A stretch of 64,000 nt of DNA from Polyangiales bacterium. Its GTDB lineage: Bacteria; Myxococcota_A; Polyangia; Polyangiales; JADJQN01. The position numbers were made by a program, and so were the translations under genes. This document shows positions 1-64,000 of this stretch, piece after piece. The stretch is from positions 384,001-448,000 of the forward strand of contig CAXNJO010000004.1 of NCBI GenBank assembly GCA_964202905.1. The letters are read 5' to 3'. The notes beneath the pieces are model-generated. The model had not been told where the DNA came from. It saw nothing but the letters and a program-made list of their open reading frames with translations, and searched no databases. Numbering within the stretch: position 1 is the stretch's first letter; the number at the start of each line of letters is the position of its first letter.

Positions 1-1553
1 TCGGCGCCCTCGGCGAGCAGCGCGGCGCGGCCCTCCGCCGCGAGCGCCGCGCGGCGTGGCGCGAGCCGGGCGAGCGCGTCGGCGCCGATCGGCGCGCGGC
101 CGACGTCCTCGTGCCCGTGCCAGGCGAGGGGCGCGACGCCCATGCCGAGCGCCGAGAGCACGCCGCCGAGCGGGTGCGCCACGATGCGCCGCATCCCGAG
201 CAGGCGCGCGACCTCGCACGCGTGCTGGCCGCCCGCGCCGCCGAAGACGACGAGCGCGTGCCCACGAACATCGTGTCCGCGCGCGATCGACACGCGCCGG
301 ATGGCCTCCGCCATGCTCTCGTTCGCGATGCGAAAGAAGCCCGCCGCGAGCGATTCGGCGGGGATTCCGCTGCGCGCCGCGAGCCCGGAGAGGTGCGCGT
401 CGACGCGCGCGGCCTCGAGCGGGAACGGGAAGCGATCGCCCGCGAGCCGCCCGAGCGCGAGATCGACGTCCGTGACGGTCAGCGCGTTCGCGCCCTCGTG
501 CCCGTAGCAGAGCGGCCCCGGACGTGCGCCTGCGCTCTCCGGGCCGACGCTGAGCCGCGCGGCCTTGCCCGCCCCGACGACCGCGCACAGCGAGCCCCCG
601 CCGGCCGCGACCGTGTGGATCGCCATGACCGGCACGCGCAGCGGGACGCCCGCGACTTCGGCCTCGAAGCGCCGCTCGGGCGCGCCTTCGAAGCGCGAGA
701 CATCCGTCGAGGTGCCGCCCATGTCGAAGCCGATCGCGCGCTCCATGCCCGCGGCGCGCGCGACGTGACCGAGCGCGACGACGCCGCCCGCCGGCCCCGA
801 GAGGACCGCGTCGCGCCCCCGAAAACGCGAGACGTCCGCGAGGCCGCCCCCCGACTGCATCAGCCGCAGCGAGCTTCCCGGGAGCGCCTCGCGGAGACGC
901 ACGAGGTACGCGCGCAGCAGCGGGGTCAGGTATGCGTCGGCGACGGTGGTCTGGCCGCGCGCGACGAGGCCGATCTCCGGATCGACCTCGTGCGAGCAGG
1001 TCACGTCCGTGAATCCGACCGACGCGGCGACGCGCGCGATGTCCCGCTCGAACGCGGCGCCCGGCTCTCGGTAGGCATGGAGCACGAGGATCGCGAGGCT
1101 CTCGACGCCGCGCGCGCGGAGCGCGGCGAGGTCACGGGGCAGCGCGTCGACGTCCGGCGCGGTGCCCGCGGTGCCGTCGAACGTGCCGCGCGCGTCGGTC
1201 TCGACCACGTCGTCGCAGAGCGGCGGCGGCCGCACGACGTCGAGCGAGAACAGCTCCGGTCGGGTCTGATCGCCGATGCGAAGCGCGTCCGCGAAGCCGC
1301 GCGTGACGAGCAGTCCGACGCGCGCGCCGCGGCGCTCGAGGAGCGCGTTCGTCGCGATCGTCGTGCCCATGCGCACGTCGCAGGGCGGGATCGGCGCGTC
1401 AGCCGGAAGCCCGAGCAACGCGCGGATCGCGACGAGCGGGGCGTCGTCGGACGAAGGCACCTTCGCGACGCGGAGCGCGCCCGTCCCCGGCTCGCGCGCG
1501 ATGCAGTCGGTGAACGTCCCGCCGCGATCGATCCAGAACTGCCAGCGATCCAC
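1..1553 (-). CDS. 5-oxoprolinase / hydantoinase A-family protein (N-terminal part; runs off the window edge)
   Basis: Reverse complement from GTG at 1553 reads [18 protein letters not shown]; later [21 protein letters not shown] and [11 protein letters not shown] motifs typical of hydantoinase/oxoprolinase. Not in the ORF track because it has no stop inside the window. Confidence 0.9.
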
Positions 1554-1560
1554 GGCGCGC

Positions 1561-2235
1561 TCAGAAGGTGAGCAGCGGCTCTCCGCGGACCTTGCGCAGC
1601 ACGTTCGTGAACTGGTCGGCGTTCCAGGCGGCGACGTTGGTGGAGTCGACGCGCACGCCGTCGAGCCGCTGCACCCAGCCGATGCGCGTGACGCCCGGCG
1701 CGACCTCGAGCAACTCGATGGTGCCCGCCATCCGCCGCACGAGGCTCGATCCCCACGTCTTCTGGTAGGCGGCGATCACACGCCGCGGGGCCGCGAGCGT
1801 CCCCTCGACGACGCTCTGCCGCCACGTGAGTTCGAAGCTCACCGTGATCAAATCTTCGATGAAATAGCGGGTGGCGAAGCTGACGTCGTACTCGGGCTCG
1901 ACGTCCCAGCGCGCTTCGTAATAGGTGATGGCCCTGCGATCCGCGACGACTTCCGTGTCCTGAAACGCGTCCCACACCTGCGCGACGGGCGCCTTCACGT
2001 ACGCGTAGCCGTGCAGCCAGCCCCCGCCGTCGTCGTCACCCGTGACGAACGAACGCACCTCGGGGAAGGCGTCCGTCGGCGTCGCGGCGGGCGGCGTCGC
2101 GGTGTTCTCCTCGATGGGGATCAGGCCTTCCGGGAACTGCGTGACCACGTCCTCCTGACAGCCGCACACCCAGGCGGCCACGAGGAGCGCGGACACGGGG
2201 AGGACGAACACGCTTCGCAGGCAGGGTCGGCGCAT
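1561..2235 (-). CDS. Putative lipoprotein with START/SRPBCC-like fold
   Basis: Hydrophobic N-terminus ending VCGC; segment [14 protein letters not shown] resembles START/polyketide-cyclase N-termini. Confidence 0.5.
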
Positions 2236-2355
2236 CGGTCAGCAACATACAACGAGCCCGCGCATCCTGGCGAGGACGCGACGTGCGGGCGCGCGTGACG
2301 CGACGCGTCTTCAGCGAGTCCGTGCACGACCCGTGCGGCGCGCCATGCTGCGCGC

Positions 2356-3108
2356 GTGTTCTTCGCGTGGATCGGCACCCGCATGGCTGGACGCGTGCTC
2401 GAGACGGGGGACTCGCACGTCGAGACCCGCTGCGCGCACGTGATGGGTCTGCCGATCGTGCCTCTCCAGAGCTACCTCGTCATCGACGAGTCGACGGGCG
2501 CGTCGGTGGAGCTCGCCGACGTGCACGGTGCGTCGCTCTTCGCGGCGTTCGGGCGCAGCTGGGGCGCGGCGCTGACGGGCGCGAGCATCTTCGCGCTGTG
2601 GCTCGGCGTCGGCTCGCTCGGCCTGAACGCGGCGCTCGCCGTCGTCGGCCTCGCCGGGCTCTTCCTCGGCTGGCGCACCGGACGGCTCGACGCCGAGGAC
2701 CTCCGTCGCTACGCGCGCTACGCGCCGCACACGGGCCACGCGCTCGACCCCGTGCTCCTCCCGGAGCGCGCACGGATCGACCTGCGCGACGCGCTCTCCG
2801 AGGCGGTCATCGACGCCGCGGTCGTCTATGCAGGCGCCGGGTACCGCGAGGCGGGCTCGAGCCCCCACGACGCGTGGGAGCAGATCGCCCTTCGACCGGA
2901 GGTGCGCGACACCGCGTTCCTCGAGCGCGCGCTTGCGCTCGCCCGGCTCGAGGCCTCGCTCGCCGACGACGAGGCGACCCGCCGCCGCTTCGACGACGCG
3001 CACGAGGCGTTGTGGCGCAAACTCGACGACGTGTCGGAATCGTCGGCGAGCGGCGACGACGCCACCGCGCCCCACGTGCGCCCGACGCAGCCCACGCGCC
3101 GCCGCTGA
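2356..3108 (+). CDS. Hypothetical membrane protein
   Basis: 250-aa ORF with normal composition and a central hydrophobic stretch (ALTGASIFALWLGVGSLGLNAALAVVGLAGLFLGW). Confidence 0.6.
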   Translation: MFFAWIGTRMAGRVLETGDSHVETRCAHVMGLPIVPLQSYLVIDESTGASVELADVHGASLFAAFGRSWGAALTGASIFALWLGVGSLGLNAALAVVGLAGLFLGWRTGRLDAEDLRRYARYAPHTGHALDPVLLPERARIDLRDALSEAVIDAAVVYAGAGYREAGSSPHDAWEQIALRPEVRDTAFLERALALARLEASLADDEATRRRFDDAHEALWRKLDDVSESSASGDDATAPHVRPTQPTRRR

Positions 3109-3136
3109 CACGGCGCGGGGTCGCGGAGGCGGCGGG

Positions 3137-3662
3137 TCAGGCGACGTAGGCGCGCGCGCGACGGCGATCGCGCTCGAACACGGGCTCCATCGCCCGCTGC
3201 GCATCACCTTCTTCGACGAGGGTGACGTCGTCGTGGTCCGGGTGCTGCGCGGCGACCTCGAGGAAGACCTCCATCGCCTCCACGAGGGCCGACGAGCCCG
3301 AGCACGCGCCCCGGCAGCACGAGCACGCTGCCCCGGACCCGTGCGCGGGTCAGCGTCCCGAGCATGTGCGAAGTCGCCGAGCGCAGCACGTCCGCGTCGA
3401 AGCGTGCACGTGGGCCGAGCCCAAACAGGAACAGCTTCTCGAAAGAGAGGCGCGGACGTGCGGGAATGAGCACGCACTCGCCGCTGCGCCCGGTCACCCG
3501 TCCACGCAAGATCAGGCGCGAGACGAAGCCCGAGAGGCGCCAGTCGACGAGCCCGAGAGCCCCCGCGAGCGGCCTCTCGTCCTCGAAGAACGGGATCGAC
3601 AGCGCCTCGCTGCGGAGCGCGTCGAGGCGGCGCAGATCCGGCGGGACGAAGTGGACGTCCAC
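3137..3662 (-). CDS. Stand-alone M17 (leucyl aminopeptidase) N-terminal-domain-like protein; frameshift near 3290
   Basis: FFEDERPLAGALGLVDWRLSG...GECVLIP...LFLFGLG; continues in another frame as EAMEVFLEVAAQHPDHDDVTLVEEG...AYVA* ending at 3137. Confidence 0.65.
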
Positions 3663-3667
3663 GCGCG

Positions 3668-4078
3668 CTAGGCCTTGCCGACGTCGGCCGCGATGCGATC
3701 GAGGACGCCGTTCACGAAGCCCGCGCTGGTGTCGTTGCCGAAACGCTTCGCGAGCTCGACGGCCTCGTTGATGGTCACGCGGCGCGGTACGTCGGGCGCC
3801 GCGATGAGCTCGTACGTCCCGAGGCGCAGGATGTTGCGATCGACCCGCGCCATCCGCTCGATACGCCAGTGCTGGCTCACGCGCCGGATGATCTCGTCGA
3901 TGCGCTCGGCCTCACGCCCGCACCCGAGGACGATCCCGTTGGCGAAGTCCTCGCCTTCGCGGGTCCCGCCGAGGTGCGTCCAATAGAGCTCGACGGCGTG
4001 GCTCGCCGCGATGCCCGTCGTGTCGATCTGGTAGAGCATCTGGAGCGCGGCTTCGCGCCCCTTGCGCCGGGTGCCCAT
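3668..4078 (-). CDS. nusB: Transcription antitermination factor NusB
   Basis: RRKGREAALQMLYQ, WRIERMARVDRNILRLG, INEAVELAKRFG, FVNGVLD; directly downstream of ribH. Confidence 0.97.
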   Translation of the reverse strand: MGTRRKGREAALQMLYQIDTTGIAASHAVELYWTHLGGTREGEDFANGIVLGCGREAERIDEIIRRVSQHWRIERMARVDRNILRLGTYELIAAPDVPRRVTINEAVELAKRFGNDTSAGFVNGVLDRIAADVGKA

Positions 4079-4087
4079 CGTCGCGGC

Positions 4088-4567
4088 TCAGAACCCGTCG
4101 GCCGCGAACGCGGCCGAGAGGCTCGCCATCTCGATCGCGGACAGCGCGGCCTCCCAGCCCTTGTTGCCGGCCTTCGTACCCGCGCGCTCGATCGCCTGCT
4201 CGATCGTGTCGGTCGTGAGCACGCCGAAGATCACGGGTACGCCCGTCTCGAGCATCACGTGCGCGCACCCCTTCGTGACCTCACCCGCGACCGCCTCGAA
4301 GTGGGGCGTCGCCCCACGGATGACCGCGCCGAGCGCGATGACCGCCGCGAATCGGCCGCTCTTCGCGAGACGCTGCACCGCGAGCGGGATCTCGTATGCG
4401 CCGGGCGCGCGCGCGAGCGTGATCCGCGCATCCTCGACGCCGTGACGCCGGAGGCCGTCGAGGGCGCCCTCAACGAGCCGATCGGTGATGAAGTGGTTGA
4501 ACCGCCCGACCACGACCGCGAACTGCGCGCGCTCCGGCGCGCTGAAATTGCCCTCGAAAGTACGCAT
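4088..4567 (-). CDS. ribH: 6,7-dimethyl-8-ribityllumazine synthase
   Basis: [65 protein letters not shown] at 4577-4581. Confidence 0.98.
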
Positions 4568-4581
4568 CCGCCGACTCTCCT

Positions 4582-4666
4582 CTGTGCCTCGAAATTGGCT
4601 GTGGTTTCGAATTGGCTGTGCCTCGGAACTGGCTGTGTCCGGGCTCTGGCTGTGCGTGGGAACTGG
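4582..4666. repeat. Five tandem 17-bp direct repeats (CTGTG-N9-TGG) in the ribB-ribH intergenic region
   Basis: Units: ctgtgcctcgaaattgg, ctgtggtttcgaattgg, ctgtgcctcggaactgg, ctgtgtccgggctctgg, ctgtgcgtgggaactgg. Confidence 0.92.
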
Positions 4667-4689
4667 CGCGCGACTCGCTGAACCGCGCT

Positions 4690-5844
4690 TCAGTGCGTGA
4701 TGGCGTTCTCGGCGGCCGCGTGTTCCGCGCCCGCACCGAGGAGCACCTGCTCGACGATCTCGAGGCCATACGCGTCGACGCCGGCGACACGGCGCGGACG
4801 GTTCGTCAGCAGCCGGATGCGGCGCAGCCCGAGGTCCGCGAGGACCTGCGCGCCGATGCCGAACTCGCGGAGCACGAGGCCGTGCTCCTCCGCAGGCGGG
4901 ACGGGCAGCTCCTGCCCGGTGTGGAAGGCGAGATCGCGCGCGAGATCGACGCGCCCGGGCACGAAGAGGAGCACGCCGGCCCCCTCCGCCTCGATGCGCG
5001 CGACCGCGTCGCCCGCGACGAGACGCTGCCCGCCCCGTGCACCGAAGACGTCGCCGAGCACGCTCCCGGTGTGCACGCGCACGAGGGTCGGGCGCTGCTC
5101 GTCAACCGCGCCGAGCTGGAGTGCGAGGAACTGCCGGCTCTCGACGGCCGACTCGTACGCGTACGCTTTCCAGGTCCGGCCGCTCGGCATCGCGACCTCG
5201 CCCGCGAGCACGCGCGTCACCAGGCGCTCCGTCTGCAGACGGTATTGGATCAACTCGGCGATCGAGAGGATGCGCAGGCCATGCTGCTCTGCGAACTGCT
5301 GGCACTCGGGCATGCGCGCCATCGTGCCGTCGTCGTTCATGATTTCGCAGATCACGCCCGAGGCATCGAGACCGGCGAGGCGCGCGAGATCCACGGACCC
5401 TTCGGTGTGCCCGGTCCGCTGCAGCACGCCGCCCGGTCGCGCACGCAGCGGGAAGATGTGCCCGGGGCTCACGAGATCGGCGGGCCGTGCGTCCCGCGCG
5501 ACGGCGGTGCGGACGGTGTGCGCGCGGTCGGCGGCGCTGATGCCCGTCGAGACGCCGTGCCGCGCCTCGATGCTGACGGTGAACGCCGTGCCGCGGGAGG
5601 AGCGGTTCTCGTCGACCATCATGGGCAGGTCGAGCTGCCGGACCTTGTCCTCGCTCAGGGTGAGGCAGATGAGCCCGCGCGCGTGCTTGGCCATGAAGTT
5701 CACGGCCTCGGGCGTGACCTTCTCGGCGGCCATGCAGAGGTCGCCCTCGTTCTCGCGGTCCTCGTCGTCGACGAGAATGACCATCCGGCCGGCGCGGATG
5801 TCCTCGAGCGCCCGGTGTACACGTTCGATCGACTCTGCGCGCAT
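4690..5844 (-). CDS. ribB: 3,4-dihydroxy-2-butanone-4-phosphate synthase fused to a degenerate GTP cyclohydrolase II domain (RibBX-like)
   Basis: [40 protein letters not shown]-domain reads [14 protein letters not shown] with no Zn-binding cysteines. Confidence 0.93.
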
Positions 5845-5938
5845 CGCCTTGTCAGCCTTCCCGTGAGGGGGCGGGGGCCGACTGCCCCCGCGCTCTGCGT
5901 CTCCGTGTCGGCGCGTCCCGAGGGGCGCGCTGGGCGGC

Positions 5939-6604
5939 TTACAGATAGCCGCTGCGCGTGAGTAGGTCCAGCATTGCGCCGTCGCCAGCGCCCGCTGCCA
6001 CGTGCTTGATCCCATCCACGCCGGGGAGTCCGGAGAGCCGCGCCACGTACTTCGCGAGGACGTCCACCTCGAGGTTCACCGCGCGGCCGCTCGGACCACG
6101 GTCGAGGTGCGTCCCGGCGCGCGTGTATTGGACGAGCACGACGTCGAAACGGTCGCCCGCGGCGCCGTTCACCGTGAGCGAGACGCCGTCGACGGTGATG
6201 CTGCCCTTCGGCGCGAGGAACGCCGCGAGGCGCGCCGGGACCTCGAACTCGACCTTCAACGCCTCGCCGAGCGGCGTCATCGAGACGAGGCGGCCGACGC
6301 CGTCGACGTGGCCGGACACGAGGTGGCCGCCGAGGCGATCGCCGACGCGGAGCGCGCGCTCGAGGTGCACGGGCTGGCCGACGCGCGTATCCCCGAGCGT
6401 CGTCCGCGCGAGCGTCTCGGCGGACGCGTCGCACCGGAACCCGCCCGAGAGGATCTGGGTGACGGTGAGACAAACGCCGTCGGTCGCGATCGACTCGCCG
6501 AGCTCGAGCGGCGCGAACGTGCAGGCGATCTCGAAGCGGGCGCCGAGGGCACCCCGCTCCACGCGCCGGATCGAACCGACCTCCGCCACGAGTCCCGTGA
6601 ACAT
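5939..6604 (-). CDS. ribE: Riboflavin synthase
   Basis: Signature N-terminus MFTG; SIATDGVCLTV, LGGHLVSGHVDG, KGSITVDGVSLTVN, VNLEVD. Confidence 0.97.
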   Translation of the reverse strand: MFTGLVAEVGSIRRVERGALGARFEIACTFAPLELGESIATDGVCLTVTQILSGGFRCDASAETLARTTLGDTRVGQPVHLERALRVGDRLGGHLVSGHVDGVGRLVSMTPLGEALKVEFEVPARLAAFLAPKGSITVDGVSLTVNGAAGDRFDVVLVQYTRAGTHLDRGPSGRAVNLEVDVLAKYVARLSGLPGVDGIKHVAAGAGDGAMLDLLTRSGYL

Positions 6605-6672
6605 GGCGCGGGTTGTAGCGCCGCAGCCGCGCGGCGGCGAGGGCGGCGGCCTCCGAAGCGCGTTCGGCGCGG

Positions 6673-7410
6673 TCACTCGTCGCGCGGAACGAAGCCCTCG
6701 ATCAGCGTGTCGACCCCAAGCCGCGTGACGCGGACGTCGCGGAGCCGGAGCGCATCGGACAGCCTCGCGACGCCACGACCGCGCGCGAGCGGCACGGCCG
6801 CCTCGTCGCCGATCAGCACCGGCGCGACGAAGACGGAGACCTCGTCGACGAGACCCGCGTCGAGCAGCGCGCCATGCACGCCCGCGCCCCCTTCGACGAG
6901 CACGCGTGCGCCACCGAGGCGCGCCACCTCGCGGAGCGCGGCCCGGAGGTCGAGCCGCCCGTCCCCGGCGGTCGGCACCTCGACGAGCGCGACGCCCGGC
7001 AGTGACGAGAGCGACGTGCGCGCGTGTGCAGGCGCTTGCGAACCGTGGAGTATCACTGTCGACACGCACGAAGACAGATGCAACAGGCGCGATGTCGGTT
7101 GGATTCGCAGGCCTGTATCAAGAACGAAACGAACCGGGTCGCGCCCCCGAACATGGCGGACGTCGAGGGCCGGGTTGTCGGCGAGGACGGTCCCGACGCC
7201 CACGAGCACCGCGTCGCTCTCGGCCCGGAGCCGGTGCGCGCGGCGCCTGGCGGGCTCACCGGTGATCCAGCGGGAGTCCCCGGTGCGCGTCGCGATGCGT
7301 CCGTCGAGCGTGACGGCCGCCTTCAGGTGCACCCAGGGGAGCCCGGTCTCCGCGAGCCGCGCGGCTGCACGACGCCGCGCGTCCGGGTCGCGCAGCGCGC
7401 GGCCGCTCAC
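6673..7410 (-). CDS. ribD: RibD-family pyrimidine reductase domain only (no deaminase domain)
   Basis: [16 protein letters not shown]...[27 protein letters not shown] start overlaps the nrdR stop (GTGA). Confidence 0.85.
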
Positions 7411-8054
7411 CCGCTCCCCCCCTCGTCCGGCGCAGGCTGCTCCCCAGAGCGGGGCTGGGACGCAGCCGCGGCGAATGCGACGGGGCGGGACGAGGCGGCG
7501 GTCGACGGAACAGGCCCCGAGGGGGCAGGCCTCGACGCCACGCGGGTGGAGATCTCGGCGGGGGGCGCAGCGTGCGGCGCCATCGTGGCCCCGGCGCCCG
7601 TCGACGACTTCAGCAGTGTCGACAGCGCCTCCATGAACTCGTGGATGTCCTTGAACTCGCGGTACACGCTCGCGAAGCGCACGTAGGCCACCTGGTCGAG
7701 CTCGCGGAGGTGCGTCATGACGCGCTCGCCGATGGCCGAAGAGGCGACTTCCTTCTCGCCCGTCTCGACGAGCTCGCGCTCGATCGCATCGACGAAGCGC
7801 TCGAGATCTTCCGAGGAGACGGGGCGCTTCTCGACCGCGCGTCGCAGGCCGGCGAGCACCTTCATGCGGTCGAAGGCCTCGCGCCGGTCGTCCTTCTTGA
7901 TCACGAGCGGCAGGACCTGCTCGACCCGCTCGTAGGTCGTGTAGCGGCGGCCGCAGGACTCGCACTCACGCCGTCGGCGCGTGACCTCACCGCCCGCCGA
8001 CAGCCGCGAGTCGATGACCTTGTTCTCGAGGGTGGCGCAGAACGGGCACTTCAT
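7407..8054 (-). CDS. nrdR: Transcriptional repressor NrdR with a low-complexity C-terminal extension
   Basis: MKCPFC...VIDSR...[21 protein letters not shown] cone, [15 protein letters not shown]. Confidence 0.97.
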
Positions 8055-8098
8055 GCGCCGCCGACGCTACGATCGGCGCTCCGGCACCGCAATCGCAA

Positions 8099-9389
8099 TC
8101 ACCGCGGCGCCGCGCGGACCAGCCGCACGACCGACTCGACGTGGGCCGTCTGCGGGAACATGTCGAGCGCGACGGCCTCGTCCGGCGCGTAGCCGAGGGC
8201 GCGGAACCGCGCGAGGTCGCGCCCGAGCGTCGCCGTGTCGCACGACACGTACACGATGCGCTGCGGGCGGCGGCGCGCGATCGCCTCGAGCGCGTCGCGG
8301 GCGCCGGCGCGCGGCGGATCGAGCACGACCACGTCGGCCGGCCCACCGTCGAAGGCGCCCGCGTCGGCGGCGACCACCCGCACGGCGGTGAGCCCGCGGC
8401 GCGCGAGGTTTTCGCGGCAAGCCGCGACGGCCGCCGCGTCGGACTCCACCGCGACGAGCGCCGCCGCGCCGGGCGCGAGCGCGACGGTCAGGTTGCCGTG
8501 CCCGGCATAGAGTTCGAGCACCCGCTGACCCGCCGCGCCGGCGAGCCGCACGACGTGCGCCACCAGCGCCGCGTTGACGCCCGCATGCGCCTGCGAGAAG
8601 CCGGCCACCGCGCCGATGAGCGGCAGCCCGTCGGCGCCGACGGTGTGCTCGCGCGGGTCTCCCCAGAGCGCGGGGGCGACGGCCCCGCCCGCGCGCAGGG
8701 CGACCCCGGCGATCCCCGGCACGGTCGCCAGCGCCGCGCACGCCTCGAACACCGCCGTGCCTTGCGCCGCCTCGCTCGATACGACGACGACGGCCTCTCT
8801 CGCGGGTCCGCGCTGCGAGAGCGCGAGGTGCACCTCGCCCTCTCCGGCGAGGCGGGGCAGAAGCGACCGACGCACGGCGCCGAGCGCCGCCTCCAACTCG
8901 GGGGCGAGCACCGCGCAGTCATCTGTATCAACGACGACACTCGATCGGCGACCGCGGTAACCGAGACACGCGCCGCGACCGCCGCGGAACACCATCCTCG
9001 CCCGGCGTCGGTAGCCGAGCGGTGCGCCGACCCCTTCAATCGCGACCGGGACGGCCAGCGGCCCGACCGCATCCGCGACGAAGCGCAGTTTCCAGCGACG
9101 CTGCGCGTCGAGCGACGCGATCATCCACGGGCAGCCGCCGCAGCGCTCGACCCGCGGACACGCGGGCGCGACGCGCTCCGGCGACGCCAGCAGGATCGCG
9201 TCGATGTCGCCCGCGCAGCGCGCCGCCCTCGCGGCGGACCTCGCGCAGGCGGACACGCTCACCCGGGAGCGCCCCCGCGGCGAACACGACGCCACGTGGC
9301 GTGTCGAGCACGGCCTCGCCGCCGCGCGCGACGTCCCGAGCGTCGCCCTCGAGCGACGGCGTCGACGGCGGGTCGTTGGCAGGTGCCAT
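8099..9389 (-). CDS. rlmD: 23S rRNA m5U methyltransferase (RlmD/TrmA family); frameshift near 9205
   Basis: TRAM-like N-terminus (ALPGERV) in ORF 9036..9389; CPRVERCGGC, LELYAGHG, LDPPRAG, YVSCD, DMFPQTAHVE in ORF 8099..9295. Confidence 0.88.
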
Positions 9390-9395
9390 GCGTCC

Positions 9396-10028
9396 TCAGG
9401 GGAAGCGCTGCGCCGGGCGCCCGCGGTTGTAGAGGAAGTCGAACGAGCCGGAGAGCGTCGCGCGGCGCGCCTCCGGTGCGGCGGGGTCGACGAGCGTCAC
9501 GTCGTCGAGCGTGCCGACGATCGCGGGCGAGCCCCCGGCCGCGGGGTCGTAGACCTCCGCGAAGGTGACGGTGCCGCCGACACCCTCGAGGAGCACCGGC
9601 GCCTCGTGCCGGAGCGCGGGACAAGTCGCGTTGAGGTAGAGCGAGACCTTCAGCGCGTCGTCCCTCGACCCGGTCGCGACGGGGATCGGCGTCCCGCGGC
9701 CGGCCTCGAGGATGCCCCGGCTCGAGAGCACGTCGATCCAGAGGCCGTCGCTGCGCAGCGGCAGATCGCTCCCGCGCTGGATCCGGAGGTGGAGCCCGTC
9801 GCGAAGCCCCTCGGCGACGAAGAAATCGGGCTCGAGCGCCCAGGGCGCGTCAACCAGCCCGCAGTCTCGCACGGTCACGACCCCGCCGACCTCGCCCTCG
9901 CCCGCCCCCGGGTTGCACGACACGCCGGCGACCAGGGCGACCGCGAGCGCAGCGCGAACGAGCGTGGCGCGCGCGGCGCATCGACGTCGATCAGACGATG
10001 TAGCCACCGGCGACGACCTCCTCCCCAC
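9396..10028 (-). CDS. Putative lipoprotein (start uncertain)
   Basis: Hydrophobic stretch ending VAGVSC; C-terminus FDFLYNRGRPAQRFP; fills the gap between mnmA and rlmD. Confidence 0.55.
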   Translation of the reverse strand: MGRRSSPVATSSDRRRCAARATLVRAALAVALVAGVSCNPGAGEGEVGGVVTVRDCGLVDAPWALEPDFFVAEGLRDGLHLRIQRGSDLPLRSDGLWIDVLSSRGILEAGRGTPIPVATGSRDDALKVSLYLNATCPALRHEAPVLLEGVGGTVTFAEVYDPAAGGSPAIVGTLDDVTLVDPAAPEARRATLSGSFDFLYNRGRPAQRFP

Positions 10029-11094
10029 GGTAGACGACGGCGGCTTGGCCAGGCGTGAGCGCCCGCTGCGGCACGTGGAAGGTCGCCTCGAACCCGCCCG
10101 GCGTCGGCGTGACGAGCGCCGCGGCAGGCGTGTGACGGTGACGCACGCGCACCAGCGCCTCGAAGGGTGTTGAGGGAGCCGCTGCGCTCCACGCGACGTC
10201 GCGTGCCCGCAGCGACGAGGACGCGAGCGCGTCGTCCGCGCCGACGATCACATCGCCGGTATCTGAAACGATACGAAGCACGTAACGAGGCGGCGCGCCG
10301 CCCGCGAGTCCGAGCCCACGGCGCTGCCCGACCGTGAAGCGATGGACCCCGCCGTGCTGCCCCAGCGCGACGCCTGACTCATCGATGATACGACCCGATT
10401 GGGGCGACGCGCCCTGCCCCTCCACGAAGCCACCGACGTCGCCGTCGGGCACGAAGCAGAGCTCTTGCGAATCCGGCTTGTCCGCGTTGGGGACGCCCAG
10501 CCTGCGCCCTTCGGCGCGGGTCTCGTCCTTCGTGAGATCGCCGAGCGGGAAGAGAAGCCGGCCGAGCACGGACGCGGGCGCGCCGAACAGGAAGTAACTC
10601 TGGTCCTTGTCCGCGTCGTGGCCGCGCAACAGACGCGGCTGGTCGTCGGCATCGTATTCGATACGCGCGTAGTGGCCGGTCGCGACGTGCGTGGCGCCAA
10701 AGGCGTCGGCGAGCGCCACGAGGCGGGTCAGCTTCACGTGTTGGTTGCAGGCGACGCACGGCGCCGGGGTCGTCCCGGAGGCGTAGGCCGCGACGAACGG
10801 GTCGACGACGCGCTCGCGGAAGAGCGCGCGCTCGTCGACCACGTAGTGGGGGATGCCGAGGTGGTCGCAGACGCGGCGCGCGTCCTCGCGGTCCTCGGGC
10901 GCGCAGCATCGACCGACCTTCGCCGCGCCGGAGGCGTCCCAGAGGTGCAGCGTCGCCCCCACGACCTCGAGGCCGCGCGCGTGCAGCAACGCGGCCGCCA
11001 CGGACGAGTCGGCCCCCCCGCTCATCGCGACGACGACGCGGCCGATACGGGGGCCGGAGGCGGGGCGCTGGGGCGGCGCGGAGGGATCGTTCAC
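9991..11094 (-). CDS. mnmA: tRNA-specific 2-thiouridylase MnmA
   Basis: AMSGGADSS, PCVACN, ATGHY, KDQSYFL, DSQELCF, TVGQRRGLG, TPGQAAV; GTG start overlaps the desulfurase stop. Confidence 0.96.
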   Translation of the reverse strand: MNDPSAPPQRPASGPRIGRVVVAMSGGADSSVAAALLHARGLEVVGATLHLWDASGAAKVGRCCAPEDREDARRVCDHLGIPHYVVDERALFRERVVDPFVAAYASGTTPAPCVACNQHVKLTRLVALADAFGATHVATGHYARIEYDADDQPRLLRGHDADKDQSYFLFGAPASVLGRLLFPLGDLTKDETRAEGRRLGVPNADKPDSQELCFVPDGDVGGFVEGQGASPQSGRIIDESGVALGQHGGVHRFTVGQRRGLGLAGGAPPRYVLRIVSDTGDVIVGADDALASSSLRARDVAWSAAAPSTPFEALVRVRHRHTPAAALVTPTPGGFEATFHVPQRALTPGQAAVVYRGEEVVAGGYIV

Positions 11095-12254
11095 GACGCG
11101 GATATAGCGCCTCGGCCGAGGCGTGCGAGCACCCTGTCGAGCGCGGAGAGCGCCGCGTCGACGTCCGCGTCGCAGGACTCGGGGCCGAGCGAGAGGCGGA
11201 GCGCCCCCTCGGCGCGCCAGGGGGCGTCGGGGTGGAGCGCGCGCACGCCGGGGGATGGCGCGGGGAGCCCCGACGCGCACGCGGCGCCGCTCGACACGCA
11301 CACGCCTTCGAGGTCGAGCGCCGCGACGAGCACATCGCCGCGGAGCCCCTCGAACGCGACGTTCGTGACGGTCGCGACGCGCTCGACGCCGGGGGCAAAG
11401 CCGTTGACGACCGCCCCCCGCACGAGGAGCCCGGCCTCGAGGCGGGCGCGGAGCGTGGCGATCCGGGGCATCGCGTCGAGGCGCGCCGCGACGCCGCGCG
11501 CCGCCGCACCGAAGCCCACCGCGGCCCGCACCTCGGGCGTCCCGGGACGTCGACCGCGCTCCTGACCGCCACCCGCGAGCACCGGCCAGATCGTGCGGTC
11601 CCGGGCGATCCAGACGGCGCCCGCGCCGTGCGGACCGCCGAGCTTCGACGCCGCGAACGCGACGGCAGAGGCCCCGAGCGTGCCGACCGCGACGGGCACT
11701 TTGCCGACGGCTTGCGAGGCATCGACGACGAGCGGGACGCCGCGCGCGCGACACACGGCCGCGTACGACGCGACCGGAAAGACCAGCCCGGTCTCGTGGT
11801 TCACCCATTGGAGCGCGACCAGCCGCGTGTCTGGACGGATCGCGGCGTCGAGGGATGCGGGGTCGGGCGGGGCTCTGCCCGGAACCGGGAGGGTCGTCAC
11901 CGCTGCGCCGCGGGCCACGAGCCGCGCGACGGACTCGGTGACGGCGGGGTGCTCGATCGCCGTCGTCACGACGTGCGCAGGCACGTCGCCGGGTGCGAAA
12001 GCGCCGAGCACCGCGGTCGCGACGGCCTCGGTGCCACCGCTCGTGAAGACGAGGTCGGCCGCGTCGGCGCCGACGGCCGCGGCCACTGCACGCCGCGCGT
12101 CCTCGAGGAGCGCACGCGCACGTCGCCCGGCCGCGTGCACGCTGGCCGGGTTGGCCCAGGCGTCTGCCTCGCTCTCGCGCATCGCGCGCAGCGCCGCGGC
12201 GGCGAGCGGCGTCGCGGCGTGGTGGTCGAGGTAGATCGGCGGCGCCAAGCCCAC
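11091..12254 (-). CDS. iscS: Cysteine desulfurase (IscS/NifS family)
   Basis: YLDHHAATP, FTSGGTEA, NHETG, DASQAVGK, SKLGGP (PLP Lys), SSGAAC (catalytic Cys); adjacent to mnmA. Confidence 0.92.
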   Translation of the reverse strand: MGLAPPIYLDHHAATPLAAAALRAMRESEADAWANPASVHAAGRRARALLEDARRAVAAAVGADAADLVFTSGGTEAVATAVLGAFAPGDVPAHVVTTAIEHPAVTESVARLVARGAAVTTLPVPGRAPPDPASLDAAIRPDTRLVALQWVNHETGLVFPVASYAAVCRARGVPLVVDASQAVGKVPVAVGTLGASAVAFAASKLGGPHGAGAVWIARDRTIWPVLAGGGQERGRRPGTPEVRAAVGFGAAARGVAARLDAMPRIATLRARLEAGLLVRGAVVNGFAPGVERVATVTNVAFEGLRGDVLVAALDLEGVCVSSGAACASGLPAPSPGVRALHPDAPWRAEGALRLSLGPESCDADVDAALSALDRVLARLGRGAISAS

Positions 12255-12323
12255 GCGGGGCAGCCTATCAGGGCCCCCGCCCTTGACGCGACGTTCGTCG
12301 CGGCGTTACGTCCTCCAAACCGG

Positions 12324-13802
12324 ATGGCGCAAGACCTCGGACCGCGATTGATCCGGGCGGGCCTCCTGACGCGGGGGGAGCTGGCCCAAGCCTTGGCCGG
12401 CGGGCCCGTGAGGGGCGGCGCCCTCATCGCGGCGCTCGTCGATGGCGGGCTGCCGGAGGAGTCCCTCGTCGGCTTCTTCGTCGCCGAAGGCGCAGCCCCC
12501 CAGGCCTCTGCGGAGGCCCTCGGCGCGCCCGACCCGGCGCTCGTACGGCTCGTGCCCCGCGCGCTCGCCGAGGCACTTTGTGCGCTCCCGCTGCGCCACG
12601 CCGCGGACGGCGTCGTCGCAGCCTTCGCCGACCCGACGGACGGCCACGCGCGGGCCGAACTCGCGCGGGCCCTCGGCGTGAGCGTGAGCCCAGAGACCGC
12701 GCGGCTCTCGACGCTGCGCGACGCGATCCGCGAGGCATTCGCGCGGCTCGACGAGGACGCCGCGTCCATCGACGTGGTGGTGGATCTCGAGGGATTCTTC
12801 GACGATGAACCGCCGGTCGCGCTCGTCCGTCGGCGCACGTCCTTCCCCGCGCCCGCAGCATCGTTCCCGCCGACGCCGAGCATCGACGACGACCTCCACG
12901 TGCCGCTCGTACGCACGAAGTCCATCGCCGTCCCCCCCGCCGTCGCCATGCCATTCGTCGGCGGCGCACCCTCCGGCAGCGCGCCGTGCAAGGACGCCCC
13001 CCGCCCGCGCATCCAGACGCGCGGCCTGGAGCGCCCCGGGAGCGAGGTGCCCCGGACCGCGGTGACCGTGGGCGATGCGCGCGCGCCCATCGCCACCGTC
13101 CCTCTCATCCCCCTCGGACCCGTCACCTCCGGGACCGCTGCCGTCCCGGCCGCGTCCTCCGCCGGCCGCGCCGACGATCTCTGGAGCACGCTGCCGCCCG
13201 CGACAACACGCGCGAGTCGGCCCCCGGCGACGTCGGACGGCACCGCGTCACAGTCCGAGACCGCCACGCTCCCCGGGCACCCCGCGCCGGTCGCGCCCGA
13301 CGCGCTGGCCGACGACCTGGGCGACGCGCTCCCCGACGTCGCACCGCTGCTCGCCGCGCTGCGCAGCGCCCCGACGCGCGACGAGGCAGTCCGACTGGCC
13401 TGCGAGGCCGCCCTTCCCGCCTGTCGTTGCGTCGTCTTCCTCGCGCTGAAGCGGGACGTGCTGCAAGGGCGCGACGTGCGCGGCGGCGGCGTCTCGCGCG
13501 AGGCGGTGTTCAACCTCTGGATCCCGGTGAAGAGCGCCTCCGTGTTCCGCGAGGCGATCGCGAGGGGGGTGCCCCACCTCGGCCCGTACGGCAGCTCGTC
13601 CGCGGACGCCATCTACAAGGTCGCCGTCGGCAGCGACGGCGGCGATGCGCTCGTGCAACCCGTGCTCGTCGCAGGTAAGGCCATCGCGGTGCTCTGCGGG
13701 GACGGAATGCGCCACGGGGCGCGCGGCGTTCGGCGCGTCGAGGCCCTCGCGGGCGCGCTCGGCGATGCCTTCGAGCGGCTCATCCTCCACAAGAAAGCCT
13801 GA
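12324..13802 (+). CDS. MshEN/GspE-N-terminal-like domain protein with Pro-rich linker and GAF-like C-terminal domain
   Basis: [35 protein letters not shown]...AFADP; C-terminal [18 protein letters not shown]. Confidence 0.65.
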
Positions 13803-13804
13803 CC

Positions 13805-15517
13805 ATGACGGACGAACACGAACGCGCTCCCACCGCTCCCGCGCACGCGTCCCCGACGCGCGATGACCTCGAGCGCGCGCACGCGCGCTGGCACGGTGAC
13901 GTCCTCGGGCGCTTCGAGCAGAAGTCACCGCCGCGGGAGCGCGCCGCACTGCTCGCGCAAGGCGGCGACGCCGCGCCGCTCTACACGCCGCTCGACACGG
14001 CGGAGGCCGCCTACCTCGAGCGAATCGGCTTCCCCGGTGAACCGCCATTCACCCGCGGCATCCAGCCGAACATGTACCGCGGGCGGCACTGGACGATGCG
14101 GCAGTACGCCGGCTTCGGCACCGCGGCCGAGTCGAACGAGCGCTACCACTACCTCCTGAAGAACGGTCAAACGGGCCTCAGCGTCGCCTTCGATCTGCCC
14201 ACGCAGATGGGGCGCGACAGCGATCACACCCTCGCGCGCGGCGAGGTGGGCAAGGTCGGCGTCGCGATCGACTCGCTCGACGACATGGAGACGTTGCTGC
14301 GCGGCATCCCGCTCGACCGCGTGTCGACGTCGATGACGATCAACTCGACGGCCTCGATCCTCCTCGCGCTCTACGTCGTCGTCGCAGAGAAACAGGGCAT
14401 TCCCAGCACGGCGCTCCGCGGCACCATTCAGAACGACATCCTCAAGGAGTACGTCGCGCGCGGCACGTACATCTACCCGCCGCGGCCCTCGCTGCGGATC
14501 ATCAACGACATCTTCGCGTGGTCGGCCACGCACGCGCCGAAGTGGAACACGATCTCGATCAGCGGCTACCACATGCGGGAGGCCGGCTGCGACGCGATCC
14601 AAGAGGTCGCGTTCACGCTCGCGGACGGCATCGCGTACGTCGAGACGGCCATCGCCGCGGGCCTCGACGTCGACACCTTCGGCAAGCAGCTGTCGTTCTT
14701 CTTCAACGGTCACAACAACGTGATCGAGGAAGTCGCGAAGTTCCGCGCGGCGCGGCGGCTCTGGGGCTCGATCATGCGCGAGCGTTTCGGCGCGCGCTCA
14801 CGCGAGGCCTGTGCGCTCAAGTTCCACGTGCAGACGGCCGGCTCGACGCTGCAGGCACAACAGCCGATGGTGAACGCGATCCGCACGACGCTGCAGGCCC
14901 TCGCGGCCGTGCTCGGCGGTGCGCAGTCGCTGCACACGAACAGCTTCGACGAGGCGCTCTCGCTGCCGACGGAAGAGAGCGCCACGCTCGCGCTGCGCAC
15001 GCAGCAGGTGATCGCGTACGAGAGCGGCGTCGCGGACATCGTCGACGCGCTCGGCGGCGCGTACGCGATCGAGGCCATGACGGATCGGATCGAGGCCGGC
15101 GCCCGCGAGTACCTCGCGAAGATCGACCGCCTCGGCGGCATGGTCCCCGCGATCGAGCAGGGCTATCCGCAGCGCGAGATTCAGGACTCCGCGTACCGCT
15201 ACCAGCTGCAGATCGAGCGCGGAGAGCGCGTGATCGTCGGCGTGAACCGCTTCCAGGGGAAGTCGGCGAGCGTGCCCATCCTGCGCGTCGATCCGCAACT
15301 CGAGCGCGAGCAGGTCGCGCGCCTGCAAGCCGTCCGCGCCCGGCGCGACGAGGCCGCGGCCCGCGCCGCGTGCGCCCGCGTCGAGCAGGTCGCACGCGAC
15401 GGCGGCAACCTCATGCCACCGGTCCTCGACGCCGTCCGCGCGCTCGCGACCGTCGGCGAGATCTCGGACGCGATGCGCGGGGTGTTCGGCGAGCACACGG
15501 AGACGCTCACGATCTGA
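13805..15517 (+). CDS. Methylmalonyl-CoA mutase, substrate-binding (N-terminal) subunit of the split type
   Basis: [59 protein letters not shown]; no DxHxxG B12-binding domain. Confidence 0.95.
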
Positions 15518-15653
15518 CCGCGGCGCGCCCGCACGACCGCCGTCCTGCGAGCCCGGCATGCGCGAGCGTGGACTCGCTTTGACGCGCAGCCCGCGGACGT
15601 GCACCCTCGCGCGCCCCGATCGGCACCGTGCTCGCCACGTGAAAGGACCCACC

Positions 15654-16133
15654 ATGAAGATCGCTCAAGACGCCGTCGTCGCCTTCGATTACACGCTCAA
15701 GGACGAGGAAGGGACGGTCCTCGACGAGAGCGGGGGCGAGCCGCTCGTCTACCTGCACGGACACGGCATGATCGTCCCGGGACTCGAGGGCGCGCTCACC
15801 GGTCGCGGCGTCGGCGAGAACGTGAAGGCGGTCGTCGCCCCGGCCGATGGCTACGGGGAGCGCACCGAGGATGGCGCGATGCGCGTCGAGCGCGCGAGGC
15901 TTCCGCGCGACTTCGACGCCGAGCCGGGGATGCCGATCGAGGCCGCCGCGCCGGACGGCACGTCGATCACGTTGTGGGTCGTCGATGCGGACGCGGAGGC
16001 GATCTTCGTAAGCCCCGACCACCCGCTCGCGGGCGTCACGCTGCACTTCGACGTCACGATCCGCGACGTGCGCGCGGCGACGGCCGACGAGCTCGCGCAC
16101 GGCCACGTGCACGGCCCCGGCGGCGCGCACTGA
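15654..16133 (+). CDS. slyD: FKBP-type peptidyl-prolyl isomerase SlyD
   Basis: YLHGHGMIVPGLEGAL, HPLAGVTLHFDV, His-rich tail HGHVHGPGGAH; AAAGGA RBS. Confidence 0.93.
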   Translation: MKIAQDAVVAFDYTLKDEEGTVLDESGGEPLVYLHGHGMIVPGLEGALTGRGVGENVKAVVAPADGYGERTEDGAMRVERARLPRDFDAEPGMPIEAAAPDGTSITLWVVDADAEAIFVSPDHPLAGVTLHFDVTIRDVRAATADELAHGHVHGPGGAH

Positions 16134-16228
16134 CGCAACCCGCCAACACGTTGCGCTCCCCTCGCTGACGCACACGCGCCGCCCCGCACCCGCTGAACGG
16201 GCGGCGCGGCGGCGCATGTCAGGGGAGT

Positions 16229-18372
16229 TCAGGCGTCCGCGTCGTCCTCGGCGTCTTCGTCGTCGGCGATGTCCGAGTCGTCTTCGGCGTCCTCATCGCT
16301 GGACGCGTCGCCCACCGCGTCGTCCTCGGCGTCCTCGTCCTCGGCCGTCCTCGTCGTCGTCCGCGTCGTCGCTCGACTCGTGGTCGTGCTCGTGCACGGC
16401 CTCGCCGTCATCGTCCCCGGAAGAAGGCGGCAGGAGCGGCTCGTCGTCGTCCTCGTCGCTGGTCTCCGGGGGCGCACCCACGCGCGGCACGGACGGGCTC
16501 GACGCAGCGCCAGCCTCCTCGGTGGTCTCTGGCAGCCGACGCGTCTCGTCCTCGCCTGCGGCGGAGCCCGCCTCGGCCGTTGCCGGCTCTCCCTGCGCGA
16601 GCTCACGGGCCTCGCGCTCCTCGCGGCGCCCGTGCCGTTCACGGCGCCCGCCTTCGCGCGGCTCGCGGCCCCCTTCGCGGGGGCCTGTCTCCCGCGCGCC
16701 GCCCGCGTCACGGGCGTCTCGGCGGTCGTCACGCGGACGCTCGTCGGGACGCGACGGCGGCGCGCTGCCCTGCAGGTTGTCGAGCAGGTCGAGGTCGAGG
16801 GTCGTCAGCGGGACGACGTGGCGTCGCAGGCCGACGCCGACGCGCTCCATCGCCCGTGCGAGACCGACGCCGTCGAAGCAGGCCACGGGCGCCGTCCCCG
16901 GGACTGCAGCCTCCTCGCGGGCGCCCGACAGGACCTGCCCCGTCGTGATGAGCCAGCCCGCGCTCGCGCTGCCGTAGTGGTGCAGGGAGCCACGCACTTC
17001 GATGACGCGCTCGCGGCCGATCTCGCGGCCGTCACGGCGCGCCACGATGGCGAGACGCGTCTCGTCGTGCCCGCGCTTGAGCGTGCCGGCGAGGTGCAAC
17101 TCGCCGGGCTGCGCGCCTGGCCGCCGCACCGCACGCAACGCGACGACGCCTTCGACGTTGAGCCACGTCGCGAGCAGCTCGGCGAAGCCCGCCCCCGGCA
17201 GCTCGCGCACGCGCCGCAGGAATGCCTGACGCACCTGCTCGCGCTGACGATCCGCGGAGCGGACTGCATCCTGTTCGTAGCGAACGGCCTCGCCCGGGAG
17301 CGACCAGTCCGTGAGCGCGACGCGCCCGAGCACCACGCGGAAACGGGGCCGCACGGTCTCGGCCTCACGCCGCGCGATGTCCGCCCGGACTGCGGCGGCG
17401 ATCGTCGGCACGAGCATGACGGGGTCGCCCGCGAGCCGGCCGCGACGTACGAGCTGCTCGGCCACACGCGCGAGCGGCTGCGGCTGGCGCTCGAGCGCCG
17501 CCATGACGGTGAACACGGCGTCGGCGAGGTCCTTGCCGACGAGCTCGCCGTCGACGTGCTCGCGGTTCGGATCGCCGCGCAACGGCTCCTCGCGGAGGCG
17601 CTCCTCACGGCCACGGTCCTCGCGGAGCCGGTCCTCGCGGCCCCGATCCTCGCGCAGCGCGCGCTCCTCACGCGGCGCGCGCTCCTCACGCGCGACGCTC
17701 CTCACGCGGACGCTCCTCGCGGGGCCCACGCTCGGGGCGCTCGAGCCGGGCGGGACGCTCGACGCTCGACTCCGACCGCGGCGCCTCCGGGCCGGTCTCG
17801 GCCCCCTCGGGCCCGCCGCGACGACGACGACGACGACGACGACGGCCGCCGTCACCCGCGGCGCCCTTGTCACCCGCCTGCGCCTGCTTCTCGTCCTTGT
17901 CGAGGCCCCCGAGGATCGGCTCGTCGTCGTCCTCTTCCTCCGGGAACACATCGGAGCCGGGGAGCGGCTTCGACGCCTTCTTGGCGGGCTTCTCGACGAC
18001 GGCTGCCTCGGCGGCCTCCGTCGGCTCGGGGGACTCGGCGGCCTCCTCGCCCGACTCGGCGACCTCGACGGCCTCGTGCGAGGCCTCCTCGGCGGCGGCG
18101 TTGGGGTCGTCCGGAAGTTCGGCCGCAGCGGCCTCGATCACCTCGCGACCGAAGTCGCGCAGCCCGAAGACGCCGGGCTTGACCTTGATGATGAGCGAGT
18201 CGGCGGCTTCCTTCTTCACGAGGGTCGCGAGACGCGACGACATCGTGACTTCGGGCGTCTTGCCCACGTGCGAGAGGAGATTCTTCTGAATCGCCAGCTC
18301 GGTGATCTTCTTGTAGTGCAGAGGCTTACCGGTGAGACGGAGTACCTCGATCGCGGCTTCCGTGAACGTCAT
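16229..18372 (-). CDS. HARE-HTH domain protein with a second HTH, an Mrr-like restriction-endonuclease fold and Arg/Glu-rich tails; frameshifts near 17700 and 16330
   Basis: MTFTEAAIEVLR...PLHYKKITELAI...GKTPEVTMSSRL; next frame has ELPGAGFAELLATWL...IGRERVIEVRGSLHHYGSASAGWLITTG; acidic tail in a third frame. Confidence 0.75.
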
Positions 18373-18652
18373 TGGAGCGAGTCTCGGGGATGGAGATGGA
18401 ACCGAAGCCGGGACGGCCGTCGCAAGACGGCACCGGGAGCGGCGGCGCGCCGTGACCCTTCACACGGGACGCGCAAGCGATGCCCCCGACGGGAGCGCTC
18501 TGCCCGGGACGCGGTGCGACGCGCGCAGGGGCGCACGTCACGAGAGTCTCCAGGTTGCGAGCGACATCCACACCGGCGGCCGGACCCTATCACCCCCCCC
18601 CAGCGACCGCCAGCACCGCAAGGCGCGCGGTCACGCGCTATCCTCCCCGCGC

Positions 18653-19645
18653 ATGTGCGAGCTGCTCGGAATGGACTGCAACGTCGCGACCGACATCGTC
18701 TTTTCGTTTCGCGGGTTCGCGCGGCGCGGCGGTGGCACCGGCCCCCACACTCACGGCTGGGGCCTCTGCCTCTACGAGGGCAGCGCGGTGCGCAGCTTCC
18801 GGGAGGCCGACCCCGCGGCGGACAGCAAGCTCGTCGCTTTCCTCCACGCGAACGCGATCCCCACGAAGATCGCCGTCGCGCACATCCGGCAGAAGACGCA
18901 CGGCGCCGTCTCGCTCGCCAACGTCCACCCCTTCACGCGCGAGCTCTGGGGGCGCACGTTCGCGTTCGCCCACAACGGCAAGGTCCCCGGCGTGCGTGCG
19001 CTTCCACTCAGCGGGCGCTTCACGCCGCTCGGCACGACCGACAGCGAGCACGCGTTCTGCTGGCTCCTCGAGCAGGTCGCCGCGCGCTTCGACCGTTATC
19101 CGACCGAGCCGCGCGCGCTCTGGCAGCTCGTCGCCGACCTCGGCAGCACGCTCGCGACGCACGGCACGTTCAACTTCCTGCTGAGCGACGCGACCTATCT
19201 CTACGCGCGCTGCGACACCTCGCTCTGCCACATCGTCCGCCAACACCCCTTCTCGCGCGCCACGCTCGCGGACGACGACGTGTGCGTCGATTTCGCGGCC
19301 GTCACCTCGCCGCGCGATCGGGTCGCGGTCATCGCGACGCGTCCGCTGACGCGCGACGAGACCTGGACGATCGGGACGCCCGGGACCCTCTGGGTCTTCT
19401 CCGCCGGACGTCGGCGTGCCACGTTGCGCAGCCCGCAGCCGGCCCGCGCCGGCGCGCAGCCCACGGGAGTCTCGCCATGGCCACCATCGACATCCAACGG
19501 ACCCACAGCCTCGGCAAGGACAAGGCGCGCGCAGCCGCCGAGCTCGTCGCCGAACGGCTCAAGGAAAAGATCGACGCGACCTACCGCTGGGACGGCGACG
19601 ACCTCCGCTTCGAGCGCTCGGGCGCGAAGGGGCGGATCCACGTGA
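18653..19645 (+). CDS. Class II glutamine amidotransferase (YafJ-like); true end probably near 19450-19480
   Basis: MCELLGM (N-terminal nucleophile Cys), HGWG, AHIR, NVHPF, FAHNG, GTTDSEHAF, IATRPLT; as read, the frame overlaps the next gene. Confidence 0.88.
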   Translation: MCELLGMDCNVATDIVFSFRGFARRGGGTGPHTHGWGLCLYEGSAVRSFREADPAADSKLVAFLHANAIPTKIAVAHIRQKTHGAVSLANVHPFTRELWGRTFAFAHNGKVPGVRALPLSGRFTPLGTTDSEHAFCWLLEQVAARFDRYPTEPRALWQLVADLGSTLATHGTFNFLLSDATYLYARCDTSLCHIVRQHPFSRATLADDDVCVDFAAVTSPRDRVAVIATRPLTRDETWTIGTPGTLWVFSAGRRRATLRSPQPARAGAQPTGVSPWPPSTSNGPTASARTRRAQPPSSSPNGSRKRSTRPTAGTATTSASSARARRGGST

Positions 19646-19755
19646 CCGACTCGACGGTCCGCCTCGAGATCGACCTCAGCCTCGTGCTCCGCCCCCTCAA
19701 GGGGAAGATCGAGGAGAAAGCGCACAAGTACCTCGACGAGTACCTCCGGGCGTGA
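19477..19755 (+). CDS. Polyhydroxyalkanoic acid system family small protein
   Basis: IDIQRTHSLGKDKAR...WDGDDLRFERSGAKGRI...LKGKIE pattern; GGGAG RBS. Confidence 0.75.
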   Translation: MATIDIQRTHSLGKDKARAAAELVAERLKEKIDATYRWDGDDLRFERSGAKGRIHVTDSTVRLEIDLSLVLRPLKGKIEEKAHKYLDEYLRA

Positions 19756-19903
19756 GGCCCCGCGTCGGCCCGCGGAGCGCCGGCGCATTTCTTGACCCGC
19801 CCGGGAGCGGCTGATATCCGGGGTGTCACTCGGGCATCGGCCGCGCGTCTGCGGTGACACGAGCCGCAGCGCGGATCCCCCTCGATCCCCTGCCAACATG
19901 GGC

Positions 19904-19919
19904 TGGCGCGGTTAACGCA
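19904..19919 (+). promoter_or_regulatory. Putative sigma-54 (-24/-12) promoter upstream of ddl
   Basis: TGGCGCGGTTAACGCA has GG-N10-GC spacing, about 50 bp upstream of the ddl ATG. Confidence 0.45.
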
Positions 19920-19969
19920 CACGCCCCCTCCACCGGCAGACGCCTCACCTGTACACGAAGGAGTCGACG

Positions 19970-20956
19970 ATGAAGAGCAAGCGCATCGGGGTGCTCATGG
20001 GCGGCCTCAGCTCGGAGCGCGAGGTCTCGATCAAGACCGGCGACGCCGTGCACGAGGCGCTCGTCGCGCGCGGCTACGACGCGGTGAAGATCTACGTCGA
20101 CCGCGACATCGATCGCGTCCTGAGGCAGACCCCGATCGACGTGGCGTTTCTCGCGCTGCACGGGACGTACGGCGAGGACGGCTGCATCCAGGGCCTGCTC
20201 GAGTTGCTCGGCATCCCGTACACCGGCTCCGACGTCCTCGCGAGCGCGCTCGCGATGGACAAGCTGAAGGCGAAGGAGCTCTTCCGCCTGCACAACGTGC
20301 CCACGCCGCCGTACTACGACGTGCACGCATCGCAGCTCGACGATCTCGAGGAGATCCACGGTTCGTTCGGCTTTCCCGCGTTCGTGAAGCCGCGTCGGCA
20401 GGGCTCGAGCGTCGGCGCCGGCAAGGCCGGCAACTTCGCCGAGCTGGCCGCGCTCGCGGAGCAAGCCGCGCGCTTCGACAAGAACGTGCTCGTCGAGCGC
20501 TTCGTCGCGGGACGCGAGATCACCGTGGCGGTGCTCGACGGCCGTGCGCTCGGCGCACTCGAGATCGTGCCGAAGTCCGGCGTCTACGACTACAAGTCGA
20601 AGTACACGAAGGGCGCGAGCGACTACCTCTTCCCCGCGCGCCTCTCGCCCACCCGCTGCAAGGGCGTGATGAACCTCGCCGAGCGCGCGAGCCGCTGCCT
20701 CGGCTGCTCGGGCGCGACGCGCGTCGACATGCTCGTGACCGAGGGCGAGAACGAGTACGTGCTCGAGGTGAACACGCTCCCCGGCATGACGCCGACCTCG
20801 CTGCTCCCGAAGATCGCCGCCGGCGCGGGCTACGACTTCGGCGCGCTCTGCGAAGCGATCCTGCGCTCGGCGGACACGGCTTCGACGCTCCCTGCGCGCT
20901 CGTTCGGCGCAACTGCCCAGCGCGCCGCGCAGGACGTGGGCCTCAGCGCCGAGTAG
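19970..20956 (+). CDS. ddl: D-alanine--D-alanine ligase
   Basis: GGLSSEREVS, LHGTYGEDGCIQG, MDKL, GSSVG, YDYKSKY, EVNTLPGMT; AAGGAG RBS. Confidence 0.97.
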   Translation: MKSKRIGVLMGGLSSEREVSIKTGDAVHEALVARGYDAVKIYVDRDIDRVLRQTPIDVAFLALHGTYGEDGCIQGLLELLGIPYTGSDVLASALAMDKLKAKELFRLHNVPTPPYYDVHASQLDDLEEIHGSFGFPAFVKPRRQGSSVGAGKAGNFAELAALAEQAARFDKNVLVERFVAGREITVAVLDGRALGALEIVPKSGVYDYKSKYTKGASDYLFPARLSPTRCKGVMNLAERASRCLGCSGATRVDMLVTEGENEYVLEVNTLPGMTPTSLLPKIAAGAGYDFGALCEAILRSADTASTLPARSFGATAQRAAQDVGLSAE

Positions 20957-20998
20957 CCGCGCTCGCCGAAGCGACGACTGCGTCGCTCCTTCGGCCCG

Positions 20999-21808
20999 TC
21001 ACCGCCCGCGGTAGACGGGCCGACGCTTCTCGGCGAAGGCCGCGAGCGCCTCCAGGCGGTCCTCGGACTCGAGCGTCCGCTCGTAGCAGAGACGCTCACG
21101 CGAGAGGCCCTGCTCGAGCGGGACATCCGCGGCCGCGTCGATCGCCTCGAGGGCCGCGGCGATCGCGATCGGCGCCGCCGCCGTGAGTGGCGCGAGGAGG
21201 GCGCGCGCGCAGTCGACCGCGGACTCGCCCGCCGCGGCGACCCGCGTGGCGAGGCCATAGGCGAGCGCGGTGGGCGCGTCGAGGCGCTGCGCGAGGAGGA
21301 TCATCTCCTTGGCGCGCGCCTCGCCGACGATGCGGGGCAGCCGCTGCGTGCCACCCGCGCCCGGGATGATGGCGAGCGAGGTCTCGGTAAGCCCCACCTG
21401 CGAGCCCGCCGTCATCACGCGGAAGTCGCACGCGAGCGCGAGCTCGAGCCCGCCCCCGAACGCGACGCCGTCGATGGCCGCGACCACGGGCACCGGCAGC
21501 GCGTCGATCGCCCCGAAAGATGCGCGGTAGAGCCCGAGGAAATCGCGCACGTCCTCGAGGCTCATCGACTGGCGCTCCTTGAGGTCCGCGCCCGCGCAGA
21601 ACGCCTTCCCGCCGGCGCCCGTGAGGATCACGCCGCGGAGCGAGCGGTCCTGCGCCGCCTCCCGCGCGAGTCGTCCGAGTTCGCGCACGACGGCGCGCGA
21701 CAGCGCATTCATCCGCTCCGGGCGATCGAGGGTCCAGACGGCGATCGCGTCGTCCCGGGTGACGCGCACGCCCGCGGCCACGGCCGCCGGAGATTCCTGG
21801 GTGCTCAT
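20999..21808 (-). CDS. Enoyl-CoA hydratase (methylglutaconyl-CoA hydratase-like)
   Basis: AFCAGADLKER, GGGLELALACD, ETSLAIIPGAGGTQRLPR. Confidence 0.92.
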   Translation of the reverse strand: MSTQESPAAVAAGVRVTRDDAIAVWTLDRPERMNALSRAVVRELGRLAREAAQDRSLRGVILTGAGGKAFCAGADLKERQSMSLEDVRDFLGLYRASFGAIDALPVPVVAAIDGVAFGGGLELALACDFRVMTAGSQVGLTETSLAIIPGAGGTQRLPRIVGEARAKEMILLAQRLDAPTALAYGLATRVAAAGESAVDCARALLAPLTAAAPIAIAAALEAIDAAADVPLEQGLSRERLCYERTLESEDRLEALAAFAEKRRPVYRGR

Positions 21809-21866
21809 GGCGCGCGACTCTACCAGCGCTGCGCGCCGCAGCGCCGCCGAAGTCGCGGACCGCGCC

Positions 21867-22604
21867 TCAGAAGGAGGTCGGGAGCCGCACGCAGCCCCCC
21901 GCCTGACCGCAGTACTCGGCGAGCTGCGAGGGCTGCTCGGAGGTGAACACGATCACCAGCGCGATGCCTACGGCGACCGCGATCGCGCCGCCCCCGATCC
22001 CGACCCAGGTCCAGGGCTTCTCGTACCAATCGTCGGGCTCGGCGCGTACGCGCGTGGGGTCCTCGTCGGGCGGGAGAGGCTCGAGCGTGAGCGCGAGTTC
22101 CGCGCGCTCGCCGGGTGCCCCCGTTATCTGCCGGATGACCTCGTGGTAGCCCGCGAGCCGCGTGCGGATCGAGCGCGGGCCGTCCGCGAGGTCGAAGTCG
22201 CCGGGGGTCGTCCCCACGAAGCGGCCATCGACGAAGACCTGCGCCCCCGGCGGCGTGCTCTCGACGTGCAGGACGGCGGAGATCGCGATGAGCTCGGCCT
22301 CGACCGTCGCCTCGGCGCCCGCCGTGATGCGCACGACATCGTTGAAGTCCGTGTAGCCAGGCCGCGTCACGCGGAGCGTGTGATCGCCCGGCGTGAGCGC
22401 CTGCGGCTCGATCGGCAGCGTCCCGACGCTCTGCTCGTCGATGAAGACCTCGGCCCCCTGCTGCTGCGAGAGCACGACGAGGCGCCCACGGCGCGCGCCG
22501 CGTCCGCGTTGGGCGGACGCCTCCGCGGGGACCGTCGCCGCGGCGAGCGCAGTGACCATGACGACGAGCGTGACGACGAGCCAGCGAAGATCGCTCACGG
22601 GCAA
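21867..22604 (-). CDS. PEGA domain protein with signal peptide and C-terminal membrane anchor
   Basis: Two PEGA repeats (GAEVFID...PGDH; STPPGAQVFVDG); WYEKPWTW followed by a TM helix. Confidence 0.85.
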   Translation of the reverse strand: MPVSDLRWLVVTLVVMVTALAAATVPAEASAQRGRGARRGRLVVLSQQQGAEVFIDEQSVGTLPIEPQALTPGDHTLRVTRPGYTDFNDVVRITAGAEATVEAELIAISAVLHVESTPPGAQVFVDGRFVGTTPGDFDLADGPRSIRTRLAGYHEVIRQITGAPGERAELALTLEPLPPDEDPTRVRAEPDDWYEKPWTWVGIGGGAIAVAVGIALVIVFTSEQPSQLAEYCGQAGGCVRLPTSF

Positions 22605-22699
22605 GAGACTACGGACGGACGCGCCGTGCCGTCAACGACCGCGGCGTGTCCGCGTCGGTTGGTCTACCCGCGCTGCGGACGGCGTGCGAGGCTCGCGCG

Positions 22700-24106
22700 A
22701 TGGCACGCATCCTCGTCGTTGACGACGAGCCGGGGCTCCGCGAGATGCTCGGCGTCCTTCTGCGGCGCGCGCGACACGAGCCCGTCTGCGTCCCCGGCGT
22801 CGTGACGGCGCTCGCGCGGATCGCGGACGACGACCCGTACGACCTCGTGATCACCGATCTCTCGATGCTCGACGGCACCGGGATGACCGTCCTCGAGGCC
22901 GCCCGCACGCGCGACGCGACGACCGAGGTCGTGATGATCACGGCCTTCGCGACCACCGAGGCCGCCGTCGAGGCGATGCGCCGCGGGGCCTACGACTACG
23001 TCCAGAAGCCCTTCAAGAACCCCGAGTTGCTCGCGACGATCGACAAGGCGCTCGAGAAGCGCGCGATTCACCGCGAGAACGAGTCGCTCCGCGCGAGCGC
23101 GCTCGGCACCTTCCGCCTCGGCAACCTCATCGGCAAGAGCGAGCCGATGAAGCGCGTGATGGCGCTCATCGAGCGCATCGCGAGCGCACGCACGAGCGTG
23201 CTCGTCACCGGCGAGAGCGGCACCGGCAAGGAGGTGGTCGCGCGGGCGCTCCACGACCGCGGCGATCGCCGCGAGGCGCCATTCGTCGTGGTGAACTGCG
23301 GCGCGCTCCCGGAGACGCTGATGGAGAGCGAGCTCTTCGGCCACGAGCGGGGCGCGTTCACCGGCGCGGCCACGCGCAAGGACGGCATCTTCCGCGCGGC
23401 CGACAAGGGCACGCTGTTCCTCGACGAGGTGGGCGAGTTGACGCCTGCCTTGCAGGTGAAACTCCTCCGTGTGCTGCAAGAGCGCAAAGTGCGGCCGATC
23501 GGCGGCGAGAAGGAGTTCGAGGTCGATGTTCGCCTCGTCGCCGCGACGAACCGCGACGTGGAGCTCGAGGTTCGAGAGGGACGTTTCCGTCAGGATCTCT
23601 TCTATCGGCTCAACGTGATCCGGCTCGTGATGCCGCCGCTGCGGGACCGCCCCGAGGACATCCCGCTCCTCGCGGAGCACTTCCTCGTCAAGCACGGAGC
23701 GCTGGCGGGGCGCCGGCTGCTCTTCTCGCCCGAGGTGCTGCGCTGGATCGCGCAGCAGCGCTATCCAGGGAACGTGCGGGAGCTCGAAAACGTGGTCGAG
23801 CGGGCCGTCACGCTCGCGGCGGGCCCACGCATCACGCTCGCGGACCTGCCGGACACCCTCGCGACGAATGGGGCCGCGACCCCGCGCCCAATCGGGCTGC
23901 CGCCCGAGGGCATGGATCTCGACGCCTTCCTCGCGGACACCGAGCAGCGGCTGCTCCTCGAGGCCCTCGAGCGCACGGGCGGCGTGCGCAAGCGCGCGGC
24001 GAAGCTCGTCGGGATGTCCTTCCGCTCGTTCCGGTATCGCCTGGCGAAATACGGACTGGGCGACGGCGACGACGAGCCCGAGAGCGGCGCGGACGGGGAC
24101 GAGTGA
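22700..24106 (+). CDS. pilR: Sigma-54-dependent response regulator (PilR/NtrC family)
   Basis: Receiver domain (LVVDDE), GESGTGKE, GAFTGA, LFLDEVGE, DLFYRL, PGNVRELEN, Fis-type HTH with MSFRSFRYRL; lies directly upstream of a pilin. Confidence 0.85.
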   Translation: MARILVVDDEPGLREMLGVLLRRARHEPVCVPGVVTALARIADDDPYDLVITDLSMLDGTGMTVLEAARTRDATTEVVMITAFATTEAAVEAMRRGAYDYVQKPFKNPELLATIDKALEKRAIHRENESLRASALGTFRLGNLIGKSEPMKRVMALIERIASARTSVLVTGESGTGKEVVARALHDRGDRREAPFVVVNCGALPETLMESELFGHERGAFTGAATRKDGIFRAADKGTLFLDEVGELTPALQVKLLRVLQERKVRPIGGEKEFEVDVRLVAATNRDVELEVREGRFRQDLFYRLNVIRLVMPPLRDRPEDIPLLAEHFLVKHGALAGRRLLFSPEVLRWIAQQRYPGNVRELENVVERAVTLAAGPRITLADLPDTLATNGAATPRPIGLPPEGMDLDAFLADTEQRLLLEALERTGGVRKRAAKLVGMSFRSFRYRLAKYGLGDGDDEPESGADGDE

Positions 24107-24219
24107 GCGCCGCGGTCGCAGCGCGCAGGACGCGTGGCTGTCGTCTGGCGGTCGCCCCCCGCTTCGGTGTACGCTCCGGCTTCGTTCGCCGCCGCGCCGA
24201 AAGCGCGAGGAGGTCCGTG

Positions 24220-24780
24220 ATGAAGCAGACGCCGACCGCACGGCTTCGCGCCCCGAGGAGCCCCGCGGCGCGCAGCGCAAAGGGCTTCTCTCTGATCGAG
24301 CTGATGATCGTCGTCGCGATCGTGGGCATCCTCGCCGCCATCGCGATCCCGTCGTTCCGCACGTACATCCAAAAATCGAAGACGACCGAAGCGACGACCT
24401 TCCTCGGCGAAATTCGCCAACGCGAAGAAGCTTACCGTGCCGAGTTCGGGACTTACTGCGCCGCGCCCGTGGCGCCCCGCGCGACCCCGACGAGCGCGTC
24501 CGTCGCGTGGAGCGTCGCCGCCGGCTCCCCCTGGAACCAGCTCGGCGCGACCCCGGACTCGGCCGTGCGCTTCACGTACCTCGCCCTCGCGGGTACCCCG
24601 GGGACGGCCGGTCCCGCCGGATCCGCCCTCACGGGCAACGACTTCTGGTACGTGGCCCGCGCGACGGGTGACCTCGACGGCGACGGTACCTTCGTCCTCT
24701 TCGAGACGTACTCGGCGAGCTCAGGGGTGTGGGTCGGCAACCCCACGACGGGCCTCACGAACCCCGCCGGCTGGGAATGA
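24220..24780 (+). CDS. pilA: Type IV pilin (PilA-like)
   Basis: KG|FSLIELMIVVAIVGILAAIAIP prepilin cleavage site with Glu5; GAGGAGG RBS. Confidence 0.85.
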   Translation: MKQTPTARLRAPRSPAARSAKGFSLIELMIVVAIVGILAAIAIPSFRTYIQKSKTTEATTFLGEIRQREEAYRAEFGTYCAAPVAPRATPTSASVAWSVAAGSPWNQLGATPDSAVRFTYLALAGTPGTAGPAGSALTGNDFWYVARATGDLDGDGTFVLFETYSASSGVWVGNPTTGLTNPAGWE

Positions 24781-24861
24781 CACCCCACCCCGGGTGCGGC
24801 GAATGCGGCGAGCACGACGTCGCGCGTCGACCACCACGCATCCCGCGCCCCCGATGAGGCC

Positions 24862-25779
24862 ATGACGCGCGAGCGCCGCAGCGTCCTCACCCTGCTGCTC
24901 ATGCTCCTGTCGGCGACGGCCGGCGCGCTGCTCGTGCGCCCGAGCGCGATGCGCGCGTGCCTCGCCGGGGAGACGTACGAGGACGTCTACTACCTGCCCC
25001 CCTCGCGCTGGCTGCGGATCTTCTCCCTCGGCCACGAGGAGGCGCTCGCGGATCTCGTGTGGATGCGCGCGCTCGTCTATTACGGCGACGAGCTCGCGCA
25101 CCGCGGCGACGTCTCGCACGTGTTCGACTACGGGGACGCGGTCGTGACGCTGGACCCTTACTTCCCGGCGGCCTACCGCTGGGCTGGAGCGAGCGCGCTC
25201 TACCGGACGGGCGCGATCACCTGGCGTGACGCCGAGCGGGCGGCGGCCTTCCTCGCCCGCGGCGTGAGGCGCTACCCGGACGACCCCGAGCTGCTCTGGC
25301 AACTCGGCGCGACGCTCTCCTACGAGCTCCCCCCGCTCCTCCCCGACCGCGCCGCGAAGGACGACGCCCGCCGACGCGGCTTGCCCTACCTGCAAGCGGC
25401 AGCGCGGCGCGGCGGCGGTCCAAAGTGGCTCGCCCTGACCAACGTGTCCCAGCTTCAGCGTCTCGGCCGCACCGAGCAGGCCATCCGGCATCTCGAGGAG
25501 ATGTACGCGACGGTGCGCGACGAAGACTTGCGGGCACACCTCGCCGAGACGCTCGGCCGCCTCCGCTCGGCCGCGTACGCCGAGGCGTTTGCCGCCGCGC
25601 AGCGCGACCTCGAGGAGCGACGACGCCACGACGCTCCCTATCTTTCCCCGACCCTCTACCTGCTCGTCGAACCCTGGCCCCGGTCCGACGCGCGCGCGCG
25701 CGCCCTGCGCGACTGGTTCCTCGAAGCGCCGCTCGACCCTGAGTCGGACGAGCCTGACGCCCCGGAGAACGCCCCGTGA
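24862..25779 (+). CDS. Pilin-associated helical protein (resembles myxobacterial PilG)
   Basis: N-terminal TM; LADLVWMRALVYYG and VTLDPYF motifs; positioned directly after the pilin. Confidence 0.55.
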   Translation: MTRERRSVLTLLLMLLSATAGALLVRPSAMRACLAGETYEDVYYLPPSRWLRIFSLGHEEALADLVWMRALVYYGDELAHRGDVSHVFDYGDAVVTLDPYFPAAYRWAGASALYRTGAITWRDAERAAAFLARGVRRYPDDPELLWQLGATLSYELPPLLPDRAAKDDARRRGLPYLQAAARRGGGPKWLALTNVSQLQRLGRTEQAIRHLEEMYATVRDEDLRAHLAETLGRLRSAAYAEAFAAAQRDLEERRRHDAPYLSPTLYLLVEPWPRSDARARALRDWFLEAPLDPESDEPDAPENAP

Positions 25780-25816
25780 TGCGCCGCCGGGTTTGACCCT
25801 CGACGCCCCTCGGCGC

Positions 25817-26371
25817 ATGGTCGCTCCCGTGCGTCGGAGCGTCGGCATGAGCCTCATCGAGGCCTGCGCGGTGACCTGTGTGGGTGGCGTGCTCCTCGCC
25901 GTGGCCGTGCCGACCTTCATGCGGCACGTGCGGACCAGCAAAACGTCGGAGGCCTCCGAGCAGCTCGCCACGCTGCACCGCCTGAGCGCCGCGTACTATG
26001 CGCGGCGCCACACGGGTCCGGACGGTCGTCGCCGGCAGCACTGCCTCCCGGACGCTGCGGGCCCGGCTCCGGCCGCGCCCACGATCAGCCCGCAGACGGT
26101 GGACTTCACAGCCGCCGCGACCCCGGGCGCATCGACGTGGCGCGCGCTCGGCTTCGCGCCGCAGGACCCAACGCGCTACCGCTACGCGCTCGAGCCTGTC
26201 GAAGCGGGGTGCGACCTCGCGCTCGCCGAACGCCCGTATCTGCTGTCAATTCGCGCCGAAGGCGACCTCGACGGCGACGGCGTGCTCTCTCGTTTCGAGC
26301 GCCGCGCCACGGTGCGCGAGGGCGAACTCGTCCCCTTCGGCGTGCTCGTCATCGACCAGCATGTGGAGTGA
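25817..26371 (+). CDS. Second type IV pilin-like protein
   Basis: G|MSLIEACAV...VAVPTF; shares SKT[TS]EA and A.GDLDGDG blocks with the first pilin. Confidence 0.75.
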   Translation: MVAPVRRSVGMSLIEACAVTCVGGVLLAVAVPTFMRHVRTSKTSEASEQLATLHRLSAAYYARRHTGPDGRRRQHCLPDAAGPAPAAPTISPQTVDFTAAATPGASTWRALGFAPQDPTRYRYALEPVEAGCDLALAERPYLLSIRAEGDLDGDGVLSRFERRATVREGELVPFGVLVIDQHVE

Positions 26372-26453
26372 GCGGCCCCGGCGCGGACCGCCCCCCTCCG
26401 ACGGACGCCCCCGACGCCGGGCGTCGTGGGAGCGCCCCCCGCTGCGGCAGCGC

Positions 26454-29174
<2,721 letters not shown>

Positions 29175-29269
29175 CGGGTTCCTCTCGACGTCGTGCCAGA
29201 GCGCACGGGGATCTTCGCCCGGACACGTCGCCCGCGCGCAGGGGCGGTGAGCGTGTGATCGGACGGGGT

Positions 29270-29299
29270 TAAATACGCGAAATCTTCAAGGGCGGTCAA
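29270..29299 (-). promoter_or_regulatory. Possible sigma-70-type promoter of the kinase gene
   Basis: Minus strand TTGACC-N18-TATTTA in a locally AT-rich patch, about 95 bp upstream of the start. Confidence 0.3.
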
Positions 29300-29433
29300 C
29301 ACCGATGGCGAGGCGTCGCAGACGGGCGCGCGCGGCCCGGCGGCGTAGCACGGTGCGGACATGGCCAACCGACCCGTGACCCCGGACCATTCTTGGGTAG
29401 GGGCCGAGGCTGCAGCGCGACGCACTCCGCACG

Positions 29434-32115
29434 CTAACGCGTGCCGGAGGGCCTCACGAAGCGCGGGCTGCGCGCCGTGTCGGGGAAGTAGCGGACGCGC
29501 GCGCCCTGCAGACGCCCCCACCGCGTGTAGGGCAGCGGTTGTGTATCCGGAAACAGCGCGTCGGCCGCGGGGCGCTCGTCGGCGACCCACACGAGCGCGT
29601 CGGCGATCTCGACGCTCCGCTCGCGCGCGCCATCGACGGCGACTGTCCGATCGCCCGCGCGGAAGGCGAGCCGTGCGCCCTCCGGCAGCGCGACCGCGTG
29701 CGCGACCCCGGCCGCGCGGAGCAGCGCGCCGAGCGGTACATCGCTGCCGTCTCGCTCGACGTAGACGACGAACCCGTGCTCGTCGACGCCGAGCGCCGCG
29801 CCCGCGGCCTCGGTCGTCATGGCGTCGGGCCCGGACACGAGCGTGCGCGCGCCCGCCGGCGGCGTGCCGACCGCGTAGGACACGCCGAGCGCGCCAGGAG
29901 ACGACGCGCGCACCGCATAGAGCGCGTACGCCGCACCGTCCCGCGCGAGGGCCCTGCCGCGGGTCAAATAGGCGAGCGGTCGGCTCGCGCCCGGCGGTGC
30001 GAGCGCCGTGGGCGGGGCGCGCGTCGCGTCGATCCGCAGGACCCACGCGCGCTCGGTCGCGTCGCCGAGCGCCGCGCGGGCGAAGGGATGCGGCCACCCC
30101 GCATGCGGGAGCCCCTGCGTCGAGAGACGGGCGGGCCCCTGCCCTGCGAGGCCGGGGAGATCCGGGCCCGGCAGCATGGCGCGCAACGTCAGGAAGAAGA
30201 AGTCCCGCGGATCGCGGCGGATGTACCTGGGGAAACGCATCGGATCCATGGAGCGGACGGCCTTGCGCGCGCGCACCGTCCACGCGCCGGTCGCGCCCTC
30301 CGGGTTCGGGAGCGGGCCCTCCCACGCGTCGTCGGACGGCGGCTCCGCGAGGGGCGGCAGCGCGCCCGCGTCCCGCGCGAGACGGTAGAATTCGAGCCCG
30401 GTGTGCTTCGAGTTCATGTCGAGATGCATCCCGCGGACGCAGCGCACCGCGTTCATCGCGGCCCCGAGCGACTCCGGACCGAGACTCCCACCCCAGAAGA
30501 ACGCGAGGAACCCCTCGCGCGTCACGCAGAGCCCGGAGCGGTGCGTGAACGTCTGCTCCGTCGCGGCCTCGGGCGCCGCGCCCCACCACCACCGCTCCCA
30601 GGGGTTGTAGCGGCCGTCCTCGACGACCGTCGTGAGGTTCTGCCGCATCGCCACCATGCCTTGCGGGATCTGCGCGGTCGCGGCGCGCTCGTCGTACGCG
30701 GCATTCGACGCGGGCGCAGGCCACGAACCGAGCCCAACGTGACCATCTTCAAAGATGGCGACCGTGGCGGCCCAGGGCTTGGGAGGCAGGTACACGCGCC
30801 CGTCGGCCATCATGCCGAACTCGCCGTGCAAGGCTTGAAACCCACCGTTGAAGCCCGCGACGAGCCGCGAGAGCGTTCGTTCGTCGCGAGGGATGAGCCC
30901 CGTCCCGGTCTCACCCGTCGCGCTCTCGGGCTCACGCGTGCCCATGGCGATGTGGAGCTGGACCTGCCGGGCATCCCACATCGTCACGAACACGCGCGCA
31001 TAGCGGCGCTCGGCATCGGGTCGAAGGAAGGTCTGGAAAAAAGGCGGCGGCGCGTGCGGCCAGCGCTGCACGAACGCCGGGTCGTCGACCGCGACCCATT
31101 CGCCCTCCCCGCGCAGCGGGTCGTCGAGGAGCGCAGGCACGGGAGCGGGTGGCCACCCGGCCTCCGCGTCCGCTTCCTCGAGCAGCGCGCGCGGGCTGCC
31201 GGGGTCCTCGCGCCCGCCGGTGCGTGGGCCGCCGAACTCTGCGGCGGCGTCATCCGCCTCCGAGTTCGCGTCGCCCGCGACCGCGTAGCGGAGGCGCTCG
31301 AAGCGATCCTTGAGACCGAACACCGTGTGCTCGAGCCACTCGATCGGCGCGGCGCCGATGAACGACACGTTGCGCACGGTGTCGACGAGCCACGTGATCG
31401 TCCCCGGGACCGACTTCTCGGTCGGACGCGACTCGACGAGCGCCGCCCCCTCCACCGGCGCCTCGCGCGCCGGGTCGAGCACGATCCGCGCGCCGTCGGC
31501 GCGCAGGACGAAACGGCCCCCCTCCCGTGCGACGACGAGGCGCGCCGCAGGGGTGATCAATCCGTAGCGCCGCCTGCCGAACCCGGACGCCCGCCCTGTC
31601 TCCTGCACATTGGTGATCGCGTTCTGCAGGCGCGCCCGCGCGGGCCAGCCATCGGTCAGCACGGCCGGCTCGCCCCGCACGTCGAGCACGGTCACCGCAT
31701 CGAAGCGATCTCCGACCCGCGAGGCGTAGAGCACCGCGCTGCCGAGGCGCACCGGCGCCTGCTCCGCCGCGCTCGACGTGCGCGTGAGATTCGTCGTCGC
31801 GCGGACGTCGAGCACGCCGCCATCCCGCGTGCAGCGCGCTTCGGCGTAATAGAGATCATCCAGCTCGCCGCGCGCGCTCGCGAGCAGGAGCGCAGCCCTC
31901 CCCCGCAGGGCCGTGCCCTCCTCGCCGAGCCAGACGACCGTGCTCGGGTCGACGCGCAACCCGTCACGCGCGAGCGCCGCAGCGAGGGAGCGCGCGTGGT
32001 CCCCAGCGTGGGCGCCCGTCGCGAACGCGCGGACGGTGAGCAACGCGGCAAGCGCAGCGCACGTGGCCAGGAGCCAGCGCGCACGGCGCGTGATGAACGC
32101 CCGAATCCGACTCAC
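29434..32115 (-). CDS. Large exported protein with a phosphodiester-glycosidase (NAGPA)-like domain
   Basis: N-terminal hydrophobic segment; LVAGFNGGF, RSGLCV and GMHLDMN blocks resemble that family. Confidence 0.55.
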   Translation of the reverse strand: MSRIRAFITRRARWLLATCAALAALLTVRAFATGAHAGDHARSLAAALARDGLRVDPSTVVWLGEEGTALRGRAALLLASARGELDDLYYAEARCTRDGGVLDVRATTNLTRTSSAAEQAPVRLGSAVLYASRVGDRFDAVTVLDVRGEPAVLTDGWPARARLQNAITNVQETGRASGFGRRRYGLITPAARLVVAREGGRFVLRADGARIVLDPAREAPVEGAALVESRPTEKSVPGTITWLVDTVRNVSFIGAAPIEWLEHTVFGLKDRFERLRYAVAGDANSEADDAAAEFGGPRTGGREDPGSPRALLEEADAEAGWPPAPVPALLDDPLRGEGEWVAVDDPAFVQRWPHAPPPFFQTFLRPDAERRYARVFVTMWDARQVQLHIAMGTREPESATGETGTGLIPRDERTLSRLVAGFNGGFQALHGEFGMMADGRVYLPPKPWAATVAIFEDGHVGLGSWPAPASNAAYDERAATAQIPQGMVAMRQNLTTVVEDGRYNPWERWWWGAAPEAATEQTFTHRSGLCVTREGFLAFFWGGSLGPESLGAAMNAVRCVRGMHLDMNSKHTGLEFYRLARDAGALPPLAEPPSDDAWEGPLPNPEGATGAWTVRARKAVRSMDPMRFPRYIRRDPRDFFFLTLRAMLPGPDLPGLAGQGPARLSTQGLPHAGWPHPFARAALGDATERAWVLRIDATRAPPTALAPPGASRPLAYLTRGRALARDGAAYALYAVRASSPGALGVSYAVGTPPAGARTLVSGPDAMTTEAAGAALGVDEHGFVVYVERDGSDVPLGALLRAAGVAHAVALPEGARLAFRAGDRTVAVDGARERSVEIADALVWVADERPAADALFPDTQPLPYTRWGRLQGARVRYFPDTARSPRFVRPSGTR

Positions 32116-32211
32116 GGTGCGCCAGATAGCACGCGCCGCCGCGCGCGTGGGGCCGGACGGACACCGGAGCGCGCTGTGTGCGCGCCCCGCCCCCGACCGG
32201 ATGGCCCCGTG

Positions 32212-35200
32212 TCAGCCGATGTTGATCTGGATCCCGAGCGCCTCGCGCAAGCGGAAGTACTGCTCGCTCACGGAGAAGAGCACGAGCTCCTTGATCTTGT
32301 CCTTCGGAGGCAGGTCCTGCGGGCCTGCCGAGGGGAGCGCCGCGATCATGCGCCCGGCGACCTCGAGGTCGTTGCACACGAGGAAGCCCGCGCGACACGC
32401 CGTCAGCTCGACCGCCTGCATCCAGCGCTTGACGTCACCGCGCCCGCCCGCCTCGATGAAGCGCTTGGCCACGATGCGAAGCGACTCGGTGCTCGTCGGC
32501 GAGAGACGCGATTGCATCATCTGCGCCCACTGGTCGACCGCCGGATCCGCCGCACCGAGCCCGACGAGGCGCAAGCCGGACATGAGCGCGAGCTTGAGCT
32601 CGGGCTGAGTCGGCAGCAGCCGCATCAGGTAGTGCTCGCCCCGGTAGAACGACAGATGGTGCGCGACGACGAACGTGAGGTCCTGCGGGCTGAAGCCGCT
32701 CAACAGCGTGGACCCGCACACCGAGGCGATCGGCTCGCCCGGGACGTGCACGAGACCGCCCGGCGAGGTGGGCTTGAGGAAGAGGCGCGGCACCGGGAGC
32801 GACAGCACCTGCCCGATGAAGCCGAACGTCTTCGCGAAGGTGACGGTGCTGGTCGCGGGATCGACCTGCTCCTTCTTCACGAGGCCGAGCAGCTTGTCGT
32901 TCTGCGCCTTCACCGCGAGCACCGCCGGCAACACCGCCTCGAACATCTTGCCGATGTAGAGGTCCTCGTCCGGGTGGAAGAGGTCCTTGACGAAGCGCTC
33001 GTTGTCGAGCCGGGACGTCGGACGGATCATCCCGCGGTTGCGGTACTGCTCGAAGAACTGCTGCTGCTCAGCGTCCGCCTTCTTCAGGAAGACGAGGGCG
33101 CTCGCGAGGCACCAGGCCTTGTCGTAGGCGCGCGCATCGAAGTAGAGCTTGTACAGCGCGCGGTACGAATCGACGCGATACGGATCCTTCCGAAGCAGGT
33201 ATTGGTGTTCGTCGATCGCGTCCTGGAGTCGCGAGGGGACGAGCGCGTACAACTCGGCGAGGATCTGGTGACCAGCGAGGTCGTCGGGGCGCAGGTTCGT
33301 CGCCATCTTGAACGCCTCGGCCGCGGTCTCGTGCTTCTGCATACGGTCACGGTAGATGACGCCGAGGTTGTGCCAGAGGTTCCACTCGAGTTCGGTGTTC
33401 CCCTTGCCGACGACGCGCTTGATCATCTTCCGGAAGGCGCGCTCGAGCTGCCGCCAGTCCTTCTGCGTCGTCCAGATCTTGTTGATCGCCTCGAAGGGCT
33501 TGAGCTGCGTCGGATCGAGGTCGAGGGCCTCGTCGAACTTCGCGACGGCCTTCTCGGCGTCCTTCAACTCGTCGCGGATGATGACGCCGACCGTGTAGGC
33601 GTACTTCGCCTTCGCGAGCGGGCGCTCGTCGAGGTCCGAGATGCGCTGGATGATCTCCACCGCGCGATCCCACATCTTCTGCTCCTGGTACAGCGCCAGG
33701 AGTTTGTGCATGACGACGTGGTTCTTCGGCTGGAGGGCCGAGGCGTCCACGTAGCTCTGCATCGCCTTCTGCGGGTTCTTGAGCTTGTCCTTCCAGAGGT
33801 CGCCGATCTGGTCGAGCAGCGTGAACTGCTCGGGCTCCGTCCCGACCTCGAGGATCTGCTTCTTGAAGTGGATGACCTGCTCCCACTCGTTGCCCTCGGC
33901 GTAGAGGGCGACGACGGCCTCGAGCGTCGGCCGGTGGTGGGCATCCTCTTCGAGCGCCTTGTCGAACATGTTGAGCGCCTTGCGACGCTCGCCCTGCTCG
34001 CGCTTGATGACGCCGAGGCGGTGGAAGGTGTCGCTCACCTCGTCACGCGTGAGCGTGTCTCGGTGGTGCACGAGCACCATCTGATAGAACTTGAAGGCCT
34101 TCTCCCAGTCCTTCAGGCGGTAGTTCACCGCCGCGAGACCCTGGAGCGAGGCGAGGTGCTGCGGGTCGAGCTGGTTGGCGTGGCTGAACGCCTTCAGCGC
34201 GCGCTCGTCGTCGCCGAGTTCGGTCGCGGTACGACCGAGCGCGAACCACAACCCGTGCTGCTCGTTGGCCGGACGGCGATTCGCACGCTTGACGAGCATG
34301 TCGAGCAGCGGCGCGGCCTTGCTCCACTCCCCCGCCCTCACGTACTCGTCGACGAGCGGCATGGCCGCGTCTTCGTTGTCCGCGTCCTGCTTGTAGGCCG
34401 CCTCGAAGCACTCGATCGCGCGCTCGTGCTCGTCGAGCCGCTGCTCGTTGATCTGGCCGAGCTCGACGAAGAGCCGCGCGAGCTGGCGCGGCGCCTGCGT
34501 GTACTGCGTCTCCTGCTCGAGCACGCGCGCGGCCGAGAGCCAATCGGCGTTGTCGACGTGGATCTTGCGCATCGCTTCGAGCGACGGGAGGTGCCCCGGC
34601 TCGACGTCGAGCGCGCTCTGGTACTTGTCGACGGCGCTCGCGCGGTCGCCGAGGCGCTCGTCGTAGAGACGACCCATGCGATGCCGGAGGTCGACGAGCT
34701 GCTGGGGGTCGCTGAGGCGACGGCTCAGCTGCTCCATCATGTCGAGCGAGCTCGCGTGGTCGCCGCGTTTGTCATAGAGCCGCGCGAGGGCGTCGAGCGC
34801 CGGGATGTGGTTCTCGTCGACGCCGATGACGTTGAGGTACGCGTCGATCGCGCGGTCGACATCGGGCTTGTCCGTCGCGTAGACGCCGCCAATCTGCTGG
34901 AAGAGTTCGGTCTTCTCGCGTCGATCCGGGGTCGCCGACACATGCCGCTCGTACGTGTGGACGAGGTCGTCCCAGCGCTGGAGCTGCCGATACGTACGCG
35001 CGAGTGCGCGCAGCGAGGGCTCGTGGTTCGGGTCGATGTCGAGCACCTGCTCGAGGCGCTCCGCGGACTTCTCCGGCTTGACGAACAACTCCTCCCACAT
35101 GCCGGCAAGGCGCGTCAGGATCGCGATGCGCTCCTTCTCGGTGCGCACCACCTCGAGTTGCGCCTCGAGCGTGGCGACGAGATCCGGCCAGCGCTCGCGC

Positions 35201-38200
35201 AGCGTGTAGAGCCGATCGAGGCCCTTGAGCGCGGCGAGGCTCTGATTGTCCGCCTCGAGCGCCTGCCGGTACACGGCGATCGCCCCGTCCGGATCCTCGA
35301 GGCGATCCTCGAGGAGCTCGGCGACCTTCACGCGCTCCTCGGCCTGCTCGACAGGGTCCGCGATGGCCGCGACCTTGCGCTGCAGGACCTGCTGCAGGTC
35401 GGCCCACTGCTCGCGCTTCCTGAAGATGCGCTCGAGCGCCTCGAGGGCGCCGACGTTGCCATGGTCGAGTTCGAGGGCCTTCTGGTAGAGGCCCATCGCC
35501 TGCTCAGGCATGCCGCGATGCGTCTCGGCGAGGTCGCCGAGTTGCACGTAGACGGCCATCTTCTCCGCAGGGTCGGTCGTCGTCTCGGCGAGGCGCGTGA
35601 GCACCTGCGCGAGCGTCGGCCACTGCTGGGTCTGCCGATAGAGGTCCGACATCTGCCGCATGGCGGGCAGGTTCGCGGGGTCGAGCGCGAGGATCTGCTG
35701 GTAGTAGGGGATCGCGTATTCGGGGTGCTTGAGCTCGGTTCCGTACCACTTTGCGCAGCGCAGACAGATGGCGATCTTGAGCGCCGGGTCCTCGACCTGC
35801 GGCAGCGCCTCGTTCGCGCTCTGGAGCAGCTCCGCCCACCGCTGGGTGAGTCCGGCGACCCGCTCGAGTTCCGCCGCCGTCACCGCGTCCGTGTAGTCGG
35901 AAGACCAGGCGATCTGCAGCGTCTCGAAGGCGCTGTTCCGGTCACCGAGCTCCTTCTCGTAGACATCGGCGACCTTGCGCAGCAGCGCGACGCGCTCCTG
36001 CTCGTCGTCGACGGCCTCGACGCGCGAGACGTAGAGCGTGATCAGGTCTTCCCAGCGCGCGGCCTCGCGGTGCAACGACGAGAGCTGCGTGAAGGCGACC
36101 TCGTGGAGCGGCGACAACTCGAGGATGCGCTGGTAGGCGCTCGTGCCGCGGTCCCGATCGCCCACGTGGGCGTCCCAGGCGCTCGCGATCGCGAGAAGCT
36201 CGGCGATCTTGGCCGTGTCATCCTCGAGCGCGTCGTGGCGGCGCTCCTTGATGGCAATGGCGTCTTCCCAGTTCCCCTGCTCGACGTGGATCCGCTCGAG
36301 CGCCTCGAGCGTCCCGAAGTGACCGGCGTTGAGGGCAAGCGCCTTCTCGTAGGCGTCGACCGCGTCCGCGGGTTGGCCGAGCGCCGTCTCGAAGAGGAGG
36401 CCGAGTTCGCGGTAAACGCCCTCGAGGGCAGCGTCGTCGAGGGTCGCCGCGCCGACGTCGATCGTGCGCTGCAAGGCATCGACGAGTTCCGCCGTCTGAC
36501 CTGCGTTGCGGTGGATGGTCGCGATCGACGAGAGCGCGAACGTGCTGCCGGGGTCGAGATCGAGGACGCGCTCCCAGGCCTCCAGCGCGCTGCGGTCCTT
36601 CTGGAGCCGCTCGTACCAGTTGCGCCCGAGGTCCGCGTAGATCGCGATGCGTGTCTCGTCGTCGTCGACGACGTTGACCTCGCGCTCGAGGATGTCGACG
36701 AGGTCGCGCCAGCGCTCCTGCCCGGCGTAGAGATCACCGACCGCGTTGAGCGCTTCGACGTCCTCCCCGCGGAGGTCGAGGACCTTTTGCCACAGGCCGA
36801 CGGCCTGCTCCTTGTGGCCGAGGTGGTCGGACGCGAGGCGCGCCATCTTCGCGTAGACGTCGCTGCGGGCGCTGTCGCCAGCCACGACCTCGAGCTCACG
36901 CTCGAAGGTCTGGTAGAGCGCGGGCCAGTCCCCGAGTCGGGTGTAGACGTTCGCCAGCGCGAGGATGGACTCGGCGTGCTGCGGGTCGAGCTCGTCGAGC
37001 ACCTTGCGGTACGCGGCGACCGACTCGCTTGGACGCTGGAGGTCATTCTCGTAGACCTGGCCGAGTCGGTATCCAAACTCGACGAGCTCGGGGCTGCCGC
37101 CCCGTCCGACCGTGGTGTGCGCCGCAATCTGCCGACGCAGAACCTCGGCGAGGGCCTCGTGCGCGCCGTTCTCGAGGTAGATCCGATCGAGGGCGGCGAG
37201 CGCCTCGCGATCCTGGGGGTCCGCTGACAGGACGTAGCGGTAGGCTTCCTCGGCGCGGGTCGTGTCCCCGAGTTGTGCCTCGAACACGGCCGCGAGCCGT
37301 CGAGCGACGGCGACGGCCGTCTCGCGCGCGCCGGGCTGCCCGGCGGCCACCGCGGCCCGCATCGCCTCGAGGATGTCGGCGAGCGTTTGCGCGACCAGCG
37401 CCCACTGATCCTGGATTTGCGCGAGGCGATCGACCTCGCCGCTTGCGTGCTCGTCACCGGGGGCCTCGAGCAGCGCGCGGAGTTCCCACTCGAGGGCCGT
37501 CTGGTGGTCGTTCGCCCGCTCCTCTGCGATTTCCGCCATTTTGTGCATCATCGCGAGGCGCTCGCCTGGGTCGGCGAGGTGCGAGAGCTGCACGGTGTGG
37601 ACGCCGATGAGGCGATCGTAAGCCTCGGACATGCGGTAGAGCGGCTCGAGGATCTCGCCGATGACGAGCGAGCGCACGCCCTCGGCGAAGAGCCCCTCGA
37701 GCGCTTCAAGCGCGGGGCCATGCTCCGGGGCGGCGCCGAGGATCTCGCGGAACTGCTCGATCGCGGCGTCTGTGTCCCCGAGACGCGCCTGACAGAGTTC
37801 GCCGAGGCGGAACTGGAAGGTGAGGATGTCGTCGGGGCTGTCGGCCGTTTGCGCCTCGCGGCGCAAGATCCCAGCGAGGTCGGCCCAGCGCTCGGTGGCC
37901 TCGTACAGCCGATCGAGCGCCTCGATGGCGGCCCGGTTGAGGTCATCCGTCGCGAGGGCGGTCGCGTAGCGCGCGATCGCCGCGTCGACGTCGCCGACCT
38001 GGACCTCGTAGATTTGCGCCACGCGCAGCGCGGCCTCCACGAGCCGCTCGCCGTCGTTCGCCTCGCGCAACTTCCCGAGTTCGAGATCGTAGAGCCGCGT
38101 GACCTCCGACCAACGAGCGAGCGGCTCGGCGAGGCGCTCGAGCGAATTGAGCGTGTGCTCGTTCGCCGGCTCGATCGGCAGCGCCCGCGCGTAGGCGCCG

Positions 38201-41200
38201 AACGCGCTCGACGCGTCGTCGAGCGCCGTCTCGTAGAGTTCGGCCACCGCGTGGAGCAGCTCGGTCTGCCGGACCGGGTCCGGCTCGTGCGCGAGCTGCA
38301 CCTCGTGCACCGCGATGAGGCGCGCCCACTCGGCCGCCGCGCGGTACACAGGCTCGAGCACGCCCGCGGCTGCCACGGGCTCAGCGCCCGCGCGGATCAT
38401 CTCCTCGAGGGCCGCGATCGTGGGCTCGTGGTCGGGTACGACCTCGAGAAGCTCGCGGTAGCCTTCCACCGCGCGCCCCGCGTCGCCGAGTCGGCGTTGC
38501 CAGAGTTCGGCGATGCGGAATCGGTAGGCGAGGACCTCGGTGGGATCACCCGCGAGTTCCGCCTGATGCTCGAGGATCGAGAGCAGTTCCTTCCAGTTGC
38601 CGCTCGCCTGGTAGAGCACGTCCAGTCGACCGAGCGCCGTGAGGTCGTCGGGATCGAGCTCCAGCACGCGCTCGTACGCGTCGATCGCCTTCGGCGTGTC
38701 GCCGAGCTCGCGCTCATGGATCGCGCCGAGTTCGACGAGCAGTGCCTTCTTCTCGAGCGGGTCACTGACGATCTCGGCCTTGCGCGCATACACGCCGAGG
38801 AGCGGCTCCCACTGAGAGAGCTTCAGATGCAGCTCGATGAGTTTGTCGAGGGCGCGCAGGTCTTCGGCATCGTGCTCGAGCACCCGCTGATAGACCGCGA
38901 TGGCATCGCTGGGGCGCTCGAGGATCTCCTCGTAGATCGACGCCGCTCGGAAGAGGTGCTCCTTCTGCTCTTCGGGCGATTCGAGCATCGTCGCCTTGAG
39001 CAGGAACGTCTTCGCGAGGTCTTCGTAGCTCTCGCCCGCCGCGAAGAGACGTTCGAGCGCGCTCGCGGCCTCGAGGTTCGTCGCGTCGAGCCCGAGTACG
39101 CGCTGGTAGAGCGCGATCGCAGCCGGCGCGGCCCCGAGCTGCTCCTCCTGAATCGCTGCGCCCCTCGTGAGGAGAGCGGCAGCGAGCGCGACATCGGGCT
39201 CGGTGCCCGCGGCCTGCGCATCGGCGAGCGAACGGTCGGCCTGTCCCTCGTACACAGCAGCGAGCCCGGCGAAATCACCGGTCACGGCCGCGAGCCGATC
39301 GAGGTTCTCTTGCGTCGTCGTGTTCGACGCGTCTTCCGCGAGTGCGCGCGCGAAACTCGCGAATGCCCCCGGCATATCGTCGAGCGCGACCTCGTGAAGC
39401 TCGGCGACCGCGTGGAGCAGGCCGATGCGCTGATCCGGGGAGACCGCGTGCAGCAGCTGGATCTCGTGGACGCCGATCAGCTTCTGGAAGTCGTTCTGCT
39501 CGCGGTAGATCGGCTCGAGGATCTCGGCGATGACGACCTGATGCTCGGCGACCTGCACGAGTCGCTCGAGGGCCCCGAGCGCGACCGGGTTGCCCGGGTC
39601 GGCCTCGAGCACGTGTCGGTGGATCTCGATCGCCGCGTCGACGGCGCCCATGCGCGTCTCACGGAGCTCGGCAAGACGCAGTTGCAGCGCGATCGTCTGG
39701 GCCGGATCGTCGGCGAGCGCGAGCTGCCGACCGACGTTGTCCGCGAGTTCACTCCACTGCTCGAGCCGCGCGTAGAGCGTGTCGAGGGCAGTGAGCGCGC
39801 GCTGACTCGTCGGCTCGAGCTCGAGCACCTCCTGGAAGATCGACGCCGCGAGCGCCGGCTCCGAGAGGGGCTCGTCGTGGATGCGTGCCATCTGCTCGAG
39901 GAGGTCTTCTTGCGAGGACGGGTCCGCAGACAGCTCGACCTTGCGACGAAGCACGCCGAGGAGATCACGCCACCGCTCCGTGCGGCGGTAGAGCGTGTCG
40001 AGCGCCTCGAGCACCACGAGGTCGCCAGGGTCCTGCGCGAGAACCTTGCCGTACGCGGCCACGGCGGCGTCGACGTCACCGCCCTCGGCCTCGTTGAGTT
40101 GCGCAGCCTTGATCCAGAGCGCGCGGGAGAGCGTCAGATCGCTGGCGGCCACCTCGCCCGCCAGTTCGGACACGAGCGCGACGAGGCGCGCGTGACGCTC
40201 CGGCGTGGTCGCGAGCCCCTCGAGGCTGTCGAGCGTCTCGACGCTCGCCGGAGAGCCCCGCAAGGCCCGGGCGAAGGCGTCGAACGCGCGATCACCGTCG
40301 CCGACCTGGGACTGCAGGACGACGCCCGCCTTCGTGAGCAACTCGAGCTTGCGGGCCGCGTCGTCGGACGCCGCGTGCAGGACCTCCAGCGCCTTGATCA
40401 GGCTCTCCGCGTCACCGCGGAGCTCGTAGATGGGCTCGAGGATCTCCGCGGCGCTCGCACCGAGCGTCGGGTCCGGGAGCATCGCCTCGAGTGCCTCGCG
40501 CGCGCCGTCGTGCTCGGGCAGGAGCGACAGGATCTCGCGATAGAGGTCGACCGCACGGGGTTTGTCGTCGAGGTGGAGCTCGAGCGCGCGCGCGAGCCGG
40601 AACTTGAGCGCAGCGAGCTCCTGCTCGTCGGCCGGGTTGAGGTCGATCCGGCGCTCGAGGGCCGCCGCGAAATCGGCCCAGCGCGCCTGCGACTCGTAGA
40701 GGCGGTCGAGCGCCACATAGGCGGCCGACTCGTCGTCGCCGTGATCCGCGAGGATGCTGCGGTACGCCTCGATGGCCTCCGCGGGGCTTTGCAACTCCTG
40801 CTCGTAGAGCGCGGCCATGTCGTACGCGAGCTTCTTGCGCGCGTCGGGGTCGCTCTCGAGCTCGGCGCGGCGCGTGTAAACGCCATGAAGCTCGCGGAAG
40901 CGCGAGGTCGCGCGGTACAGCGTCTCGAGCGCCGCCATGGCACCGAGGTGCTCGCTCTCGGCCGTCCACACCTCGGTGTACTGCGCGATGGCATCGTCCG
41001 TGCGGCCGATCGCCGCGAGCACGCGGCCGAGGTTCATCCGGAGTTCGAGCGCGTCCGCGCCGCTCTCGGCCCTCGCGATCGCCGCCTCGTAGTGCGCCAC
41101 GACGCGCTCCCAGCCATCGACGGCGGCCGCGACGCGCTCGACGTCCTCGCGAATCACCTCGGTGAGCGGGCTGAGCGAGAACGCCTCGAGGAAGCGCTCG

Positions 41201-42477
41201 AAGGCGGTGTCGGGATCCTTCAGGCGCTCTTCACAGAGAAGCCCCGCCTCGCGCAGCAGCATCACGCGCTCGCCGGGATCGGTCAGGTGCCCGAGGCGCA
41301 CCTCGTAGACACCGGCGAGTTTCTTCGCGTCGTTCGCGGCCTCGTAGATCGGTGAAAGCGCGACGGCGGCGTCGTGGTTCTTCGGGTCCAGTTCGAGGAC
41401 CCTCTCGAGCGCCTTCGCGGCCCGATCCGTCTTCTCCTTCTTCTCGGCCCAGAGGCGCGCGACGCGGAAGTAGAGGTCGATCTTCTCGGCGGCCGGCGCG
41501 TCCTTGTTCTCCGTCTCGCGCTCGAAGGTGCGGATCAGTTCATCCCACTTGTCCTGGGTCGCGTAGAAATCCTCGAGTTCGCCCCAGGCCTTCAGCGACA
41601 CAAAGCGCTTCTTCAGCTGCTCCTGCGCGCGCCGATCGTTCGGGTCGAGCAGGAGCAATCGCTTGAACGCGCCGACCGCGCCGGCGTCGTCGCTGAGTTT
41701 GTCCGCGTAAATCATGCCGAGCTTGTTGAGCGCGGCGATGAGTTCCTTTTCATCGGAGATGCGGGTGCTCTGCGCCTCGAGGACCTCCGCAAGCGGCCCC
41801 CACTCGCGCGCCTTCTCGTGGAGCCCAGCGAGGTTGCCGAGGGCGTCGGCGTTCTCCGGCTCGAGGCGGAGGACGGACTTCCACAGATCGATGCAGATCT
41901 CGGGCTTGCGGAGCTTCTCCGTGGCGAGCTGCGCCATCTCGACGTAGCGCAGGCTGCGGTCGCTCGGGTCCATGAGCTCGGTCTCGAGCTTCATGACGGA
42001 AACGAGTTTCTCCCAGTCGCGGCGCTTCTCGTACATCTCCTTGAGGCGCGTGATCGCCTCGACGTTGGAGGGCGCGATCTGGAGGACGGCCTCGTAAGCC
42101 TTGATGGCCTCCGCTTGGTTGGAGGACTTCTCGAGGAACAGCGAGCCCGCGAGAGAGAGCAGCTCGACCTTCTGTTCGGGGTCGCGGTGGATCTCCGCCT
42201 TCGCGAGGACCCCCTTGATGACGTCCGACCAGCGCTTCTGCCCTTCGAAGCGGGCGATCTGCTCGTCGAGCTCCGCGAGCTTCGCGCGCTCTGCGTCGGT
42301 GAGCGGACGCGCCGCCGCGCCATCGCTCACCGCCGCAGGCGTCGCGTCGGTCGCGCCCGCTTCACTCAAGGGAGACGGGGATTCGCCCACGGACGAATCC
42401 GACTCGCCCTGCTGCGCCGCCATCGCCTCGAAACCGTCCGAGCCGCCGACATCATTCTCCGACACGCATGCCTCCAT
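32212..42477 (-). CDS. Giant tetratricopeptide-repeat protein (AgmK/GltI-like)
   Basis: 3421-aa uninterrupted ORF made of TPR-like units (A...Y..VL..DP....AL..L..LY...RW..L). Confidence 0.88.
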   Translation of the reverse strand: MEACVSENDVGGSDGFEAMAAQQGESDSSVGESPSPLSEAGATDATPAAVSDGAAARPLTDAERAKLAELDEQIARFEGQKRWSDVIKGVLAKAEIHRDPEQKVELLSLAGSLFLEKSSNQAEAIKAYEAVLQIAPSNVEAITRLKEMYEKRRDWEKLVSVMKLETELMDPSDRSLRYVEMAQLATEKLRKPEICIDLWKSVLRLEPENADALGNLAGLHEKAREWGPLAEVLEAQSTRISDEKELIAALNKLGMIYADKLSDDAGAVGAFKRLLLLDPNDRRAQEQLKKRFVSLKAWGELEDFYATQDKWDELIRTFERETENKDAPAAEKIDLYFRVARLWAEKKEKTDRAAKALERVLELDPKNHDAAVALSPIYEAANDAKKLAGVYEVRLGHLTDPGERVMLLREAGLLCEERLKDPDTAFERFLEAFSLSPLTEVIREDVERVAAAVDGWERVVAHYEAAIARAESGADALELRMNLGRVLAAIGRTDDAIAQYTEVWTAESEHLGAMAALETLYRATSRFRELHGVYTRRAELESDPDARKKLAYDMAALYEQELQSPAEAIEAYRSILADHGDDESAAYVALDRLYESQARWADFAAALERRIDLNPADEQELAALKFRLARALELHLDDKPRAVDLYREILSLLPEHDGAREALEAMLPDPTLGASAAEILEPIYELRGDAESLIKALEVLHAASDDAARKLELLTKAGVVLQSQVGDGDRAFDAFARALRGSPASVETLDSLEGLATTPERHARLVALVSELAGEVAASDLTLSRALWIKAAQLNEAEGGDVDAAVAAYGKVLAQDPGDLVVLEALDTLYRRTERWRDLLGVLRRKVELSADPSSQEDLLEQMARIHDEPLSEPALAASIFQEVLELEPTSQRALTALDTLYARLEQWSELADNVGRQLALADDPAQTIALQLRLAELRETRMGAVDAAIEIHRHVLEADPGNPVALGALERLVQVAEHQVVIAEILEPIYREQNDFQKLIGVHEIQLLHAVSPDQRIGLLHAVAELHEVALDDMPGAFASFARALAEDASNTTTQENLDRLAAVTGDFAGLAAVYEGQADRSLADAQAAGTEPDVALAAALLTRGAAIQEEQLGAAPAAIALYQRVLGLDATNLEAASALERLFAAGESYEDLAKTFLLKATMLESPEEQKEHLFRAASIYEEILERPSDAIAVYQRVLEHDAEDLRALDKLIELHLKLSQWEPLLGVYARKAEIVSDPLEKKALLVELGAIHERELGDTPKAIDAYERVLELDPDDLTALGRLDVLYQASGNWKELLSILEHQAELAGDPTEVLAYRFRIAELWQRRLGDAGRAVEGYRELLEVVPDHEPTIAALEEMIRAGAEPVAAAGVLEPVYRAAAEWARLIAVHEVQLAHEPDPVRQTELLHAVAELYETALDDASSAFGAYARALPIEPANEHTLNSLERLAEPLARWSEVTRLYDLELGKLREANDGERLVEAALRVAQIYEVQVGDVDAAIARYATALATDDLNRAAIEALDRLYEATERWADLAGILRREAQTADSPDDILTFQFRLGELCQARLGDTDAAIEQFREILGAAPEHGPALEALEGLFAEGVRSLVIGEILEPLYRMSEAYDRLIGVHTVQLSHLADPGERLAMMHKMAEIAEERANDHQTALEWELRALLEAPGDEHASGEVDRLAQIQDQWALVAQTLADILEAMRAAVAAGQPGARETAVAVARRLAAVFEAQLGDTTRAEEAYRYVLSADPQDREALAALDRIYLENGAHEALAEVLRRQIAAHTTVGRGGSPELVEFGYRLGQVYENDLQRPSESVAAYRKVLDELDPQHAESILALANVYTRLGDWPALYQTFERELEVVAGDSARSDVYAKMARLASDHLGHKEQAVGLWQKVLDLRGEDVEALNAVGDLYAGQERWRDLVDILEREVNVVDDDETRIAIYADLGRNWYERLQKDRSALEAWERVLDLDPGSTFALSSIATIHRNAGQTAELVDALQRTIDVGAATLDDAALEGVYRELGLLFETALGQPADAVDAYEKALALNAGHFGTLEALERIHVEQGNWEDAIAIKERRHDALEDDTAKIAELLAIASAWDAHVGDRDRGTSAYQRILELSPLHEVAFTQLSSLHREAARWEDLITLYVSRVEAVDDEQERVALLRKVADVYEKELGDRNSAFETLQIAWSSDYTDAVTAAELERVAGLTQRWAELLQSANEALPQVEDPALKIAICLRCAKWYGTELKHPEYAIPYYQQILALDPANLPAMRQMSDLYRQTQQWPTLAQVLTRLAETTTDPAEKMAVYVQLGDLAETHRGMPEQAMGLYQKALELDHGNVGALEALERIFRKREQWADLQQVLQRKVAAIADPVEQAEERVKVAELLEDRLEDPDGAIAVYRQALEADNQSLAALKGLDRLYTLRERWPDLVATLEAQLEVVRTEKERIAILTRLAGMWEELFVKPEKSAERLEQVLDIDPNHEPSLRALARTYRQLQRWDDLVHTYERHVSATPDRREKTELFQQIGGVYATDKPDVDRAIDAYLNVIGVDENHIPALDALARLYDKRGDHASSLDMMEQLSRRLSDPQQLVDLRHRMGRLYDERLGDRASAVDKYQSALDVEPGHLPSLEAMRKIHVDNADWLSAARVLEQETQYTQAPRQLARLFVELGQINEQRLDEHERAIECFEAAYKQDADNEDAAMPLVDEYVRAGEWSKAAPLLDMLVKRANRRPANEQHGLWFALGRTATELGDDERALKAFSHANQLDPQHLASLQGLAAVNYRLKDWEKAFKFYQMVLVHHRDTLTRDEVSDTFHRLGVIKREQGERRKALNMFDKALEEDAHHRPTLEAVVALYAEGNEWEQVIHFKKQILEVGTEPEQFTLLDQIGDLWKDKLKNPQKAMQSYVDASALQPKNHVVMHKLLALYQEQKMWDRAVEIIQRISDLDERPLAKAKYAYTVGVIIRDELKDAEKAVAKFDEALDLDPTQLKPFEAINKIWTTQKDWRQLERAFRKMIKRVVGKGNTELEWNLWHNLGVIYRDRMQKHETAAEAFKMATNLRPDDLAGHQILAELYALVPSRLQDAIDEHQYLLRKDPYRVDSYRALYKLYFDARAYDKAWCLASALVFLKKADAEQQQFFEQYRNRGMIRPTSRLDNERFVKDLFHPDEDLYIGKMFEAVLPAVLAVKAQNDKLLGLVKKEQVDPATSTVTFAKTFGFIGQVLSLPVPRLFLKPTSPGGLVHVPGEPIASVCGSTLLSGFSPQDLTFVVAHHLSFYRGEHYLMRLLPTQPELKLALMSGLRLVGLGAADPAVDQWAQMMQSRLSPTSTESLRIVAKRFIEAGGRGDVKRWMQAVELTACRAGFLVCNDLEVAGRMIAALPSAGPQDLPPKDKIKELVLFSVSEQYFRLREALGIQINIG

Positions 42478-42549
42478 CGAACGCCGCTCTAGGACCGCGG
42501 GAGAGAGATCGTTTGGTGGCGGGCGCGACGGGAGGCCGCGCCGCCCCGG

Positions 42550-43470
42550 TCAGTGACCTTCGGAGAGTTCGCTGAAGCGGTCGCGTGCCGCCTTGACGAT
42601 GTCGGCGCGCTCGTTCGCCCCCGCCACGTCGACGTACTTCTTGAGGAAGCGGATCGCCTCCGCCTTGTTGCCTTGCTGCGAGTACGTCCAGCCGAGCGAG
42701 AAGAGCGCGTCGGGCATACCCGGCACGACGTCGAGCGCGGCGCGGAACTCACGGATCGCGTCGTCCGTCTTGCCCTGCTGCTGGTAGACGCTACCGAGGC
42801 GGGCGTGCGTTCCGGCGCTCTCTTCGGTTCCCTCGAGGCCCGCCTGCTGGGCGGCCTGCAGAACCTGCACGGACTGGTCGAGATAGCCGAGGTCGGCGTA
42901 GAGCCGGCCGAGTGCGTTGTACGCCTCGATGAAACGGGGGCCCTTTTGTGCAGCCTCCGTGTAGCGACGCAGGGCCGCTTGGATGTTCTCGTTACCGTCG
43001 TCCGCGATCGCGAGGTGCTCGTGGATCTGGCCGAGCGCGAAGTAGGCCTTGAAGAGCGTCGCGTCGAATTGCACGGCCTTCTCGAGGGCCTGCTTCGCGC
43101 CGTTCCAGTCCTCGAGCTTCACGAGGACCTCGCCGAGCTTGAACTGGTAGCCGGCCGACTCCGGCGCGAGGGCGATGGCCTTCTGGAGGTCGTCCCGCGC
43201 AGGCTCGTACTTCTGCATCTCCATGTGGACGATCGCGAGGCTCCAGAAGGCCTCGTGGTTGCCCGGGTCGATCGCGCTCGCGCGCTCGAGCTTCTCGACG
43301 GCAGCCATGAACTGCTTCTGCTGCGCGAGGATCACGCCCTCGTTCATGTGGTTCAACGACTCAACGCGCTCGCGCGAGCAGGAACCGCCCGTGAGCACGA
43401 AGAACATGAGCGTGGCGACGCCGAGCACCCGAAGCCCGCGGTTGCCCAGCTTTTGCTTCGCCTGATTCAT
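42550..43470 (-). CDS. TPR repeat lipoprotein
   Basis: Basic and hydrophobic N-terminus ending GGSC; multiple TPRs; GGAGGGAG RBS. Confidence 0.85.
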   Translation of the reverse strand: MNQAKQKLGNRGLRVLGVATLMFFVLTGGSCSRERVESLNHMNEGVILAQQKQFMAAVEKLERASAIDPGNHEAFWSLAIVHMEMQKYEPARDDLQKAIALAPESAGYQFKLGEVLVKLEDWNGAKQALEKAVQFDATLFKAYFALGQIHEHLAIADDGNENIQAALRRYTEAAQKGPRFIEAYNALGRLYADLGYLDQSVQVLQAAQQAGLEGTEESAGTHARLGSVYQQQGKTDDAIREFRAALDVVPGMPDALFSLGWTYSQQGNKAEAIRFLKKYVDVAGANERADIVKAARDRFSELSEGH

Positions 43471-43717
43471 CTTTCCGTTCTCCCTCCGGACCTTGGAGCG
43501 TTCCGGCCGCCGGATAGTACGTGAGCCCGCCCCGCCGCCTCAACCACGAACTGCGCGAAATGGCGGTCGACCGCGCCGCCCCGCGCGCGCCCGCTCGCCC
43601 GCTCAAGGTGCCGGTTGCGGCTGGAATCGATTCGCTGATACTTACGGACCCCGATTTCGCACCCACCACGCCACGAGACTTTTTCGCGGCGGCGACCGTG
43701 CATCGCCGAGGACCTCC

Positions 43718-44617
43718 ATGCCCCGCGCCACCGTGCTCATCGTGCTCGCCTTCCTCGCCGTCCCGCCGGCCACTGCGATCGCCCAATCCCGGCCAGGACG
43801 GCCCGCGCGCCCGGGACGACCTGGCGCGGACGCCGAACCGATGGCCCCCGCGCCCACCCTCGCGGACCTCGCGGAGATCGTTCCGAAGCTCGAGAGCACG
43901 CAGGGCGACGAAGTCCGCGAGGCGATCGACCTCCTCACCGTGATCGATCGCCCGGAGGTGGTTGCGCCCCTGAGCGCGCTGCTCCGCGCTGGTCAGCCCG
44001 ACGCGATCACCGATCGCGCGCTCGAGGCCCTCGGAGCGCTCGGTCAAGCGGGCGCCGTCGACGTGCTGGTCGAGTTCACACACCACCGCCGCGAGCCTGC
44101 GCGGCGCCGGGCCTATCAGGCGCTCGCGGCGATCCAGGACCCGCGCATCCCGCGCCTTCTCGAACAGGGGCTCCGCGACAGCGACCGCAACGTCCGTGGC
44201 GCCGCGGCGCTCGCGCTCGGGCAGATCGGCGCGCGCGGCAGCGTCGACACGCTCTTCATCGCGTTCGATCGCGGCGTGATCGAGGCCGCCATCGCGATCG
44301 GAAAACTCGGCGATCGCGCCGCCGTCCAGAAGTTCTCCGAGTCGGTCGGGCGACGTCCCCTCTCGGTGATGCTCTCGGGCTTCGAGCAATTCGTGCGGCG
44401 CCGGGACCTGCCGGACGAGGTCAAACTCGAGATCGTCCAGCGTCTCGGCGAGGTGTCGGGCCCCCTCGTGAAGACTTTCCTTCGCGAGTACCTCGGTACG
44501 TTCAGCGAGCGCGACCGAAGCGCGCTCAAGCGCGCGATCGAAGAGACGATCCGCCGTATCCCCGACGGCCCCGCGCCAGCTGCGGCGCCCGCGGCAACCG
44601 CCGGAGGTGCGCTGTGA
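43718..44617 (+). CDS. Exported HEAT/PBS-lyase repeat protein
   Basis: Signal peptide; repeats such as DRNVRGAAALALGQIG; stop overlaps the next start (GTGA). Confidence 0.85.
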   Translation: MPRATVLIVLAFLAVPPATAIAQSRPGRPARPGRPGADAEPMAPAPTLADLAEIVPKLESTQGDEVREAIDLLTVIDRPEVVAPLSALLRAGQPDAITDRALEALGALGQAGAVDVLVEFTHHRREPARRRAYQALAAIQDPRIPRLLEQGLRDSDRNVRGAAALALGQIGARGSVDTLFIAFDRGVIEAAIAIGKLGDRAAVQKFSESVGRRPLSVMLSGFEQFVRRRDLPDEVKLEIVQRLGEVSGPLVKTFLREYLGTFSERDRSALKRAIEETIRRIPDGPAPAAAPAATAGGAL

Positions 44618-47379
44618 TCCCCGTCCGCGTTTCCCGCCTCGCGGTCCTCGCACCGCTCGCCGCCCTCGCCGGCTGCGCGTCGGTGGGCCACACCAACGCG
44701 TTCAGCGCGCGCTTCGCCGACAACCAGGCGCTCCCGACCGAAGCCGTCGTCGCTCGGCTGCCGCAGCCCGTCGCTGCGACGCGGCCCGACAACGCGAGCG
44801 GGGCCCCGCTCGTCCTCGTGACGACGCACGGCGGCGAGCGCCGCGTGATCGCCTGGGACGTCGCGACCGGCCGAGAGCGCTGGTCCGCCGCGTTCGACGC
44901 GATGACCCGGCCCGAGGCGATCGGCGACCTCGTCGTGTTCAGCGCGCGCATCGGCACCGGCGCCGACTCGCACGACGAGGTGCTTGCACTGGACCTCGCG
45001 GATGGCCGCGTGCGCTGGCGCGAGACGCACGAGATGGGTTACGTCGGCGCGGCCCGCGAAGGCGACACGATCGTGCTCGTCAACGGCGTCGGCGCGCAGG
45101 GCGGCGCGCGGCGTGTGAGCCACGTGCGGGCGGTCGAACCGCGCGGCGGGGCCGTGATCTGGGAGTACGAGATCCAGGGCGTGCTCGGCCACCCCGCGAT
45201 CGCGGGCGGTCAGGTCTTCATCCCGTGGGACCGCCAGAACATCGCGGTCCTCGATGCGCGTACGGGCATGGAGCAGGCGCGCCTCCGCTCGACCGACGAC
45301 ATCATCGATTGGGTCGACGCACGCCCCGAGGGCGTGTTTTACGGGAGCAAGGCCGTCTATCGCCTCGACGCGCGGGCAACGAGCGGCACGCGTGCGGGCT
45401 CGACCTACCTCGCGCCTCTCCTACCTGCCGCACCCGGCGATCCGCTCATCCACCCGGACGGCTTCGTGCCGTCACCCGGAACGCGCACGGCGCGCGGACG
45501 CATCCGGCTTCACGCATCGCTCCAGCCGACGCCTCCGGGCGAGGCGATCGCCCTCGCGGACGACGTCGTCTACTACGTCTATTTCCGTTACGTTTTCGCG
45601 TTTTCCGCGGACGGAACCGCGCGCTGGGTCCGTATCCTCGACGAGGATGTGATCGGCGCCGAACCGAGCCCTGCGGGATTGTTCACCGTCGGTGAAAAGG
45701 GCGCTCTGCGCCTGCTCGACGAGACGACGGGCAACGACCGCTGGTCCGCGTCGCTCGGCGCAGAGGTCGCGTCGGCGACGCTCGACGTCGCGGGCTTCGC
45801 GCCGACGGGTGAACCGGGCGCCGCCCGCGACCTGAAGACGTCGCTCACGGAGGTCGCGCTCGACGGGGACAACCGCCTCGTACCGGCGCGCGCATTTGCC
45901 TTGCAGATGCTCGCGGCCGACCCGGACCCGGCGGTCACGCGCGAGCTGCTCGACATGTACGCACAGCGCGGCATGCCCTCGTCGCTCCGGGAGGCGATCG
46001 GTACGGCTCTCCGCGCGCGGCGCACGGGCACGGAGTTCCTCGTCGGGGCGCTGCAGCGCCACTACGACTTCCTCGAGGGGACGGAGGCGCCGCCGCTGCA
46101 GGTGATCGTGCCGTCGCTCGTCGCGGCCGCGGAGCGGCGCTCGGTCGACGCGCTCGTCGCCCAGTTGATGGACCACGAGACCCCGGCCGCCGTGTTGCCC
46201 ACGGTCGTCCAAGCGATCGTCCAGCTCGGCGATGCGGGCGTCGTACCAGCGCTCCGTGCCTTCCTGGTCCTCTATCACGCGGACAGCGCGTTCCTCGCGC
46301 CCCCGGATGCCGCCTGCACGCCGGCGACACCGAACGCTTGCGCGATGCAGGCGCTCGGACTCGCCGCAGACGGCATCTTCAAGCTCGGCGGCAACGAGGG
46401 ACGCGAGATGCTGACGCGCCTCGCCGCCGAGGGCCGCACGCACGCGCCGCTCGCCGCGACGGTTCGGGGCTTCTTCGAGGGCGAGCAACGCGCCGCCGAG
46501 GAGGCAGCCCGCGCTGAGGCCACGGCCCGGGAGCGGGCCGCCGCGGAGGCCGCTCAGGAAGTCGAGGCGGCCCTGCCGATCCGCCTCTCCCAGGAGTTGG
46601 TGAACGCGGCGTTCGCCGAACACACCGAGGCGCTGCGCGCGTGCGTCGCGGAGGAGCTCGCGCGCAACCCCCGGCTCGCTCAGGTGCGCGTCGTCTTCAT
46701 CATGAACAACGACGGCACGGGGCGGGACTTCACCTTCGCGCCGAACACCCCGGAGTTCGTGGCGTGCCTGACGCCGAAGGTCGCGGCAGTCACGTTCCCG
46801 CGGTTCCGCCAGATCCGGCAGCGCGGCTCCTTCGTGATCTCCGTGCGCGGCGGACAGCCCCAGACGGAGACCCCGGCGGAGGGCGCGAGCCCCGGCGCGG
46901 AGGTCCTCGCGGCCGACGCGCCCTGGTGGCAGCGCGCGCGCGTGCGAGCGGGCGTCCCGCTCAACGCTGCGGTCACGACGGCGTTGCCGTGGTGGGTGCG
47001 CCACGCGGCCCCCGTCACAATCGTCGCGCCCCCCGCGCAGCCGTCGCAGCCCACGCAACCCGAAACGCCGACGTCGCCGGCCGCTCCTCCGGCGGGCGGC
47101 GAGCGCCGTGGTGGCTTCAGGGCGCGCGCGGCGGCCGCGCAGCCCGCGCCCGCGCAGCCCGCGCCCGCGCAGCCAGCGCCCGCGCAGCCCGCGCCCGCGC
47201 AGCCCGCCGCCGGCAGCACAGCGGCCGGCTCCGCCCGCGCAGCCGCCAGCCGCGGCCGCTCGTGCCCGACGACGCCGCCCGCGCAGCGCCCGGCGCAGCC
47301 TGCACAGCCGCCCGCCGGGGCGCCGCCAGCCCCAGCCCCCGCGCCACCGGCGCAGCCGTGGTGGCTGCCGCAGCAGTAG
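44614..47379 (+). CDS. Lipoprotein: PQQ-like beta-propeller, helical region, AgmX/PglI-C (TonB-C-like) domain and Pro/Ala/Gln-rich tail
   Basis: LAGC lipobox; A.D..TG...W propeller repeats; ALRACVAEELARNP...FVACL......VTFP. Confidence 0.8.
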   Translation: MIPVRVSRLAVLAPLAALAGCASVGHTNAFSARFADNQALPTEAVVARLPQPVAATRPDNASGAPLVLVTTHGGERRVIAWDVATGRERWSAAFDAMTRPEAIGDLVVFSARIGTGADSHDEVLALDLADGRVRWRETHEMGYVGAAREGDTIVLVNGVGAQGGARRVSHVRAVEPRGGAVIWEYEIQGVLGHPAIAGGQVFIPWDRQNIAVLDARTGMEQARLRSTDDIIDWVDARPEGVFYGSKAVYRLDARATSGTRAGSTYLAPLLPAAPGDPLIHPDGFVPSPGTRTARGRIRLHASLQPTPPGEAIALADDVVYYVYFRYVFAFSADGTARWVRILDEDVIGAEPSPAGLFTVGEKGALRLLDETTGNDRWSASLGAEVASATLDVAGFAPTGEPGAARDLKTSLTEVALDGDNRLVPARAFALQMLAADPDPAVTRELLDMYAQRGMPSSLREAIGTALRARRTGTEFLVGALQRHYDFLEGTEAPPLQVIVPSLVAAAERRSVDALVAQLMDHETPAAVLPTVVQAIVQLGDAGVVPALRAFLVLYHADSAFLAPPDAACTPATPNACAMQALGLAADGIFKLGGNEGREMLTRLAAEGRTHAPLAATVRGFFEGEQRAAEEAARAEATARERAAAEAAQEVEAALPIRLSQELVNAAFAEHTEALRACVAEELARNPRLAQVRVVFIMNNDGTGRDFTFAPNTPEFVACLTPKVAAVTFPRFRQIRQRGSFVISVRGGQPQTETPAEGASPGAEVLAADAPWWQRARVRAGVPLNAAVTTALPWWVRHAAPVTIVAPPAQPSQPTQPETPTSPAAPPAGGERRGGFRARAAAAQPAPAQPAPAQPAPAQPAPAQPAAGSTAAGSARAAASRGRSCPTTPPAQRPAQPAQPPAGAPPAPAPAPPAQPWWLPQQ
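47139..47205 (+). repeat. In-frame 15-bp tandem repeats encoding AQPAP
   Basis: gcagcccgcgcccgc repeated about four times. Confidence 0.8.
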
Positions 47380-47430
47380 CGCCTCCCCGCGCACGGGCTC
47401 CATTCTCCGGGGTCCGTCAGCGCGGGCCCG

Positions 47431-48471
47431 TCAGCGCGGCAGTGCAGCCCGTCCCGCCACAGCCTGCGTGAGCGCCACGACGACCTCGCTGGTCGCCTGC
47501 CGCAACGCGAGGGGTGCGTCGGGGCCCAGCCGGTCGGGGTGGAGCGTCGCCGCGAAGCGTCGGAGCGAGCGGCGCGCCGCCGCGTCGTCCGCGCCATGCT
47601 CCAACTCGAGGAGGGTCGCGACGTCGCGCGTGCGCCGCAGCTCGCGGGTTTTGCGGAGCAGCAACGAGTAGGTGTCGCCACCCGCCGAGGGGGGAGCGGC
47701 GGCGCGCACGTAGCGCAGCGCCGCGAGGAAGCGGAGCGCCCGGTGACTCCCGCGCGCGATGCCCAGAAGCGCGTCCACCGGCGCGCCGGCGCGGAGTGCC
47801 GGCACCAGCGCGGCCTCGTCGGGCCAGAGCGCGGACTTCCCCAAGAGCGTCTCGCCGAGCGGCGTCAGCACGACGAGGCCGCTCCCGACGAAGCGGCGCA
47901 CGGAGAGCAGCGGCTCGTGTTCGAGAGATTCTCGAAGCGCTGCGAGGACGAGGTCGGCGGCGCGCACCGACTCGGTAACGTGGGGCATCCCAACCGCGGC
48001 GTCCCCGGCCGAGAAGCGGAACTCGACCCCATCCCAGCGCAGCAGACCACGTACGCGATCGCGCAGCTGCGCACGGAGCGCATGCGCCACCGCCTCCGGC
48101 CGCGCGGCCCCCGTCTCGACCAGCCAGCGCCCCACGGGCAGCGCGGATGCGGCGCGACGCAGGCTCGCCAAGCGCGCGCGCGGGTCGAGGTCACCGCTGC
48201 GCGCAAGGCGTGCGCCGAGGGAGTCGCTCGGCGGGTTCTTCCCCGCGAGCGCGCGCGGCACACCCTCGACGAGCGCGAGGCGCGCCTCCCTCGACCCGGA
48301 CCGGACATGAAGTACGCCCGTCGCCTGCGCCCGTTCGAGGGCGAGCAGCGCCGTGGCCATCGAGGTCGCCGCTGGCAGCCGGTCCATCTGCGCGGACGTA
48401 GCGGAGACTGGCGTTCGGGGCCCAGTTTCCGGCGTGGCACCGTCACGCAGCCACGCGGCGAGGCGACGCAT
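47431..48471 (-). CDS. DUF4388-like protein with a C-terminal DnaJ (J) domain
   Basis: LERAQATGVLHV...GVP; LGARL/VGRWLV helical repeats; C-terminal LHPDR. Confidence 0.75.
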   Translation of the reverse strand: MRRLAAWLRDGATPETGPRTPVSATSAQMDRLPAATSMATALLALERAQATGVLHVRSGSREARLALVEGVPRALAGKNPPSDSLGARLARSGDLDPRARLASLRRAASALPVGRWLVETGAARPEAVAHALRAQLRDRVRGLLRWDGVEFRFSAGDAAVGMPHVTESVRAADLVLAALRESLEHEPLLSVRRFVGSGLVVLTPLGETLLGKSALWPDEAALVPALRAGAPVDALLGIARGSHRALRFLAALRYVRAAAPPSAGGDTYSLLLRKTRELRRTRDVATLLELEHGADDAAARRSLRRFAATLHPDRLGPDAPLALRQATSEVVVALTQAVAGRAALPR

Positions 48472-48500
48472 CGGCGGTGTCGAACGCGGCGAGCGCCGCC

Positions 48501-49799
48501 TCAGCGGACGTAGCGCGGGTCGGCGTGATGGAGGGCGAGGACGTCGAGGAGGAGGCTGTAGCGCTGGCCAAGCGCGGTCGCGCTCACTTCGTAGCGACGC
48601 GCGATCGCGGACTGCGTCACGCCTCGCTCGGACTGCAGCGCCCGCAACGCGTACTCGACGGCCGCCGCGTGGACGCCCGGCTTGCCCACGCGCGGCTGGT
48701 AGATGGCATAGAAGTCCCGCCACATCGTGCGGGCGAGCATGCGCTGCCGGGCGGGACACCCGGACTCGCTCATCTTGCGCTCGAGCAATGCGTCGACGGT
48801 GTGCCACGAGATGCGGTCCCCAACCTGGGGCGGCCCCACCTCCGGGACATCGGGCGCGACACCGACGAAGCGCGGATGCGAGGAGAGCGCCCCGGGCGGC
48901 GCCGCGGCGGGTGCGCCCGCCGACCCCTGCGCGGCTCCCGGTGTCGCCGAGCGGGAGCGGCCAGTCCCCGCGGGACGACGCGGGCTTTGGGGCGACGGAG
49001 CCGAGGACGACGCGTGCGCCCGCGTCGACCGGGGCGTCGGGGTGCGGGTCGACCCGGGACGCGCCCGTGCAGGGTCGAGCGACGCGGGGTCGAGTGACGC
49101 GGGTTCCACCTCGCCGAGGTCGACGAAGCGGCTCCGCTTGGACGGCAGCGAGGGTGACCGACGCTGGACTGCGGGGGCCGGGGTGGCGTGAGGCCCCTCT
49201 CCGACGGGCGCGCCGCGCTCGACCCATGAGAGCAGGGCGCGGTGCTCTCGGTTGCGCGGGGCCGCGCGCACGGCGTCCGCGGCAAGCCCGCGGGCCTCGG
49301 CGAGGGTGCCCATCCCCGCCAGACAATGCGCGAGGGAGGCGGTGATCTCGTCCTCGAGCGGCTCGAGACGATGCGCGCTCCGCAGGTGGGGCAGCGCCTG
49401 CGCCGGGGTCGCGAGCGCGACGTCGAGGAGGTGACCGACGTTGTGGTGGTACCAGGGGTTGCGCGGCGACGAGGAGAGCGCACGGCGGTAGTGACCGACC
49501 GCGACGCGGAAGTTGCCGAGCAGCGCGTGGCAGAGGCCCATCAGCGCGTGTACGACGTCGTCGTCCCGGCGCTCGCGGACGATCCGCCGGAGGTGCAGCA
49601 ACGCGCGCCAGGGGTTCTCCTCCACCCAGAACTCGGCGAGGTGCCGGTGCGCGAAGAGCGCGTGGTCGCTGCCCTCCGGCGCAACGGCAACAAGCCGCTC
49701 GAGCACCGGGAACAACTCCACGCGCGGCCGGGCGCGCCGAAGCAGGCCTTCGGCCTCCCTCCGCAGTTCGTCGACGCGCGTGTCCCCTCTCCGCGACAT
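48501..49799 (-). CDS. TPR protein with a C-terminal TFIIB/cyclin-like HTH domain
   Basis: N-terminal TPRs; Pro-rich linker; KPGVHAAAVEY...TQSAIARRYEVSATALGQRY. Confidence 0.7.
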   Translation of the reverse strand: MSRRGDTRVDELRREAEGLLRRARPRVELFPVLERLVAVAPEGSDHALFAHRHLAEFWVEENPWRALLHLRRIVRERRDDDVVHALMGLCHALLGNFRVAVGHYRRALSSSPRNPWYHHNVGHLLDVALATPAQALPHLRSAHRLEPLEDEITASLAHCLAGMGTLAEARGLAADAVRAAPRNREHRALLSWVERGAPVGEGPHATPAPAVQRRSPSLPSKRSRFVDLGEVEPASLDPASLDPARARPGSTRTPTPRSTRAHASSSAPSPQSPRRPAGTGRSRSATPGAAQGSAGAPAAAPPGALSSHPRFVGVAPDVPEVGPPQVGDRISWHTVDALLERKMSESGCPARQRMLARTMWRDFYAIYQPRVGKPGVHAAAVEYALRALQSERGVTQSAIARRYEVSATALGQRYSLLLDVLALHHADPRYVR

Positions 49800-50011
49800 C
49801 CGCGCGGCTATATACCGCGGCAAAATCCATGGCAAGCAGCCACAGGGCGCCCACTCACAACGCCCTGCGCGCACGCCCGTCGACGGCGTACACCCGGCGG
49901 CTGAGTGACTTGCCGGCATCGCGCCCCCGCGGGCCTCGCGCGCCCTCGGTCACGCTCCAAGGCGATGCCGTACGGCACTTCGCGCGGACGGGCACACACG
50001 GCCCGGCGCCG

Positions 50012-50737
50012 TCAGGCCTCGCGGCGTGCGATGGCGACGACGAAACCACCGAGCCAGCGCAGCGGTGAGGTCGCGGCGAGTTTCTCGGCCCATGCGAGCC
50101 CAGGGCCGACCAGCGGCACCTTGTGGACGAACGCTGCGGGCGTGAGCACGCGGATGCCCCGAAGTTCGACGAGGCGCATCCCCGGCGGGAGGATCTTCGG
50201 GACGACCGTCGGCGGATCCCAGCGCGTGTAGACGTCCGCCTCGGTGCGGCCCTCGGAGATGGGCTGCGGTCCGGCGAGCCGCTTGGCGACGTAGCGCAGG
50301 CTCCAAGGGTTGTAGAGCTCGATCGCGACGTGTCCGCCGACACGCGTGACCCGCGCCATCTCGGCGACCGCCCGCCCGAGGTCGGGGATGTGCGCGAGCA
50401 CTTTGAAGCTGCACGTGAGGTCGAAGGACTGATCCGCGAAGGGAATGGCCGTCGCGCTCCCGAGCACGACCTCCAGCCCGCGCTCCTTCGCGACGCGCAC
50501 CATCCCGGGGCTGACGTCGAGCCCGCGCGCGCTCCGTGCCGATTCCCGGAGTCGCGAGAGCACGAGCCCCGTGCCGCAGCCAACCTCGAGGACGTGCTTG
50601 TGCCGGGCGTACGCGGCGATGGCGTCGAGTTCGAGGTCGTCGAGCATCGCGTGGTAGCCGCGGCCGCGCTCGCGCTCGTACCAGCCGCTGAAGTCGTCGT
50701 AATAGGCGCGGTTGCGCGTGTCGTCCGTCTTCGCCAT
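50012..50737 (-). CDS. Class I SAM-dependent methyltransferase
   Basis: VLEVGCGTG, GLDVSPGM, IPFADQSFD, EMARVTRVGG. Confidence 0.92.
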   Translation of the reverse strand: MAKTDDTRNRAYYDDFSGWYERERGRGYHAMLDDLELDAIAAYARHKHVLEVGCGTGLVLSRLRESARSARGLDVSPGMVRVAKERGLEVVLGSATAIPFADQSFDLTCSFKVLAHIPDLGRAVAEMARVTRVGGHVAIELYNPWSLRYVAKRLAGPQPISEGRTEADVYTRWDPPTVVPKILPPGMRLVELRGIRVLTPAAFVHKVPLVGPGLAWAEKLAATSPLRWLGGFVVAIARREA

Positions 50738-50824
50738 GGGTGGCGCGGACTACCCTCGCGCGCGCCCGGACGCAAGCGGATCGGGGCCCGCCAGCCGGAG
50801 ACGGCGGCTGCGGCCCCGCGTCGA

Positions 50825-51940
50825 TCAGCGGGCGAGCAGCGCGTCGTAGAGAGACTCGTAGGCCGCCGCCATCGGTGCGGGCGCGTGCCGGGCCTCGACC
50901 GCCGCGCGCGCACGGACGCCGAGCGCAGCGCATTGCGCGGCATCGTCGAGGAGCCGATCGAGCGCCGCAGCGAGCGCGTCCGGCGACGCATCGACCGCGA
51001 CGGCCGCCTCGTCGTCTGCGAGCTCCGCCGCGGGCGTGTCGCGAGCGACGACGACGGGCCGCGCGAGACTCATGGCCTCGAGCAGGACGAGCGGGTGGTC
51101 CATCTTCGCGTAGAGATCCGTCGACGGGAGCGCGACGACGTCGGCGGCGGCGAGCAGCGCGTGGATCGCGCGGGTCTCGCCCGGCCCACCGGGTGCGGGC
51201 CTCGAGGCCCGCCGCACGCACGCGCGCCCGCACACGCACCTCGGCGTCACGGGCCGCTGGCGTCTTCGCCCGACACGCGAGCACCAGCCACACGTCGCGC
51301 CGGGCGAGCGCCGCGACCGCGTCCACGATGCGGTCCGCGCCCTCCCCCACCTCGAGATCACCGGGATACAGCACGACGGGCACATCGAGCGGCCAGCCAT
51401 GCTCGCGCCGGGTCGCGCGGCGCGCATCGTCGCTCGCGGGCGCGAGCGGCGCGATGGCCGGGGCGATGCGCGACGATGCGCGCGCGGGGCACGCCCTCCG
51501 CGAGAAAGCGCGCCTCCGTGTGCCGCGAGAGCACGACGCTCACGTCCGCGAAGAGCACCTCGCGCAGGTCCACGCCGAGGCGTGGGCGCGCTCGCGATCG
51601 TGTGCACCGTGGGCACGCGGCGGGCGCGCGATGCGAGCCGGCCGACGCGCGAAGAGCGTGGGTTCGGAGCGAAGAAGAAGTGCCAGAGATCCGCGCGATC
51701 GCCCGCGAAGAGTCGGAGCGCGACGCGCGCGTTGTCGACGAGCGCGGGCGAGAAGCCGCCCGACCCGCGCGCGTAGGGCGTCTCGACGCGGGCTCTGGGC
51801 ACGCCGGGGTCGGCCCCGGGGCGCGTGAGCAGCGTGGGCGTGTAGCGCACGAGCGCCCCCGCGAGGTCGCGCACGAGGTTCTTGCCGCTGTCGTTCCACG
51901 GCGGCGCGACGGGCTTCGAGACGAGGAGGACGGTGCGCAT
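50825..51940 (-). CDS. Glycosyltransferase family 4; several frameshifts
   Basis: SKPVAPPWND N-terminus; ADVVALPS...PLVLLEAMSLARPVV C-terminus; middle part spread over other frames (VVLYPGDLE). Confidence 0.8.
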   Translation of the reverse strand: MRTVLLVSKPVAPPWNDSGKNLVRDLAGALVRYTPTLLTRPGADPGVPRARVETPYARGSGGFSPALVDNARVALRLFAGDRADLWHFFFAPNPRSSRVGRLASRARRVPTVHTIASAPTPRRGPARGALRGRERRALAAHGGALSRGGRAPRAHRRASPRPSRRSRPRATMRAARPGASMAGRSMCPSCCIPVISRWGRARTASWTRSRRSPGATCGWCSRVGRRRQRPVTPRCVCGRACVRRASRPAPGGPGETRAIHALLAAADVVALPSTDLYAKMDHPLVLLEAMSLARPVVVARDTPAAELADDEAAVAVDASPDALAAALDRLLDDAAQCAALGVRARAAVEARHAPAPMAAAYESLYDALLAR

Positions 51941-52114
51941 CGGCGCGACGAGCGTGGCAACCCGGTGACCACGAGCGCGGCGACGTTCTCGCGCATCCAC
52001 GCAGGGTCGTCGCGGCGCCCGACTTTGACAGGTCAGCGCGACTGCGTGCCGCATCCTCTTGGGCCCTTGAGTCTGCCGCGTGACGGCGCATCATCCGACG
52101 AGAGGAACCTGTCC

Positions 52115-52603
52115 ATGCCCGCCGCGCCCCGCTCCCCCCACTACCTCCGTGTCGCCCGCGCCCTGGCGCTTGCTCACCGGGCTCGCCGGCTTCGCCGGCG
52201 TGCGGCGGGGATGACGAGCACAACGCCGCCCGTCGATTCGGGCGTGGACTCCGGAGCCCTCGCCGACGCCGGACGCGGGCGACCGATGCGAGCATGGGCG
52301 ACGACGCAGGAGCGGACGCCGACGCCAGAGCCCGGACGGCGATGCGGGCGGGGACGGCGATGCGAGCGGCGAGGCAACGACGCAGGCGCGGACTGGCCGA
52401 TGCGGGCGGCGGGCAACGACGCAGGCGTGTTGGCGGACGCCGGCGTGCCGAGTGCGACGCCGGCGGCGACCGCTGCGCGACGTGCGCCTGCGATTTCATG
52501 GCCCCCGGGGCCGATGGCGGCGCGGCGTCGTGCGAGGCGCTCGGCTTCTTCGAATGCTGCCCGGCCGTCGGGCCGCTCTTCCCGCCCGACTCTGCCCGCC
52601 TGA
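52115..52603 (+). CDS. Small lipoprotein with DAG-rich linker and Cys-rich C-terminus ending GPLFPPD(LPA); multiple frameshifts
   Basis: AGAGGA RBS; MPAAPRSPHYLRVARALAL; CGGDD in a shifted frame; DSG/DAG repeats; CATCACDF...SCEALGFFECCPAVGPLFPPD; stop at 52601-52603. Confidence 0.6.
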   Translation: MPAAPRSPHYLRVARALALAHRARRLRRRAAGMTSTTPPVDSGVDSGALADAGRGRPMRAWATTQERTPTPEPGRRCGRGRRCERRGNDAGADWPMRAAGNDAGVLADAGVPSATPAATAARRAPAISWPPGPMAARRRARRSASSNAARPSGRSSRPTLPA

Positions 52604-52611
52604 CGCGCGCC

Positions 52612-53458
52612 GTGAGCGACGCTCCGCACCACGCTCTCGGGGACGGCGCTCGAGGCCGAGTCGCGGACCGTCGAGCAGGGGCTCGCGCGCACGCGCCCCG
52701 ACCCTTCGCTGCGCTTCGACCCCGCGCCGTGGGATGCCCGCCTCGTCGCGCACGTCGCCGGGCAGTGGCAGGCGCGCATGATCTTCGAGCACCGCTCGAG
52801 CACGGTCTTCTCGCAGCTCGCGGGGCAGCTGTTCGAGGCCGGCGCGACGCTCGACGCGAAGATCGTGATGTTGCGCATGGCGCAGGACGAGTTGCGACAC
52901 GCCGTGACGTGCGCGGAGGTCGTGCGCGCGCTCGGCGGCGACGCGGAGCCGAAGGTCGATCTGCGCGTGGAGCCCCTCGCGACCCACGCCGGCGTCAGCC
53001 CCGAAGAGCGCGCCTTGCGCAACGTGATCTTCACGACCTCGTGCTCCGAGCTCGTCGCGTGCGCGCGCTTCGTCGAAACGCTCGAGCACGTCGAGGACGT
53101 CTACCTTCGGCAGGCCTTCCGCACGCTCCTCGCCGACGAGATCCTCCACGCCCAGTTCGGCTTCCACTACCTCGAGGCGTGGCGTCCGTGGCTCGACGCG
53201 CACCCGGACGCGCGCGCATCGCTCGAGCGCTTCCTCACCGTCGCCTTCGCGGCGCTCGAGCGCGAGCTCGCGCCGCGTCCGCCCTGGCCGCGACTCCCCG
53301 CGCAGCTCGCCGCGCAGTACCGCGCGCTCGGCGGCGACGACCCGGAGCGCGCCCACGCCGTCTTCCACGGAACAATCGAAGGGGCCGTGCTCCCGGGTCT
53401 CACCCGCTTCGGCATCGACGCCGAACGCTGCTGGCGCGAACGTGCGCGCGTCGCCTGA
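52612..53458 (+). CDS. Ferritin-like diiron domain protein
   Basis: WQARMIFEHRS, QDELRH, CSELVA, ADEILHAQFGF give the E/ExxH/E/ExxH ligand set; GTG at 52612 needs a 1-nt correction near 52618. Confidence 0.85.
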
Positions 53459-53460
53459 CC

Positions 53461-53508
53461 GCGCCCCGTTTGACTTCGTGACGCAGGGCGTTACGAAACG
53501 CGGGGCGC
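53461..53508 (+). terminator. Long stem-loop immediately after the ferritin-like gene
   Basis: gcgccccg...ttcgtgacgc-agg-gcgttacgaa...cggggcgc; no U-tract, so the function is uncertain. Confidence 0.45.
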
Positions 53509-53536
53509 CCTCCCCGACGCGCCAGCCGGAGCCCCC

Positions 53537-54148
<612 letters not shown>

Positions 54149-54332
54149 CGGCCCCCTCCGCGGCAACGCGCGCGCAGCCCAACCGCGGGGCGCCCACACG
54201 GCAGCCGTCGGCGGCGTCATCCCCCAGGACGGGCCGCGCCGCCTTCCTCGCCCGACGTCGTCGACGCGGAAGCCTACGCGCCGCGCCCGGGCAGCGCCCA
54301 CGTCACGCTCGGACCGGGACGAGCGGCTGCGC

Positions 54333-55376
54333 TCAGTGGCCGTGCGGGTCGCGCGGCCGCTGCGGTGGGGGCGCGACCGGGCCACCGGGGAGACTGCCGG
54401 GCGGCGGGCTCGCACCGCGCGGCTGTCCCGCGCCCGCCGGCGCGATCGGACGCGTCGGCGCGGCCTGGGCGGCCCCCCCGCGCACGCGACGCACGACGAC
54501 GCGCGTGATGCGGACCGGCGTCCGCGGGCGGTTCTCTTCACCGCCGAGCTGCGGGACGCGGGCGATGCGCCCGATGACGTCGGGCTGCAGACAACGGCCG
54601 AAGACCGTGTACGTGTTCATCGCGTCGAGCTGGGGGGCGGCGCCATCGAGCAGGAAGAACTGCGCGCCGTTCTGGTTGGGCGCGGTGTTCGCCATGCAGA
54701 GGAGCCCCGCGCGGTCGTGCTTGAGGTCGGCGCGGAGCTCGTCTGGGATCGTGTACCCGACCGTGCCCGTGCCATCGCCGAGGTAGTCGCCGCCCTGGAT
54801 CATGTAACCCGGGATGACCCGATGCAAGATGGTGTCGCGGTACATCGGCCGCGTGACCCAGGCCCCCGCGCGCGCGTCCCACCAGGGGCGCATGCCCCGC
54901 GCGAGGCCGATGAAGTTGGCGACCGTGTTCGGGGTCTTGTCGGCGAAGAGGTCGCACTGCATCGTGCCGAGATCCGTGCCGATCTCCGCGACGAGCGTGC
55001 CGTCCGTGCCGAGGCCGGCGACGGACTCCTCCAGCGTGAACGAGCCCGCCTCCGGGTCCGGCGAGGTGGGCGTGCGGACGAGGTTCGCGAGCGCGCGGGC
55101 CCGCGCGGTGTCGCCCGTCTTGCTGGGGGTCGGGCCACCGCGCTTCGTCGGCTCGGCGAGGATGACACGGTAGCCGTCGACGACGATTTCCGTCTCGCCG
55201 CCCGCCTTCTTCACCGCGGCGGCGCCGCCTGCGCCTCCGCCCGGAGAGACGCCCGGCGTGGCCCCGCAGCCGCTCGTGTCGCAGCCCCCCGCGAGCGCAG
55301 CGACAAGCGCCAGCGTGGCGACGTTGCGCCGCGCGCGGCGTAGCGACCGCGTGTCCGAAACTGAATGGCTATTCAC
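54333..55376 (-). CDS. Cyclophilin-type peptidyl-prolyl isomerase, probable lipoprotein
   Basis: TPNTVANFIGLA, HRVIPGYMIQGGD, CMANTAPNQNGAQFF, YTVFG; LAGGC lipobox. Confidence 0.9.
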   Translation of the reverse strand: MNSHSVSDTRSLRRARRNVATLALVAALAGGCDTSGCGATPGVSPGGGAGGAAAVKKAGGETEIVVDGYRVILAEPTKRGGPTPSKTGDTARARALANLVRTPTSPDPEAGSFTLEESVAGLGTDGTLVAEIGTDLGTMQCDLFADKTPNTVANFIGLARGMRPWWDARAGAWVTRPMYRDTILHRVIPGYMIQGGDYLGDGTGTVGYTIPDELRADLKHDRAGLLCMANTAPNQNGAQFFLLDGAAPQLDAMNTYTVFGRCLQPDVIGRIARVPQLGGEENRPRTPVRITRVVVRRVRGGAAQAAPTRPIAPAGAGQPRGASPPPGSLPGGPVAPPPQRPRDPHGH

Positions 55377-55932
55377 TGCGACTCCCTCCCCGCGGCTCGG
55401 CCTCGCGCGGGACACCGACGAAGCGAACGAACACTCCGGGACCGATGCCGTGACGCCGGGCGGTGCCCGCGTTCAACTCGAGAACGTAATGCGAATCACC
55501 CTCGACCTCGCGCGGGTCATCCGTCTGCGGCTCGGCGTTCTCGACGACGCCGAGTACGCGCATCGCCGACGTGATGAACACCATGTCGAGCGGCAGATAG
55601 GTGTTGTGCATCCAGAAAGACAGATGCTCCTGCGCGTCGAAGAGGAAGAGCATCCCGGCGTTCTCCGCCATCTGACGCCGGAACATCAGGCCGCGCTGGC
55701 GTGTGCGGTCTTCGTTGGCGACCTCGACCTCGAAGGTCACCGGCTCGCGCCCCGGCGGCTCGAGCACGACCTGCCCGCGCGGCAGCGAAGGCGGCGCCGG
55801 GCGGGACGACGCGGGACGCGGTGCGTCGACGTCGGGCTCCGCAGCGGGCACGGTGGAGCCGCCGCCCGAGCACGCGGCGCCGGAGAGCGAGAGCGCGAGG
55901 GTGAGCACGGCGAGGGGCTTCAGCGGGCGCAT
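55369..55932 (-). CDS. DUF192 family lipoprotein
   Basis: RQRGLMFR, GMLFLF, FWMHNTYLPLDMVFI, YVLELNAG. Confidence 0.92.
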   Translation of the reverse strand: MRPLKPLAVLTLALSLSGAACSGGGSTVPAAEPDVDAPRPASSRPAPPSLPRGQVVLEPPGREPVTFEVEVANEDRTRQRGLMFRRQMAENAGMLFLFDAQEHLSFWMHNTYLPLDMVFITSAMRVLGVVENAEPQTDDPREVEGDSHYVLELNAGTARRHGIGPGVFVRFVGVPREAEPRGGSRSE

Positions 55933-55982
55933 CGGAGATCACGCATGAGAGTCGGGCGGCCTATCACAACCCGCGGGGCGGC

Positions 55983-57593
55983 TCAAACCTTCCACCGCTT
56001 CAGAAATCCGCCGAGCAACGCGCCGACCGCGCGGAACTTCGCGCCGATCGCGGCTGCGCTGCGCAACGTCGTGAGCGCGCGCGCCACCGTCGCGAGGGCA
56101 GGCGTGTACGGATGCCACCAGAGCTCGCGCTTCGCGCGCGACGCATCGACGAGGATCGCGCGTGGCCGCGTCAACAGGTCGAGCGCGTGCGCGCTGTTGG
56201 TGACGCCGTAGCCGCTCTCGCCGACACCCGTCCACGGGAGCGACGGGATCGCGCCCGAAAATGAATGGTTGTTCACCATCGCGACGCCCGTTCGGAGCTG
56301 CCGCGCGAGGTGCTCGCCGCGCTCGAGGTCGCGCGTCCACACGCTGCCGGTGAGGCCGAACGGCGAGGCATTGGCCGCCGCGAGTGCGGCCTCGGCGTCG
56401 TCGACGCGCACGAGCGGCAGCACGGGACCGAACGTCTCGGCCGTGAGCACCTCGGCGTCGAGGGGCACGTCGACGAGCACGGTCGGCGGATACCAGAGCC
56501 CCGGACGCGGGTCGCGCGCCCCGCCCGTGAGCGCGCGCGCCCCCGCGGCAACGGCCGCATCAACGTGTCGCTCGACCAGCGCGAGCTGCGCGGGCGTCGT
56601 CATCGGGCCGACGTCGCGCCCGAGCACGAGCGCCTGCGTGAGCGCCACCACGCGCGCCTCGAGCCGCGCCGCGATGCCGGGCGTCACGTAGACGCGCTCG
56701 ATCGCCGCGCAGTTCTGGCCCGCGTTCGCGAAGGCGCCCCACACGAGGCCCGCCGCGGTGCGCTCGAGGTCCGCATCGTCGAGCACGATGGCCGCGTCCT
56801 TGCCGCCGAGCTCCAGCGAGACGGGCACGAGCGCGTCGGCCGCCGCGTGCGCCACCTTGCGCCCCGTCGGCACCGAGCCCGTGAAGACGACGGCATCGAC
56901 CCCCGCCGCGACGAGCGCCGCGCCGACGTCACCGCCGCCCTGCACGAGCGCGACGAGATCATCGCCGTAGACCTCGCGCGCGGCCTCCGCGATCAGCGCA
57001 CCCGAACGCGGCGCGTACTCACTCGGCTTGAGGACGACGCCGTCGCCCGCGAGCAGCGCCGGGAAGATCGTGCGCAGCGGGATCGCGACGGGGAAGTTCC
57101 ACGGCGTGATCAGCGCGACCACACCGCGCGGCGCACGCTCGACGGTGGCGCGCTTGCCCGGGTAGGAGATCGCGTCGAGCTCCGGCTCGTGCGGGGCGAG
57201 CAGCGCGGGGCCCTCTTCGCACCAGAACGCCGCGAGATCGGCCGTCGGCAGCACCTCGACGAGCCGCGCTTCGGCCTCGAGCTTCCCGCACTCGTGTTGC
57301 AAGACCGCGACGGTCTCCTCGCCGCGCCGGAGCAGCGCCTCCGCGAACCGCCGCAGGAGCGCCGCGCGCGTCTCGACGCTGCGCGCCGCGTGCACCCGCT
57401 GCGCCTCGCGGCAGCGCGCGACGGTTGGGCGCACCTCGGCGACAGGCGTGACGGCGACGGGCGTGAGCGGCGAGCCGTCCGCGGGGCTCGTCCCGCGGAT
57501 CTCGCCGTCGGCGATGAGCGGGGCCGCAGCGTCGAGCGAGGCGCGCGAAGCGGCGGTGTCGGCAGCGAGCGACGGGGACGCGTCGATGTGCAT
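55983..57593 (-). CDS. Aldehyde dehydrogenase family protein
   Basis: ITPWNFP, LKPSE, FTGS, LELGGKD, AGQNC, ETFGP. Confidence 0.95.
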   Translation of the reverse strand: MHIDASPSLAADTAASRASLDAAAPLIADGEIRGTSPADGSPLTPVAVTPVAEVRPTVARCREAQRVHAARSVETRAALLRRFAEALLRRGEETVAVLQHECGKLEAEARLVEVLPTADLAAFWCEEGPALLAPHEPELDAISYPGKRATVERAPRGVVALITPWNFPVAIPLRTIFPALLAGDGVVLKPSEYAPRSGALIAEAAREVYGDDLVALVQGGGDVGAALVAAGVDAVVFTGSVPTGRKVAHAAADALVPVSLELGGKDAAIVLDDADLERTAAGLVWGAFANAGQNCAAIERVYVTPGIAARLEARVVALTQALVLGRDVGPMTTPAQLALVERHVDAAVAAGARALTGGARDPRPGLWYPPTVLVDVPLDAEVLTAETFGPVLPLVRVDDAEAALAAANASPFGLTGSVWTRDLERGEHLARQLRTGVAMVNNHSFSGAIPSLPWTGVGESGYGVTNSAHALDLLTRPRAILVDASRAKRELWWHPYTPALATVARALTTLRSAAAIGAKFRAVGALLGGFLKRWKV

Positions 57594-57603
57594 GGGCCGC
57601 CAT

Positions 57604-58400
57604 TCAGGGCCGTGCGCCCGGGCGCGTCAAGAGGCGGGAGCGACACGCCGCGCATCGCCCCCAGCCCGATCGGATACACGTACACCGCGCCCGCGCTGAC
57701 GCTGCCGTTGTCGGTGTCGTCGACGCCGACCCCGCGCGCGACGGAGCGCTCGCCCAGAGCGCCGACGGCGAGCGTCCGGCCATCGCTGGAGAGCGCGACG
57801 GAGTCACCGAAGGTGTCGCCCTCGTCGGTGTTCGAGGCCTTCACGTAGGCCTCCTCAGACCAGACGCCGGTCGCGCTCCGTCGATAGGAGTAGACGGCAC
57901 CCGCGAGCGGGGCCTCGTCGTTGCGAGGGTCGCCATCGATTCCCGTGGCGGCCGAGCCCTCGTTCGGTGCGCCGACCGCGAGCGTGGCGCCATCGTCCGA
58001 CAGCGCGATGGAGTGCCCGAAGTTGTCGCCCGATGCGGCGTTCGGCGCCTTGATGAACACCGTCTGCGACCAGACCCCCAGCGTGGTCCGCGAGAACAGG
58101 TATGCCGCGCCGGCCCCGTAGGCCGTGCCCGGCGTCTGCGCAGCGCCGAGCCCCGACGTCGACGAGGACTCGCCGGCCTCCGGCGTCGTGTCGCAGTCGT
58201 CGAGCCGCCCCCGGCACTCGTCGACGTCGACACAGGTGATCGCCGGAGCGCTCACGGCGCGGAAGCCCGCCGGGCAGGCGCAGAGATACGAGCCGGCGTT
58301 GTCGCGACAGGTGCCCGGGCCACACGGGTTGGTGGCGGCCGCGCGCTCGTCGACGTCCACGCAGGCGCCCGTCGAGGAGCATCGGGTCGAGCGGAGCGAC
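57604..58400 (-). pseudogene. Fragment of an EGF-Ca / FG-GAP (integrin-like) repeat gene, copy C
   Basis: CVDVDE EGF repeats jump straight into FG-GAP repeats (FGHSIALSDDGATLAVGA); no signal peptide and no cadherin-like domain. Boundaries approximate. Confidence 0.65.
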
Positions 58401-58565
58401 GGCGCATGAAAGGCCCTCCATGACATGACAAGGACGTTGATATTTCAGCCGCCCACGACGCCCTCGCAGGACCGCGGCGCGGAAGGGCTCTGGAGGACGG
58501 TCCGGCGTGAACGGCCCGGAAACGGCCGGCCGGCTGGCTGTCGGCGATGTCGCGTTCGCGCCGCA

Positions 58566-60493
58566 TCAGAAGAGGCAAACCGCACCCGCCGTGGAGAGCG
58601 AGCGGTCGGTCTCGTCGCCGCCGAGGCCCGTCGCGGCGGAGCGCTCGTAGGAGGCCCCGGCGACGAGCGTCTCCGCGTCTGCGGAGAGCGCGACCGCGCC
58701 GCCGAACCCCGCGCGACCATCGCTGGTGTTGGAGCCCTTCACGTAGGCCTGCTGCGACCAGCCGGCCGCGTCACGCCGGAACACGTACGCCGCGCCGGCG
58801 CCGTTTGCGCTGTTGTTCGTTTGCAGCCCGCCGATCCCGGTGGCGTTGGACGCTTCGCGGTGCGCGCCGACGACGAGCGTCGTGCCGTCGCCGGAGAGCG
58901 CCACGGCGCTGCCGAATCGGTCGTACGCAGCTGTATTCGAAGCCTTCGCAGGCCTGCTGCGTCCACGCGCCACCGCCGTGATGGAACACGTACACGGCGC
59001 CGGCGAGCGTCGCCGCGTTGCTCGCGTCATCGCCGCCGACGCCGATCGCCGCCGAATTTTCGAACGGAGCGCCGACGGCGAGCGTCTCACCGTCCGACGA
59101 CAGGTCGAGCGCCGCGCCGAAGCGGTCGCCGTCCTCGACCTGATTGGCCTGGAATCGGGCCTCGTGCGCCCAGCCCGTGACGCCGCGCCGGAACACGTGG
59201 ACGGCGCCCGCGCCGGACGGCGAGAGGAGTGGATCGGTCGTGGGCGCATCCTCCCCGAACGCACCGACCGCGAGCGTCGAACCATCGGCGGAGAGCGCGA
59301 TCACCTCGCCGAAGCGGTCGTCCGTGCCGGTGGTCGAGGCCTTCACGCAGAGGTTGCTGCGCCGCACCGCTCTCGGCCGTGACGACGACGGACACGACGC
59401 GGGGCGCGAAGCCCGTGATGGCCACGGTCGCGGGCGAGCCCGACGCAACCGCGACACCATCGACTGCGATGGCGGTACGCACGGGCGACGCGACGCGCGG
59501 CGTGAGGGTGACCGGCGCTGCGCCGGGCGGGACGGCGAGCGTGTAGGTCGTCGTCCCCGGCGCGAAGGCCGGGCCGAACGACGTGCCCGCGCTCGCCGTG
59601 AGCGCGCTCAGCGAGGCGTCGTCGGAGCGGCAACCCGCAGGGCCGCGCCCGCTCCCCGTGAAGCCCGTGGGGCACGTCCACGCAAAGGTGCCGACCGCGT
59701 TGCGGCAGGCCGCCGGATCGGCGTCGCAGTCGTCGGTGTCGCGCGCGCACTCGTCGATGCCGACGCAGGTGATCGTGGGCGCGCTCACGAGCCGGAAGCC
59801 GAGCGGACACGCGCAGAGGTAGGAACCGGCGTTGTCCGTGCAGACGCCCGGGCCACACGGATTGGCCTCGACCGCACACTCGTCGACGTTCGCGCAGAGC
59901 CCGCCCTCGGCGCTCGCGGGCACGAACCCGGGCGCGCACGCGCACGCGAAGCTGCCCGGGAGGTTGATGCAGCCGGCGGAGCCCGTCCCGCAGAAACCCG
60001 GCATCGCGCACTCGTCCACGTCCACGCAGCTCCCGTCGAAGCCCGCGTAGCCCGCGCCGCAGGGGACGCACGCTCCGTCGTCGGCATCGGCGAGCCCGTC
60101 GCAGTCGTCGTCGCGACCCGCGTTGCAGACCTCGGTCGCGCCGGGGTTCACGTCGCGGCGCGTGTCGTCGCAGTCTTCGTCGTCGCAGATCTCCGCAGCG
60201 CCGGGGTGACGCGCGGCGTTCGCATCGTCGCAATCCGTGCCGCCGCACGCCGTGCTCGCGAAGCCGTCTCCGTCGTCGTCCGCGCACGCGCTCATGTCGA
60301 CCATGGCCGCGTCGCGCCCCGCATCGTCGACGCCCGCATCGCGCGACGCATCGAGGCTCCCGGCGTCGATGGACGCGGGCGGCGGCACGTCGGCGTCCCC
60401 GCAGGCCGCGAGCGCTGCGAACAGGAGCGCGACGCACGCCGCGCGCCGGAGCGAACGCGAGCTCGATTTCGTGGGGACTTCTCCGTGATGCAT
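58566..60493 (-). pseudogene. Lipoprotein with DCDD metal-binding motifs, EGF-Ca repeats, cadherin-like sandwich and FG-GAP repeats, copy B (two frameshifts)
   Basis: LAAC lipobox, DCDD...PGATEVCN, CVDVDEC, DASLSAL...FAPGTTTY; continues in frames 58771..59460 and 58566..59285. Confidence 0.7.
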
Positions 60494-60624
60494 CAAGGAC
60501 CTTGCGGTGTCGTCGGGGCGACGGCTGCATGCGCCGTGGGTGTCGTCCGTGCGTGCGCCCCGCTCGCGAGCGGTTTTGAGACAGCCAGCCGGTTGGCCGT
60601 CTGCGCGATCGGCTGCGTACCGCA

Positions 60625-61875
60625 TCAGAAGAGATGGACCGCGCCGGCGCGGAGCTCCGAATCGTCGGTCTCGTCGCCGCCGACGTCGGTCGCGGACGGC
60701 GAGTCGCCGGGCGCACCGACGGCGAGCGGGCTCCCGTCCGCCGAGAGCGCGAGCGCGTGGCCGAGACCGTCGAGGAACGAGGCGTCGAGCGTCTTCACGT
60801 ACGCCTCCTGGGACCAGCCCATCGCGCCGCGCCGGAAGACGTAGACGGCCCCCGATCGGGAGGCGGCGTTGCTCGCTTCGTCGCCGCCGACGCCCGTGGC
60901 CGACGAGTCCTCGACGTAGGCCCCCACGGCGGGCTGCGATCCGTCCGCCGAGAGCGAGACGGAGACGCCGAAATTGTCGTTGCGCTCCGTGTTGGACGCC
61001 CTCACGAAGGCCTCCTGCGCCCACGCGCCGCCGGTGCGAATCGGAACACGTACGACGGCTCCCGTGCTGAAGGTCTCGAAGTACGCGCCGACCGCGAGCG
61101 CCGAACCATCCGCGGACAGCGCGACGGTGGCCCCGAAGCGGTCCCCCTGACCCGCATTGGACGCCTTCACGTAGGCCTCCTGCGCCCACGACCCCGACGC
61201 ACTCCGGCGGAAGACGTAGACGGCGCCCGCCTCGAGCGCCGCGTCGCTGTTCTGGTTGCCACCCACCCCCGTCGCCTCGGAGGCCTCGCCGATGGCGCCG
61301 ACCGCGAGCACGTTGCCGTCCGCGGAGAGCGCGACGGAGTACCCGAAGGCGTCGCGGAAACCGGTATTCGAGGCCTTCGCGTAGAGGCTCGTGCGACGCG
61401 CAGCGAGCGCGTACGTGCGCGTCGCGCCCGTCTCCGTCGTCACGACGACCGGCACGACGCGCGGTGCGAAACCGTCGAGCGTGACGACGGCCGGTGCACC
61501 GGACGGGACGACGACACCATCGACCGAGATGGTGGCGCGATCGGGATAGGCGACGCGCGGCACGAGCGTGACCGACGCCCTACCCCGCGGCAGCGCGAGG
61601 GTGTAGGCCGTCGTCCCCGCTGCGAACACCGGGCCGAGTGTCGCGTCGAGGCCCGCCTCGAGCCCGCTGAGCGCCGGGTCGTCGAGCCGACAACCGCCGA
61701 CGCCGCGGCCGGGCCCGACGAAGCCCGCGGGGCACGTGCACGCGAAGCCGCCGACCGTGTTGCGGCAGCTCGCGAGCGCGGCGCCGCAGTCGTCCGTGCC
61801 AAGCGCGCACTCGTCGACGTCGGCGCAGCCGGACGCCCCGCGCCCGTCTCCCTCGTAACCTGCAGGGCACGCTCA
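60625..61875 (-). pseudogene. 5'-truncated EGF / cadherin-like / FG-GAP repeat gene, copy A
   Basis: CPAGYEGDG..GCADVDEC, FAAGTTAY, YVKASN/FG.SVALSADG repeats; in-frame TGA at 61873-61875 and no recognisable N-terminus. Confidence 0.7.
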
Positions 61876-61952
61876 CGTGAAAACGACGTAGCGGCGCGAC
61901 GAGCCGCCGCACGGCGAGGGTCACGGAACGGCGCGCGTCCCCCCCGTGGAAT

Positions 61953-62813
61953 TCAGCGCGCAGGCCTACCGCGCCAGCCGGCCTCGACTCGCTCTGCGTG
62001 CCCCTCCCGCGCGAGCTTCACGAGGTGCGCCTCCGCGGAGAGCACGGCGAGCGGCCACACGGACTGCGGTGCGTCGGCGTACGCCTCCGGCACGAGCCCC
62101 TCGACCGTCGACACGGACCGCGCGCGCGCAGGGCCGCAAGCACCTTCGCCTCGCGCGCGAGGCGGTGCGCGACGTAGCCGGTCAGCTTCGCGTGCGCATC
62201 CGCAATCGGGCCGCCGTGCGCGGGCAGCAGCACGCTCGCGCCGAGCGCATCGAGGCGACCGAGCGAGTCGAGGTACTGCGCCATGTCGCCGTCCGTCGTC
62301 TCGACGAGGATCGTGCCCTCGCTCGCGACCATGTCGCCGGCGAGCAGCGCGCGCGAGTCTTCGTCGAGAAAGCACAGATGCCCGGGCGCGTGGCCGGGCG
62401 TGTGCACGGCGCGCAGGCGCAGCGGCGGATCGCCGTCGAGCACGAGCAGGTCGCCATCGTCGAGGTGCCGCGCGAACGACACGCGCCCCGCGAGCCGCTC
62501 GGCCGTCGCCGCGTGCGCCCAGAGCGGCGCGCCGAGCCGCTCGGCGAGCGCCGTCGCGCCGCCGATGTGATCGGGGTGGTGGTGCGTGGCGAGGATCGCA
62601 CGCAGACGCTCGCCGCGTGCGAGCCGCGCCTCGACCCACGCGACCGCGCGCGCGAGCTCGTCCTCGTAGGGGGAAGCCGGCTCGACGAGCACGAACTCCC
62701 CGCGACCGACGAGATACGCCTGCGTGTGCGTCGCTGGCGGCAGCGTCGGCGTGCGCAGCGGCAGCGCCTCGATGCCCGGCGCGACGACCACGCGCTGCGT
62801 ACGCGTCGGTCAC
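61953..62813 (-). CDS. MBL-fold metallo-hydrolase (LACTB2-like); frameshifts near 62110 and at the start
   Basis: TPTLPPATHT, THHHPDHIGG, HTPGHAPGH, AGDM, LPAHG; C-terminus AEAHLVKL in another frame. Confidence 0.88.
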   Translation of the reverse strand: MTDAYAARGRRAGHRGAAAAHADAAASDAHAGVSRRSRGVRARRAGFPLRGRARARGRVGRGAARTRRASACDPRHAPPPRSHRRRDGARRAARRAALGARGDGRAARGARVVRAAPRRWRPARARRRSAAAPARRAHARPRARASVLSRRRLARAARRRHGRERGHDPRRDDGRRHGAVPRLARSPRCARRERAAARARRPDCGCAREADRLRRAPPRARGEGACGPARARSVSTVEGLVPEAYADAPQSVWPLAVLSAEAHLVKLAREGHAERVEAGWRGRPAR

Positions 62814-62817
62814 GGCG

Positions 62818-64000
62818 TCAGGGCGCGCACTCGGACGCGAGCGGCAGCAGATCGCTGCGCCCGTAGCCCGAGAGCAGCGTGAGCAGCTGCATGCGCACGT
62901 CGTCGAGCGTCTCGCTCGTGCGGTTCACGGTGCCCGTCTGCGTCGCGGGGACGTTCTGCACGCAGAGGAACTTCGAATTGCCGCACGCGTCGAAGTCCTC
63001 GCAGCTCGTGTTGACGGCCGTCGCGGCCTCGAGGGCGACGTCGCCGTAGTACGCCTTGCCGTCGATCATCGTGAGGCGCACGTCGCGCGCATCCGCGTCG
63101 ATCACGGCGTCGTACGGATCGCCGCCGGTGCGCCCGATCACGGTGATGTCGGCGCGCGCGCCGACCGCGAGCCGACCGATCGTCGGCTCGAGCCCGACGA
63201 CGTCGGCGCCGTCGAGCGTCGCCATCTCCCAGAGGCGCTGCGACGTGACCGCGGCCACCCCGACGGTGCGCGCGTAGTCGCGGGCGAAGCGCAGTTCGCC
63301 GAGCATGTCGTCCTCGCCGGAGAGCGTCCAATCCGGGCCGAGGCCGACCGTGAGGCCGAGCGCGAGCCACGTCGCCGATGTCCGCCGGTGCCGCCGTAGA
63401 GCACCATGTTCGACGATGGGGACCACACCATCTTCGACTGCGTGTCGGCGGCCTCCATGAGCTGCGCCATCGAGAGCGGCACCGAGTGGATGAGCACCGC
63501 CGTGCCGACGTAGCCAGTGCCCGAGAGCAGCGACGTGCCGTTGTGCCGGTTCGTGCGCGGGTCGCGCCCCGCGAACGAGTCGAACTCGCTCGCGAGCGTC
63601 GGATCGGTGCCTTCGGCCATGTGCACCGCGAGGCGCGAGAGCGGCGAGGTCGCCGTGAAGCGGCTGACGTACGTCGCGGCCTGCGCGTCGGTGATGTCGC
63701 CCGGGTCTGCGATGTTGGTCGCGAGCTGCTCGTTGCCAATGCCATCGTAGTGGTCGGGGTTGCGTACGAAGGCGTTGACGCAGCCTTGCTGCGCCGAGCC
63801 GCCGAGTACGGTCGTCGTGCCGTGCACGATCGCGCGCAGCTCGCCCCACTTCGCGCACGGGCAGTAGACGGCGCCCGCGCTGCGCATGTCGGCGTAGGGG
63901 CGGATGAAGTCTTCGTAGCTCGGGTCGTTCGCCCACGTGTAGCGATCGATGTAGGGCATCGGCGGGATCCACTCGCCGAGGAAGTCGTAGGCGAGGTGGT
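62818..64000 (-). CDS. Amidohydrolase family protein (C-terminal part; frameshift near 63385)
   Basis: GTTT, AVHMAEG, LIHS, WSPSSN, GLGPDW, GRLAVGARADI; the start lies beyond the window. Confidence 0.85.
   Translation of the reverse strand, partial: PPRLRLPRRVDPADALHRSLHVGERPELRRLHPPLRRHAQRGRRLLPVREVGRAARDRARHDDRTRRLGAARLRQRLRTQPRPLRWHWQRAARDQHRRPGRHHRRAGRDVRQPLHGDLAALAPRGAHGRRHRSDARERVRLVRGARPAHEPAQRHVAALGHWLRRHGGAHPLGAALDGAAHGGRRHAVEDGVVPIVEHGALRRHRRTSATWLALGLTVGLGPDWTLSGEDDMLGELRFARDYARTVGVAAVTSQRLWEMATLDGADVVGLEPTIGRLAVGARADITVIGRTGGDPYDAVIDADARDVRLTMIDGKAYYGDVALEAATAVNTSCEDFDACGNSKFLCVQNVPATQTGTVNRTSETLDDVRMQLLTLLSGYGRSDLLPLASECAP

Follow-up and report, generated by a model that had tools for sequence, protein, structure and literature searches.

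A candidate two-part tag on myxobacterial lipoproteins and its association with a ferritin-like dimetal enzyme

Closest described systems

Among known systems, the DAG-RiPPs (DybA/DybH, NedA/NedBC) appear to be the closest to the gene pair considered here. In these, an MNIO TIM-barrel enzyme acts on Cys (PMC13056109). As far as the available text of that study goes, the likeness lies in a lipobox precursor, a signal-less non-heme iron enzyme that would act before export, a conserved C-terminal motif and an occurrence in some Myxococcota. The present system differs in its predicted ferritin-like helical bundle, in a tail that is Cys-free, in clients that are mostly unlinked, with up to about 20 per enzyme, and in the existence of fusions. 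The study mined only MNIO neighbourhoods, according to its available text, and the word 'ferritin' is absent from its main text. At the locus described here the precursor carries a lipobox (Cys codon at 52201), and a signal-less enzyme is co-encoded at 60 of 69 homologous loci. The enzyme is not an MNIO: its model is helical and ferritin-like, and a search of it for DUF692 (MNIO) gave no match.

A reaction directed at a C-terminal tag has been reported for PflC/PosC, which cut before the small residue of the tag and leave an amide (PMC12636437, a preprint). To the extent that the preprint's accessible text describes it, the resemblance would be in the proposed alpha-carbon oxidation at a small residue that starts the tag, giving an amide, and in a leader that positions the C-terminal part. 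Those enzymes, unlike the present one, are alpha-ketoglutarate-dependent HEXXH mononuclear enzymes, and their precursors are not lipoproteins and carry an Ala-Arg-Met-Asp tag. MovX is also described, in the part of its report available, as making a C-terminal amide (PMC12452194).

In genomic organisation the MYXO-CTERM/myxosortase (PMC11980579) and PEP-CTERM/exosortase systems are similar, as one enzyme serves many dispersed C-terminally tagged proteins, and Myxococcota are again involved. In the accessible accounts of these systems, dozens of surface proteins carry a tag composed of a transmembrane helix and a basic tail, which is cleaved by membrane proteases. One enzyme with many dispersed clients is found here too, whereas the helix and basic tail are replaced by ten soluble tail residues, the anchor is an N-terminal lipobox, the enzyme is a soluble metalloprotein and a second tag lies within the signal peptide. 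No MYXO-CTERM or PEP-CTERM model of NCBIfam scored above cut-off.

Aldehyde-deformylating oxygenase, PaaA, MMO hydroxylase and RNR R2/R2lox share the predicted fold and the 4-Glu/2-His ligands, whereas their substrates are small molecules or acyl-carrier-bound. The pattern that marks enzyme-type diiron proteins, E/ExxH/E/ExxH on a core of four helices inside a larger helical bundle, is present in the gene 2 product. AurF and CmlI belong to the same ferritin-like superfamily; however, their usual third His is Leu or Ile here. AurF-type N-oxygenases use 3 His and 4 carboxylates, as stated in the available part of one account (PMC13108848). The literature search, from which subscription journals were largely absent, returned no description of this enzyme family or of GPxxPP tails among the matches listed. 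The gene pair is a member of an apparently undescribed Myxococcota system, and the apparently new elements are a dispensable Cys domain, a two-part tag and a one-to-many organisation in trans.

The gene pair and its reconstruction

The pair lies on the plus strand of the window, i.e. the whole stretch of 64,000 nucleotides that was analysed. A putative ribosome-binding sequence, GAGAGGA (52100..52106), precedes gene 1 (52115..52603; ATG at 52115, stop at 52601-52603), which has about 160 codons, with at least six extra bases in the assembly, and encodes a tagged client lipoprotein. Its front tag, the leader PHYLRVARALAL (52136..52203), is inside the signal peptide and ends at the lipobox Cys. 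Downstream are a low-complexity Asp/Ala/Gly linker (52204..52470) and a six-Cys cargo of the form CxxCxC...C...CC (52474..52560; Cys codons at 52474, 52483, 52489, 52531, 52555 and 52558), which probably forms three disulfides and seems replaceable across the family. The tail tag, GP-L-x-PP-D-L-x-x (52570..52600, with an extra base at 52590), contains the proposed enzyme target, at or beside the Gly. Gene 2 (52612..53458; GTG at 52612, stop at 53456-53458) encodes a signal-less, ferritin-like protein of 281 aa, a putative dimetal enzyme, and has an extra base at 52616.

An earlier note on this DNA had proposed a compact two-gene unit in which gene 1 has to be reconstructed over frameshifts. 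The unit is real, with a true gap of 7 nt in place of the 8 bp given. Gene 1 indeed needs reconstruction, its leader and lipobox, DAG-type linker, six Cys codons and GPLFPPD end being all present as the note had it, yet scattered across three frames; gene 2 is also broken, as its start codon is out of frame with its body in the window assembly. Correction from reads was the check that the note had called for. One base is missing, relative to the window, at 52112, 52168, 52190 and 52218 in short-read contigs of a related strain (run X3), at 52451 and 52455 in those of a related strain (run X1), and at 52590, 52604 and 52616 in those of related strains (runs X1 and X2). Each correction comes from one or two contigs of three public runs, at a depth of 2.5-4.3 and flagged as possibly erroneous, and the region 52254-52409 is thinly covered. 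Compensating indels are probably still inside 52254-52409, where the frame is uncertain.

With the corrections applied, gene 1 is open and retains the Cys-rich part and GPLFPPD, and gene 2 yields 281 aa, with 274 identities over 280 positions to the database protein P0001. An intact close relative of the pair (L079) has an enzyme of 78% identity. For these reasons the frameshifts are most likely assembly errors. The assembly has 73% G+C and is indel-rich, with nine single-base insertions in 1.5 kb at the pair; other broken genes in the window are therefore probably artefacts as well. Close homologues of the pair are found in Myxococcota, mostly in Polyangiales-type bins.

The long hairpin that had been noticed after gene 2 (53461..53508, plus strand) does fold, at -37.2 kcal/mol with a z of -2.19 and 2 of 200 shuffles as good, and has one full-length copy in the genome. 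The evidence for it is modest, however: it has no U-tract, and neither a sigma-70 promoter nor a plus-strand terminator was called at the locus. The neighbours at 48501-52054 (minus strand) and 53537-55932 comprise a TPR protein, a SAM methyltransferase, a frameshifted glycosyltransferase, a 203-aa ORF, a cyclophilin and a DUF192 protein. None of the window's neighbour genes recurs beside homologues of the pair, save a TPR-repeat cluster (8 loci).

Two tags and their dispersed clients

What is the conserved element of the partner gene? A partner ending in GP-x-x-PP-[D/E]-L is present at 60 of the 69 homologous loci, some of which are duplicates, and so the conserved, lipobox-bearing upstream partner that the earlier note had asked for is largely borne out. 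A tail-ending ORF is directly upstream of the enzyme at 48 loci and divergent, downstream or about 1 kb away at 12; the other 9 have none near the enzyme, 2 of them lacking flank. All 56 distinct partners have a PHYLRFARALAL-type leader, a lipobox Cys and a GP-[LI]-x-PP-[DENS] tail, a universality partly built in, as they were chosen by these motifs. The lipobox Cys is invariant in 66 aligned leaders, assigned by motif only. With leader profile A5, gene 1 is the best and only match above 14 bits in the window genome. Mature Cys, on the other hand, number 0 in 7 partners, 2 in one, 4-5 in 8 and 6-8 in 40. As the Cys number varies while leader and tail stay, the six-Cys domain is seen as cargo and not as a conserved element; the conserved element, by sequence comparison, is a two-part tag of an unusual signal-peptide leader and a Gly-Pro tail, and the six Cys are dispensable.

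Could the Cys-rich part nevertheless be the target, oxidised by the enzyme to give a metal-binding surface peptide like the bufferins or oxazolins? Of the 56 enzyme-linked partners, 35 have precisely six mature Cys, the spacing ends being invariant, and lipidated Cys-modified RiPPs exist, by the available text of one study (PMC13056109). Bufferins and oxazolins have a Cys motif in every precursor, whereas 7 of the 56 partners have no mature Cys at all. Moreover, within one genome a single enzyme coexists with 9-11 groups of cargo that differ in how their Cys are spaced, and the spacing between the last Cys and the tail Gly varies between 2 and 26. Of 73 clients (79 kept rows minus six more), 64 have an even number of Cys, as expected for disulfides. 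The Cys-directed, metal-binding product raised in the earlier note is thus very improbable.

Tail-only searches reveal genes with both tags that have no enzyme within about 2 kb on either side. Tail sites number 21, 17, 15, 12, 11, 6 and 6 in genomes G057, G106, G078, G111, G032, G150 and G142, vs 0, 0, 1, 0, 4, 1 and 1 for a reversed-pattern control. One same-clade enzyme each (447-476 bits; next best 104 bits or less) is present in G057, G106, G111, G078 and G150, and two paralogues located beside a client in these genomes have their own upstream lipoprotein. Thus, by these searches, a single same-clade enzyme seems to have as many as about twenty tagged lipoproteins at scattered sites as its clients, and the compact pair of the earlier note is only one arrangement. 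In the window genome (G000) there is one enzyme and one client, gene 1, and the many indels of this assembly could hide further clients. Three other enzymes (G091 C4, G070 and G132) have no client in the flanks analysed, the clients being on other contigs.

Client translations gave 82 rows, of which 79 were kept (L245, L247 and L250, with no leader or truncated, were dropped). The profile finds the leader in 73 of the 79, and most others show one by eye. Cargo is diverse: the 17 clients of G106 fall into 11 groups and the 15 of G057, where the locus set covers 15 of the 21 tail sites, into 9. A remote CxC...WxC pattern is common to many clients of both genomes. The residue before the tail Gly is variable in the 79 clients, and tail conservation therefore starts at Gly; the invariance of G, P, P and P is partly built in, as most clients were found by that motif. 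The tail is Pro-rich and usually 9-15 residues from the stop. A leader-first search, with a profile trained on tail-bearing proteins, many from genomes later searched, and thus partly circular, returned 54 matches, 50 of which end in GP..PP. It recovered tails that the DNA pattern had missed (GPQAPPEL, GPCAPPDW and GPAAPPEL); the four exceptions are two weak matches to ordinary lipoproteins, one short ORF and one repeat-type partner.

Co-occurrence was determined in 149 genomes (151 less G000 and the unpublished G122), among which related genomes are not independent and some are incomplete. Of the 35 genomes that have a same-clade enzyme, 32 contain the leader and 26 the tail-plus-stop pattern (82 sites); of the 114 without, 2 contain the former and 2 the latter. 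The reversed tail control gives 2 matches overall. The wide searches scored only 16 or 56 candidates per genome; G008, which ends in TGG, was dropped from the tail-plus-stop count. A first DNA tail pattern, with too long a spacer, had missed the commonest tail and given 8 matches in non-enzyme genomes. Pattern matches retrieved from the non-enzyme genomes G015, G086 (2), G112 and G096 show no leader.

The surroundings of these genes are varied. No conserved reductase, ferredoxin, protease or transporter was found near the enzymes, and no shared context around orphan clients (58 of 129 neighbour ORFs scanned). The largest neighbour cluster near enzymes, an FHA-GAF-sigma-54 activator, occurs at 10 of 60 loci, mostly in related genomes (L040, L044, L050, L054-L056, L059, L076, L084 and L087). 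Three client genes stand in tandem at L303-L305 (G050:C94) and at L182 (G111:C10), in both cases without the enzyme close by; the G050 tandem has identical leaders and different cargo. The sister WGP clade also has a client that is not linked, L313 (G002:C3), so dispersal is wider than the window clade. The 92% complete genome G064 yielded no same-clade enzyme and has two genes (L317, L318 and L319) that bear the leader and DAGIFI-type repeats and are truncated by contig ends.

The enzyme, its fusions and a proposed reaction

The full diiron ligand set read earlier in gene 2 is confirmed: E59, E93, H96, E146, E176 and H179 (codons at 52787, 52889, 52898, 53048, 53138 and 53147) are invariant in 44/44, 35/35 and 30/30 rows of three alignments, 109 rows altogether. 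H60 and H125 are also conserved. The homologue P0001 has no hydrophobic N-terminus, as befits a signal-less enzyme. The predicted model is all-helical, with ten helices (pLDDT 96.5). Its best fold matches are 6d9f and 4mud (Z 16.1), followed by PaaA, aldehyde-deformylating oxygenase and MMO (Z 15.8) and R2 (15.4), the enzyme-type matches aligning 200-243 residues at an rmsd of 2.8-4.2 and an identity of 10-18%; Dps and ferritins reach Z 12 or less, and AurF and CmlI 10.6-10.8. By predicted fold and ligands the gene 2 product is an enzyme-type ferritin-like protein, although a shared fold by itself shows no function. It appears to be a dimetal enzyme, probably diiron. The AurF-type comparison made earlier fails on this fold rank and on the third His: the position four before the second ExxH Glu, which we take to be the AurF third-His site, is Leu in 44/44 and 35/35 rows and Ile or Leu in 30/30.

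Family searches place the enzyme in no named group. The Pfam and NCBIfam scan gave no family above cut-off for enzyme or clients, the sole Pfam match of the enzyme being Rubrerythrin at 19.6 bits, under the cut-off of 22.8; the fused protein P0136 is the only one to pass that cut-off. Foldseek with the enzyme model returned no match at E 0.001 or better, the best E of a PDB sequence search was only 0.045, and a plasmid search found no match. In the Atlas search the enzyme hit only unnamed Myxococcota clusters and the partner nothing at 0.9 or more; a cluster with AurF on 18% of its members scores 0.94 against the enzyme and is a lead only. Relatives of the enzyme number 484 among 8000 candidates scored, and clustering at 50% gave 1507 representatives. 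In the phylum-wide sample 3 of 151 genomes have a match at E 1e-60, and so the enzyme clade is narrow in that sample.

Is this an iron-storage or peroxide-detoxifying ferritin or rubrerythrin that merely adjoins a lipoprotein gene, with the fused forms as plain exported enzymes? The below-threshold Rubrerythrin match is its sole Pfam match. An identity as storage ferritin, Dps or rubrerythrin was rejected on that sub-threshold score and on length, the protein having 281 residues vs about 150-190 for a four-helix subunit. The matches of its eight-helix, enzyme-type fold, at Z of about 16, stand well above those to Dps and ferritins, and the tags track the enzyme across genomes even when unlinked. 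This co-occurrence of unlinked tags largely excludes a storage protein or chance neighbour, which would now be a most surprising outcome.

Lipoprotein and enzyme are in some cases joined. Single-chain fusions number 30 among the best 150 of the 1507 representatives, and two were confirmed as single open frames in genome DNA; one apparent fused form from a search for longer proteins was rejected as an artefact. The order is a lipoprotein signal (missing in a few, which are partial records), a Cys-rich region, mostly C-x-x-W-G-P-P-x-P-P, a short linker and the enzyme, and the G and P just before the enzyme are invariant in all 30. Most fusions fall in the sister WGP clade and two group with the window clade, in a quick tree that had three badly trimmed rows and served solely to separate GPL from WGP at a broad level. 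In an AlphaFold2 prediction for one fused protein, pLDDT is 91-96 in the leader, 89 in the WGPP block and 44-55 in the linkers, and the leader is part of the region that matches 6d9f_A rigidly. The prediction gives a hint of docking of both tags on the enzyme, a high pLDDT being no contact map.

A further hint comes from three same-clade enzymes whose partners keep the leader and have a changed tail. These make up a single subclade (support 89-90), with M86A/V, T141G, T142S/C and A149N in common beside the ligand E146. As this is one evolutionary event, it is only a hint that the leader may be for recognition and the tail for the active site.

The ferritin-like protein might instead be an escort, or a redox- or oxygen-gated checkpoint, that binds both tags and times export with no covalent change. 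A two-ended grip on unrelated cargo suits a chaperone, and no linked redox partner was found; PxxP tails typically serve for docking, and the Pro-rich tail could do no more than this. The six ligands are invariant, however, the protein sits by fold with oxygenases, ahead of storage proteins, and the residues beside E146 change with tail type. An escort role is therefore considered unlikely.

The two tags, their co-occurrence with the enzyme, the one-to-many arrangement of unlinked genes, the fusions, the intact ligands and the enzyme-type fold of the model are established at the level of sequence; the reaction is inferred. On balance, these sequence comparisons point to an enzyme that probably recognises both tags and covalently changes the tail region, and the RiPP-like logic suggested for the pair in the earlier note is supported. 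The gene 2 product would be a cytoplasmic dimetal oxidase that matures a set of exported two-tag lipoproteins. The leader helix of a new prolipoprotein would bind the enzyme before export, this binding would present the GP-x-x-PP-D/E tail to the metal site, and the enzyme would oxidise the tail. The client would then take the normal Lgt/Lsp lipoprotein route, with disulfides formed outside the cytoplasm.

As to the chemistry, the most likely single reaction, proposed tentatively, is hydroxylation of the Gly alpha-carbon, by which the chain would break, the cargo would acquire a C-terminal amide and a glyoxylyl tail would be released. It is favoured because conservation starts at the Gly and the preceding residue is free, because the tail sits at the very end and fused chains could then export the lipoprotein part, and because the reaction has precedent in other folds (PflC/PosC, MovX). 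In fusions this cleavage would separate lipoprotein and enzyme. Oxidative tail amidation would be a bacterial counterpart of animal peptidylglycine amidation. The products might be a set of small, disulfide-rich peptides tethered to the membrane and all protected at the C-terminus in the same way, and their job, at a guess, is binding or recognition at the cell surface.

The main alternative, somewhat doubtful, is that recognition is the same and the tail is oxidised in place and kept, by hydroxylation of Pro, Gly or Asp/Glu, by desaturation or by a cross-link. The tail might then e.g. be glycosylated, attach the protein to the surface or stabilise it. Three invariant tail residues are Pro, with an acid next, and DAG-RiPP precedents keep the modified core, to judge from the accessible text (PMC13056109). 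Repeat-type partners of close and distant paralogues suggest chemistry at multiple sites in place, and fit it better than removal of one tail. Two of the three partners in the tail-changed subclade carry internal Gly-hydrophobic repeats; same-clade enzymes at L287 and L322 have partners with such repeats and no terminal tail. On the other side, a near-fixed tail 9-15 residues from the stop, with a free residue before its Gly, looks like a disposable tag, and export of the 30 fused chains is left unexplained.

Cleavage at the Gly remains the preferred reaction. The whole picture is a conjecture, possible rather than probable: a protease-free pathway in which a soluble diiron enzyme might read the signal peptide as a leader, cut a ten-residue Gly-Pro tail oxidatively, amidate unrelated lipoproteins and, in fusions, free itself. 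If true, this would be the first ferritin-like enzyme acting on ribosomal peptides in the literature found, the ferritin-like superfamily would join the enzymes that modify such peptides, and the signal peptide would double as an enzyme-recognition leader. An overlooked class of small lipoproteins at the surface of Polyangiales-type myxobacteria would also come to light, with as many as about 20 in a genome, for which neither Pfam nor NCBIfam has a named model. Since a single enzyme seemingly tolerates unrelated cargo flanked by two short tags, the pair of tags might become a portable tool for making amidated or otherwise tail-modified disulfide peptides with arbitrary cargo.

Variant partners take several forms. 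Those of the tail-changed subclade, at L287 (G091:C73), L338 (G071:C334) and L337 (G042:C48), keep the leader and show repeats such as DAGISV, GVVVAPDA and YDGxxVGV or a GPLVAPEM tail. Distant paralogues (L105, L107, L109 and L017; L016, L018 and L030; L118) have differing lipoprotein partners, with Asn-Ser/Ala-Pro-Pro repeats, Phe-Ser-Val-Ala (FSVA) repeats or GCIL ends. In P0250 a ferritin-like domain is fused to a 300-residue C-terminal domain that has no Pfam match. At L022 (G027:C315) a remote ferritin-like protein follows a long Cys-containing region, and the junction, CGTGRKPEG, is again a Gly-led motif just before the enzyme.
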